This document shows positions 1-64,000 of a stretch of 64,000 bases of DNA, one piece after another. The notes under the pieces were generated by a model. That model ran no database searches, was not told the DNA's origin, and worked only from the letters and a program-made list of their open reading frames with translations. This DNA is from Octopus vulgaris (taxonomy: Eukaryota), in NCBI GenBank assembly GCA_951406725.2, contig OX597816.1, forward strand, positions 51,956,001 through 52,020,000. The letters run 5' to 3'. Position numbers and translations under genes: made by a program. How positions within the stretch are numbered: position 1 is the first letter of the stretch; the number at the start of each line of letters is the position of its first letter.

Positions 1-120
1 TCTAATGGATAGTTAAATCCAAAGGATCTCCTGGTTATTACCTGAGTAGGTACAGTCTTTTGTAAATTTGTACAGTAGGTGGTAGTTCAGTAGTTCGACC
101 GTAGTTTAGGTTACATACGG

Positions 121-363
121 GAAGAAAATAGATGCAAATAACAAGGGGAAACTCGTCGTTTTCGCTGGTACACCATTACCTATGTATCAATAATTTTCGC
201 CTTCTGACCGATGTATTAATCCATTTTTCGCATTCCGTAGATATTTACTAAAACTAGTAAATTGAAACGATCCTAAATGCTACGTTCTTCTTTGTTACTT
301 AATTAAATTAAAGACATACCAGCGAAAACAACGACTTTCTCCTTATTTACATCCATTTTCTTC
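121..363. mobile_element. MITE-like element with ~50 bp imperfect terminal inverted repeats
   Basis: 121-170 GAAGAAAATAGATGCAAATAACAAGGGGAAACTCGTCGTTTTCGCTGGTA is the near reverse complement of 317-363 TACCAGCGAAAACAACGACTTTCTCCTTATTTACATCCATTTTCTTC; non-coding interior. Confidence 0.5.
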
Positions 364-376
364 TCATATATATATA

Positions 377-612
377 AGTCCGTAAATGGTGGGGTTGTTT
401 TCACCGCAAGTGGAGAAATAATAGGAGAGGAAAAAATAATAACGCAGAATGCTAAATTGAAAGTAAATTTTAATAAAAATGGGTGTATGAAAAATTGAAA
501 AATTAAAAATTAAAATTTTTTTCTTTTTTTTCTTTTTTAATTTTTCATACACCCATTTTTATTAAAATTTACTTTCAATTTAGCATTCTGCCTTATTATT
601 TTTTCCTCTTCT
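377..612 (-). mobile_element. Fold-back remnant of a PLE pseudo-LTR end, related to the 26-31 kb element
   Basis: AAATGGTGGGGTTGTTTTCACCGCAAGTGGAGAAAT..GCAGAATGCTAAATTGAAAG resembles 26107-26210; arms ~423-500 and ~537-612 are inverted; TA tracts on both sides. Confidence 0.75.
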
Positions 613-922
613 ATATATATATATATATATATATGCAGAGGCAGGAAGACAGACAGACAGTGGATAGATACTTAGATAAATAGACTAAAAGACAGACAGA
701 TAGAGAGATAGATATGGATATGTATACATGCATATTTACACCTTATATGTGTGTGCATGTATGATGTATATATGTATGTATTTATGTATGTGTGTATGTA
801 TGTGTGTGTATGTAAGAATATATGTAATTTTGTATATATGTATGAGTTTGTTTGTATGTATACGTAATTGCGCTGAAATATATGCAATATAGAGCGAGTT
901 AAGATGTCCCATTTCCGTCTCA

Positions 923-1117
923 AATATTGCTCTTCAGAAAGCTGTGAACAACACTTTATCGTATTTCTTTGAATGCAGGTTCAGCAAAAGAAACCGATAG
1001 AATAAGTGCTAGGCTTACAAAGACTAAGTCCTGTGGTCGATTTGCTTGACTAAAGGCGGTGCTCCAGCATGGCCATAGTCATATGACTGAAGCAAATAAA
1101 ACAATAAGACAATAAAA

Positions 1118-1167
<50 letters not shown>

Positions 1168-1421
1168 TTTTATTGTTTTATTGTTTTATTTGCTTCAGTC
1201 ATATGACTATGGCCATGCTGATATCGTTTTATTGTTTTATTGTTTTATTTGCTTCAGTCATATGACTATGGCCATGCTGGAGCACCGTCTTTAGTCAAGC
1301 AAATCGACCACAGGACTTAGTCTTTGTAAGCCTAGCACTTATTCTATCGGTTTCTTTTGCTGAACCTGCATTCAAAGAAATACGATAAAGTGTTGTTCAC
1401 AGCTTTCTGAAGAGCAATATT
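923..1421. repeat. Near-perfect inverted duplication (~200 bp arms, SINE 3' end plus unique flank) centred on (TA)n
   Basis: 923-1120 is the reverse complement of ~1221-1421 with about 2 mismatches; an extra partial copy lies at 1162-1220. Confidence 0.9.
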
Positions 1422-1727
1422 ATATATATATATATATAATTTCAACAATTGAGGGTAAAATTAATTAATTATTAATCAATTTCACCAAGTGTTCAGTATG
1501 CAAAGGGACCATTTAAGGCGAATTCAAATTATTACATTATATAAAAGGGCTTAGTAAAATAAATTACTTTGCCGCATACTGAACTCATTAGAAATAGCAG
1601 CTAAAAAACTTTTTTTAAAGCTATTTCTAATACTTAAAGAAAATCTCTCTCATATATAGTGTTTGCTTAATTCAACTCACAAAAGTTTGGGGGTAAGGAC
1701 ATCAAAAAATCAAATGCTAAGGTTATT

Positions 1728-1779
1728 TGAGAACGTACGTTTCAAGATTAGTCATAACAACACTTCTATCATCAGCTCA
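1728..1779 (-). ncRNA. Minimal type-I hammerhead ribozyme (545-bp family)
   Basis: Minus strand: UGAG-CUGAUGA-stem II-GAAA-CGUACG-UU-CUCA; canonical core, palindromic stem III. Confidence 0.75.
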
Positions 1780-2128
1780 GAAACTCCTTGGTTTGGATTT
1801 GGAAACACTGAAAGTAAGAACATACCCTTTCGAAGATCCGCTCGTAACTAACAGTGCCAACAAACCCAAATAAGCAAGCGAAGAATTTCTGTTCTCCCCT
1901 TTCCACCAGCGTGGGTTAAAATCATCAAACACTATGCTTATTTCGGTAAAATCCGAAGCATTAATTAGAGGGAGATTAATTATAATTTCAACAATTGAGG
2001 GTAAAATTAATTAATTATTAATCAATTTCACCAAGTGTTCAGTATGCAAAGGGACCATTTAAGGCGAATTCAAATTATTACATTATATAAAAGGGCTTAG
2101 TAAAATAAAATCCAAACCAAGGAGTTTC

Positions 2129-2180
2129 TGAGCTGATGATAGAAGTGTTGTTATGACTAATCTTGAAACGTACGTTCTCA
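2129..2180 (+). ncRNA. Minimal type-I hammerhead ribozyme (545-bp family)
   Basis: TGAG CTGATGA TAGAAGTGTTGTTATGACTAATCTT GAAA CGTACG TT CTCA. Confidence 0.75.
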
Positions 2181-2672
2181 AATAACCTTAGCATTTGATT
2201 TTTTGATGTCCTTACCCCCAAACTTTTGTGAGTTGAATTAAGCAAACACTATATATGAGAGAGATTTTCTTTAAGTATTAGAAATAGCTTTAAAAAAGTT
2301 TTTTAGCTGCTATTTCTAATGAGTTCAGTATGCGGCAAAGTAATTTATTTTACTAAGCCCTTTTATATAATGTAATAATTTGAATTCGCCTTAAATGGTC
2401 CCTTTGCATACTGAACACTTGGTGAAATTGATTAATAATTAATTAATTTTACCCTCAATTGTTGAAATTATAATTAATCTCCCTCTAATTAATGCTTCGG
2501 ATTTTACCGAAATAAGCATAGTGTTTGATGATTTTAACCCACGCTGGTGGAAAGGGAGAACAGAAATTCTTCGCTTGCTTATTTGGGTTTGTTGGCACTG
2601 TTAGTTACGAGCGGATCTTCGAAAGGGTATGTTCTTACTTTCAGTGTTTCCAAATCCAAACCAAGGAGTTTC

Positions 2673-2724
2673 TGAGCTGATGATAGAAGTGTTGTTATGA
2701 CTAATCTTGAAACGTACGTTCTCA
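2673..2724 (+). ncRNA. Minimal type-I hammerhead ribozyme (545-bp family)
   Basis: Identical to 2129-2180, 544 nt downstream on the same strand. Confidence 0.75.
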
Positions 2725-2906
2725 AATAACCTTAGCATTTGATTTTTTGATGTCCTTACCCCAAACTTTTGTGAGTTGAATTAAGCAAACACTATATATG
2801 AGAGAGATTTTCTTTAAGTATTAGAAATAGCTTTAAAAAAGTTTTTTAGCTGCTATTTCTAATGAGTTCAGTATGCGGCAAAGTAATTTATTTTACTAAG
2901 CCCTTT

Positions 2907-2954
<48 letters not shown>

Positions 2955-4047
2955 AAAAATGCTAGTTCTAAAATCTCTCTAAGAGATCAACGCTGTAGTT
3001 GTACTAACAAGTAATATTCGTAACAGTAAATCGAAAGGTTTTACTTCTATTTTTAACCCCAAGAAGACATCTCCTCTAGCTGGTTGATCATGCCCAGCTG
3101 CAATATATCGCATGCAGCTGTTACATGTGTGAATTACTTTGTAACATGTGTCATGTTTTCTCGAGTTATTTTGCCTATACAATCGCGAGCGTGCGTAGGC
3201 ACCTTTTGATTCCCCTACCCTTGATTCAATAGAACATCGAAAATGTCAGAACTTGTCAAAGGTAAGGCGGCATCCGCACTCGGTTGGTATTTATTACAGC
3301 ACTGTAGATTGATTTTACGTGAAATGAATATTCTTACTCCATAGTACAATTCATCGCTCTGTCCAGAAGTCAAACTCTTGACATTGTAATCCTGAGCTCA
3401 ACATTTTTGCAATAGACTACACGACTTTGTCAGAACCTTGAAGGCAGTATTTGCCATTTTTGTTCTTATTTAGCGACTAGCCAGTGGCGGTCGAACAAAT
3501 CAATGAGAAAGCACAATCGAGAAATAATCACCCAATCTGTTTCAGGCCAGATGTTCTTCAGTTTATCAGATTATATTCCCTTAATAAATAGAATGCAAAA
3601 TTTATTTATCTACTCCTATCCTCATCCCACATGCATACGCCATGAAACATTAGAGCAGTCAATAATGGAGTGGACGTAGAATTAGGAGATGTTAGTACCG
3701 AAAATATAACACAAGAGAATTGTCTTGGTTAATAAAGACTTCTTTTCCACTGATACACAATTTGGAGGCGAAACCTATTTTAGTTACTCGATAATGTTAT
3801 TCAGCATCAACACAAGCCCAATATTGGATATTGCAAAACATATTGATCCGGTAGACAGCGTCCTTTTTTAAGAATATAATTGTTACAACCTTCATAGTAT
3901 GAATAATTATGAACAAATATTTACACTCCATCAAGTCGATGAATTGGGGGAGTCATTAGAGTGTTAGACAACGCTGTGGCGCATCAAGTGTTCTCAGAAA
4001 CCGGGGTCAAAAATAAATTTATCGATAAAATTGTTTTACACTTCTTT

Positions 4048-4295
4048 CCGCAGGCATATGGCGTAGTGATTAAGAGCGCCGGCTACTAACCCCAAGATTC
4101 CGGGTTCGATTCCAAGCAGTGACCTGAACAATAATAATAATAATAATAACTTCGAAAAATGCCTTAAGAATGAGAACGCAGGTTTGAAATTTCCCCAAGA
4201 CACCTGAAGAAGGCTGGAGGGTATATCAGCCGAAACTTTGTGTTAACAACAAACAAAATGAGGACAAATATCCGTCGAATGTAAATAATTTAAAT
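4048..4295 (+). mobile_element. tRNA-derived SINE with a hammerhead-containing tail
   Basis: A box TGGCGTAGTG, B box GGTTCGATTCC, (AAT)n, then an HHR motif; 19-bp TSD AATTGTTTTACACT(T/C)CTTT at 4029-4047 and 4296-4314. Confidence 0.85.
4199..4244 (+). ncRNA. Minimal hammerhead motif in SINE tail
   Basis: GACAC CTGAAGA A GGCTG-loop-CAGCC GAAA CTTT GTGTT (the 18.6 kb copy reads GAAACGTT). Confidence 0.65.
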
Positions 4296-5557
4296 AATTG
4301 TTTTACACTCCTTTATAACTGATTCCGGAGATGGGAAGACCGCTCTCTTAATTCCGTTTCTTTGCCACATCTTTGTAATCCGAGTTGCATTCCCACTTCT
4401 TCTCATTAGTATTCAAGTCTAAGCCCCACCTAAGTCTTATTAGCCTTTCATCGTTTCGGGAATCGATAAAATAAAATATTAGGCAAGCACTGGCGTCAAT
4501 AGTATCGACTCCTTGTTCCGCATCTCCCACAAATTGTTGACCTTCTGCCTGTTTTAGGAAACAATACCTACCTTCTTCGATTTTTATCCGTTTTCTTCAC
4601 GCATACTACATACTGCGTGTGTGAAGGACAAAAAAAAAACGAGAATGCAAGAAAGTAGATGACAATGGAAGTTCATTAACAAAGTTATCTAAATTAACTA
4701 ATTGAATTCTAAATTCTACAATGAAATACTAATCTTCGTTTTACATTATTTTTGTCTTTTATTTTGAAGACGTCTTTGGTGTCATAACATCATACGTGAC
4801 GTATCGCTACTTGAATGAAATAACCATTTTCTTTCAAATTATAATAATAGTGTTGGCAATATTCATGCATGACGTATTTGCTGCTCGATGAGACCTACTA
4901 ATCTACCATCTGTAATTTAGCAAGTCGACATTAACTTATTCACGCTACATATCTCCAATTTGATTCGGCAATTGTAATGACCAAATCAATTACACAAATA
5001 GTAATCTTTGATAAAAGTCAAGGGCGCGCAATCAAGAACAAAGAAGCTTAAAGCAGCATTTCATTCACATATACTTAGAGGCAAATCAGATCTAATCAGT
5101 CACTTTTATTGTAACAGGCAGGTCAAAAGAAGAAAGAAGAGAGGTTCAGCGCATGATATTAGCTTATCATTATGCGTTTGTCTATTATATACTATTAAGT
5201 TATTCTTAAGACTTGTAATCGCATTACGAAAACCATGTCTCTCTCACCTCTTGCTCCTGTGAAAATAATGCGCACTTTATGATTGCTTTCTGACACCGGA
5301 GAGTTTACACATCTTCCACAATTTGATTGATAACCTAGCTTCTTTCATAATGTTGCTTAATGTTTCTATGATAAATGTATACGAAAGTATGTGGAGAACA
5401 GGGCAATTGGATTGCAAAGCTGGCTCATCCTTATGATAATACATGGGGCTCTTATGATACTCTCTTGAACTTCAAACTTAGAAAATTATAATGCAGGAAA
5501 TTTAAAGACATCATAACTAACAAATCTTCATTCCCACCCTCTGACTCCTTTAACTAT

Positions 5558-5607
<50 letters not shown>

Positions 5608-5716
5608 TTTTATTGTTTTATTTGTTTCAGTTATATGTATATTATATACGTATATATATATAACTTTCTTTATTGGCCACACACACACACATACATACAT
5701 ACACACACGAACACAC

Positions 5717-5790
<74 letters not shown>

Positions 5791-5792
<2 letters not shown>

Positions 5793-6202
5793 TGTAGGAG
5801 TGGCTGTGTGGTAAGTAGCTTGCTTACCAACGAATGGTTCCGGGTTCAGTCCCACTGCCTGGTACCTTGGGCAAGTGTCTTCTACTATAGCCTCGGGCCG
5901 ACCAAAGCCCTGTGAGTGGATCTGGTAGACGGAAACGGAAAGAAGCCCGCTGTATATATGTGTATATATGTATCTGTGTGTGTATGTTTGTGGGTTTGTG
6001 TTTGTCCCCCCAACAGCCCTTGGCAACCAATGTTGGTATGTTTACGTCCCCGTAACTTAGCGGTTCGGCAAAAAAGACCAATAGAATAAGTAGTAGGCTT
6101 ACAAAAAATAAGACCCGGGGTCGATTTGCTCGAATAAAGGCTGTGCTCCTGCATGGCCACAGTCAAATGATTGAAACAAGTAACAGAGTAAAAGAGTAAA
6201 AG
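5791..6202 (+). mobile_element. tRNA-derived SINE family A (CORE-like), full length
   Basis: Head GGAGTGGCTGTGTGGTAAG..GGTTCAGTCCC, CORE-like ACCTTGGGCAAGTG, internal TA/TG tract, tail TGAAACAAGTAA; many copies in the window. Confidence 0.85.
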
Positions 6203-6204
6203 AA

Positions 6205-6450
6205 TATTGTTTTATTGTTTTATTTGTTTCAGTCATATGACTGCGCCCATGCTGGAGCACCGCCTTTAGTCAAGCAAATCGACCACATGTCTTAGTACTC
6301 AGTTCAAATCGACCACAGGACCTACTACTTATTCTATCGGTTTCTTTTGCCGAACAACTAAGATACGGGAACGTAAACACACCAGTATCTGTTGTCAAGC
6401 GATGCTGGTTGACAAACCCAGACACACAAACATGTACTCACACACAAAGA
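6205..6450 (-). mobile_element. SINE family A, 3' half, tail-to-tail with the previous copy
   Basis: Reverse-complement match to the family A tail. Confidence 0.8.
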
Positions 6451-6501
<51 letters not shown>

Positions 6502-7541
6502 TTGTGTGTATCTTTGTGTTTTTATACACACACATATATATATTTGCGTGTGTGTGCATGTATTTGTGTCAGTAAATTGGATTATTTCATAATTGGCGAT
6601 GAGTATGCCTGGCAAACACCCGCTGCATGAAATCTTTACGTATGACAGAATAAGCCTATTGACCAATAGATATATTCACTAGAATACACAGAGGTGGAAA
6701 CTGAGTACATTGCGCCTTCTACAGCATCCAAGTTCCCTGGTTATACCCAGTGTATCAGTAAAAAAAAATCCAAAGACGTTAGCTTCATATTTGGAGATCT
6801 GAATATACCATGTATTAATTTATGTACGAGAAAAAGAAAACGAAAGCGGAGAAACTGATATATAGTCATCAACGTATTAGAACATAATACAATCCTGAAC
6901 AATATCAAACTGAATTTCACCTACAATCGTTTCTATGCCCAATTAAAACAATTTGAGAAATCAAGTTAAATTAAATTGAATTAAATTTCTATATGCAATA
7001 TTTGGATATTTCATCAGGGGAATAATTTGATAGAAAGGAGCTACATTCTGTTGTGTTGTTTGACCATTGATAGACTTGGATATGTGCGTTTCAGCAATCA
7101 ATGCATTTTTTAAAAAACCGTTACTTATATATATGTAACTGCAAAGTTAATTCAATTGTGCGCATGCGTGTATAATGTGTTGAAAGAGCAAAAAAGAAAC
7201 TGTTAATTAGCTTAAAAGATATTTCGATAGAAGTTAAAAACATTATTCTTAAGTTACACTATTACTTAAGATAGATCGAATTGTCATTAAAGTATTTAAT
7301 CACTTAAGAAACTTAATTATAAGTCACCCAGTTGCAATCTAGAAATTATAGTTAAATAATAAATTATTATTATTATGATTTTTCTGTTTTAAAAACCATA
7401 GTTACGTATAAGTAATATTTTCCTTGCGTATTTGTGTGTGTAAATCAAATAGCAGAATATTACATCATCAATATATGGGTACAATATATTTGTTTACATA
7501 TTTTGAACAGATAAACAAAAGTAAAGCTAATATATTCACTA

Positions 7542-8126
7542 CTTAAGGCGGCGAGCTGGCAGAATCGTTAGCACGCCGGGCGAAATGCGTAGCCGTATTT
7601 CGTCTGCCGTTACGCTCTGAGTTCAAATTCCGCCGAGGTCGACTTTGCCTTTCATCCTCTCGGGGGTCGATAAATTAAGTACCAGTTACGCACTGGAGTC
7701 GATGTAATCGACTTAATCCGTTTGTCTGTCCTTGTTTGTCCCCTCTGTGTTTGGCCCATTGTTGGTAGTAAAGAAATAGGTATTTCGTTTGTCGCTACGT
7801 TCTGAGTTCAATTTCCGTCGAAGTCGACTTTGCCTTTCATCCTTTCTGGGTCGATAAATTAAGTACCAGTTACGCACTGGGGTCGATATAACCGACTTAA
7901 TCCGTTTGTCTGTCCTTGTTTGTCCTCTCTGTGTTTAGCCCCTTGTGGGTAGTAAAGAAATAGGTATTTCGTCTGTAGCTATGTTCTGAGTTCAATTTCC
8001 ACCGAAGTCGACTTTGCCTTTCATCGTTTCTGGGTCGATAAATTAAGTAACAGTTGCGTACAGGGTACGATCGAATCGACTGGCCCCCTCCCCGAAAATT
8101 TCGGGCTTTATGCCTAGAGTAGAAAA
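7542..8126 (+). mobile_element. tRNA-derived SINE family B with internal triplication (~185 bp unit)
   Basis: GGCGGCGAGCTGGCAGAATCGTTAG head; GCCTTTCATCCTTTCGGGGTCGATAAATTAAGTACC-like central domain three times; TSD TAATATATTCACTA at 7528-7541 and 8127-8140. Confidence 0.85.
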
Positions 8127-11100
8127 TAATATATTCACTAGTAAGAAATATTACCTATGTTAAACATAAGCTGGTTGCGATAGATTAAGTGATACAACCA
8201 TAAATTATAATGAAACATTTACATAACTGTTGTATTAGAGTGTAGAGACTTACGATAAATTTATGTAGAACATTTTTCTAATTATTACAAAGAATAATAT
8301 ATGAAAAATTCCATAAACTTCCATATACTTGATGGCTTCTTAAGACTGATTGAATAAAGTTGTCGTCACACCTGAACACTTGCAACAGAGAAGATTGCTG
8401 TATTGGTGCCCAGCATACCAGGTGGTTGTGCTAAACCAGGTTACCGTTTAAAGTCTAAGAACCAAGGTGACCACCATGGAATTTTAACTTAGATTACAAA
8501 GAAACGCAATAGATGCGGTAAAGTATCCGGTCTCGCGCTCCTGAAGATTCGACACGCTTCCATACGTGATTGATGCTGTATTTATCAACTCCGAAATGAT
8601 GAAAATATATGTTGGCCTCCGCAAAAACAGAACTATAAATAAATGCGGCGAAACATTCTATTCAGCGCTCTAACGGTTCTGCCAATTTGCTGCCAATGAT
8701 ATAAAAATGTATTGAGCATAAAGGAACTCGAGATATAAGGAAAATAATTTGTACAGCGCAAACACGTTGATATCTAATACCTGGAAAGCAGTCTAAAACT
8801 ACATTGCGATATATTTGATGAATTGCTGCAGTTTAGTTCATGTTTTATCGCCTCGTAAGGTATGATGGACTATACTGATTTGAACACGGGGATCTGAAGG
8901 CAAGTTAAATATTGTTAGTTATAATTACGCAATCAACCGTTTCTTTTACCTTTCCATCCTTGAAACAGCGCCAAGATGATATTTGCTTCAACAATTATTA
9001 TCAATTGAAACGTTTGTGAAGACAAAGGAAAGCAGTAATTACAAACAGAATTCAAACAGAAATCAACCACCTAACAACAACAACAGCAACAGCAACAACA
9101 AACTCAACATTTTTATAACGTAGAAGCATTTAACTATGACAAATAGCGTATTTCAAATCAAAAGTTAGTAGAATTACGGATCAACGATTACTAAATGTAC
9201 AAACTGTATGAAGCCAAATTAACAGAATGAGTCAAAAAAGATTTATAGAAACCACAAAGAATGAAAAAGCAAACCCAGAATGCAGGAAATTGATAATGAA
9301 CAGAGTTAGAAAATAAATGAATTACTGAATTCAATGGTGTTGACTGTATCGTTATAATCCTACTATTCTATAACCCAGTATATTAGCGAATCATGTTTGA
9401 TAATGCGTGCAGTTTTCGAAAATAAGAAATGTTATTTTAAATCATAGATTTAAGAAAAAAGAGGGAAATAATTAAGAAACCAACTAGAATGATAAAGAGA
9501 ATATTGAATGTATTCATGAAATAAAACCATGATGAATACACGTAAATTACGTTGAACGAATGAAAATCCAGTGGGTTAGTATAATTGTTAGAGCGTTGAG
9601 CATATTACCATGTTGTATTTAGTTTCTTTCCTTTGAGTTTCTTTATTTTAAACTCCATCGAAGCCAACTTTATGTTTTCATTCTTCAGAGTCGATGAATT
9701 AACTACTGGAGGAACTACATAAACAGATTGGTGCCAAGAAAGTTTACTTTTTACTATTATCATGTAACTGATGAAAAAGATATAAAGGCAAGCGCACCCC
9801 TCTTATTGAAGTAACGGTTAAGTTGTATACGAGTGGAAATTTTACTTAAGAGTTTATTATCAACGTAAAAGAGTTCGGGAGGGGACATTATATTTGAGTA
9901 AAAATGAGTAAACTGAATCTGTATAGAAGCACGTCAGGAAGTAAGTATTTACAGTTGAAAGATGCAGTCTTATTGCATTGAGTTTTGCTGATTCCACTTG
10001 AGAATTATGCTATCAGTATATGTGCCTGTGGAATACTCAGCCATAGTGGGTCGTACATCGAAACTGGCTGCAGAATCCATAATACATGATGCAGAGACAA
10101 CAGTCGAAAACTAATGAGACTGACGAGCGTCTTGCATGTTTTACGGTTGGAAATCAAATCCTATGTTTATTGCTTAAGCAGGTCTTGATTCCGTTGGAGT
10201 ACTTCAAGCAGACATATTCATATGGTCACGTGATCTATCCCACAAGATCTCACATCTGAAACAGTTAAAAACTATCTTGTTATTATTTTGGAGTGTTGTG
10301 TGAAATATATAATATATGCCCAAAGAATTGAATTAGAATGTTTAAAATGGAGCTTGGAGCTTAAATAGGACTATAATTAGAGTGAAGACTCATAAATGGA
10401 AGATATTGAGTTTTGATTGAAGACCAATTGGGTTGGATACGTGAGAACATATGTTTATGCTTTATGCTACCAACCTCATCCACTCGGATATTTAATGGAG
10501 TTATATAAAAAACAACAACACAATAGAACTAGAGAACAATGACAATGCGACATAGAAACATTAACATAAGCCAACGAAAGTCAAAAATAATATAGCAGCT
10601 GAGAATTCTTTTACATGTAGCGTAACAAATAACAACCTACAGACAATGAAGCAACAGCAACAACAATTGCAATGCCGATGATAAGCAGAACATAGACATT
10701 TAAGAAACAAAACATGCTAAACATAAAAAAAGAACATCAAACGTTATGTAAATCTACGGTTATTCCCTCAATGCAAAGTATATGTCAGGAATATCTTTTG
10801 TTATCTTGATGGTTGTTATTGTTGTTCATGTTCTTGCTTTAACTCAGTTTTGTGGCTTTTATTCTCCTCTAATCAATGTTGCAGCCGATTTTGTTTATAC
10901 CGTCAAGTTTAAATTCTATACAGCATAAGTGAGCAGGAATGAACAGTGTGAAAATACAGGAGAGAACATTTTCAAACTTTATATATATATATATATATAT
11001 GTCTCATTCTCTCTTGCCTTCTCTCTCTGTGTTTTCTCTATCTATGTATCCCGCCATCTCGTATATTTTATTGCATAATGTTCAAAAAAAAAAAAGAAAG

Positions 11101-12509
11101 AAATCAATGAATTGTTTGGCATTGTGTTAACTTCAGAAACTAAGTCATCGAAATTCACTTTAGTTGCAGCTCCTAGAATGTTTGAAGCTGTTTTCGTTGC
11201 AGTCATTTTTTTTTCTTTTTTACTTTGGTATTGGCATAGACAGTGATATTATTGTTACATTTGTTGCTCTGGCTGGCTTTAAAATTTCTCTAACTGCTAG
11301 CCATTTTTTCTCTTTGTTTTCGTGATGTTATCGGTTCATATTGGCTCTTCTTGTAGATATCTATTGTGTTAGACATATAACTATAACCTCTGGCGAAATG
11401 GCCATTTAACACACTCCTGCGTTTAGTATATTTGCTACTAGTCAGTGACACACTGTTAGGTGATCCTTCATTTTTGAACAATACCAGAAACTGTGTCTAT
11501 AGCATAAGGCATTGTTCTCATCGATCATTCTCGGACATCGAATCAACTAACTGATCAGAGCGCCGCCATCTTTTTTAGTGCGGCCTACACTTGGTAGAAA
11601 ATATCCTTAATCTACGATAGTTATCTCTAAGACAATCATTTCCGATAATTCAAAATATTCCAAGTAGTTTTCAAATAATGGCACTGCTAAAGGGAAGACA
11701 AATGTCCCTACCTTGAACATCTGGCAAAAGTTACTATGCCTATAACTGGATTTTCTTTAAAAAAAAATCATGATCTGGGATTATACATCAATCATGCCTT
11801 AAAAACAACTAACAGAGAAACAAAACAAGTTCTCCTGCAACACATCACCAGGACGTTTTCACGAATCACAAACTGCAGAATTATGTCTTGACATTGCTAA
11901 AAATTATTTATCAAATTTTAAAATTACATCTAACCATCCAAGATGAGAATGTAAGCAGACACATCGAAAAAGCCTACACAACTGTGTTTTATTGATTTTA
12001 AATTTACGCTGCACAACCACAATCAAACGCATCCAAAGAACCACTTTCTATATTATTTCCCATCGACATTTACACATAATTGCCAGTTCCTAAACCTTCT
12101 ATGATAGTCGAAACCCTATAGCATAGGCGGTACTGATATTATTGCTTCAAATGCCCTTAAATATTGCTCTCTGTAGGGACGTCTGTCCACACCAAACTCT
12201 TCGATGTCTGCATAGTTCGCAGCAAGGGCAATATTTCTAACCATACCATCCACCAACACATCGACTGCACTTGCAAAATCCCTAATGTATTTTTATAGTT
12301 AATAGCTAAATGTCAATACTAGGAACTCTAGCCAGAGGCCTCTAAGGCAGTTAGTGAAAAAAATGTTATAGGAAAGCAGGAGACATGCAACTTCAAAAGT
12401 ATTGCAATAGTGTAACATTTCATTTTCTAGTTAATGTAATGTGTTTGTCGTAATAAATAATACGAAATCAATCCTACAATCTCAATAAATTAACGATATG
12501 AGAATGTGA

Positions 12510-12588
12510 ACTCAGAACGTAGCGGCAGGCGAAAAACCGCTAAGCATTTCGCCCAGCGTGCTAACGATTCTGCCAGCTCGTCGCCTTA
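12510..12588 (-). mobile_element. SINE family B head fragment
   Basis: Reverse complement of the family B head. Confidence 0.7.
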
Positions 12589-13550
12589 TATAACAAAATA
12601 TAATTCAGCAGACTATTGATCAAATTGCTTTGGGAAGGCACCAGCTCGTCTTACTTATCTTAGGAATAATGCATCTAGGACTGCATTACTCAAAATGTTC
12701 GGCTTTCAAGCGCCTACGTTCGTAGTTTCTGCGAGCATCTAGCGCAGTTCCAGGACATTTACAACCAAATTTTTGCATATCATCTAAATTATCCCAAATG
12801 CATCAAATGATAGCTAAGATATAATCTTAGTTCAACTTAAGAGAAATATTACCCAAAAGTGTAACAAATCAAACCCTATTTCTTCGAAATAAAGGACTTA
12901 ATAATGTATTCCTCGATTCACTATAGTTAGAGAGAAAGTCGGGAAGGTCTCGGCTGGAATGTGTTTAATTATAGACTTGCTCTTTTAGAATTCACTTTAG
13001 ACTAAACAATAATATGTATATACGTCCGGCAGAATTTGTTGTCACGCAGCACCGACGATCGATATACATTTAAAACAAAAACAGACATTTTCAGCATAAT
13101 TGAAAAGAGCTTGAAACGAAAACATTTAGGTCAATTAATGCACAGTTTTAAAATAGTTAAATAAAAACTAATTTTTGTAAACTCATACAAAAGGGTAGAA
13201 TTTTTTAAAATCCTATTGTAAAGTATTTCAGCATTCGTGTCGGAGAGATGCAACGAATTAAGCGTATACAAATTCCAACATATAGGCATAAATACCCATA
13301 CACACATATTAATAAAACTATGTTTTTAATAAGTTCAAAGGAAAACTTTTTACACAAACTCTGACTCGCACACAAACATATACAGGCATAGAAAAGTATA
13401 TATTTGCATGCATAAATTTATATCTTTTTAAGCATAAATAAAACTGTGCGCACAGAAATGCATATTATGCATCATCACGGAAACATGTTCAGTAGAAATT
13501 ATATATATAAATGTTATATATATATATGTGTGTGTGTGTATCAATGTATG

Positions 13551-13581
<31 letters not shown>

Positions 13582-13613
13582 GTTTTATATCTATGTATTT
13601 ATGTGTATCAATG

Positions 13614-13671
<58 letters not shown>

Positions 13672-13672
13672 G

Positions 13673-13703
<31 letters not shown>

Positions 13704-13848
13704 GCATACATACATACATATAGACATTTAAACTTCGGTTTATGGATACCAAAGTTTTTGAGGAATGTGCATACATATATTTATATTCGTATATGTGTGT
13801 GCGTGCGCGCGTGTGAGTATGGAGTATGTTTATATTTATGTATGTATG

Positions 13849-13892
<44 letters not shown>

Positions 13893-14793
13893 TATATACA
13901 TGTATATATACTCCTACGTGTTTCTACTTTTATCTGCATACATAATATACGCATATATACATTATGTCTGTGAGCGTATGAGTGTATGTGTGTGCGTGTT
14001 TGTGTGTGCGCGCGCGCACGCAAGTATACCTTCTGTTGATGTGGATTTTAAAATTTAGGAAGGCTGGACATCAAATATGCCGCATAGTATGAATATGGAA
14101 TATTCACATCGAGCTACTTTGTGAGGTATGTTTTGGTGATTATTCACCTTGTCAAGTTAAATTACCTTCAAAATGCAATACTGGAGAAATATAAGATGGG
14201 ATGTTTAATTACATGCCAGGAGCTATAATAGTAACTCATGAAGCTATGAAGTATAATTTCACTTCATGAAAGTAAGTTATTTTATTATAGAAAGTGTTCT
14301 ATGACTTAAAGGTAGTCGGTGATATAACTTTATATCTATGTAGATTAGACAGGCTGGAACAGATAGATCATGGCTTGCCACATAAAGTACTATATTTCCT
14401 ATTTCTGTATATATATATCTACTAAAGGACTAAGGGCATGTATGTGATAGTTAATCCACGCAAATTATATTACGGCACTCTAGAACATGATATTTTTGCA
14501 GTACCTTTCTAAGGCAGATATATTTCTTCTTGATATCTCAGGTAACGTCTTGGTTCCTGTCTACTCTTTTATTGATTCATATGCCAACCCACCACAATGT
14601 AGCAATTGCTATATATATATATGACACTCCGTCGATTACGACCGCGAGGATTGCAGTTGGTCTGATCAACAACCTGCTCGCGAAATCAACGTGCAAGTGT
14701 CTGAGCACTCCACAAACATATCTACACTTAACGCAGTTCTCAGAGGGATTCAGCGTCAGAATGAGTGTAAGGCTGGCCCTTTGAAAGACAGGT

Positions 14794-14875
<82 letters not shown>

Positions 14876-14879
14876 GTAT

Positions 14880-15037
14880 ATATATGTATGATGGTCTTCT
14901 TTCAGTTTCAGTCAACCAAATCCACTAACAAGGCTTTGGTTGGTCCAAGGTTATAGTAGAAGACACTTGCTAAAAGTTCGACGCAGTCTGACTGAACCCA
15001 GTTCCATTTGTTTACGGAGCAAGCTTTCTTACCACAC
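14880..15037 (-). mobile_element. SINE family A 5' fragment
   Basis: Reverse-complement match to the family A head and CORE-like region. Confidence 0.7.
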
Positions 15038-16383
15038 ATCCTTACATTCATACATACATAGCACACACACACACACGTGCTCACACACGTATACACACAC
15101 ATGTATATAGGTATGTATTCTGAGCTTAGTTGTATAACCGCCTTTTGCGCAGTAAAAGATTGCAACACAGTCACCAAAACAGGTAGCTATGCAACGCGAT
15201 AACATATGGTAATTTTTCAATATCTAGTCCATGGTATTGTATATCTGAGATCCGGCCTTATCCTAGTGTCCGCAAGAGGTTAAAAAACTAATAATTGGCT
15301 CTGTAAGGCATCAGGTCTTTTGATACAGGCCATATTACTGCATTTACTTACGAGCAATTTCATTTCTATAGAAGATATCACCGTGACTTGGCAATTTTTC
15401 CTCCCTTTTGGATACACTTTTTTGTTTTCTAATTGTAAGATACAAAATCGTAATTTAATAAATATCGAAAATTGGTTAAAAAGTATAGATATGACGTTTG
15501 TTGTGGCTCCGAGATGTGATATTACGATTTTGTTTCACAGCATTATAGTTCATGCATAGACCCACTTTAACTGTTCTCAGCATTTGTAATTGTATATTAA
15601 ATTGTTATATTATATTTTCAAAACATTATATTGATACAAATGTACTTATACAGTAATTTTAAATTTGATTAGTCTATTTATATTGCTGTGACTTGTTTTA
15701 AGACATTAACAAAATAATGTATTTTTTTTTAGCAACTGTATAAACCCAATTGCACTCAACATTATTGTGAACGCTTGTGCAGTTGAAACACTTGAGCAGC
15801 TATGTGCGTTCCCATGACGTGATACTTTGGTCAATGGCATCTTCAAATAAAATAAGAACTTTTTTGGTGAATGACCCCGCTTTTCCAATCTTCTTAATTT
15901 CCATGGTTTGTAAAATGTAATGCAATTAGCAATACGGTGAGTTCGTGATCTGAGATTAAGCTATTTTTACATTGTATTGTTTTGTATTAGATTGATACTA
16001 GTGTCACGAGGCCGTGATGTTAGCTTCAGCTGCTATTCTTCATATCACTGTAGTATAAGAACAGAAGTAGGGAACCTGCGGCCTTCTGAAAGAAATGCGT
16101 TGAGGAGAAAACAATTGTACTGAAATTTATTTTCATTGGTTTAATTACGTTTATAGTGAAACTTTCCAACTAATTGTTAACTTCAAAAATATACATTTAT
16201 ATTTTTATTCACACTTGTAATTACTGAGCGAAGACAGAATGCATGTTCTTGTTTTGTCGATGGTAATGTTACCAAACTTCATGTTAACTTCTCAATCAAA
16301 CTAACAAATGATCTCTTATGATGTATTTCACTCTTCCATCAAATTTTGATTTCAAAATGCAAAGATACCAGGCAGATAGTGTT

Positions 16384-16624
16384 TCTTATTTCTTTACTAC
16401 TCACAAGAGGCTACACTCAGGGGGGGACAAACAAGAACAAACAAACGAATTAAGTCGATTATATTAACCTCAATGCGTAATTGGAACTTATTTAATCGAC
16501 CCCGAAAGGATGAAAGACAAAGTCGACCTCGGCGTAATTTGAACTCAGAACGTAGCAGCAGACGAAATACCGCTCAGCATTTCGCCCGGTGTGCTAACGT
16601 TTCTGCCAGCTCGCCGCCAATACA
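16384..16624 (-). mobile_element. SINE family B, monomer
   Basis: Full head-to-tail match; TSD CAGATAGTGTT at 16373-16383 and 16625-16635. Confidence 0.85.
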
Positions 16625-17139
16625 CAGATAGTGTTGTGTGTATTTAACTAAATATTCCTTATTTCTTAGTCATTCTTCGTACACTAAAGAAACACTCTGC
16701 ATGTATTAGACAAGGTTTCCTCATTTTATTTACTGCGGGTTTCCAAATGTCTTTTACAATACATCCTTATATTAACGAATGTACAAAACATAACAAAACA
16801 AAAAGATGCATTTCTATGAGATGGTCAGTCCAGTAAAGAAAAAGGAATTATTTCCAATATCTAAAATATCTTATAATGGGACTCTCAAAATATAGTTTTA
16901 AGTGAAAACAATCATGGCATGAAATGTACAATGCCTGTATAGATCTCTCGTTATATATCAGATATCACAAAATATTTTGAAAATTGTGTCAAACGCTCAT
17001 TATAATCACGCATGCGAAAGGCAGGAATAGATCAAATTGTGTGAATGAAGATAGTAATTAATTGTAGTTAGTGTTTCGCCTAGGATTTCAGTAATTCTGG
17101 AGGGAAAAGCTATCATAGCTACGAAATAGAAATTATCCT

Positions 17140-17560
17140 TTTTTTTCTGCCTTTTACCCCCCAACGCGGCGTATAGGCCACTTGTAATTGAATTCCATGT
17201 CGCATAATTTTTCGCTTCTGTACTTATACTCTGCCATGAAAGACCCCCTCTAGTTCCTTTTGTGTTGATCTACGCCATGAGTTCTTAGGCCTACTTCTCT
17301 TTCTATATCCACCCGGTTTCCACTGTAAAGCACTTTTCGCTACATTTGGTGTTTCTTTCCTAATTGTGCTACCAATCCACTTCTACTTTTTCTTAAATAT
17401 TTGCTCCCCATTCGAAGCTTGATTTGTTCTTTGCCATAGCTCCATATTGCTAATGTGTTCGGGCCATCTAATTTTAAGTATACTACGCAAGCATCTGTTG
17501 ATGAATGATTATATTTGCTTATTTGACTTAACTGTTCTTCGCTATGTCTTATCCTTTGGT
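17140..17560 (-). pseudogene. Decayed 3' end of an RTE-clade LINE
   Basis: Manual translation gives FINRCLRSILKIRWPEHISNMELWQRTNQ..KWIG..ALQWKPGGYRKRSRPKNSWRRST, typical of an RTE ORF C-terminus, with stops and frameshifts. Confidence 0.75.
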
Positions 17561-17967
17561 AGACGAATAAAATTATTCGAAAGGAATCCCTCAACTTTGT
17601 GACATCTTGTGAATCGAAATTTGCACAATCCATTACCAATGTTGTAATTGCTTAGCTTAGAAAATGTTGGCTAAATCTACTAAGACTCGTTGTACAGACA
17701 TAGAAGAATTGTTTTCAGTTGTTCTAAATTGGAAGGGAAGTTAAGTGGAGAGTAGTCTAAAAAAGGAGGCAAATATACGAAAATCTACAATTGTTAATTG
17801 CGCATTACATAAGCTAAATCTTATTGCAAATGACCGTAATGCATTTGATAAACTAAAGATTTCTATTGGCAGTCAGTTATCGTTAATGTTTTCCGTGTGC
17901 AAATAGAAAAGTTCATTTTCTAAGGTAACCGTGCGATCTGAAACGATATTGAATGTAAGATACAAAA

Positions 17968-18180
17968 GGCTGCAAGCAGAATCGTTAGCAAATCAGATAA
18001 AATTCTTAGCGGTATTTCGCCCGTCTTTACGTTTTGAATTCAAATTTTGCCGATGTTGACTATGCCTTGCATCCTTTCGGTGTCGATAAAATAAGCACTA
18101 GTTGAACACTGAGATCGCACTAATTGTCTTACCCCATACATCAAAATTGCTGGAGTTGTGCCAAAAATTTGAAACCATTG
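17968..18180 (+). mobile_element. Diverged SINE family B
   Basis: GCAGAATCGTTAGC..CATCCTTTCGGTGTCGATAAAATAAG. Confidence 0.7.
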
Positions 18181-18514
18181 CAAAATACTAAAGTAACAGT
18201 AATGGAGTTATTTTTTCGAACAACTTTGAAAAACTTTTTGTCAGATATGTATAATTCTCATAGAAGCTTCGGGTAAAATACGCCAAGAAGCACATCAGTT
18301 GAAAGATAACAGCTTTTCTTGTTTGGTTTATAGTTTTAACCTATTCAGCACAATGGGAATCGGTAACGCAAATTCTCCAGGATTCTCAAATTCATACAGT
18401 AAAATGCATAATGATGTCCAGGAGCTCTTAAGTATAATTCTTGAACAAAAGCAAATGGCAAGCTAAACAATTCGACTAGCTTATTTTGAAGATCAAATAA
18501 TTATCTGAAATTAC

Positions 18515-18690
18515 AGTTCTATATTTAAGAGATGAGGAATTATGTACATTACTTACATTATTGACATTCGACGAATATTTGTACTCATCTTGTTGTTAAG
18601 ACAACGTTTCGGCTGATATACCCTCCAGCCTTCTTCAGGTGTCTTGGGGAAATTTCGAACCTGGGTTCTCATTCCTAAGGTATTTTTTAA

Positions 18691-18763
<73 letters not shown>

Positions 18764-18923
18764 ACATCGAAAAATACTTTAGGAATGAGAACCTAGGTTC
18801 GAAATTTCCCCAAGACACCTGAAGAAGGCTGGAGGATATATCAGCCGAAACGCTGTGTTAACAACAAATAAGATGAGGAAAAATATCCGTCGAATGTAAA
18901 TAATGTAAATAATTTAAATAATG
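18515..18923. mobile_element. Inverted (hairpin) insertion of the HHR-SINE tail
   Basis: Minus arm 18515-18695 and plus arm ~18762-18923 around (GTT)n(ATT)n; HHR motifs at 18598-18645 (-) and 18814-18859 (+); TSD TATCTGAAATTAC at 18502-18514 and 18924-18936. Confidence 0.85.
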
Positions 18924-20242
18924 TATCTGAAATTACTTTGTTCAGTCTACCTTATCATTTAAAAATATTTTTAAATGCTTTGCTGCTGAACATTAACAAC
19001 GCTTAGCTTCTATTCCTTTGCCTTATTTTTATTATTGTTAGAATGACAAAGCTTAAGAAATAAATATTTATGAATCTGACTGCAAAATTAATTAAATTGT
19101 ATTATATTGAAACTTTAGATAGTCTGGCAGTCACTTGATTTGAAATCTGGTCAAAAATGAAGAAACAAAGTTAGGTACGTAAAGGATTAAATCGTCGTTC
19201 AAGTTAACAATAACAGATAAGCGTTCACCTGAATTGTGCATGACGACTTTTCGTTTAATAAAAGCTTTTGAGACACACTAAAACACAGTAACTGATTGAT
19301 TCGATCAAGACCAAAAAATTTCTTGCAGTTTTATTTCTTAATGTTAGAAACAGGAAAACTGAAATATACAGAAGACATAACCATTTGCTTCCCTCGACAT
19401 TTATCGTGATTTTTACCATTTTCACTCATAAGAACTTGCGAGAACTGAGCATATTAATCAAGGAAAAGCCGTGGAGTACTCTGTAGTCAATGTTACACTT
19501 ACCATTGATTATAATATTCGTGTCAGTTATACATCAGTATCACTAAGTTATCGGGAAGTTTCACTAACGTTTTATGACCCATCCATTATTTTTGTGTTCA
19601 AAAACGGTGTGTCATCCTTTAAAAATTATATCTAATTCAGGCTTTCGGAATTCCAGCCATATTGTGTAAATATTATGTTATATATTATTTTAACTAATAA
19701 TCAGCATGTCATATGACTATAATTGGGATATTTATTATTTTTTTTCAGTTATATTGTGTTTGGAACGTTAAATAGTAATTTTAAAGCATTCATGCAATTT
19801 AACGTATCTAGAATCTATTCCACTATTTACTTTGGTATAACACAAGAAATTTAATTCAAGATATCGCATACAAAATAGGTGTGCAGCATTATTTACACTT
19901 GACTGTAAAACATCATTATACAGATAATTTGCAACACTGGTTTTCGAATAAAAAATGAGATGACATTATATTCGTTGTGACATTGTACACTAGTAAATAC
20001 GGTGGAATATCATATTTAATCTACAGGTTTCCCATTTGTTTTAGTTAGACGGGTTTTTTGTTATTGTTGTTTGCAAAACGTCTAATACAAGTTTTATTTT
20101 ATTTTTCAACAACGGTCGTGCCCCAGTAGGACCACAGTTTTAAAACTGAAACAATTTAAAGAAGTTAAACAATAAACCTTGTTTGTAATTTGAAATTCAT
20201 TAACCATAATTGTGATATATTTAAATCTAATCTAAACTATAT

Positions 20243-20432
20243 AAAGGGAAAGTTTACGAAAATAAACAAAAGACGAAGGCAGGTGGTGTACAAGCAAACA
20301 GATTTATTAGTATAGCGCTCAGGAATAGAAAAAGTCTTTTTACGTTTCGAGCCTACGCTCTTCTACAGAAAGATACACAGAAAAAAACAAGGAGAGAAAA
20401 AATGTGTGTAGTAGCAAACGATCTATCATGGT
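20243..20432 (-). mobile_element. Short PLE-like repeat with variant hammerhead (20335-20373)
   Basis: Minus strand: UCUUU CUGUAGA A GAGC-GUAG-GCUC GAAA CG UA AAAAGA; related copy at 36602-36767. Confidence 0.6.
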
Positions 20433-21185
20433 GTCTATATTTAGCCGGACAATTTTATCATTCAGATTAAATTTTGAGAAAATCACTCAGATATACACAT
20501 CATATACATATCAATGACTGTATTAGTCATGTTATCATAGTGCCAAATATGAGTGTAACTTGCAATATACAATTGCAGGTAAGATGATTATGAGAGACTA
20601 ATAACGACGATTCAGTCTATGGATAAATATCATTGTGATATGCTGATAGTAATTTTGAGATTTTTCTTACAAAATAAAAGTATTTATGATATCATATTAA
20701 ATAAAGAATACCGATGCATTACGATCATTTTTAGTGAACTCAAAATTTGTTTCGGATAAACAGAATGTTTTCAATTAATTTTGAAATTTAATAGGTAGTT
20801 TGCAACGAACATCATATTTTGGGCAAGGTATGATGATTATTGGTCACGAATTCTCAAATAATTTATTTTTATAATGATTTATCTTAAGAAAGTATTATCG
20901 AAATAATAGTCTCATATGGTTTAAGAAAAAATCTGTTATTGGTCAAATTCCAAAACTTTCCTCAAGCGGAGGGGTGAGTTTACATACAACACATCCAGAT
21001 TTCACAGCTGTAGAATGTCCTTTGGTTCACCGCCTCCTACATTCAATAAAACGTATTTGCTTACGGTAATTCTAATTTTCCCCACCCACTGAAATATTTC
21101 AGCGGACGCCCTGGTTCATCATGTCGCATAGACATTATGTTTTACACACACACACACACACACACAAACGCATAAACACACACAA

Positions 21186-21252
<67 letters not shown>

Positions 21253-21723
21253 AACAAACCCACAGGTCTAACCTCTGCCGCACCCCGACATCTAGATGCC
21301 ACGAGCTTACAATCAAAGAAATTCTCTTATCTGAAGAAGCTGCTGTCGCTGCGGAATCGACCTTATTCTGACGCCACTATGTGGTCCGCCTCGAAAAAAT
21401 AGCAGCCTACTTTTCCGTTACGTCTTGGACTTCCTCTGTTGTTCTAATCGGAAATCTAAGCTTCAAAGAGACTGGCTTCTTTCAGAGGCTCACAAACCTT
21501 TAATTCGCATGCAGCCGCATCAATTTTTTAAAAAGCAATATATGTAACTCCTACTAAATAATTTGTTGAATGCGTTTTTCCTTCCTTTGTCCTCTCATTC
21601 GCATATATATATATATTATCCAGTAATAATTCTTATCATACAAGAATTTAGAGATATATTCCCTGGGCTATTCTAAATATATTACCTTTAACCATATATG
21701 ATTCCAAGGGTATTTGATATCAG

Positions 21724-21762
<39 letters not shown>

Positions 21763-22675
21763 TAATAATAATAATAAGCATTATTATGAAGTAGCATTAG
21801 CATTGCATTTAATTTATATTTATATATAAATGCAATCTCACATAGACCTACACATGTTTCTATTACAAAGAGTAGTAACCGTTGCAATTACAACCTTACA
21901 ATAATACTGGTGCGGGTTCATCAGTGTTTTCACTATAATACTTTTGGCATTTAATTGGTTAAAGATTTCTGCTGATTATTTCTACGTTAATTTAGACACG
22001 AAATATCTTTAATTCATGAATTGACTAAGTAATCACTCGTTTATTCTTTATATTCAGTTATTTCAAATCATTTCGTGGTTAAAATGTTTATAACTCATTT
22101 ATATTGAGCAAAGATAAATTTTCTCTTATTTAAGCATCTTAAAGCTTGTTCTTTTCTAGAATTTATTATGTTACCCACAGATGTAGAACTTTGGTAAAAT
22201 TCTTCTATATATAGGTCGCATTTATTAGTTCCTGCTCTCTACAGTAATAATTAAATCCCAGTTGGCAGTATAATCTTTGTTTCTGTCTTTCATAGTCCAG
22301 ATTAATCTACTTAAACTTGCTTGGAAAGTTTTATTTTCATCTCTAAATTAATTTGAGTGATTAGCAAGTCTTTTTTTTTTCTTTTTATTTTGAAAATTAG
22401 TGCAGTCGCACCGCTGTAAATTTATTCATTTCTCTCAGATATAACTTTACATCTATATATTACATTTTTAGTTTTACACTTATTATTCACATAACAGTAG
22501 TCCCGTTTAGAATAATTGCAGAGATAATTTTTCACACTTCTCTCAGATTTGGTATTACGTGCATGTTTTCAAAACTACAGTACAATTCCATGCTTGTATG
22601 TGTAAATAAGTACTATGTTTTTATGTATACGTACGGGGAGGAATATAATGTTTACGTTTATATATACATACATAC

Positions 22676-23071
22676 TCTTTATCTTTCACTCGTTTTAGTC
22701 ATTTGACTGCAGCCATGCTGAAGCACCGCCTTTAGTCGAGCAAATCGACCCCAGGACTTATTCTTTTCTAAGCCTAATACTTACTCTATCGGTGTCTTTT
22801 GCCGAACCGCTAAGTTACAGGGACGTGAACACACCAGCATCGGTAGTCAAGAGATATTGGGGGACAAACACAGACACACAAACACACACACATATATATA
22901 CATATAAACGATGGGCTTCTTTCAGTTTCCGTCTACCAATCCACTCACAAGGCTTTGATCGGCTCGAGGCTATAGTAGAAGACGCTTACCGGAGTTGCCA
23001 CGCAGTGGGACTGAACACGGAATCATGTGGCTGGTAAGCAAGCTACTTATCACACAGCTACTCCTACGCCT
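22676..23071 (-). mobile_element. SINE family A, full length
   Basis: Head-to-tail match on the minus strand. Confidence 0.85.
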
Positions 23072-23149
23072 ATATATATATATATACTTAGATAAGTATT
23101 GGCGAGCTTTGGCCCAGACCATGCCTGACTAAATATCACCATTTGGAAA

Positions 23150-23920
23150 TTACATTTAAAGATGTTTCCTATTAGACACTCTTTAACACTCGTAGCCTAT
23201 TAGATAGTTATTGTTGGTGGAGATATATCTGGAGGTAGATGGTTTATCTGGAATTCGATGGATGTATTTGTTCAGGAACCGCTTAAGAGCTAGAGGTTCA
23301 TTTTTTTTCTAAAAATTGTCCTACTATGGTATTAAAGAAAGCAGTACTAGTTGAGGTGAATTATTTGTGTCTTTGTGCTTTGATGTGTCGTGAACATGAC
23401 TTTTGTAGAGTACGAATAGCATGGGGTCTAAACGTCGAATTAATTTTAAAGTGGATGCTAACATCATTTGAGCAGTGCTGTTGGAATATTTACCACATCG
23501 TACAAATAATATAGCACCCAGGGGGGCGTTGAAGGGAATAAACATTAAGTTTCTCGAGACGGTCCCAGTTATCAAGACTTGTCATGTCGTCTATATTCCC
23601 TGTGATTGATTTCTGGGGTGCTTTAATGTTTATGATATTCTGTTTAGGTAGGAAGACCAAAGCGGACAATAGTATTCAAAGTAAGAAAGGGCGAAGGTGG
23701 AGAGGTGAATGAAGGATAATGGTAGGATCCTTTTCTAAACCGGAAAGTTCTGAGGGTCCAGGAGCAGCCCTTGCGTATCACATCGATTTTGTCGTTTACG
23801 TGAGCTCCCCAGCTTAAGATTTTGAATCCTATTGAACCCTTTGACAGAAGTTCTAAATGGATTAACCGACGTCTCGACGCTTGGTCAGTGGAGAGAATTA
23901 ACAGCGTTGCTGATGCCCTG
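23150..23920 (-). pseudogene. Decayed 3' region of a CR1/L2-group LINE
   Basis: Manual translation gives YIICTMW*IFQQHCSNDVSIHFK..LKRFLNKYIHRIPDKP..NNN, resembling a LINE ORF2 C-terminus; heavily disrupted. Confidence 0.5.
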
Positions 23921-24018
23921 TGGTGTCACAAATTATTTCTGGCATTTTTACTTGGCAGATGCTGGAGAAAATATACTCCTTCTTCTCCTCTTCCACCATA
24001 GTGTTATTTTCATTTTTC

Positions 24019-24071
<53 letters not shown>

Positions 24072-24547
24072 GATATTACTGTAGGTGATGATGTTATTTC
24101 TGTCTTTATCACGCTTGTTATTATTATTAGCTTATATCCGGTCTTATTTCTCTAAGGGATGTCAATTTACAAACTTTATTGGAAGTTGTAACCTCATGCA
24201 TAACGATTTCCTCAGCTATTCACTCAGCTGTATGCTACAAGTATTAAGACATATACACACACAAGCGCGCGCGCGCGCACACACACCAAGGCGCACGTAA
24301 AGCACAGACACACACACACGCACACCACAGACACATACACCCATATACACGGAGAACTTCGTTATATTGAAGGTAACATTTTGGCAAACAAATGAAAACA
24401 TACAAATAGTTTTCTTTTACGTATACACACGTGCAAATAAATTAACTCTAGCGCATCCATCCACTACATTTCTTCCTTCTGTAAACCAAACGCCTACATG
24501 TGTATATGTAATGGGTATGTATGTACGTCTGTATGTGTAAGTATGTC

Positions 24548-24617
<70 letters not shown>

Positions 24618-24934
24618 GGGGGGGGAGGTAAACTTGTATTAGCTTAGATATATGAATATATAACAACAAAACCAGCAGCAACAATAACAATGGTAGAGAA
24701 GGGAAGCAGGGTTTAAAAGGTAGCATAAGGAGGGGACAACAGAAATTCACGAGGAAAACAAAAACCCAAGGGAAACAAATTTAAACCCTTCCTCAAGCGT
24801 TGACTAAAAATTTACACAATTTCAGCAGCTTCTGAAAAATTGTTCAAATTTGGCGATGTCGGCAAAATGGGAGCTGCTCGTCATAGATAAGCCACCCGAA
24901 AACTATGCTATAGATGGACGTTAAGAGAAAAATA

Positions 24935-25345
24935 AAGGCGGCAAACTGGCAGAAACGTTAGCATGCCGGGCGAAATGCGTAGCCGTATTTCGCCTGAGGT
25001 TACGTTCTGAGTTCAAATTCTCCCGAGATCGTCTTTGCCTTTCATCCTTTCGGGGTCGATAGATTAAGTACCAGTTACGCATTGCGGTCGATATAATCGA
25101 CTTAATCCGCTTGTTTGTCCTTGTTTGTCCTCTCTGTGTTTAGCCCCTTGTGGGTAGTAAAGAAATAGAAATAGGTATTTCGTCTGCTGCTGCGTTCTGA
25201 ATTCAAATTCCGCCGAGATCGACTTTGCCTTTCATCCTTTCGGGGTCGATAAATTAAGTACCAGTTACGCATTGTAATCGACTTAATCCCTTTGTCTGTC
25301 CTTGTCCCCTCTGTTTAGACCCTTGTGGGCAATAAAGAAATAGGA
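24935..25345 (+). mobile_element. SINE family B with internal duplication
   Basis: Head plus two copies of the body, joined at GAAATAG/GTATTTCG. Confidence 0.85.
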
Positions 25346-26036
25346 GAAAAATATAGAACAAATTAAACGAGGTATTTGTGTGTGAGAGTGTATGTGAGTG
25401 TGTGCGTGTGCGTATGTGTGTGTGTCTGTGTGTGTGCTTGTGCATTACTAGAAATAAGTCAAAACATTTGTAGCAATGCTGGTGCTAATAAGCCACCTTC
25501 ATTATTCATAGTTTTCACTTTTACCATTTATGAAATCAGCGTGCGATTTCTCCGGTAACGCTTATAAACTGAGAAGGTGAGCCACCTAATCTTAGATTGT
25601 CGGGTAAGAGTCCATGACGATCTTTAACCAAACACGAAATCACTCCCTTGTCTCCCTTGTCAGTCGTAAGATAAGTGCTCTCTCGTGGCTATGAGTTATT
25701 TTGGCTCTTATTTCTAACAATCCTAGTGCTAACTAGTACCCTTAGTCAATTTAGTGACGTCTATACTTCTGTCTTTCGGTTGTAAATTGCCAATAAGCCA
25801 CCTTACAAAGGGGTCTAATGCTCTTAGCTTAGACTTTTTGTGGGGCAACCAGACCGAGTCATCTCAAGTGTAACTACCCGAAATGGTCGTGACTCCTGGT
25901 ACTTAACTGAGTAAAGAAGGCCACAAACGACTCGTCTTTTTTTTTGCCTGTACTTCTAATTGCTGTTTCTCTTGTCCGCCTTTGTATTGTCTATCTATCC
26001 GAATGTTTTATTGTCCCCCATTGCGTTTTGTTCCAT

Positions 26037-26101
<65 letters not shown>

Positions 26102-26238
26102 TCAATAAATGGTGGGGTTGTGTTGACCGCACGTGGAGAAATGATAAGTAAGGAAAATTTTTTTTTTAAATGCAGAATGCTCAAATGAAAGAAAATTTTA
26201 ATAAAATGAGAAATTGATAAAATATATAAATATATATT

Positions 26239-26279
26239 TATTCAACCGGTTTTCGTCATTGTATGACTTGTCAAGAATA
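26239..26279 (-). ncRNA. Variant minimal hammerhead in the 3' pLTR (U3-A8 core)
   Basis: UAUUC UUGACAA GUCAU-ACA-AUGAC GAAAA CCGG UU GAAUA. Confidence 0.55.
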
Positions 26280-26907
26280 TTTATGTTTTAAAAAGTTTTT
26301 TTAAAAATTAGAAAGGGGAAAAAAAGAAAATTGCATTGTTTTTTGTAAAAGAATAATGATAAAAATGTACAAAAATTAAAAAATAAGTTCTCCGATACAT
26401 TGTGAGTTCGTTGTGTATCTTGAGTTTTATAGTTGTTTACGAAAAAATTACCTTGAGGTGTTAAGATCCAAAGGGATTAAGAGCATGTGTTGTGTTGTTA
26501 AATTCAGCATGTTTGCAGGACAGGAAGTAGTAGTAATTGTGGTCCTGGTTCTTCAGTTCCTGTGTTGTGAGTAAGGGGAGACAACTCTTTTGAGTTCTTC
26601 AATAAAACCCAAATTATAAAATTAATATTTTAGCTTCATTTGTGTTATCTTTTTTATATAATTGCTTGTTAACTTAACTTTCAGATTTTAACACTTTATT
26701 TATATTATTTTCTAATTATATAAATCTGCATAGACAATTGCATTTCAAATTGTCATATCATTTATAATAAAAATGATAGTAATAACAACAATAGTAAAAA
26801 TGATACTTAAAGAATATAAGTTTTAGCTTGAAGTGATGAATGCATGGTATCTTTATATATTTGTGTTAGTCCATCCATGAAGAGTGAGGTAGAGAAAGGA
26901 AGTTTGA

Positions 26908-27312
26908 TCAACGAGGAGTTTGCATATTAAGTTGTGTTTGGAATTTTTCAATAAAGAGATTCTCCTTGTTAATTCTCTCCTGTGTGGTGATCCCGTCTTT
27001 ACATTGGTAGAAGGGGAATATATAGAATTTGGGGTTTAAGTCTTTAGCACATGAGTCTAAGTGGTCACTCAGTGGAATTTGTCGGTATTCCGGGAGATTT
27101 ATTTGTTCTTTATGCACCGTTACTCGTTTACGTAACGGGAGACTCGTTTGTCCAACATAATTATGTTGGCAACCAGCGCATGTGAGAACGTAGATAAGGT
27201 TCTCGGAGGAACAGGAGAAGTTAGTCTTGATTTTAAACTTCGTACCTTGTTTGAAGGTAAATTCAGAGCCTTCAAGTAGAAAGGGGCAGGTACCACAGTT
27301 TGAGCGTTCACC
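26908..27312 (-). pseudogene. PLE GIY-YIG endonuclease domain
   Basis: Manual translation: ERSNCGTCPFLLEG..CSSENLIYVLTCAGCQHNYVGQTSLPLRKRVTVHKEQI..HL..RINKENLFI..LN; one-base frameshift from the RT ORF near 27313. Confidence 0.9.
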
Positions 27313-28108
27313 TTTTTCCTACTGTTGGGGGTGGATGTGGTGTGTGAAGTTTGGCATTTGTCAAGAGTTTTTTTAAAGATTTGTGTTGCCTTTTGCATTT
27401 GAGGATTTTGTGTGTATTTATAATGTTTTTCATTTTTGGGTCTGTTGACAGTAGACTGAGGTTTTGTATGATTGTGGTGTATGCTTCGATATTTTTGGGG
27501 TTGTGGGTGGAAATGTATGGAAGTATTTTGAGGTTGTGTGTGGTGTTAGGTTGGGTGGTTTTCAGTGTAGTGTTGTCTAGTTCTTTGGCGCGTTTTATTC
27601 CATACTCTATAAGGGTGGAGAGATATTGACGTTGTAATAGTGTTTTTTTGAGGTCTTGAAGGCGTATTTCTCGTGTTTTTGGATCCGAGACAATGGTGCA
27701 TACCCTTTTAGCTAAATTGAAAGGGATATTTGTCTTGGTGTGTTTTGGGTGGCATGAACTAAAGAGGAGGTATTGTTGTGAGTCTGTAGGTTTGTGGTAG
27801 ATGTCTGTTATGATTTCGTTCTTAGGTGTTTTTATAATTAGGAGATCAAGGAATGGGAGATGATGTTTGCTTAATTCCATAGTGAATTGGATGTTGGGAT
27901 GTATGTTGTTTAGTATGGTTTTGAATTCCAGGAGTTTTTCATAAGGTTCTTTCCATATGATGAAACAATCATCTAAATACCTTTTCCAGTTTTCAATTAG
28001 GTAGGTGTGGAAAACATGTCCAAATTTCTGGCTTGATATTTCATAGAGTGACAGTTCGAAGTAACCCATTATGAGGTTCGCAAGGACTGGTGCAGCCTTG
28101 GTACCCAT
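27308..28108 (-). pseudogene. PLE reverse transcriptase, C-terminal part
   Basis: MGT..AP..ANL.M, WKRYLDD, LPFLD, YHKPTD, SCHP motifs. Confidence 0.93.
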
Positions 28109-29217
28109 CGCAATGCCACATTTTTGACGGTAGTGTGTGTCGTCGAAGAGAAAAAATTGTTTGTCAGAATGAACTTGAGAGATTCTGTAATAAAAGACTT
28201 GTTAATGCGGTCAGGGAATGTCTCTGGGTGTTTTTCTAGCCAGAAGTCAATTGCCTCTATACCATACTCATGTGGAATGTTGGTGTAGAGGTTGATGACA
28301 TCAAAGGATACCAGGAGTGCCTCCTCGTTAACTGTTTTCGGGAGGTGTTTGAGCATGTCCAGATCATCCCTAATGAAACTTTTGATGTGGGTAAGGAAAG
28401 GTTTCAAAAGGATGTCTAGGAAGTTACTCAGGCGGTGTGTTTCACAGGAGGTACCAGCCACGATGGGCCTTAGTTTTAGGTCCTCTGGTGCTTTGATGTT
28501 GATGTGGATGTCAGTGGAGAGTTTGCAGGCTTCGGTGATGTATTTGTTTTTATGGATTTTAGGAAGGCCATAAAAAAGGCTGGGCTTGCATTTGAAAATG
28601 GTGATATAATCCCTTTCTTTTTCTGTGAGTCCCTGACCGTGTTGGCGTATGAGTGTGGTAAGGTTTCTGATTGTTTTTTGCTGTTTGTAGTTGTTAATAA
28701 CCTCATAGAAAATGTTATTGTTAAGCATGGAAAACACTAGGTGTTTATAAAATTCCGTGTCCATAAGGACCACAGCACTCCCTTTGTCCGCTTCTTTGAT
28801 GGTGAGGTTTTTATCCAGTTGTATGTCACGTAGGTTTTCCCATTCTTCCTTACTGAAATTGGATTTTACCTTGGTTTTGCTTGGGGTAAAGGGGAGACTC
28901 TGGATGTGTTTGCAGAAATCGTCCAGTGTTTTATTTCTCCCTTTTGGTGGTAGGAAGTTGCTTTTATTTCTGATCAATGAATCGTCCCCATTGTTGATAT
29001 CTGTCAAAGCTTCTGTTAGGCGAAGTTTTCTGCAGAATTCAGAAACGTCATCCTTGACCTCCGGGGGGTTTGGTGTTCTTGGGGTGGGTGTGAATTTCAA
29101 ACCTCTTGCTAGGATGTTGATTTGGGTTGGTGTCAGTGTCTTGCTGGAGAGGTTTATAATTTTTGTTTTCTTATTTTGGGTCTGTGTTAGCGGTGGTGTT
29201 TGTATTTTCCCCTCTGT
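28069..29217 (-). pseudogene. PLE reverse transcriptase, N-terminal part
   Basis: IINLS..GLKFTPTP, ADKG, YGLPKIHK, LRPIV, SFDV.NLYTNIP motifs; frame open from 29217; frameshift near 28130. Confidence 0.93.
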
Positions 29218-29760
29218 CTAAAAAATGGTTGTTGAGGTAAGGGGTGTATTCTTTGTTAAAGTTCTGGTTGTATGTGTAGGAGTGTTTTTGGGTGGGGAGG
29301 TTGGAGGGGGGTAGGTAGTTGTCGTTTTTGTGTTGGTATGGGATGCGATGGTGTAAGGATTTGTGAGAAATGCGATGGGTTTGTGGGTGTGTGTCTGGTA
29401 GATTGTATGGGGGGATGTAGGGGGTATGTAGTTGTGGTGATTGGGTTCGTGTGGGATGTGAGGGTTTGGAGATCTGTAGGAGATGTGGTAGGAATGTGGT
29501 TGTAGGATGGGTGGACTATAGGGGGTTCGTTGGGTGGGTATTATATGTATCGGTGTGGGTAGGATGCCTTGTTTGTTATTAGTGTGAGGGAGGGGAGCCT
29601 TGAGGGGGGATAATTTCTAGTGTATGGGAGGTTCTTGAAGGTTCTAATCGGTGGGGGAGGGGTGTTAGAGTGATTGGAAAACCAGGTTTTGTGGTGGGTC
29701 TTGTTTGAGATGTTTCGGGGGGAAAAGGTTTTTTATATGGTTGGGGGAGGTTGTGTCCTG

Positions 29761-30675
29761 TTAGGAGGGGGTTTGGAGAGTATGTGTATTTGAGGTGCGG
29801 TTTGGAATGGTGTTTATGGGTGCAGTGGAAGTCTGTGTTGTGGGTACTTTTATGAATGGGTTTTGGGATTTATGGTTTAATATGAATTGTGTTTCATAGT
29901 TGAGGAAGAAATCTTTGTTGTTTTCCCAGCGTTTAAGGGAGGTTCGTTCTTCCTTTTCACATTCATCTTTCCATAGTTTAATAACAAGTTCGAGGGGCTG
30001 TTCGTTGGTGTGTGAGGTTAGTTCTAGAAGTATCTCATCGTCTATTTTTGTGTATTTTTGTTCGTGGTTTTGTGCTCTGAGTTTTAGAAGTTCTACTTCG
30101 GTTTTCATTTTTTCCAATGTTAGTTTTTCTCTTAGGGAGCGTTGTTTTTCAGGTTCGTCTGGGATGTGTTTGATTTGGAATTTTCGGGGTAGTATGATAG
30201 GGGAGGAGTTTAACCATTTGTCGTAAATTTCAGCTTCGTTTTGGTTTTTGAGCATGTTCCAGAAGAGAAGTTTTCTGTTGTGTAGTTTCTTAGTCCAAGT
30301 AGTGATGATCTGGTTTTTAATGCGTTGTGCTGGGGTTGAAGTGTGTTCCTTCTGTGTGTTGAGTGGTGTCTGAGGTCTCTTTGGCGTTGAATTGGTAAGT
30401 AGAGTTTTCAGTGTATTGTTGATTTCATTTAGGTTTACATCTATCTTATCCGAAAGTAGAGTTTTCAGTGTAGTGTTGATTTCGTTTAGGTTTACATCAA
30501 TTTTATCCGAAAGTTGTTGATGATGGTTGTTTTCTGAGTTGTCCCGGGATTGATGGAGAAGTTCGTCAATTTTTTTGGAGAATGTAAGTAGATGTGTATT
30601 GAGTACTTTGAGTTCTTTTAGAATGGTCTTATTGGTGACTGTCTCTGTAAGAGTGCTCTTGTTTTTCGGAGGCAT
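29761..30675 (-). CDS. Upstream ORF1 of the PLE (304 aa, predicted coiled-coil, function unknown)
   Basis: ATG 28 nt after the 5' pLTR; K/E/L-rich; duplicated LSDKIDVNLNEIN.TLKTL; followed by a frame-broken Pro/Thr-rich stretch to ~29220. Confidence 0.7.
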   Translation of the reverse strand: MPPKNKSTLTETVTNKTILKELKVLNTHLLTFSKKIDELLHQSRDNSENNHHQQLSDKIDVNLNEINTTLKTLLSDKIDVNLNEINNTLKTLLTNSTPKRPQTPLNTQKEHTSTPAQRIKNQIITTWTKKLHNRKLLFWNMLKNQNEAEIYDKWLNSSPIILPRKFQIKHIPDEPEKQRSLREKLTLEKMKTEVELLKLRAQNHEQKYTKIDDEILLELTSHTNEQPLELVIKLWKDECEKEERTSLKRWENNKDFFLNYETQFILNHKSQNPFIKVPTTQTSTAPINTIPNRTSNTHTLQTPS

Positions 30676-30843
30676 TCTGAATCACACGTGTGGTAGAGGG
30701 TACAGATCAATAAATGTTGGGGTTGTGTTGACCGCACGTGGAGAAATGATAAGTAAGGAAAAATTTTTTTTTAAATGCAGAATGCTCAAATGAAAGAAAA
30801 TTTTAATAAAATGAGAAATTGATAAAATATATAAATATATATT

Positions 30844-30884
30844 TATTCAACCGGTTTTCGTCATTGTATGACTTGTCAAGAATA
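30844..30884 (-). ncRNA. Variant minimal hammerhead in the 5' pLTR (U3-A8 core)
   Basis: Identical to 26239-26279. Confidence 0.55.
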
Positions 30885-31014
30885 TTTATGTTTTAAAAAG
30901 TTTTTTTAAAAATTAGAAAGGGGAAAAAAGAAAATTGCATTGTTTTTTGTAAAAGAATAATGATAAAAATGTACAAAAATTAAAAAATAAGTTCTCCGAA
31001 AAATTTTTCCTTAC

Positions 31015-31053
<39 letters not shown>

Positions 31054-32730
31054 GTGTGTGTGTGTGTGTGAAACCCCATCACCTAAACTGTATAATTGGG
31101 TGGATTTAAATCTTAATTTTAGGGCTCAACATAAACAAGTATACGACTCATGTTTTAATTTCAAATACTCCCTTAATAGGATATGTAGTGGGAAGCACTG
31201 TCAGATATCATTAAGTCGTTCAATATCCAAATGCATCTAAACAGGATTTCTGCAAAATTCCTACATGTAAAGTACTTGAGCGCTTCTGCATAACATTGAA
31301 GGAATGAAATTATTTGAAACATGTATCGGAGTTAGTTAAGGCTTCCCACTGCTACCAGGCATTTTCAATCAATTTCAGGAGCCAACCATGACAGATGCTC
31401 TAAAGGGTTTCGTGGCAGAACAATAACCGCCATTCCTTTTGTGTTTTTAATATATTTTTTAGTTGATTCTAAATTCAAATAACGTAATATCACGCAGAGC
31501 CTCAATATTACTTGAAGTGGGTACTGCATGGAAATCAACCACGAAAAAGAAAAACAAGTCATGTTGATAGAACAACAGCATGTAGGACAAATAAACTATA
31601 ATACCAACGTAGATGCAGTTCAAATCATGACATTCAGTTGGAATATGTGGACACATACACCTAGTGGGATTTGTGTACGTGAGTGCGTATGTGTTTCCTT
31701 GGGTGTATGTGTTCTTCTGTGTGTGTGCGTGCGTTTGTGTCTCTGTGTTTGCGCTTATAACGAAAATGTATCAAACGACCTGGGGTAAAGAAATGAATTG
31801 ACATAGCAAAAGCTCATTTATCATAGATGACTAGTGTACGGAACAGCAAAACCATTGCAGTATTTGATACCTGAAACTTCTGTTGAATAGACAAGTGTCA
31901 AAGTTATATGAGAAAGAATCTTGAGAGGAAATTATCAAAATGTGAATGGAATGCTTCTACAGTATTCTTAAATCGTTGAAATTATTCGTAGAAAAACTAC
32001 GGGACCAACTAGTAAATCTTAGAAGAACTTAATGCATAAACAGAAAGGCTGGAATAAACAGCAGGACGGAGAAAAATGCAGTGGTCCAGTCACATTAGTA
32101 GACTGACTGGGTCGCTTAAAAAAAGCATACTATAATAAAACAAAAAAAAAAGTGGGAAATGAAAGAGAGATGACTCAATAATATGCACACGTGAGCTAGG
32201 AGTAAAAGGCTGAAATGCATAGAGAGCAGCAACAAGAAGTGTGTTTAGGTATACGAATGGCAGAAATAGTACTGGCACAATTTTACTCGATAAAGTGATG
32301 CTTAATAGAGTGATGAGAAATTTCAAAAAGAAAAAAACCTACACCAATTTATTCAACCTTTATATCAGGTATTTCAATGCTCTCCCTTACGAAAGGATTG
32401 CTTAAGTTAAGTTTCATGAATTTTGTCTAGGGTGTTCTAGGTATAAGTAACTTGTCTTTATGTAAATAACAAAAATATACTTGTTGTGCATCGATTGATG
32501 CCCGAATACACCTTTTCTCTTTAGTTGTCTCAGCAAAAGAGCTCTGTTATAATTTAAACTCATTGTAGGATATAAGTTTCGTATACAGAGCAAATATTTG
32601 AATAAATAAAGAAGTATTTGTTGTTTTCTTTCATTGACACATTCACCTAATAAATCCTTCCATTTCTTTTTCATTGTCCTTCTCTTTTTTCTTCCTCTCT
32701 GCATCTCTTTTTCATTATCACAGATACACA

Positions 32731-32772
<42 letters not shown>

Positions 32773-32875
32773 TTTATTGTTGAATTTCTGCTGCTTTTAA
32801 CTAAAGCATATTACTCTACCCCTGGTATTTGAGAACTCTTTTTTCCACCTTGTTTCACATTTATGTGTTTACTCC

Positions 32876-32914
<39 letters not shown>

Positions 32915-32917
<3 letters not shown>

Positions 32918-33070
32918 AAATAAGTTAGGGGCTGTGGATCCAACCCTCTAAGGGATAATACTTATCCAATATACTTTTGGTATACTACCGTAGTTTTTTT
33001 AATTAAATAAGACAACATTCTAATATCCTAAAGCTGATAAACCAACTAATGTGTTTCTCCATGTTCTTAT
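32915..33070. repeat. Fragment related to the 57980-58545 PLE-like repeat end
   Basis: AAGTTAG..TGTG.ATCCAACC..CTAAGGGATAATA..TATCCAATATACT..TGGTA is shared with 57988-58050; sits between TA tracts. Confidence 0.6.
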
Positions 33071-33253
33071 TTATATATATAGCAGCACCTGCTTCTATGA
33101 TAGTGGCAACTGGGCACCACCATTGCCTACGCAATTAACAGTGACAATGGCAGCGATACCAGCGGCAGCAGCAACAGTAACGAACTCGGCAGTAACAGCC
33201 ATGATAATGACAGCAACAACAACAGCTGCACCACCACCAGTACAAAAGCACAG

Positions 33254-33575
33254 ACACAGGAATATGTTGGATCAACCGAGGGCTCATTCAAAAATCGTCT
33301 TAACAATCATGGGTCGACTTTTAAAACACCAAACAGGTTCAACATCACATCTCTGGCCAGCTAGATATGGCGTTTAAAAGCGGAGGATATACCATACAGG
33401 ATCAAATGGGGACCTCTAGAACAACCGGAACAGTATTTCAACGGGAGCAAACGATGTAAGCCTCAGTTGGCCGAGAGAGCAAGAATCCAGAAAACTCCTT
33501 TTGTGCGGGGACCTCAAACCCTAACAAAGATGTATTTAGTCGATGCCCTCATCGGAGGAAATTCATGTTGAAAAC
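33254..33575 (+). pseudogene. GIY-YIG endonuclease remnant of a second PLE lineage
   Basis: Manual translation: EYVGSTEGSFKNRLNNHGSTFK..TSLAS*IWRLK..YRIKW..YFNGSKRC..(shift)NKDVFSRCPHRRKFML. Confidence 0.75.
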
Positions 33576-33763
33576 ACGGAATTCCTCGTTTACCAACTAG
33601 GTAAAAGAATCGAGTATAAGCTGACCCGTTTTAGACGCAACTGGAACTGATCTGAGAGGGATGACTTCACCTCACACACACTTATCACCAGTAGAATTTC
33701 GTTCAGTGGAACTGAACCCGAAACCATGTGGTTCGTAAGCAAACTACTTACCACACAACCACT

Positions 33764-33871
<108 letters not shown>

Positions 33872-34149
33872 AGAGAGAGAGAGAAGGACATACACATACA
33901 TATATGCATGTTAGGCGGATAGACTAGCGGTCAGGATGCTACAGTCACGATCTTGCTATCGTGATTTCAATTCTTACATCAGGTGCTGAGCAGTATTCTT
34001 GAGCAAAATCACTTTAGCTTACGTTGGTCTGTGATCACTTCGACACCTGACGCACTTGTCCGGCATGAAATTGCAGAACCGTCTTTCTCGATATACTCTT
34101 GACTACTACCGTATATATGCATGTGTGTGTAGGTATGAATGTTTTTTTT

Positions 34150-34449
34150 ATTTTATGCGCCCTTTTTTAATCCTAACCACGCTCATGGACCCGGTCTCCC
34201 GGTTTCTATGGCGTATGTATTCCCCCCAGCTGTACGGGACACAAGTCCATCGCAGCGTTACTCAAGAAAGAGGAAGAAAGAGTGAGAGAAAGTTGTGGCG
34301 AAATAGTACAACAGGGGTCACCACCACCCCCTGCCGGAGCCTCGTGGAGCTTTAGGTGTTTTCGCTCAATAACCACACACTACGCTCGGTCTGGGCGATC
34401 CTTCGACCGCAAGTCCGTTACCCTAACCCCTGGACCATTGCGCGTCCAC
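34150..34449 (-). mobile_element. tRNA-derived SINE family C, tail type 1
   Basis: Minus-strand head GCAATGGTCCAGGGGTTAGGG; body shared with 36080-36267; tail shared with 36355-36475. Confidence 0.8.
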
Positions 34450-34667
34450 ATGTATGAATGTATAAATAATTAAAATAGAGGGTAGAAATAAAGAAGAATA
34501 GCTTTAACTAAATTGATAGCAATAGGAAGAGCATTCCGGAAAAAGTGAATATCTTTTACGAAATGTTTTCCTTTTATTTTTCCTATAAATTGTATATTAC
34601 AAAGCGTTCTTCTTAAGAATTATGTATTAAACTATATCACACACACACATACATGCACACACTGACA

Positions 34668-34719
<52 letters not shown>

Positions 34720-34741
34720 ATACGTACATACATACATACAT

Positions 34742-34868
<127 letters not shown>

Positions 34869-35957
34869 CATTTATAGAAATACATATACATATGCAGGTA
34901 TTAAAGGAAACCAAAGGCGTCATGGTAAATAGATAGGGGAAAATAATCTGCTGCATTTTAGTTTGGTTTAGTTACTTGCAATTTACACACTCATGCATGC
35001 ATGTGTGTGTGTCTGTGTATGTGTGTGTGTATGTGTGTGTGTGTGTGTGCAAGTGTGTGCTTACCTGTGTGTATATGTGTGCTCGTTTGTACGTGCACAT
35101 GATTACGTATGCTCACAAATACGCCGTTTATGTTTTACTGCGTCTATAATACTAAGGAACCTACTTTAAGATAAAATAGCGTTAATATACCGTTTAGGGT
35201 ATATGATTCTGAAAGTTAACTGAGAACGTTGAAAAACTCGTTACCTTGATAATATCTTAATCGTTGTCACTCAAAGCATTTTCCTCTCGTCATCCGAATA
35301 CCACTTTGGGGGTTTTATCATTTCTTGAAATCTAAGAGGCAGCGATTTCCTTAGCTTGCTGCGAACATTTGATTCGATAATACGTGAAACGCTGGTAGCA
35401 TTAATTCTCGACTACGTCAATTGTTGGTAAATGAAGCTTTCTAAACTCCAATAAAGGAATGAATACGCGTCAAGATGTTGATGGATCCTGCATCGATTTC
35501 GACGAAGAGTAGTCAGTTGTTCCGCCCACTGAATTTTCACTCGGTGAATTAATGTTAGTGTCTGAATGTTCCACTGATATATTTAGCCTTCACATAATTC
35601 TCAGGTGGATTCGGCGTAGAACGAGGTGACTAGGTTTTTGAATTTCATGTATGATACAAGTAGTAAGAATGACAAGGCAATCCACCCCGCAGATAAAAAA
35701 TACAATTGGCTTGGATTCGAATTCACAGACAAGAGAACAGAAATGAATACCACATGGAATTCTATGTGACACTTTAGCCAGTCTGCCACATTTACAAACA
35801 AACTTCTATGTAAGACCATTCCAGCAATTAAAAACAGCAGCCAAATAGCAACACATGACACCATCATAAATAGTAAATACTAGAGAGTACAACCGACTAC
35901 TGCATTTTGCTTTAAATCTCGTGAGTAAAAGTATTGCAAAATTTGCTTTATATATAT

Positions 35958-36267
35958 CAACGTGATCACCGTCACCAACCAGGCTACCAGATGTTGCTAC
36001 ACATCGCTGGTCACAATGCGTTTCGCATTGTTTTAGCCTTTAAATGACGCCACCCCGCTGGCTAAGCGAGCAGGCGAACAAAAGAAAGAGGGAGAGAAAG
36101 TTGTGGCGAATGAGTACAGCAGGGATCGCCCCCCCCCCTGCCGGAGCCTCGTGGAGCTTTAGGCGTTTTCGCTCAATAAACATTCACAACGCCCGGTCTG
36201 TGAATCGAAACCGCGATCCTACGACCGCGAGTTCGCTGCCCTAACCACTGAGCCATTGCACCTCCAC
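35958..36267 (-). mobile_element. SINE family C, tail type 2
   Basis: Head GCAATGGCTCAGTGGTTAGGG..GGTTTCGATTC; same body as 34270-34449 but a different 3' end. Confidence 0.8.
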
Positions 36268-36285
36268 ACACACACAAGCACACAC

Positions 36286-36353
<68 letters not shown>

Positions 36354-36354
36354 T

Positions 36355-36475
36355 ATTTATGCGCCCTTTTTCAAGCCCAGCCAGGACCATGGGCCCGGTT
36401 TCCCGGTTTCTGTGGCGTATGTGTTCCCCCCACCTGGACGGGACTATAGTCCATCGCAGCGTTACTCAAGAAACA
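36355..36475 (-). mobile_element. SINE family C tail type 1 fragment
   Basis: Matches 34150-34270. Confidence 0.75.
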
Positions 36476-36601
36476 GACACATAAGCACACACACACAAAC
36501 ACACACACACAAACACACACACACAAGCACACACACACACACACACACATACACACACACGTGTATATATGTCATGCTGAAATGTTAATCCCTACATGAG
36601 T

Positions 36602-37816
<1,215 letters not shown>

Positions 37817-37819
<3 letters not shown>

Positions 37820-37890
37820 GCGGAGGCCTACCACACGCCGATGATAGGCAATACACCTTGAAACCATGGTCCGTGTGTGGTTTCCGCTTC
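37817..37890 (+). ncRNA. Type-I hammerhead, U4C variant, long stem I
   Basis: GAAGCGGA..CACACG CCGATGA TAGG-CAATACA-CCTT GAAA CCATGG TC CGTGTG..TCCGCTTC; GUC site at 37869-37871. Confidence 0.75.
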
Positions 37891-38175
37891 ATCGGGAAAT
37901 TACCTCCCTTTGCAGGTTTAGGGCACCGTGACGGTGTCGAGCCTTTCTGGTGACGTCGATGTTCGCCTGGGGCTAAATGCAACAGTAACACCCCCACCAC
38001 CCTGCCCTGTCCCTAGCCATATTCAGATGGCTTTAGTCCCTTATGTTATCGAGCAGTTACTGTCTATATCCCTTTTAGAGAATTATTATTGCTTTCGAAC
38101 AGATTCTCGAAATCAGCAAATGTATTTTGCTTGAAAATCTATATAAGAAATCCTGCACAGTGAGAATTCGTCGAG

Positions 38176-38249
38176 GAAGCGGAGGCCTACCACACGCCGA
38201 TGATAGGCAATACACCTTGAAACCATGGTCCGTGTGTGGTTTCCGCTTC
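38176..38249 (+). ncRNA. Type-I hammerhead, U4C variant (copy 2)
   Basis: Identical to copy 1. Confidence 0.75.
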
Positions 38250-38534
38250 ATCGGGGAATTACCTCCCTTTGCAGGTTTAGGGCACCGTGACGGTGTCGAG
38301 CCTTTCTGGTGACGTCGATGTTCGCCTGGGGCTAAATGCAACAGTAACACCCCCACCACCCTGCCCTGTCCCTAGCCATATTCAGATGGCTTTAGTCCCT
38401 TATGTTATCGAGCAGTTACTGTCTATATCCCTTTTAGAGAATTATTATTGCTTTCGAACAGATTTTCGAAATCAGCAAATGTATTTTGCTTGAAAATCTA
38501 TATAAGAAATCCTGCACAGTGAGAATTCGTCGAG

Positions 38535-38608
38535 GAAGCGGAGGCCTACCACACGCCGATGATAGGCAATACACCTTGAAACCATGGTCCGTGTGTGGTT
38601 TCCGCTTC
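38535..38608 (+). ncRNA. Type-I hammerhead, U4C variant (copy 3)
   Basis: Identical to copy 1. Confidence 0.75.
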
Positions 38609-38809
38609 ATCGGGGAATTACCTCCCTTTGCAGGTTTAGGGCACCGTGACGGTGTCGAGCCTTTCTGGTGACGTCGATGTTCGCCTGGGGCTAAATGCAA
38701 CAGTAACACCCCCACCACCCTGCCCTGTCCCTAGCCATATTCAGATGGCTTTAGTCCCTTATGTTATCGAGCAGTTACTGTCTATATCCCTTTTAGAGAA
38801 TTATTATTG

Positions 38810-38846
<37 letters not shown>

Positions 38847-38850
<4 letters not shown>

Positions 38851-39068
38851 TACATACATATACATACGTACATACATAAATGCATACATACACACATAGA
38901 TACATATATACCAAAAATAACTCTGCCGGAATGTGAGTAAAGGAAATCTTTTCAATAAAAAATATGCTTATGTCAAGGACTAATCTGTTAGAAGTTGCAC
39001 TTCACTGTATATATAATTACGTCCATTTGTCCAATTCAGGAGCAGCAGCAGCAGCAGCAGCAGGAGTT

Positions 39069-39107
<39 letters not shown>

Positions 39108-39750
39108 ATAGTAGTAGTAGTAGTACCACGCTGATTTCACATGAGAACTACATAACTACGAGTACATACACGCTGTTTCAATGAACGTGATAGCTAAGTG
39201 TTCAAACAGCCAAAAATTAGTCTTTACAGTTATTTTATACTTTTGATACCCAATTCATTGTTCTTCCGGTGAACTGATTCCTGTCCTCCCGAAGGACGTA
39301 CATTAACACTGACTGATGTATTAGAATTCACGATTCTAATACATCTGACAAAAGTTTGAAAACCTCACTGCTAATTTAAAATTGGATTGTTTAAACTTTT
39401 ATTTACTTCACTAAAAACTATTACATAATTTCTCCTCAGAATAGAAATACAAGTAAAATGCTAAAAAAATAACGAATGCTGTTAAAATGGTTTCTGACTT
39501 TGGCACGAGGCCAGCAATATCAAGAACAAGAACTTAGTCGGTATCCTCGAATCCATTTCTTTGCTGGTACGTAGTTATCCATCCCTGAGAGACTGAAAGA
39601 AAAGTTGGCTCTGGCAGGATTAAACTCAGAACCTAAAGATCTATGAATGCTCCTAAAATGCTGCTAAAATGAGCAATCATTTCTTTATGTCTGAATGTAT
39701 TTATAGGTATTTTCTGACTTTGACGTACAAATAGCGGGTTATTTGCTGAA
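38847..39750. repeat. Direct duplication, copy 2
   Basis: Near-identical to 36898-37819, with small indels and a different (GTA)n length. Confidence 0.95.
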
Positions 39751-40233
39751 ATAAATTCTTTATGCTTAATAATACGAACGCGTTAATAACATTCTACAAT
39801 AGGTTCTAATTCAATAAAATCTTTTCGTTGTGTTTTAAAAGTTTCAGTGTATAAGGAGTGTATAAGTAGTCGATTGAATGAATGGAATTCATTATGCATG
39901 GACAGTGTAGAAATAAAGTGCAAAATTTTCCTTATGACTTTATTTGAATACCTTAAGAAAAGAATGTATATAATTTATATGCGATATTTGGACCGAAACG
40001 AAGATATAGTAATTTTTGCATCAATTTTCTTCATAAAAAAATAGGGGAAAGCAAATATTATTCTAATTGTGTGGACAAGGTTAATATTTGATTTGATATG
40101 GTTAAGACCCATGTACCATAAGAAATAACGATAACTTCATTATCATATGCGGAAATTTACGAACATGTGTGCGTGGGTATATACTATATATACATATACA
40201 TAAATATACATATACATATACATATACATACAT

Positions 40234-40355
<122 letters not shown>

Positions 40356-40966
40356 CGAAAATGAAATAACAGATACCGCATATTATTTATTTGGTTTCAG
40401 GGAAGAAAAAAAACTGCAGCAATTTATTTATTATATTGACCATTGATGAAGTCAAAATATTTTCATCCTCCGTTTGGAACAGTGAATTACGACTGTAAAT
40501 AAAAGCAAAGCATCCTTTAGGTTTTCTTCTATTTTTGCTTTATTTGCTTTCCAGTTTCGATTTATTACTAGAATAGAGTAACATATAATCTATGATATAA
40601 CTACTTATTGAACCTTTTTCTCGTCTGGTAAGCAATTGCACCAAATAGATATTTCGAAGAGAGACCATTTATAATGGAAAGTTCTTATTCGTTTTACTCC
40701 ATTTCTTCAACTGATATGACTTGACCGGACAAACGGGAGCCATTTTAGTTTGTCTCCGATAAACGTTGAATCATATGGATTATACAACCTTGTAATATCG
40801 ATGATAACATAAAGAAACGGCTTTTATTACACACATACGTACGCCTGTATCTGAGTGTGCATATACATACATATATATGCATGCACACATACACATGCGC
40901 ACACACACAAACACACACACACATATATATATATATATGTATATATAAATACATACAAACGTATAT

Positions 40967-40997
<31 letters not shown>

Positions 40998-41033
40998 TTA
41001 TATATATATATACATATATACATATATACATAT

Positions 41034-41156
<123 letters not shown>

Positions 41157-41747
41157 TACATATTCAAGAAGCTGAAATAAAGTTTATAAGTTTTCCATTG
41201 ATCACATCTTGCTTTTCTTTGTCCATTGATTACTTTCACATTGTTATATGCCCGTATGATCATATAGCATTTAATGTACACCGTATTAAAATAAGAACTA
41301 CTACTAGTTTCATGTCATGGAGACATGATTATTCGACAGTTTTATATAGTGTGCCCTGAGACTCCAGGCAATTTTTCAGGCTCAGATGCACTGAAGCTGA
41401 AAAGATGCAGAGTAAGTCATATTATATAAATCGGTCGAATTACTGTGTCTTTAAGGTTTGAAATTTGAAGCAGTTCTTATTGTAAATACTGTGTACATGA
41501 AAATATATTTATCTCTCAAAAGCTGGAGTACTTTTTTGTTGATGCTAGCTATACGGGAACGTTACACTACATATTCATGTGTGTATGTGTGAGTATATGC
41601 ATAAGAGTGTATACGTTTGTATATCTGTATGCATAAGTCTACGTACGTGAATATATTCCTTTTGTGAGTGTGGATCAGTTTAACCACGTGGTCTAATGGC
41701 TCCACTGTGCAATGGGTGGTGTCCTTGTGTAAGACATTTCATTCACA

Positions 41748-41930
41748 GGCGTAGGAGTGGCTGTGTGGTAAGTAGCTTGCTTACGAAGAACATGGTTCCG
41801 GGTTCAGTCCCACTGCGTGGGACCTTCGGCAAGTGTATTCTACTAAAGCCTCAGGCCAATCAAAGCCTTGTGAGTGGATTTGGTAGACGGAAACCGAAAG
41901 AAGCCCGTCGTATATATATATATATATTTA

Positions 41931-41983
<53 letters not shown>

Positions 41984-42175
41984 CTGTGTTTGTCCACCCC
42001 CAAAATCGCATTACAACATGTGCTGGTGTGTTTACGTCCCCGTAACTTAGCGATTCGGCAAAAGAGTCTGATAGAATATGTACTAAGCATACAAAGAATA
42101 AGTCCCGGGGTCATTTTGCTCGACTAAAGGCGGTGCTCCAGCATGATCACAGTCAAATGACTGAAACAATTAACA
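41748..42175 (+). mobile_element. SINE family A, full length
   Basis: Head-to-tail match. Confidence 0.85.
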
Positions 42176-42699
42176 AAGAGTCGATGCTGCAATCTATACT
42201 GGTGAAAAGGCTCCTGCCTAATGCATCTAGCGTAACCATAATACATAGAATATGATGCCAATACTTGAGAGTGATGGCTAAATAATGTGTATACGTTTGC
42301 ATCTATTTTTATATCTCATATTGTGAAAAGTCAAACCTAGAAGCAAAGTTTCGTTGATTTTTGAACTTTCCGAAAAAATTAATGTTTAAATTTTGCTTTA
42401 TGTTTATGCAGATGTATCATTCAAAATTTCGACTGTGACAAATGTGGTATTGATAATTACTGTTATTGCTGCCTTGTGTCTAAGAATCTGAATATATCAA
42501 TATTTCATGAAGGGGGAGTTGGAATAAGTACGTGGCACACACGCATACGGATATACACACACCTACATAGATACATGCATACATACATACATACATACAT
42601 ACATACATACATACATACATACATACATACATACATACATACATACATACATGCATACATACATACACAACATCCATTACAAGAAGTCAGAAAACGGAA

Positions 42700-42980
42700 T
42701 CAGTCGATAAATTAAGTGCCAGCGAAAAACTGGGTTCGATCTAATCGAGTAATCCCCCACCCCGCCAAATATCAGGCCTTGCGCCTTTAGTAGAAAATAC
42801 TATTATTATTATCATTACTTAAATCGGCTAGCACGCTGGTCGAAGTTCTGAGCGGTATTTCGCCCGTCGCTATGTTCTGATTTCAAATTCCACCGAGGTC
42901 GACTTTGTCTTTCATCGTTTTGGGGCCGATAAGTTAAGTACCAGTGAAACACTGGTGTCGATGTAATCGACTTATCTGCT
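42700..42980 (+). mobile_element. SINE family B fragments
   Basis: Tail at 42702-42800 and head/body at 42822-42980. Confidence 0.7.
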
Positions 42981-43045
42981 CGCACAAAAATACTCTTGTG
43001 GAATTATTATTATTATTATTATTATTATCATTATTATTATTATTA

Positions 43046-43127
<82 letters not shown>

Positions 43128-43147
43128 TATCATTATTATTATTATTG

Positions 43148-43565
43148 AGAGAGCAGTGCATGCCATCAAAGTGACACTGGGGTAAAATATACGAAGCCCA
43201 GTATACCCATCATGACTACCCGACTGATGTGGGTAGACTAGGCACATGCATCACAACCATATGTGCGCGACATGGCGATCTCAATTCAAGATAAACAGCA
43301 CATGACCATGCAGATGGGTCCCAGTTAGAATTTTCTTCTGGTCGAGTAACCCATCCCGCTCAAAATGTCCCTGAATAAGGGTTGTTTAAGGATGTTGAAA
43401 GAAACACCCATGTTTCCAGAGATGAATTATTCAAAATCCAAAGAATCCCTCTCAGCACTTGGCTAGGATGCTCTCCCACTACTTCAGTTTGTGATCAGAG
43501 ATGCACATGTCGTCAGCCACTAAGGGACATGGTCAACTGGTTAAGGTCAAACAACTGACAAGCAA

Positions 43566-43567
<2 letters not shown>
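43148..43567. repeat. Probable interspersed repeat abutting (ATT)n
   Basis: Relatively GC-rich non-coding block sharply bounded by microsatellites; family not identified and single copy here. Confidence 0.35.
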
Positions 43568-43602
<35 letters not shown>

Positions 43603-43644
43603 TACCAAGATATAATTATTATTATTATTATTATTATTATTATA

Positions 43645-43677
<33 letters not shown>

Positions 43678-44814
43678 GTTGTTGTTGTTGTTGTTGTTTT
43701 TGCTATTAATTATTATTATCATCATCATCATTATTATTATTATCATTATTATTATTATTATTATCATATTCATTATTATTATTATCATTATTATTATTAT
43801 TTCCGTTCACTTTGATTATAGCGCTGCTGCCTCAAACAACTCTTTCTAACTGCTGTTAGAAATTATTCTAATTAAGCAGTGTAAAAGATCACTTTAAATA
43901 AATGATTGCGTGATTCGCGTTAATACTAAAAGCAAACTTGTGCCTCAGATATTCCTAGCAGAAGGAGATATCCTGTCCATTTACATGCAAAGAGAATATT
44001 GCAAATGTTTTAACAACGAACCCAAAACCGATATTCATCAGTATTAACAATTATGCTACAGAAAAATGTGTTTCCAAGTCACGGAATGAATGAATCAACT
44101 TGGAAAATTTAAGTGCAGTTAAGAACTTTACTTCATCAACAACAAAACAACATCGGCAATAACAACAACAAAAACAAAAGCAGCAGTGACGGCGGCGATG
44201 GCGATGACGACGACGACGACGACGATAACATCAATTATAAAAGTGGAAGACTCTTAAAGTCAAATTCGATCTCATGAGCAGTATAATTCTTTCTTGGAAC
44301 TCACCGAGTGTTTGTGTTCCGATGAAGATAAATTAAACACTATCAGTAATCAAAATGTTGTCAGCTAAAATTTCTGGCTTAATCTACGATTTAATTAAAT
44401 CCTAAAGTACTTGACATTAATTAACATTAAGAAATTCATATTCGTTTAATTAAAATACGACAAAGCATCAACCCAAATATCAAACTATACAGTGTGTAAT
44501 CAATACAATCAATTCCTCAAACGTTGTCCATGCAGTGTTTACATGTAAAGAAATCCAATCCAGTGAACACTATGATATATTGTACTGGAAAACAATAGAA
44601 CAAAGGCCTTTATTTTTCCTTAATCCATATCTAGTATTTAGAGCAACCGGCGCTGGTTTATTAATGTTGTAGGTCTTGTGTTTTCTTACGGTCCACTACT
44701 CGAAACTTGGTAATATTTCTGGTCTCCATTCGATCGAATGTTTGTAAGTTTAAGCTCCAGTTAAGCATGCAGAAGCAAACATGTGTAGCTCTATACATGA
44801 AACAAGTTTAATTT

Positions 44815-44852
<38 letters not shown>

Positions 44853-44885
44853 TACATATATATATACATACATATATACATTTAT

Positions 44886-44923
<38 letters not shown>

Positions 44924-45377
44924 CCATATACACACATACACACATATACTGTATATATCATATTTGTTACAAATATTCATAAATACATGATATGCATATA
45001 TAAATATATATAGTTCTCGCCTTGCCATAAATCTCTTGATTTCGTTGTAGCATTTCATGCTAGTGACCCACTGAACTTGCGCACGTTTACGTGGGCGTTA
45101 CTTTGCGTATGTGTGCGTGTCCCGGTGTATGTATTTCTAAGTGAGCGTAGTCTTTTACGCTTCTACTGGCTTATGTCTGTAAAGTGTGATTATGCTGGCC
45201 ACTACTTTCACGCCTTTAGTCGATAATACCAACATTTATAACTCACTTTCTTTTTTTTTTCCCCATATCTGTTTTGTAGAAATGATATCCTAAATCTTAT
45301 AAACAACGATAGTTTCACATAACGTTAAAAACACAAATATATGTTAGCACACAGTCAAACATACATATATTCATATA

Positions 45378-45440
<63 letters not shown>

Positions 45441-45632
45441 CATACATATATGAGAGGGATGTATGTAATGCAATATACTGAACCTCAGTTATTTAATATG
45501 CTAGACCACTGGTGTTAAATTGATGTTATCAAATTAATATCCAATTTTTCACCCTCATTTTAATTTCTATGTATATATATATATATATACACACACAACC
45601 ATACATGTATACATAAACATATAGACACGCAT

Positions 45633-45695
<63 letters not shown>

Positions 45696-45718
45696 ACCAG
45701 GCATTTATACATAAACAA

Positions 45719-45763
<45 letters not shown>

Positions 45764-46102
45764 TACAAACATACATATATATACACATATATTTACATAT
45801 ATATATGTATATATTTTCCGAATTTGTGTAAATGTGTATAGAATAATATATCAGTTAAATAACGTTAAAACATGATATGGTTTTCTTGTTTTTTTATTAT
45901 AGTATCTTTAAAAAATACATTTACATTTTTTTTGCAATGTTGAATTATGTTAAACACTGACAAATGTTTTGTAATGTTCATAAAGTTCAATCAGCGCGTT
46001 CATACGTTCGTAATAATGATCAGACTTCAAACTGTGTTTACGCGAATATACGTATGTAAATGTGTGTTCCTCTATTATATTCACACCCATCAATGCAAAA
46101 AT

Positions 46103-46209
<107 letters not shown>

Positions 46210-46773
46210 TGTGTGTGTACTCGCGTGCGCTTGTGTTCATTTCAAAGATAGAACGAAAGTAAGATACCAAGGTGTGGATTGCTACATTTACTCGATTGGA
46301 ATTTCAACACATACATGGAAAGACACACATTTTCTCACACGTTCACACCTCAAATACACACATACACACATTCAGAGAGAAAGAGAGAGAATTAGAAGAA
46401 GGAAAGAAAAATAGATGCATATATAGATACGTATCTTTATGTCTGTATGAGCTTATTACTAGAAACACCGCTTTCCGGCATTACGTGTGCTATATTTTCT
46501 AATGATTTTTGCGAAGATTAATTTTACTTCTTCATTTATGATGTATTAAACCAAACATAAAATATTTATGAGATGATTATATCAAAATTAAGACAACTAA
46601 ACTACAAATAGCTGTTTGTAGGGAATTAGCGCTTTCTTAAGTCAACTGCTGCTATAAATAGTCACCTTCAACACGAATAGATTTCGATGGTTCTACACAG
46701 TGACTGAATATTACTTTAAGATGGCGAATAGAAATTCATATATATAGAAGCGTGTGTGGGTGTGGGTATACCA

Positions 46774-46826
<53 letters not shown>

Positions 46827-46853
46827 TATATACACATATATATATACATATAT

Positions 46854-46895
<42 letters not shown>

Positions 46896-47864
46896 TACAT
46901 ACGTACATATGTATATGCACAAACGCGTGCACATATATGTCGACAAACAAACATACAGTGAGGAGGAGCATAAAATTAATTGTTTATACGCACAAACATT
47001 CAATAATTGTTATGAAATACGCAATGCTACATTACTAAATCTAAAGTAATAAATAATCAAATATTGATTAAATTTAAAGAAAATATAGGGACACTATTTT
47101 TACTGCAGCTTCTTCTATCCAATTCATCCAAAATAATGCTGAATGAAATACGATACAAGATACAAAAGCGCTTGCATCAAAAACATTAGTGTTCGATGGC
47201 TAGCAGGAGAAATCATCGTGGAAAGAGAATGGAAAAGATATAGGGTTGAAGATTTGGAACCTATATTTGTGCAGTGAATTGAATAATCGTTCAAAGTTAT
47301 AAAATATATGTAACAGTTTTTATAATAAACATTTCAATAAGACAGTTTGTGGAACAAATATTTTCAGTGATTATGTTAGATATATAACATATTTTTCTAT
47401 AGTCAATATTTACGGCTAGAATTGTATCCTTTCAGTAATATCTACTTCGCTTTCGTTTAATGTTTGTACGTAATATTAAAAGAAACATGGAAAACTGTTG
47501 GGCTAACAAATATCAAATGGTTATAGAATATACGTAAGCTGTTTCTTTCTTTAGAAAATAAAAGCCTTCTGTAGTATACCACATTATTTAAATCAGGCAT
47601 ATGGAGGAGGTTACCCTCAGGAATTTTTCTCCTGCATAGGAAGATAAAAATTCTTCCAAATTATTATTTATCACACATGAAAACGATATAGAATAGCGTA
47701 AACGTTTAACGGTGTGAATAACAGACCTTAATATATGTTTTATAGATTAATCCTAATATTCTATTCACTATGTAAAAGCTTTTTGCCAAACTTGCACAAC
47801 ATCTTCACTTCCTTAAACATTCTGGTTTGTTTACTCTTACTATCCTCAACTTCACTGATGTTAC

Positions 47865-48090
47865 ACTACCTGGTAATTCAAAGGTCAACGATAAACAACT
47901 AGAAAAGATGGGGAAATACTAACTGCTCAGGGACAAGATGTAAACGCTTGGAGGTAAGTTACTTTGATACCAGTAGCAATTTGAAAGCATATCGAAAATA
48001 CTGGAGTGATTATCAGGCTTCAAATGATCCAGAAAAAAAACTTTGTTGCGTATAGCTCGTATTGTAAGGAAAATCTAGTCTCTTTGAGAC
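47865..48090 (+). pseudogene. Decayed C-terminus of a non-LTR element with restriction-like endonuclease (R4/Dong-like)
   Basis: Manual translation: PGNSKVNDKQLEKMGKY*LL..LIPVAI..LQMIQKK..ARIVRKI, resembling the EK..KY..L / IPV.IG / IQK..ARI.RK pattern. Confidence 0.5.
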
Positions 48091-48267
48091 GTAGGAGTAA
48101 GCTTTACTTGAAACAATTGGTAATTTGTTATTGCCTCTTTTCAGGTAAAGAGGAGCCTGGAATTAAGAACCATCCGAGTGGCCGAGAAAGATTATGATGA
48201 TGATTATTAATATGATGACGATGACGAAGACGACGACGACGATGATGATGATGACGACGACGACGAC

Positions 48268-48301
<34 letters not shown>

Positions 48302-48316
48302 ATGATGATTATAACA

Positions 48317-48835
48317 ATAACTACAATTCTCTGTGAAAATTTTGCTCTGAAAATTTTAGCTGTGGGTATTCAAAATTTCCTTCAAAACAAGTTGAAAATC
48401 TGGCATATCCACAATTTTCTCTGGCCGAGCCCACAAACGATCTTGTTCAAAAATTTTGAAACTTTTAACACCCACAATTTTCTGTGAATCTCTGTCCCTT
48501 CCTGAGTATTCGAAACTGTAAACATCATTGTAGTACAAGAACACTACAGTTCCCTCCGCTCGAACACACAAAGGTTAGAAAATTCTAAAAACTTTAATAA
48601 CTACAATTGTCTGTTAAAATTTCGCCCTTCTCTTCTCTTTCACGACTCGAATATGTAACCGTACCTTTTATTGCAACAACACTATTAAACACTCGATGGA
48701 ACGTACCTTTTATTCCAACAACACTATTAAACGCACAACAAAAATTTCCTTCAAAATAAGTTGAAAATCTTACAATGTTCGGAAGTTTCTCTGGCCGAAC
48801 ACACAAACGATCACCTTTAAAAACTTTGAAACTTT
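48317..48835. repeat. Diverged local direct repeats with a nested ~44 bp tandem
   Basis: ATAACTACAATT..AAAATTTCCTTCAAAA.AAGTTGAAAATCT..TTTCTCTGGCCGA..CACAAACGATC..TTTGAAACTTT occurs twice; ACCTTT.ATT.CAACAACACTATTAAAC twice at 48660-48731. Confidence 0.7.
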
Positions 48836-49589
48836 AGGAGATAAACAACTGCCAATATATACAAACTGGGATCTAGTCTTTCTTATTCTCAAAATGGCCC
48901 CCACCCCCACCCTTTATTTTGCACACATTACTTTCAATTTGGCTATATCGATGCAACTGTGAATTTTGATTACGCTCAACCAATTACCTTACCTCGTAAA
49001 TTAAAGAATCTGATGTTATTTGGAATTAAAGTTGGGAAATTTGGGTAATTTTAGCCAATCAACAGACAGCGTGGCATTAGCAGCTTGTTAGTATGACAAC
49101 CGCACGCTGTGTCGTGGTTCACTGTTGTCTGTGTCGCTATTGTCTATGTTGATTTTTCAAAATCGATTCTTCACACCACGAGATTCTTTGCATGTTTTGC
49201 TTTAATTCTTTTGTGTATTAGCATATTCCATGTTTTTCTATGCTTCTGTGTGTTAGTATCTTTTGGGGTTTTTTTCTGTGTTAGTATTTTTACATATTTT
49301 TCATTTCATATATTTTGGGGATTCATTGACTCAGCTGGATGTATAGAGATAGACACCCCTTTCACACACACACATGAATGCATAAATGTACACATAAACA
49401 TATGTCAATGCTAACCTTATTAAAATCACATATACATGTGTGTGTGTGTGTGTGTGTGTCTATGTTTCTGCTTGTACTCTACAAGTGTTGATGTGCCCTT
49501 CACCTCACAGTTTGGTTTAAAATACAATAGAAATAGGTGCTCGACAACACTTCTTACTAATAACTGCATTTGGCTTCAGATAAACTCCG

Positions 49590-50654
49590 TCTGACTATTC
49601 AAAGAAGAATTCAAAAGCGACTAGGAGCGACAAATTGAGCAAAATTTGGCATCGTGATGAAGAGGATCCCGTCTCAGCTTTATTAACATTGCAAAGCGTG
49701 CAGCTGGATTTAGTAGGGGAAGGAATAATCTTAAAGATGAACCAAGGTCTGGATGTTCCGAAACTGCCACCACTGAGGAAATCATTGTTATTTTTCCCCA
49801 CATGGTCATGCATGACAGGCGACTGACTGTATATATAAAATAGCCAATTTATTAGCATGTCCCGTGAGAGAGTTGAGAATATTATGCATAATGAACTTGG
49901 CATGACAAAGGTTTCTGCTCGATGAGTGCCACATCTTTTGACACTTGATGGAAAGTACACCAAGCTGACTACATCACGGGAAAATCTGACACTGAGGCGA
50001 TTCAGCAGGATTCATCAAAAGTTTCATGAGTTAGGATGAGTGTTGGCCTCATCATTTTGAGCCAGAGACACAATCCATGCAATGAATACACCCACCTCAT
50101 CTGCTTAAAATAAGGTCAAGATCGTTTCATCTGTGGGGAGGGGACTGCTCTAGTTTTGGGAGATGCAAAAGGCATTATGGTTATTCAAATGAGCTACATC
50201 ATCAATAGACAGTACTGTGCTAATTTACTGAGGCAGTTTTAAAAGGCTATCAAGACCAAACGCCCAGGAAAACTGCCAACAGAGATCTTGTTTCTTGAGA
50301 ACAATGCTCTATCATACAAGTCGTTAGTTTCAATTGTTGCTGTGCGTGACTGTGGCTTTGAACTGGTTGATCAGGCTCCATATTCGACTGTTCTGAACCC
50401 ATCTGACTATCATCTATTACCCAACATGAAAAAACAACCTGGCTGGGAACCGGTATCGCACTGATGACGGTGTTATGTCGTTAGCTCTGGTGTTGACTTT
50501 TTTTTACCAATAAACCTTTTTCACTAATGGGATCAAAGCACCGAGGGGGGAAAATGTGTGGACCTCAAGGGGTCTATGTTGAAAACTAAACTCATTTGAT
50601 GACATTCCATGAGAGTATTATGGTCAGGTTATGAAATTTTCTGCTGGCCTTCAT
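49590..50654 (+). mobile_element. Decayed mariner transposon (DD34D-type transposase pseudogene)
   Basis: Manual translation: LKDEPRSG, MTKVSAR*VPHLLT, HHFEPET, LVDQAPYSTVLNPSDYHLLPNMKK (WVPHEL and YSPDLAPSD motifs); TIR-like end near 50620-50654. Confidence 0.88.
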
Positions 50655-51550
50655 ATATGACAGAGACAAGTATTGAGCCTGACATACAAAAAATAACTTA
50701 GCTTTCTGAATATTTTGAAGTCTACAGCCCAATCCTTCGAGCAACCAATTTATGGATGACTTAAACGCAATGCATTGACAAAAATAAAATTATGAAATAA
50801 AAACTGAAATGATAGGTTACCTCTTTGGAAACCCATGCTTATGATAGAGAGCAAAGAATAACCAGTCGTGTTAGACATTAGCTGGTATTTAGATGTGGAC
50901 CCATTCTTAGTCGCACCTACATTTCTGTTGCTCGCAGAAGGTTTAATGCCTGAATATTTTAAGTACATTGATGCCGTAACTATGGAAGCGGAACATGGTC
51001 AGTTTAATGCAGTTCCCTAAAGAAACCAAGGTGAGAAGATCCAGCTTTCTCACTTTGGGCTATGTCGATTCAATTTGAGAATTACTTGAAGTTTATACGA
51101 ATGTATGGAATGCAATTGACCGAAAAGGTGCATATTCATATTCGTATGTCGAAATCGACAAGAGAATCCATTACAAGACGTTTATGTTAGTGATTTTGAA
51201 AATGTTTTACAGAGTTTATAAAGTGCTTACTATACGTACGAATCGTTAGCATTCACTATTTATTTATCTAATAGCATTTTCCTAATAAGCTGTTGACGAG
51301 AATAGTTCCTAAAGATAAATTAAAAGAAAGGATGATTATTGTTTCTTTATCATAGCAATTATATTAACAGTGTATACTTGGTTTGCATCGGCTCCGGTGC
51401 TACTAATTTGAGAGTTGGTACTTCAAAACGCTTTCACTTAATTTTACCCGAATGTTATCACGGGTACAAAGGCACAAAACACACGTTGTCTGCACTATAT
51501 AATTTTATCACATTTATGTTTAAATATATGTGTGTTAGTGCTTGCGTGCG

Positions 51551-51595
<45 letters not shown>

Positions 51596-51709
51596 ATATA
51601 TAACGGTATATGTGCGTATAATTTTATTACGTTGATTCTTGCATTACAAGGTGGATCTTTCTTCAGTTTCTAAGTAAGGGTATTTACCATTCCTGATATA
51701 AAATACATA

Positions 51710-51874
51710 GGCGTTGGAGTGGCTGTGTGGTAAGTAGCTTGCTAACCAACCACATGGTTCCGGGTTCACTCCCACTGCGTAGCACCTTGGGCAAGTGTCT
51801 TCTACTATAGCCTCGCGCCGACCAATGCCTGGTGAGTGAATTTGGTAGACGGAAAGTGAAAGAAGCCCGTCGTA

Positions 51875-51935
<61 letters not shown>

Positions 51936-52152
51936 TTGTGTGTAGGTTTGTGTGTCTGTGTTTGTGCCCTCCGCCAACATCGTTTGACAACCGATGCTGG
52001 TGTGTTTACGCCCCCGTAACCGAGCGGTTCGGCAAAATAGACCGATAGAATAAGTACTAGGCTTACAAAGAATAAGTCCTAGGTGTCGGTTTGCTCGACT
52101 AAAGGCGGTGCTCCAACATGGCCGCAGTCAAATGACTGAAACAAGTAAAAGA
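51710..52152 (+). mobile_element. SINE family A, full length
   Basis: Head-to-tail match. Confidence 0.88.
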
Positions 52153-53171
52153 ATCTACTAGCTGTTTTTCACCGAATTTAAATGTTTCCATATCATCTTT
52201 TCAAAAGCTATCATCATCACCATCATCATCATCATCATCATCATCACCATGACTATGATTGTGATCTTGATGACGAAGATGATAAGCATAATGCACCCAA
52301 ATATTTTGATTATCAACTTTAAAGATATTTTAATGTTTGTTTGTAGATATATCTTTTTGCTTCATAAACCAACTTCGATAAGAATAAAAGACATGGTGAA
52401 TTGTCTGCGAGGTGAATGAGTTCGCTCATATACGTCATGGCAAATTATAATTTAAATATAGATAGCATACGAGAGTATGAATTAAGATAGAAAAAGAGTT
52501 GACCTTACAGGTTATCAAAATGGAAATGAAAAAATATACTCTTAAGCACGGAACCATTAAACGAGCAGTATTTGAAGTTTGAATATATTTTTCGATGAAC
52601 GAAGATCATTCAAGTGGGTAGCATAACAATGATAAAGGTAGGAAAGTGGAAGATGAAAAGAAAGAAATTAAGAAAAACAAATTAATTTTCATATATTAAG
52701 TCTAAAATGACTTTCACAAACGCATTTCGCTGAAATATGCGACTCCAATATCTGAATACTGATAAATTGGAACATTATATTTTCTAAACTTCTTTTCATG
52801 ATTAGTGTTATGGCTTCCTCTTGTGAGAGCATTTAAAAATGTATTTTAATCAAAATTTTGTAATATGAAATTAAGGAAATCACGATGCTATTGTTTCTAT
52901 ATTTCATCAAGCCGTTTCATTTTGCCCTGGTGGGTGATGTGCTTGAGGTAGCGACGTATCTGATAAAACAGCACTTCAACTTTGCTATCTAAAAATATAC
53001 AGCTGCCTTCCTTCAAGTTCAAACACGTTATATTTACGAGTAATAGCTTGGTGAGAAATAGCAGACTCCTAGTTCGATTTTGCCTCTAACAACGATGCCA
53101 TAAAAAATAGTAGCCAAATCGTTCTTAAATAATATACAGACATTTCAATAGAAAGCAAAAGCCTACATTTG

Positions 53172-53329
53172 ATGATGTAGTTGAGTGGTAAGAAGCTTTA
53201 TTCTTAAACACATGGTTTCTGGTTCAGTCCCACTGCTTAGTAGCTTATGCAACTGTCTTCTACTATAGCCCCAGGCCGACCAAAGCCATATAAGTAGATT
53301 TGGCAGGCGGAAACTGAAATAAGCCCATC

Positions 53330-53374
<45 letters not shown>

Positions 53375-53404
53375 CATACATACATATATGCATATATATA
53401 TATG

Positions 53405-53454
<50 letters not shown>

Positions 53455-53643
53455 CATGTGTGTGTATGTTTTCCCCACCACCGCTTCACAACCGGTGTTG
53501 GTGTGTTTACATCTTAGCGACTCGGCTAAAAGTGTCCGCTAGAGTAAGTACCAAGCTTCACAAAAAATATTCATTCCACTAAGCATTCTTCAAAGCGATG
53601 CCCCAGCATGGCCGCAATATAATGGTGGCTGAAAACAAGTAAA
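53172..53643 (+). mobile_element. SINE family A, diverged
   Basis: Head-to-tail match with more substitutions. Confidence 0.78.
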
Positions 53644-54114
53644 ATATGTGTATGAAGAAACACAGAACTAATCAAGGTAGGGTTAAATGGCGTGATTAGA
53701 AACATATTTGTGTTTAGATAAAAATTATATCTGAGCGACTGAAGAAGACAAGATGCTTCCAAATTTTCCTGGAATTTTGCCGTCGTCAGCAAAAGTGCAC
53801 TTTTCGCCATTGCTTGCTGACGATGTAGTAAATAGCTTATTATATAGCAATGGTCATTAAAAATAATGAGTAGCGTTGGAGAATGCGACTAATTGATAAT
53901 TGAATAAATTTGAATGGGTGCTTAACAGATGGAATGATCATCACTAGATTTCCACAATTAGGGTTCACCTGGGGCCAAAAATAAAAAATAAATAAGGAAG
54001 CAACAGAAACAAGTAACCTTCAAAGTTATCATGAAAGGGAGGTTTTCCGTGGCTAGCGGGTAGTTAGCAGGCATTTCTTGTTCCTTAATTTATATACTTT
54101 GCTGTCTAGATGTT

Positions 54115-54572
54115 CATGATGACGACGATGACGATAATTGTGATGATGATGATGATGAAGAGGAGGAAGAAGAAGAGTAGTAGGAGGAGGAGGACGGTGA
54201 CAATGACGACGACGACGAGACGACGACGATGATGAAAACGACAATGTGATTGATGTGGTTGACGACAAAGATATAATGATGACGATGATAATGATGACGA
54301 TGACAACGATGACAACGATGACAGCGACAGGAATGGGGGTGATGATGAGGTGGAGGAGTAGGCGGAGGAGGAGGAGGAGGAGGAAGAAGTAGAAGAGGAA
54401 AGTAAAGAAGAAAAAGAAAGCAAAGAAGAAGAAAGCAAAGAAGAAAAAGAAGAAAAAGAAGAAGAAGAAGAAGAAGAAGAAGGAGGAGGAGGAGGAGGAG
54501 AAGAAGAAGGAGGAGAAGAAGAAGAAGAAGAAGAAGAAGAAGAAGAAGAAGAAGAAGACGAAGAGGAAGAAG
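54115..54572. repeat. Compound purine-rich trinucleotide tract (GAT/GAC/GAG/GAA)n
   Basis: Direct reading; the ORFs over it are low-complexity artefacts. Confidence 0.9.
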
Positions 54573-56278
54573 TATATAGTGATGTTTGTGCTAATAGCAG
54601 TACTTTGAATGATTGTCTCTTTGATGGTAATGATTACACCTGCACAGTTACCACCCATATCGATCGCAGTTTTCATAATGATGGCAATGAGGATAACAGT
54701 GATGAGAATAAGTCTGATTATGATAATGATGATGATGACGACCACCACAACAGTATCAAGCTGTTACTCCCCATCCCTTGAAACATCCTTGCGATGCCTG
54801 AGATATATAGGTAATAAGGTAAAAGTGACGATGTTGTTTTGTTCGTGCCCCCAGGATGTGGGTGAATGCGGAATTATTTTTCTGTCGGTGATGTTAGATG
54901 CTCGAAATGATGATAATAATATATATGATAATAGTAATTGCGTTAATGACGACCTAAAATGATAGTGAGTTGGTTAATGATGATAGTATTGATGGCGAGG
55001 AAGATAATACTTTACTGATATATTGTTTTCCTGTTCGTTTTTGCATGAATATTGTTCTACTGTTATCGGGAGAATGGCTGGGTTTGATGCCATACATAGT
55101 CACATAGACTATTCTTTCGTAAATAATAATGGAAAGATGGGGGGTAAAACTGTAATTGGGTAAAAGAAATAATTAATTATTAAGACAAGCAAGGCATTGT
55201 AAAAATTAAAATGTGTGGCATTTTGAATTTCTTTCTTTCTTTCTTCGAATTTATTTATGGGTTTTTTTTTATAATCTTTAAATATTTCAAGCCGTCGGAA
55301 AGAGATTGATCTCCTGGTGATTACTCTCTAGTGACTTCCTTTATTTGTTTGTCGGAACTATTTCACTTGCGTTGAACTGCTTATTCTTCGATAATCTCTA
55401 CTTCAAAGACTTCAAATTTTTTTCTCACATTAAGTACACGGTATTCTAGTTAAGTAGAGCGTGATACATAGGCGTAAACTAACTCCACTCTATTACATAC
55501 ATTATCGATTCCGCATGTATGAAAGAAGCAAAATTCAAAATCAGTATATACAGTGAGACAAATCCAAATATCTTTTTCTTATTTATTCTCCACCACCCTA
55601 TATTGCCCATATAGCTACTTGTTAAATCGCCGGACAGAATTTTTGCGGTTTATATTTAAGTTCTGTGTTCTGACTTCAAATTTTACCGATATTAACTATA
55701 CCATTTATCCTTTCGGAGTTGAGAAATAAAGTATTTATCGAAGGCAGAGGTGGAAATTCGTAGATCATTGGAATAGATGCCACGTCGTATTTAATTTGTG
55801 TCTTGTTTTTGTTCTGAGGACAACTCATTCATTAGCACTGATCTTATGCTGCATCGACCATCGTTTTTTGCTTGGACAACATTAACGACGTGGAGGAAAG
55901 AAACCTGCAAAATATGGAAAACTTTTTGTCTTCCATACAAAATACTTACCCAGAGTTGCATCTTACAGATGCAATGTTCCACATGTACAGTCAAGACCTT
56001 AAGAAACATACGGGTGGTCCAGGTTTATCTGAAGAATTGCTTGTGAAGAATTCATACACTTGTGACACTTCACTTTTGTACAATATACTGATAAAGATAC
56101 AATGAAATGCATTCATCATTTGGATAATGTGCTCCTATATTTGCATGAATGGAACATAATAATTAGTTAAACCTGGAATGCCTTTCATCATTAGTCTGCT
56201 CGTTCAACATTGACCTAGCGATAAACGATAACAAACAAATGAGTCGCACTAAAATAGCACATAATAAACAAGCTTATA

Positions 56279-56679
56279 TCTTTATATATAAAAGTCAGGT
56301 TGTGTGCTGTCTGTCTCCTACGATTTAGATTCCTGACTACTCCCACATTTTGTGGTGCAGTTTAACCAAAACCGGGTATCTTATAGTCGTGATTCATATC
56401 GAGCCCTTCTGTGTATTAGCGCGCGTCTACGATGAGTCTACGATTTTAAAAATAATTTACCATCAATTTTTCCCATTTTTAATGCATTTTTGGCATATAT
56501 AAGGGAAGTAACTCTCTAAAAATTAATTATTAAATCTCAGAACGTAAAAAGCTACAGTAACACCCCCCCCCACCTTTGTGGTTAGCCATATTGAGATGGC
56601 TATTATACTTTACATCTCTAAAAATGCTTATATAGTTATTTCCCTTACAAACCCAAGCAACGCCGGGCGATACTGTTAG
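56279..56679 (+). mobile_element. Non-autonomous Helitron
   Basis: 5' A|TCTTTATATATAAAAG; subterminal imperfect hairpin CCCAAGCAACGCCGGG; 3' TTAG|T (CTAG-like); inserted between A and T with no TSD. Confidence 0.75.
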
Positions 56680-56882
56680 TTAAAGAATAAAGCAGTTATA
56701 ACTTAGATATAATGCTTCAAATTTTGGAAGTGGCATGCCGTTGATGAACGAAGCGGCTTCTTAACTAGTATCTATTTTATCGACCACAAAATGATGAAAG
56801 GTAAATTCGATACCACTCTCTGATTCAGGCACAGATCGCAGCGGCATGTAACTAAAGAGCAGAAGGAAATATGTCCGATGCT

Positions 56883-57068
56883 ACAGTTCTATATTTAAGA
56901 GATGAGGAATTATGTACATTATTTACATTATCTACATTTTTACATTATTTACATTCGACGGATATAAAGAAGAATGCTGGAGGATATATCAGCTGAAAAG
57001 TTGTGTTAACAACAAACAAGATGAGGACAAATATCCGCCGAATGTAAATAATGTAAATAATGTAAATT
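56883..57068. mobile_element. Second fold-back copy of the HHR-SINE tail
   Basis: Starts with the same terminus ACAGTTCTATATTTAAGAGATGAGGAATT as the 18.5 kb copy, then inverts into the plus-strand tail with a degenerate HHR. Confidence 0.8.
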
Positions 57069-57129
57069 GCTCTATTGAACCTTTCAGTCCAGAATCCTAG
57101 AAACTTTCGAGTAAGATATATTTTAGTCT

Positions 57130-57355
57130 TTATCTTTATCTTTCATTTGTTTCAGCCTATGGACTGCGGCCAAGCTGGGGCATCGCCTTGAATGGCTCAG
57201 TCAAGCGAATCGACCCAAGTGTATATTTTTCTAAGTCGTATATAAGTGTATATTTTTCTATCAAGCTTTGCTCAACTGTGAAGTTACAGTGATCTACAGC
57301 TATCAAGTAGTGTGTTGAAAACAAATACAAAGACACAAGACACACACATACAAAA
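57130..57355 (-). mobile_element. Diverged SINE family A 3' part
   Basis: TTGTTTCAG..GACTGCGGCCAAGCTGGGGCATCGCC. Confidence 0.6.
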
Positions 57356-57381
57356 ATGCACACTCCCACCCATACATGTAC

Positions 57382-57447
<66 letters not shown>

Positions 57448-57454
57448 GAGGGGA

Positions 57455-57827
57455 ATTAAAGCATTCGAGCTTTGGTGTCGGAGAAGACTTTTGCAGATTC
57501 CATGGACAGCGAGGCTTACCAATGGAGAAGTTCGTAAGCAGATAAGGCCGAAAATGTCGCTAGAAGCTGGGATCACCAAGCGTAGATTGGCATATTTCGA
57601 TCATATTATGCGGAGAGAATCCCTGAAGAAGGACATCATGCTCGGAATGGTGAGTGGCAAGAGAGGAAGAGGCCGACCAAGAACCCGCTGGCTTGACACC
57701 ATCTGGAGTGATACCGGAATGGTCATGGCCAGTCTGAAGGAAGCGGCCCATGATAGAACTGGCTGGAAGACACTGATCCAAAGAGTGACCGAGAGTCGAC
57801 TTCGACTGAGCGGTTAGAGAGAGAGAT
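57455..57827 (+). mobile_element. 5'-truncated RTE (BovB-like) LINE
   Basis: Open frame IKAFELWCRRRLLQIPWTAR..LAYFDHIMRR..IMLGMVSGKRGRGRPRTRWLD; (GA)n tail; TSD ACGAGGGGA at 57446-57454 and 57828-57836. Confidence 0.92.
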
Positions 57828-57937
57828 ACGAGGGGATGCTGAAAAGTTTCTGGCTTTCGGTAAAAGAAAATACAGTATGATCATTTAATTATTGTATAAT
57901 CCGACGTATTTCCCTCTCATATTTACACACTTATAGC
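57828..57937. mobile_element. Mariner-like terminal fragment
   Basis: TACGAGGGGATGCTGAAAAGTT resembles a mariner TIR and the reverse complement of the 50630-50654 end. Confidence 0.55.
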
Positions 57938-57979
57938 ACACACACATGTACACACACATACATATATTTATATATATAT

Positions 57980-58545
57980 TCCAGGAAAGTTAGAGATTGT
58001 GAATCCAACCAACTAAGGGATAATATCTATCCAATATACTGCTGGTAGAATACCCAATTATGAATACACAAGTGTTTTTTATTGCATTGCAAATACATTA
58101 CCGAGTGTACTACATCGGTGAGGTAAAGAGTTATTTTACCATAAATTAATAAAGCAATAAGAAAATGCAGGTGACCAATAGGTGATTCTTCAACTTTTAG
58201 ACATTGTTTTATGTCAATTTATTTATTTATTTATTTATTTATTCATTTACTAAAATGACAATTACAAGAATATACATACATGTAAAACATATGCTTTACA
58301 TATAAAATATAAAGATACTAATAGTTATTAAAATATATAACATACAGGAATAGAAATTGGGAAAATATCTGACAGCTGTTTCAGCCAAGAGGCAAAAATA
58401 CCTCATTCTACCTTTATCCCTCCAGTAAACTGAAGTAATTAGTAGATGAAATTGAGGTACTTGAATATGTCTCTAGGCTTCGTCAGAGATTTTAGAAATT
58501 ACTTATGGTTAAGTTATAAATATAAATACACACATATTTACATAC
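57980..58545 (-). mobile_element. Solo PLE pLTR-like repeat with hammerhead
   Basis: Between TA tracts; end related to 32915-33070; contains an HHR at 58362-58493. Confidence 0.65.
58362..58493 (-). ncRNA. Type-I hammerhead, canonical core, ~100 nt stem II
   Basis: Minus strand: AAAAUCU CUGACGA AGCCUAGAG..GUACCUCA..UGAGGUAU..CUCUUGGCU GAAA CAGCUG UC AGAUAUUUU. Confidence 0.8.
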
Positions 58546-58639
58546 TTATATATATATATATATATATATACAAATGCATACATATATAAATATAAATATA
58601 TATAAATACATAAATACACCAGTGAAAAATATCTGGGGA

Positions 58640-59625
58640 TCTCAAAGTAATTAGTCTTACTCTAGGTCCCAGACTAGAAAGTATATGTGCTTTCTGTGTT
58701 TGGGGAATAGTAGAGCAGATGCGGGGTACTACTTAAAAAAAGGATTGGACAACAAGAGCAAAAGATGGCACAGGAAGGTTCAACTGCCTGTACAAACTAC
58801 CAGTAGACCCAGAAAAAGTATTCCTGCTTTCATTACATCTCAAATTAGGCATGACAAAATATTTCATAAAAGGCATGGATCCTAAAGGAAATGGGTTTCA
58901 GTACTCGTGTAAGAAGTTTGCTGGTGTGGTATCTGAAGCAAAGTTAAAAGCGAGGTTTTGAAAGGTGCTTAGATTTGCATGCTGATTAATAATAGTGAGT
59001 TTGCTTAAAACACTAAACCCTTTCGAGACTGCTACAGGGAAATCATTTGTTGATGTGACCCAGAACTTTCTTGGAAATTACCGTGAAGACAACTATGAAG
59101 AAATTGCTGAAACCATGATAGAAAATTATCAAGCTCTGGGTTCACGAATGTCTTTGAAGCTTCATTTCTCTCATTCTCATCAGGATTTCTTCCGAGATAA
59201 CCTAGGAGACATCAGTGATGACCACAGAGAAAGATTTCACCAAGACATTACGATAACAGAGAGCAGGTATCAGAGCCGGTTCACTCCTAATAAGTTGGGA
59301 GACTACTGCTGGACACTGCAATGTGAAGACAACTAGCAGAACAAGTGTAGAAACAAAATCAGGAAAAGCTTGTTGGACTTCCATTTTTCTCAATATATGA
59401 AGTATTGTTAAAACCAATAAGGCAAATTAAATCACTAGTTAGTATATATACATACCTCCTCGCCATATGTTAAAAAAGGGATGGGGTACGCAGAACATAT
59501 TTCCCACCCAAAATACAGAAATCCTGGCCTAGTGTCAAAGCTAAATTCAGCGCTAAATTCAGCGCTAGAAAATTAGTAAGAAGTACATATTCATATGTAA
59601 GAACCATTTTGGCTGTTGACCAGTG
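58640..59625 (+). mobile_element. Decayed Chapaev3-like (CMC) DNA transposon, 3' part
   Basis: VFLLSLHLKLGMTKYFIK, FLGNY..NY, MSLKLHFSHSHQDFF.DNLGDISDDHRERFHQDI..RYQ..LGDYCW; terminus TGTTGACCAGTG. Confidence 0.8.
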
Positions 59626-60045
59626 AAATCCATATAATCACTGTTGATGGGGAGAACAACTTCACATGCATCATTTCAAGAGAGAGTATTCTTCTCAGTT
59701 ATATTAATTATTTACGTTGATTGGAGAATGAAAATTAATGTGTAAATGGATTGCCTTAATCTTATTCATTAATGTTTCTATAAGTTACATAGTTCTTGAA
59801 GAAAATGATGAGAAATTATATTTCTTGATTTCTTGTGAATAATCAAATGCAACAAGCGCACGTGACAAGAATCAATCGAAAGGTGGAATAGAAGTCAACA
59901 CTGCTATTCAATCTTGTATTTCAACTATAATATATATATGTAGGACCGGAAACGAGAAAATCCAAGAAGAGATTCATGCAAACTCAGCTATGAATAAATA
60001 ATTATTACATTCTCTAATTGCAAATTGCAAATATCTCTTTCTCTT

Positions 60046-60109
<64 letters not shown>

Positions 60110-60149
60110 CTTGTGTGTATATATATATACAAACATATATATAGTCTTT

Positions 60150-60312
60150 TTTTCATTTTACTTGTTTCAGTCACTTGACTGCGGCAATGCTGGAGTACCT
60201 CATTTTAGTCGACCAAATCGCCCCCAGGGCTTATTCTTTGTAAGCCTAGTACTTATTCTATCGGCCTCTTATGCCGAACAGCTAAGTTACGGGGGCACAC
60301 CAACATCGGACG

Positions 60313-60401
<89 letters not shown>

Positions 60402-60499
60402 CTGTGTTTTAGAAAGAATAGCTATAACTCTTTGACTGCTATTTCTAAATTCGGTGTGTGGTGAGGCAATTCGTTGCTAAACCCTTAATTGCTTAGTAT

Positions 60500-60551
<52 letters not shown>

Positions 60552-60951
60552 GTCTGTGTGGTAAGTAGCGTGCTTACCAACCACATGGTTCTGAGGTCAG
60601 TCCCCCTGCGTGGCACCTTGGGCAAGTGTCTTCTACTATAGCCTCGGGCCGACCAGAGCATTGTGAGTGGATTTGGTAGACGGAAACTGAAAGAACGCGT
60701 CGTATATATGTATATGTATATATGTGCGCGTGTGTTTGTGTATCTGTGTTTTTCCTCCCAGCATCGCTTGACAACCGATGCTGGTGTGTTTACGCCCCCG
60801 TAACTTGGCGTTTCGGCAAAAACACACCACCATCGGTTGTCAAGTGATGTTGCGGGGACAGACACAAACACACAAACATATACACACACATACATACACA
60901 TATATACGACAGGCTTCTTTCAGTTTCCGTCTAACAAAGCCACTCACAAGC

Positions 60952-60953
<2 letters not shown>
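60150..60953. mobile_element. Cluster of SINE family A pieces (60150-60310 -, 60552-60820 +, 60820-60953 -)
   Basis: Matches to family A in both orientations. Confidence 0.8.
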
Positions 60954-60996
<43 letters not shown>

Positions 60997-61981
60997 CACA
61001 CAATATATGCACATACACATATAAATGCATACTTCATTACACAACTTTTATGTTATGTATGTACTATTGAACTGACAATGTTTCCCTTACTATAATGTTG
61101 AAAAAGAAACACCGTATACGTTGCAGCTAACTTGGTAATATTCAACGTCTAATAATTATTGATTTTTCTATATTTTGGACATTTTTCATTTTAATTTTTA
61201 TTTTCAGTCTTTCGTTGCATAGACATGAATATATGTGTATGTATATGTATATATATATGATGTTCGTTCTATGTCACATCGAATGTATTCAAAACTAAAA
61301 CTGACATTTCAACAATCCTTAGTTTTTATCTCCGCACGACTATATTGCCCACTGTTACATCGTAGCTTTCGTTTCCCTAAGATTGTAGGATATTATTTGT
61401 CGGCGGCTTGGCTACTCGATTCGATGACCGAATAATGCCACCTTTTGGAGTCATAAAGATGGAAAAGAATCTCTCCAGCTGAATAGAATTCAAATGTATT
61501 TCTAGTTTTCATTTTATTAACTCCAACGCAATGAATAGAAAAATCAAACTTGAATTGGATGCGAGCTGAGAAATTATTAAAATTCTGCATTGTACCCTTC
61601 ACACGTTTTATGCCCGTAATTAATAGAAACATATTAATTTTTGGAATATAACTAAAATATCAATAAATATTAATTAACTATAATTTGTGTTTCTGTAGAA
61701 AGGTAAAATTATTAAATTTTAGATGAATATTAAATGTTTATGGTAATTAAAATATTAATGAATATGAATATATATGTTGACACAACCAACTTCAAAGATA
61801 AGTGTATTAAACAATGTGAATGAATACATACATACACATACTAACACTCACACACACACACACCACGCATGCACACGCACACGTACACACATATCCATAT
61901 ATATGTATATTGAAGTATATATTTCTAAATAAATATATATGTATATATATATGTGGATAGTATGCATATACCATATAGCTA

Positions 61982-62031
<50 letters not shown>

Positions 62032-62164
62032 CATATATATATGTATGTATGTATATAAATGTGTGTATAGATATGTTTATAGAGAAAACAACAAAAGTGG
62101 ACAGGCAAGTAGATAGTCATGGTGACATAAGTGACTCGCAATTAGGTGTTTTATATATATATAT

Positions 62165-62392
62165 TCTTTTATTCTTTTATTCTTTTAAATGTTCCTGCCA
62201 TTTGACTGCAGCCATGCTGGAGCACCACCTTGAAGGATTTCAGTCGAACAAATTGAATCCAGGACTAAGTGTTTATTCTATCGGTCACTATTGCCGAACA
62301 GCTACGTTACGGAAACGTAAACATGTCAGGTGGTGATAAAGGAGGACAAACACAAACACAAATGCACACTCAGACACAGATACACACACACA

Positions 62393-62450
<58 letters not shown>

Positions 62451-62737
62451 CACACACACGCACACACGACGTGCTTCTTTCAGCTTCTGTCTACCAAATC
62501 GACTTACAAGTCTCAGGTTGGTCTGATGGTATAGTAAAAGACTATGGTACAAAACCATGAGATTGAAACTATAACCATGAGCTTGGGAAGCAAGCTTCTT
62601 ACCACACAGCCACGCCGATAGAATAAGTACTATGCTTACAAAGAATAAGTCCTGGGGTAGATTTGGTCGACTCAAGGCGGTGCTCCAGCATGGCCACAGT
62701 CAAATAACTGAAACAAGTGTAAGAGTAAAAGAGTAAG
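62165..62737. mobile_element. SINE family A (62165-62614 -) joined to a plus-strand tail (62614-62737)
   Basis: Matches to family A. Confidence 0.78.
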
Positions 62738-64000
62738 AGGGTTGAGCAAAATGCACATCTGCTAGTTTTGGCATCAGACTAAGATGCAGATCTAAAATCT
62801 GCATGATTCAATATGTCCTTTAGGTTTTGTAAAACCAGTATGACGTAATTTGAGGAAGGTATTTGCTATTATTTTTATCTAACTTTCAGTGACATATGCT
62901 TTGTGTATTTATCATGGCATACTTTGTAACTCACCATCCATCACACTATCTGTAATCAGATACAGCGTCCGTATCAAATAACATTACAGACCGAGACACA
63001 TTGATGAACTTTTGTCTGAGATTTAATATTCTAAGGTGATCTGATACCTTTCTTGTTACACTTGATATAATGTAGAATAAAGAACTCTGCTTTTAAACAG
63101 CACAAACCACCTACGCATTGACTTAGACGATAGACACTTTAGAAAGTAATCCAATTCTCTCTCCAACCAATTATGTTAATTATGTATATGGAAGCATATT
63201 TTGTTTCTCTCTATATTTTAGTTTAAAAGAAGTGTGGAGAGCTTATTTGTCTGGAGAGTGAAATTTGTTACTTCATATCAAATATAATGAAGTCAATTAA
63301 ATGCTTAATTCGCTAGATTCCATATAATTTATAGATAAGTTTTTTTGGTTTTGCTTTGTTTGTGTATGTGTGCGCCGTTGCAGTGTGTAATAAAACGTCT
63401 GCAATAATCTTCAATATATTTTCTCTAGCAAAATTAATAAACCTAATTGGCACATGATGAAAGTTACTGTACATGTGTCGCCACTATTATACTATCAGTA
63501 GAGACCAGTTATTCATGGATTACATATAACCTGCGATCTTGTCTACAGCATTAACAAATCTGATGATAATTAACTATATCAAGTAAACGATATTTTGGAT
63601 ACTACTCCAAAATTTTCTCTAGAGTATTTCGCTCTAACGTTACATCACGGCAACTGTATGACTGTACATGTCATATTATTAACTAAGTTTCTGTATGTTA
63701 TAACATAGCCGCAGATGTGTGTGTGTGGGTGTATGTGTGTGCGTGTGTGTGTAAGTATGTATGCATGTGTGTCTGTGTGTATTTGTAAGTCGCATTGCGT
63801 TGGAAACAAACATCTGTGTGATATAGTTAATATCTAGATTTTTTTTTATTGTTTTCTATTTTTGGAATATTTCAGAGGCATTTGCTGCTTTGTTATTTCG
63901 AGAAACGAAATATCAGATTTCAAGGCTATGTTATATTGAATGCATATAACAGTATATTTTTATTTTTATTAGTGTTTTGGGTCCTAAATTACATGGGCAA

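Follow-up and report, generated by a model that had tools for sequence, protein, structure and literature searches.

A very recent insertion of a non-coding hammerhead repeat in Octopus vulgaris, likely a non-LTR retrozyme moved by Penelope-like enzymes

How does a short non-coding repeat carrying hammerhead ribozyme motifs come to lie in a genome as two back-to-back arms, each longer than one unit and each ending in a run of TA dinucleotides? The question is raised by positions 1435-2914 of the 64-kb stretch of Octopus vulgaris DNA analysed here (hereafter the window), for which a first-pass annotation proposed that a circular or multimeric template had been copied, with a fold-back, to give a young retrozyme or a non-autonomous Penelope-like element. 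We conclude, with good but not complete confidence, that the locus is a very recent insertion of a non-coding hammerhead repeat, likely a non-LTR retrozyme moved by Penelope-like enzymes.

The whole of 1435-2914 consists of copies of one non-coding 544-nt unit (543-546 nt when homopolymer indels are included) with a GC content of 33%. With phase 1 of the unit set at position 2108, the insertion is made up of the following parts.

2108-2914, plus strand: right arm, unit phases 1-544 and then 1-264 (807 nt, 1.48 units), a partial tandem
1435-2109, minus strand: left, inverted arm, unit phases 237-544 and then 1-365 (675 nt, 1.24 units)
2108-2109, unstranded: point at which the arms meet 5' to 5', sharing 2 nt
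1421-1438: left part of the (TA)n target
2913-2951: right part of the (TA)n target

The tandem and inverted array of a roughly 545-bp unit is therefore real, with a period of 544 and arms running from 2108 to 2914 on the plus strand and from 2109 to 1435 on the minus strand, as are the proposed (TA)n flanks at 1421-1438 and 2913-2951, into which the 3' ends of both arms run. The starting points of the arms differ by 236 nt in phase, and the left one extends 101 nt beyond the end of the right arm, which places the two 3' ends 101 nt apart; the right-arm end (phase 264) also lies 28 nt beyond the left-arm start phase (237), which may be chance. We make no claim that microhomology to TA primed the synthesis, since the unit is AT-rich and overlaps with TA at the arm ends by no more than 2-4 nt. 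The near-identity of the units was borne out as well, in that the copies at 1435-2914 differ by three single-base homopolymer indels and zero substitutions, the sole listed mismatch between copies sitting at the edge of a TA run, which suggests that the insertion is very young or was recently derived from one template. No credible ORF had been noticed, and the longest stop-to-stop frame on the closed unit is indeed 53 aa on the plus and 63 aa on the minus strand. An autonomous Penelope-like element was rejected, since no ORF for a reverse transcriptase (RT) plus GIY-YIG endonuclease was found in 1435-2914 and the unit closes into a ring without one. Further copies of the unit were absent elsewhere within the 64-kb window, in which no tRNA was found either. 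Tandem Repeats Finder, run with a period limit of 500, gave no report of the unit tandem (1.48 units).

The unit contains one hammerhead motif, and the three copies of the motif are identical.

2119-2189, plus strand: type I hammerhead motif 1, core at 2133-2139 and 2165-2167, predicted cut after 2176
2663-2733, plus strand: type I hammerhead motif 2, 544 nt downstream of motif 1, core from 2677, predicted cut after 2720
1719-1789, minus strand: type I hammerhead motif 3, in the inverted arm, core from 1775

These cores, at 2133 (+), 2677 (+) and 1775 (-), agree with the earlier reading of two same-strand hammerheads 544 nt apart and one on the opposite strand, and the GUU was correctly located, at 2174-2176. 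The core is complete and helices I-III are assignable in all three copies: in motif 1, helix III (2168-2175) comprises 2 bp and a palindromic tetraloop, helix I comprises 4 bp plus a distal 4 bp, and a U.U pair lies at the base of helix II. A type I descriptor run over the 64-kb window returned four matches, namely these three and one unrelated, while 60 local shuffles gave a mean of 0.23 matches, none of them with a palindromic helix III of at least 8 nt. Rfam gave no match in the window at the gathering score, and at E values up to 10 it yielded 12 weak unrelated matches and no hammerhead in 1300-3100. The description of the hammerhead as "canonical" consequently stands for the complete type I core, but not for the U.U at the base of helix II or for the Rfam search. 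Exact-pattern scans gave 0 matches in metagenome contigs and 0 in viral contigs. The free fold of the motif, at -9.4 kcal/mol, is not the active fold, which as drawn reaches -1.6 kcal/mol; the hammerhead filter applied in bioRxiv 10.64898/2026.07.22.740005 is a free energy below -5 kcal/mol, which the free fold would pass.

Cleavage at the two plus-strand motifs would release a unit-length RNA, and its predicted folding was compared with that of shuffled sequences.

2177-2720, plus strand: predicted 544-nt monomer between the two cut sites

Closed into a circle, the predicted monomer folds at -142 kcal/mol (z = -7.2) with 63% of its bases paired, versus z = -4.7 for the other strand, and no shuffle was as stable (40 dinucleotide shuffles per strand). 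Variants within the repeat family show no significant sparing of the helices of this circle: 5 of 33 break confident pairs versus 8.8 expected (p about 0.07). When the 807-nt arm is folded, an 8-bp helix forms between the two palindromes with a probability of 0.96-1.0. The forced double-hammerhead fold has -191.2 kcal/mol versus -185.3 for two monomeric folds and -208.7 for the inactive minimum, so that the dimeric active fold is better than the two monomeric ones by about 6 kcal/mol; the active folds lie 17.5 (dimer) and 23.4 kcal/mol (two monomers) above a predicted minimum that is itself inactive, and within the circle the active fold costs 8.3 kcal/mol over the minimum, all of these energies ignoring tertiary contacts. 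A preference for dimers, with slow cleavage, is predicted by these models. The suggestion that the palindromic stem III favours dimeric cleavage is accordingly backed, as a prediction, by computed folds and by analogy with the axolotl hammerhead HHR_Amex2. According to PMC7229834, the monomer of HHR_Amex2 cleaves 22% in an hour and the dimer much better. By description the two are alike in a 2-bp helix III with tetraloop and a U.U at the base of helix II; the axolotl unit measures about 350 nt versus 544 nt here, and the axolotl hammerhead is weak and dimer-dependent, whereas dimer dependence of the octopus hammerhead is predicted only.

The unit belongs to a repeat family that is widespread in public sequencing data. 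At least half of the sampled unit words are present in 20 of the 24 listed public runs, which cover 10 studies and 3 organism codes; none of the runs listed as containing them is recorded as RNA. Four runs (X1, X3, X7 and X9) were compared over 2200-2770, of which X1 and X9 are large DNA runs, and X3 and X7, only guessed to be RNA, serve as independent samples and not as evidence of expression. Matching contigs numbered 4,400 in X1 and 1,796 in X9, and summed word depth, which is not a copy number, ranged from 0.07 to 1.6 million across full bins in these two runs; contig counts and summed depth together point to a large family, probably of thousands of copies. More than half of the matching contigs are less than 99% alike, indicating that the family is far more diverse than the locus at 1435-2914. 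One of the differences within this locus, an extra G in the left arm, is a common family variant (33% in X1, 14% in X9). The unit closes on itself: X1 and X7 contain joints that lead back by 544-545 nt, and three X7 contigs tile the unit ring with 30-nt overlaps. The share of contigs continuing into unlike sequence was 0 in X1 and X9 and 0.05 and 0.28 in the two small runs. As the ring closes at 544-545 nt without an ORF, the unit is more than just a terminal repeat belonging to a coding element, and the earlier concern that it might only ever be attached to a coding Penelope-like element is refuted by these runs, although there may be a rare coding parent.

The variation in this family appears to be unevenly spread over the hammerhead. 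Among the 33 variant places listed, one falls in the 42 constrained hammerhead positions and four fall in the 18 free ones (Fisher p = 0.025, in a small and post hoc test); the sole variant at a constrained position is A15.1 in one X7 contig, and the free variants include N7, the only free base of the core. At 2697, every contig covering the position in the four runs has T, versus A in all three copies at the locus, which is either a private change in the single template behind both arms or a difference in an unsampled species. Other copies also end in TA repeats: among the 24 of 230 loose ends listed, copies continue into TA at 2472 in X3, precisely where the left arm ends, and at 2465 and 2455 in X7. 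The summed depth of contigs over 2260-2479 exceeds that over 2480-2699 by 2.6-fold in X1 and 3.1-fold in X9, a step that hints at a common 3' end near 2472, although contig depth cannot rank parts of the unit. One X9 contig switches strand at 2328/2364, and the exact 2108-2109 junction is absent among the joints listed in the four runs. A subfamily is represented by X7 contig 23 (on 2446-2742), in which 130 other letters replace 113 nt (2557-2669) to give a unit of about 561 nt; this may be the contig with the A15.1 variant, as it has the same depth.

To which known class does such a unit belong? Metazoan non-LTR retrozymes, as described in two papers (Cervera and de la Pena 2020, PMC7229834; Li, Clavereau and Pollet 2026, bioRxiv 10.64898/2026.07.22.740005), share with it a non-coding, head-to-tail tandem with one type I hammerhead per unit, two consecutive hammerheads (here 2133 and 2677, plus strand), a strongly self-paired predicted circle and a co-existing coding Penelope-like element. 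In the preprint, retrozymes are defined by two consecutive hammerhead-bearing units, span 51-972 bp and are linked to Penelope pseudo-LTRs, and one of nine Xenopus dimers cleaved in vitro; in PMC7229834, units range over about 150-450 bp and the retrozymes tested measured 170-400 nt. The octopus unit, at 544 nt, is longer than those tested, lies above the range of PMC7229834 and inside that of the preprint. As in these retrozymes, its GC content (33%) stays under 45-50% and there is no LTR-type unique centre. It differs from metazoan retrozymes in its inverted second arm and its TA target, neither of which is described for retrozymes in the portions available; inverted or TA-targeted retrozymes are likewise not described in the accessible parts of PMC12910113 and PMC5680766. 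Plant LTR retrozymes (PMC5680766) resemble the unit in being non-autonomous, with two same-strand hammerheads and a predicted monomer of several hundred nt, but they have type III hammerheads within LTRs, a unique centre and a 4-bp target duplication, and a plant LTR retrozyme was rejected as the identity of an element with a type I motif, no unique centre and TA runs only. No octopus or cephalopod hammerhead or retrozyme family appeared in the titles and abstract openings searched, which covered few of the subscription journals. At the level of sequence, the unit is likely to be a further member of the metazoan non-LTR retrozymes.

The mode of insertion is well matched by Penelope-like elements. 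As reported in PMC8557442, Penelope-like insertions show partial tandems, an adjacent inverted 5'-truncated copy and a preference for (TA)n, and the layout of 1435-2914 matches this signature in all three respects. A partial tandem, an inverted 5'-truncated copy, a microsatellite target, a hammerhead in the repeat and internal, variable 3' ends are common to the unit and to endonuclease-positive Penelope-like elements with their non-autonomous derivatives, MRC1 among them (PMC8557442; PMC11167929; PMC4209133). Unlike that group, the unit has no RT or GIY-YIG gene, its hammerhead is full-size and not minimal, and its 3' ends lie about 100 nt apart, as compared with a 30-40 nt tail, to which the 28-nt stretch between phases 237 and 264 may correspond only by chance. 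According to PMC11167929, a purified Penelope-like protein cuts AT-rich DNA, extends both strands and initiates inside the RNA, at sites that share no homology with the target; for the purified lizard element, hammerhead cleavage is dispensable for insertion.

The window itself contains an element coding for enzymes of this kind, a nearly complete Penelope-like element on the minus strand (26100-31014) whose broken frame holds RT, CxxC linker and GIY-YIG (Pfam: RT piece E = 0.0011, below the cut-off; GIY-YIG piece E = 0.00013, at the cut-off). It lies between TA runs and has about 290 nt of direct repeat at its termini, together with an inverted 5' piece of 17 nt. This element shows that Penelope-type machinery and this style of insertion exist in the genome. 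The unit has no sequence similarity to it (score 41 versus 40 for shuffles), so it does not stand out as the helper. Its terminal repeats contain, at 30879 and 26274 (minus strand), a hammerhead-like motif with the U3-A8 core covariation that has been reported for Schistosoma elements (PMC4209133); an extra A precedes the palindromic helix III in these motifs, which were missed by the descriptor and by Rfam.

Several other repeats in the window were noted. An inverted pair with 89-nt arms of 94% identity at 421-614, which ends at a TA run, shows a relationship to the terminal repeats of the coding Penelope-like element. Another family of short repeats, whose hammerhead-like motif is minimal, is found at 4140-4300 (core 4204, plus strand) beside tri-nucleotide microsatellites, and also at 18548-18715 (minus strand), 18746-18914 (plus strand) and 56969-57061, two of the copies forming an inverted pair. 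Scores of the unit against the 421-614 and the 4140-4300 repeats were within the shuffle range. A 359-nt tandem repeat (2.8 copies, 99% matches) at 37817-38811, followed by a TA-rich repeat and with no hammerhead by the descriptor, may be another young non-coding tandem insertion, and a 184-nt tandem repeat (2.5 copies, 91% matches) occupies 7595-8055. The plus-strand frame at 57311-57817, which had no Pfam match, we take to resemble the C-terminal end of a LINE-type reverse transcriptase, and the repeats flanking the insertion presumably resemble octopus repeats.

Immediately upstream of the insertion, the flank is itself duplicated, a feature missing from the first-pass annotation: 923-1421 is a near-perfect inverted duplication around (AT)23 with a 59-nt direct repeat, and it includes the following part.

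1162-1421, unstranded: inverted flank copy next to the left TA run, in which 923-1123 recurs over 201 nt with 2 mismatches, accompanied by a 59-nt partial repeat

The 201-nt inverted copy includes about 55 nt that are not common to six other local copies of a SINE-like repeat. Adjacency and similar identity suggest that 1162-1421 is possibly part of the same event; it may represent fold-back synthesis from the same break, or be independent.

How, then, may the two arms have been made? We propose that a tandem source copy would be transcribed, that its weak hammerheads would cut after GUU, mainly as dimers held by the 8-nt palindrome, to release a 544-nt monomer, and that a host ligase would close this monomer into a circle. 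A Penelope-like GIY-YIG endonuclease would then cut both strands of a (TA)n tract, the reverse transcriptase would start internally from each 3' end, near phase 264 on one side and near phase 365 on the other, and cDNAs of 1.48 and 1.24 turns would be copied from the RNA and joined at the 2-nt overlap to give back-to-back arms. Priming at both ends of the cut TA tract, together with joining of the cDNAs, would account for every boundary. The arms constrain the template: both exceed one unit and run uninterrupted through the predicted cut sites, and their 5' ends lie off these sites (68 nt before the cut in the plus arm, 167 nt after it in the minus arm), so that a cut linear monomer alone cannot have served as template. 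Arms that pass through intact cut sites for more than one unit fit a circular RNA or a multimer left uncut; we put the circle at slightly above an even chance and the uncut linear multimer at slightly below. A simple mirror fold-back of the forward arm is ruled out by arms that are not mirror images (236 nt out of phase, the left running 101 nt further), so this part of the first-pass annotation has to be given up, and priming from both target strands fits better. Its broader proposal, in which a template longer than one unit gave rise to a young retrozyme or to a non-autonomous element of the Penelope-like kind, is supported by the anatomy of the arms, the closure at 544-545 nt and the published insertion signature.

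The preferred reading has to be weighed against one in which the ribozyme plays little or no part. The unit could be a non-autonomous Penelope-type element, a detached pseudo-LTR with a weak or vestigial hammerhead; its movement would rely on linear multimer transcripts that stay uncut, and circles would not form. The active folds are not the predicted minimum, a U.U lies at the base of helix II, the arms pass through uncut sites, and the literature adds a lizard element inserted in vitro without cleavage (PMC11167929), eight of nine Xenopus dimers left uncleaved (10.64898/2026.07.22.740005) and 24 of 57 Xenopus retrozyme families that resemble annotated elements, nearly all of them Penelope-like. 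The constrained hammerhead positions, however, are nearly invariant across the family while the free ones vary, in axolotl a hammerhead of this architecture cleaves well when dimeric (PMC7229834), and the predicted circle is more strongly folded for the sense strand than for its counterpart, and we regard this explanation as unlikely.

Two explanations that dispense with insertion from RNA at this locus are rarer prospects still. The back-to-back layout could be an assembly or library artefact formed from a real high-copy repeat, as might be thought from a junction that is not among the joints listed in the four runs, from arms that differ by homopolymer indels only and from two more near-perfect inverted repeats no more than 1.1 kb upstream (421-614 and 923-1421); but the arms are not mirror images, an independent X9 contig switches strand nearby, older inverted pairs (81-89% identity) and the coding element share the style of layout, and the three hammerheads share a base absent from the four runs, an indication of a single source template, although this base could be fixed in an unsampled species. 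An artefact is accordingly judged very improbable. Marginally less probable again is an origin at the DNA level, in which recombination or break repair would have amplified and inverted a satellite or minisatellite and RNA would have played no part. The high summed depth, the adjoining DNA-level inverted duplication of the flank and the DNA route to tandem arrays discussed in 10.64898/2026.07.22.740005 would be expected of such a process, against which stand arms of merely 1.2-1.5 units, hammerhead-strand 3' ends that both lie at TA runs, other copies that end in the same zone and a conserved ribozyme core.

Returning to the insertion of a hammerhead repeat by Penelope-like enzymes, a fuller account can be offered tentatively, at somewhat worse than even chances: the locus may have captured a recent event in which a Penelope-like enzyme, starting from both cut strands of a TA microsatellite, copied a 544-nt RNA circle made by the ribozyme for more than one turn each and also produced a fold-back copy of the flank, and the large family may still be active, with internal starts favoured in two zones that lie about 100 nt from each other. 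The surprise is limited, because the element class is already known. In the accessible literature, mobilisation of animal retrozymes by Penelope-like elements has so far been argued from co-occurrence and sequence similarity rather than from the anatomy of insertions or from biochemistry. If the fuller account is true, the long-proposed partnership of retrozymes and Penelope-like elements becomes directly testable. An insertion that lacks substitutions, bears every part of the Penelope signature and stems from a family of high copy number provides defined start sites and a natural substrate for the existing in vitro Penelope assay.

Follow-up and report, generated by a model that had tools for sequence, protein, structure and literature searches.

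Non-LTR retrozymes have been described as non-autonomous derivatives of Penelope-like elements, or PLEs (bioRxiv 10.64898/2026.07.22.740005). In mussels they form repeats of 350-390 bp, and the axolotl hammerhead HHR_Amex2 lies in 350-bp repeats (Cervera & de la Pena 2020, PMC7229834). The role of the hammerhead in such elements is debated. One model holds cleavage and circles to be necessary (PMC7229834, PMC4209133), the second of these sources proposing a hammerhead that acts as a dimer. In the work on an Anolis PLE protein (PMC11167929), by contrast, cleavage was dispensable in vitro: reverse transcription was initiated internally, and hammerhead mutants left insertion unaffected. Li et al. 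found cleavage in only one of nine predicted Xenopus retrozyme dimers. Neptune and Naiad PLEs are biased to microsatellites (PMC8557442), and microhomology junctions have been reported for rotifer PLEs (PMC3846280).

The window analyzed here, the whole stretch of 64 kb of Octopus vulgaris DNA, contains a tandem array at 37817-38811, for which TRF gave a period of 359, 2.8 copies and 99% matches. Only two differences separate the units, each of them a change in unit 1, and (TA)18 at 38811-38846 closes the array. An earlier sequence-only reading had proposed 2.8 near-identical units, an ending in (TA)n and a unit size fitting the animal non-LTR retrozymes, and all three were borne out.

37817..38175, plus strand: unit 1, with two private changes at unit positions 81 and 290
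38176..38534, plus strand: unit 2, full
38535..38811, plus strand: unit 3, partial (277 nt), stopping at the 3' junction into (TA)n, a junction common to sequencing run X13
38811..38846, strand not assigned: (TA)18 at the 3' junction, putative nick and priming site

The longest ATG frames of the unit are 35 aa (sense strand) and 58 aa, indicating that it is non-coding. With a length within 150-450 bp, a GC content of 47% (below 50%), no LTR and multiple copies, it has the sequence features of a non-LTR retrozyme. Folded as a circle, the unit has a predicted MFE of -112.9 kcal/mol (z -5.1 against 100 shuffles), and the part outside the hammerhead has a predicted z of -2.1. The reading preferred here, with slightly better than even confidence, is that the repeat is a non-LTR retrozyme with the U4C core change, copied into (TA)n by the RT/endonuclease of a PLE and carrying a ribozyme predicted to be slow. 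As such it is likely a small parasite of PLEs. It is called a likely retrozyme with a variant core because the strict core fails at position 4 and because cleavage and circles are predictions.

Each of the three units opens with a type I hammerhead motif. The core CCGAUGA (U4C) in place of CUGAUGA, the GAAA, the palindrome ACCAUGGU and the GUC site, all noted in the earlier reading, are present in 3/3 units. C3 lies at 37838, 38197 and 38556, and C17 of unit 2 at 38230.

37817..37890, plus strand: type I hammerhead 1, core 37838-37844, C4 at 37839, predicted cut after 37871 (placed by shifting the unit 2 positions by 359)
38176..38249, plus strand: type I hammerhead 2, core 38197-38203, C4 at 38198, predicted cut after 38230
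38535..38608, plus strand: type I hammerhead 3, core 38556-38562, C4 at 38557, predicted cut after 38589
38191-38196/38231-38236, plus strand: helix I of hammerhead 2
38204/38218, plus strand: U.U pair of hammerhead 2 (10.1:11.1, helix II base)
38208-38214, plus strand: loop 2 of hammerhead 2
38222-38229, plus strand: palindrome of hammerhead 2
C38190, U38237 and A38214, plus strand: tertiary-contact bases of hammerhead 2, by sequence match to the Schistosoma motif (PMC2632901)

Compared with the hammerhead core consensus (C3 U4 G5 A6 N7 G8 A9/G12 A13 A14 A15.1/U16.1 H17), the units deviate at U4 only. Helix I has 6 bp, helix II has the U.U and 3 bp with a 7-nt loop, and helix III has 2 bp, or 8 bp as a dimer. 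The tertiary motif of the Schistosoma hammerhead consists of a loop 1 U, an extrahelical pyrimidine and the 3' A of loop 2 (PMC2632901), and judged by this match the loop 1-loop 2 contact bases of the 359-bp repeat appear intact. Stem I comprises 6 bp, a 3x1 internal loop and 12 bp, and about 12 further pairs lie inside the array beyond a mismatch. The earlier reading had proposed a long imperfect stem I of about 20 bp, with the array starting exactly at its base, and this start is not supported. Because the stem continues about 12 pairs past the mismatch, the array opens within the rod, where the 12-bp segment has its base, and GAA, being common to element and flank, leaves the start open to a shift of 3 nt.

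A strict type I descriptor gave three matches in the window and none in 40 block-shuffled windows. The Rfam hammerhead models gave no match on the array at E<=1 or E<=10. They also gave no match on the motif of a 544-bp sister family with a canonical core, and because this hammerhead was missed as well, the Rfam test has little power here. The palindrome duplex between two 359-bp units is predicted to have 8 bp and -11.2 kcal/mol, and the monomer hammerhead fold is predicted to lie 7.4 kcal/mol above the MFE. A misfold specific to C4 was considered and rejected, as the probability of the hammerhead structure was alike for C4 (1.1e-6) and U4 (1.7e-6); in the predicted folding, C4 was paired more often than U4 (0.36 vs 0.01). 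U4C makes a CpG at 38198-38199, and the canonical core would be regained by deamination in the DNA or by a C-to-U change in the RNA. T at position 4 was below 3% in the runs compared, and the CpG o/e of the window is 0.84, so CpG is undepleted.

The sister family lies in the same window.

1435..2917, strand not assigned: sister tandem family with a 544-bp unit, CUGAUGA cores at +2133, +2677 and -1775, inverted head plus tandem, with (TA)n at each end

The 544-bp copies are 99% identical, and their 3' ends fall at two sites separated by 99 nt, each within (TA)n; the circular fold of the unit has a predicted z of -6.7. The hammerhead shares its plan with that of the 359-bp unit, with U.U at the helix II base and an 8-nt palindrome, but its U4 is canonical. 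Between the stems of the two families, 25 of 26 cells are paired and 7 of 13 pairs are changed on both sides, in an alignment of two sequences that was chosen after the motif was seen and in which 2 of the 13 pairs come from the dimer helix. This value was reached in 3 of 500 shuffles, and slid controls gave 0-1 such pairs. The stems thus covary across the families; a lack of covariation, named in the sequence-only reading as a refuting result, did not occur. Because the structure was read from those same two sequences, the covariation supports the fold but gives no probability. Since the sister has the canonical U4 on a covarying fold, U4 is likely the ancestral state and U4C derived in the 359 family.

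Global alignment of the 359-bp and 544-bp units was uninformative, and a common 3'-end motif of the two families was rejected, with 261 of 1000 shuffles scoring equally. The best local match between them was a small hairpin.

38448..38478 (unit positions 273-303), plus strand: small bulged hairpin, candidate RT binding signal, starting at the 3' junction of the 359 family

A match as good was found in 2 of 200 shuffles, and the z values are -2.05, for the hairpin at 38448-38478, and -2.59. Its look-alike in the 544-bp unit follows the two 3' ends of that family at distances of 20 and 119 nt. RNAalifold on the hairpin common to both families gave five pairs only, and the hairpin is a weak candidate for an enzyme binding signal.

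Other repeats were observed in the window. A third hammerhead repeat (4127-4298 and 18539-18922) is of the minimal type, with the core CUGAAGA at +4204, +18819 and -18638, the last two lying in opposite orientation on either side of (TGT)n(TTA)n. Inverted pairs of a common SINE-like repeat surround (AT)n at 923-1421 and 5953-6470, one of them adjoining the 544-bp insertion. A 184-bp tandem SINE-like repeat occurs in several copies (7545-8081, 16382-16618 and 24935-25345), and the copy at 7595 presumably resembles an octopus SINE.

A search of public runs with the 359-bp unit returned 24 runs from 8 studies under four organism labels, which may not be separate species; 20 of these runs hold over half of the unit words. 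Four of the 20 were compared on one rotated unit at 80% likeness, with differences counted from 3%, a contig comparison that drops rare variants and to which relatives below 80% identity are invisible. At position 4 (38198), which all four runs cover, no other letter reached 3% in any of them (1337, 2, 10 and 1 contigs). Run X2 alone has 1337 contigs on the unit, and for X7, X13 and X16, with single contigs of low depth, carry-over of host DNA into other samples is a possible source. Because no other base reached 3% in the four runs, C4 is the family consensus: U4C is the standard form of the 359 family, not damage to the window copy. C4 in 3/3 units agrees with the earlier claim that the change was in the template, and copies with U4, for which the sequence-only reading had proposed a survey, stayed below 3%.

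The head-to-tail joint of the units was present in all four runs, and X13 has one contig of exactly 359 nt. Two contigs of X13 end at 38093 (unit position 277), and a loose end of (AT)4 lies there, which is the 3' junction of the window; among the matches listed, this junction occurred in X13 and in none of the other three runs. At unit position 342, both full window units have C and the four runs have G or T, indicating that the window units descend from one template. All variants among the matches listed fall within unit positions 290-349, and outside this stretch the unit varies no more than the ribozyme does. With so uniform a family, selection on the hammerhead cannot be shown. Loose ends were also seen at 38145, 38249 and 38299-38322, where diverged relatives carry parts of the unit, such as the hammerhead with its end at 38249, or sequence beginning near 38300. 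The earlier proposal of a recent insertion from a rolling-circle-like cDNA stands as to recency (two changes in the 995-bp array; three substitutions and three indels between its flanks) and as to a single template (position 342), but an uncut multimer matches the data as well as a rolling circle does.

By analogy with known variants, cleavage in the 359 family is predicted to be slowed by U4C. A hammerhead with U4C was much slower in vitro yet sufficed for viroid infectivity (PMC3088659, citing its ref. 30). Two points count against a slow but active ribozyme. In pairwise mutagenesis, activity was low whenever the CUGA turn was changed, a C3-G8 swap excepted (PMC9901934), and the cleavage of only one in nine predicted Xenopus dimers (Li et al.) weighs in the same direction. 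Both points favor the alternative that fits nearly as well, namely that the same element, with the same Penelope-type mobilization, has had a dead hammerhead since U4C arose in its founder and was spread by uncut read-through multimers, with no circles. This alternative is a serious one, held at clearly less than even confidence. U4 is part of the CUGA turn, the U.U at 10.1:11.1 weakens helix II further, insertion by the Anolis PLE protein in vitro was unaffected by hammerhead mutants (PMC11167929), and neither array end maps to the cut site. Decay at other positions would not show yet because the family is so young. However, the core is otherwise intact, as are the palindrome and all three tertiary-contact bases, and viroid infectivity was supported by U4C (PMC3088659). 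The U.U at the helix II base is also found in an expressed axolotl retrozyme family (PMC7229834) and in the canonical-core 544-bp sister.

In this assembly, the one source for the arrangement, the array lies between two direct copies of about 950 bp of host DNA.

36862..37819, plus strand: left copy of the duplicated host flank, starting inside a (TA)48 tract at 36803-36898
38811..39750, plus strand: right copy of the duplicated host flank, at 98% identity to the left one, with 3 substitutions and gaps of 15, 2 and 1 nt
37817..37819, plus strand: GAA microhomology at the 5' junction, common to flank and element

The duplication could be an assembly artefact, two haplotypes having been joined via the TA tract, or it could predate the insertion. 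This question is independent of the state of the ribozyme, and we judge either origin unlikely. Both copies begin in (TA)n, three substitutions and three indels are also expected between two haplotypes, and no other direct duplication of host DNA in the window exceeds 250 bp at >95%. Against this, the left copy stops exactly at the 5' junction of the element, with the 3-nt microhomology, and the differences between the flank copies are of the same order as the two changes in the array. The window contains no N, and insertion-linked duplications of about 900 bp are known for Dualen LINEs (PMC9977147).

A PLE is also present in the window.

26096..31005, minus strand: frameshifted PLE with Neptune/Nematis-type linker, RT and GIY-YIG frames and 306-bp pLTRs

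Its pLTRs carry minimal U3-A8 hammerheads at 30879 and 26274. The element ends in (TA)n on either side and has a short inverted head, and an extra frame of 306 aa (29761-30681), without a Pfam match, lies upstream of the RT frames. Relatives of this PLE carry the same domains, the named ones being mostly from bivalves, and 73 of 120 among the matches listed have the CX2-6CXXC linker. Counting this PLE, with its RT and GIY-YIG, and the 544-bp family, two hammerhead-bearing insertions besides the array have inverted heads and (TA)n ends. The PLE shows that (TA)n-targeting enzymes of the PLE type have been active in this genome, which does not make the window PLE itself the partner of the 359-bp repeat. 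No significant common sequence was found between the 359-bp unit and this PLE, the one in the window. A common 3' end was rejected, as 225 of 500 and 188 of 1000 shuffles scored as well, and because the likeness is within the shuffle range the window PLE is not named as the partner. The element at 56277-56680, which we take to be Helitron-like from its end motifs, matches unit positions 159-216 over 58 bp at 78%, and capture in either direction is possible. Helitrons have a 5' TC and a 3' hairpin-CTRR. Read directly, the ends of the 359-bp array have neither.

A hammerhead of near-normal speed, in an otherwise ordinary retrozyme, would result if U4C were fully offset, either by a protein partner or by tertiary contacts together with dimer folding. 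The intact tertiary signature and the 8-bp dimer helix agree with this, Perreault et al. propose that tertiary contacts compensate core variants, and one PLE hammerhead was protein-assisted (PMC11167929). It is nevertheless quite improbable, as the only U4C case seen is cited as much slower in vitro (PMC3088659) and second mutations did not rescue mutants of the CUGA turn (PMC9901934). Least probable is spread at the DNA level, by satellite expansion or a Helitron-type rolling circle with the hammerhead as a relic, for although the 58-bp match to the Helitron-like element and the local satellite-like expansion discussed by Li et al. point that way, the array is a short one with both its limits in mid-unit, it has no Helitron ends and sits within a duplicated target, and its (TA)n 3' junction recurs in another run.

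For a PLE-mobilized retrozyme with a slow ribozyme, the following course is proposed. Arrays of the 359-bp unit would be transcribed as multimers, in which two hammerheads pair via the 8-nt palindrome and cut slowly after GUC, aided by the intact loop 1-loop 2 contact. Because cutting is slow, uncut multimers and some circles of 359 nt would coexist. A Neptune-type enzyme from elsewhere in the genome would nick (TA)n and start the cDNA at a fixed internal site, unit position 277, which is 222 nt downstream of the cut site. Since neither array end is at the cut site, the template would have been a circle or an uncut multimer, and reverse transcription would have continued for more than one unit on one template. 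The cDNA end may then have been joined to host DNA about 950 bp away via three shared bases, and fill-in would have duplicated the flank. U4C presumably arose in the founder of the 359 family, and it may have spread because mobilization does not need fast cleavage.

In the hammerhead literature searched, no genomic family fixed for U4C was found, with earlier U4C or mollusc cases being possible; the available parts of PMC3907566 and PMC2837043 contain no U4C case. That a young multi-copy retrozyme family has fixed a core change that cripples or throttles its hammerhead and yet spreads, beside a canonical sister, is put forward tentatively, as a possibility held at clearly less than even confidence. 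If true, the 359/544 pair would be a natural experiment on whether Penelope-driven mobilization needs cleavage and circles, and a U4C family beside a U4 family makes the debated role of the hammerhead testable. Slow cutting might alternatively be favored, as it would preserve multimeric templates. The kilobase-scale target duplication would be the footprint of the second-strand step, and the small hairpin just downstream of the 3' ends of both families could be an enzyme binding signal. Entire multi-copy families can escape screens that demand the strict CUGANGA core. Should the ribozyme be just slightly slower, the case would add a further retrozyme in a further animal.

The core change of the 359 family is the one known from a viroid variant (Ambros & Flores 1998, as cited in PMC3088659), which was slow in vitro and viable in vivo. 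There, U4C was found in one variant of an RNA replicon, whereas here it is the consensus of a genomic family with a type I, dimer-dependent fold. The target duplication resembles that of the LINE Dualen-4b in Chlamydomonas, where duplications with a median of 900 bp flank a non-LTR insertion (PMC9977147). Dualen-4b is an autonomous LINE with two endonucleases, while the present single case is non-autonomous and likely involves a GIY-YIG enzyme.

The 359-bp repeat shares with PLEs a type I hammerhead, a palindromic helix III and a partial-tandem insertion (PMC4209133; PMC11167929; PMC8557442), as well as a microhomology 5' junction (also PMC3846280) and, putatively, a fixed internal 3' end joined to a microsatellite target. 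It differs from them in having no ORF, in a hammerhead that is canonical in helix sizes and not minimal, and in the absence of an inverted head at the locus; in the comparison with the window PLE, no homology to its pLTR was found. Its tandem non-coding unit of 150-450 bp, with one type I hammerhead each, GC below 50% and a predicted self-paired circle, is that of the animal non-LTR retrozymes. The 2-bp helix III with a tetraloop and the U.U at the helix II base recall axolotl HHR_Amex2. By published description, the closest plan is that of HHR_Amex2 and the mussel repeats of 350-390 bp, from which the 359 family is set apart by its U4C consensus and by the target duplication of about 950 bp.
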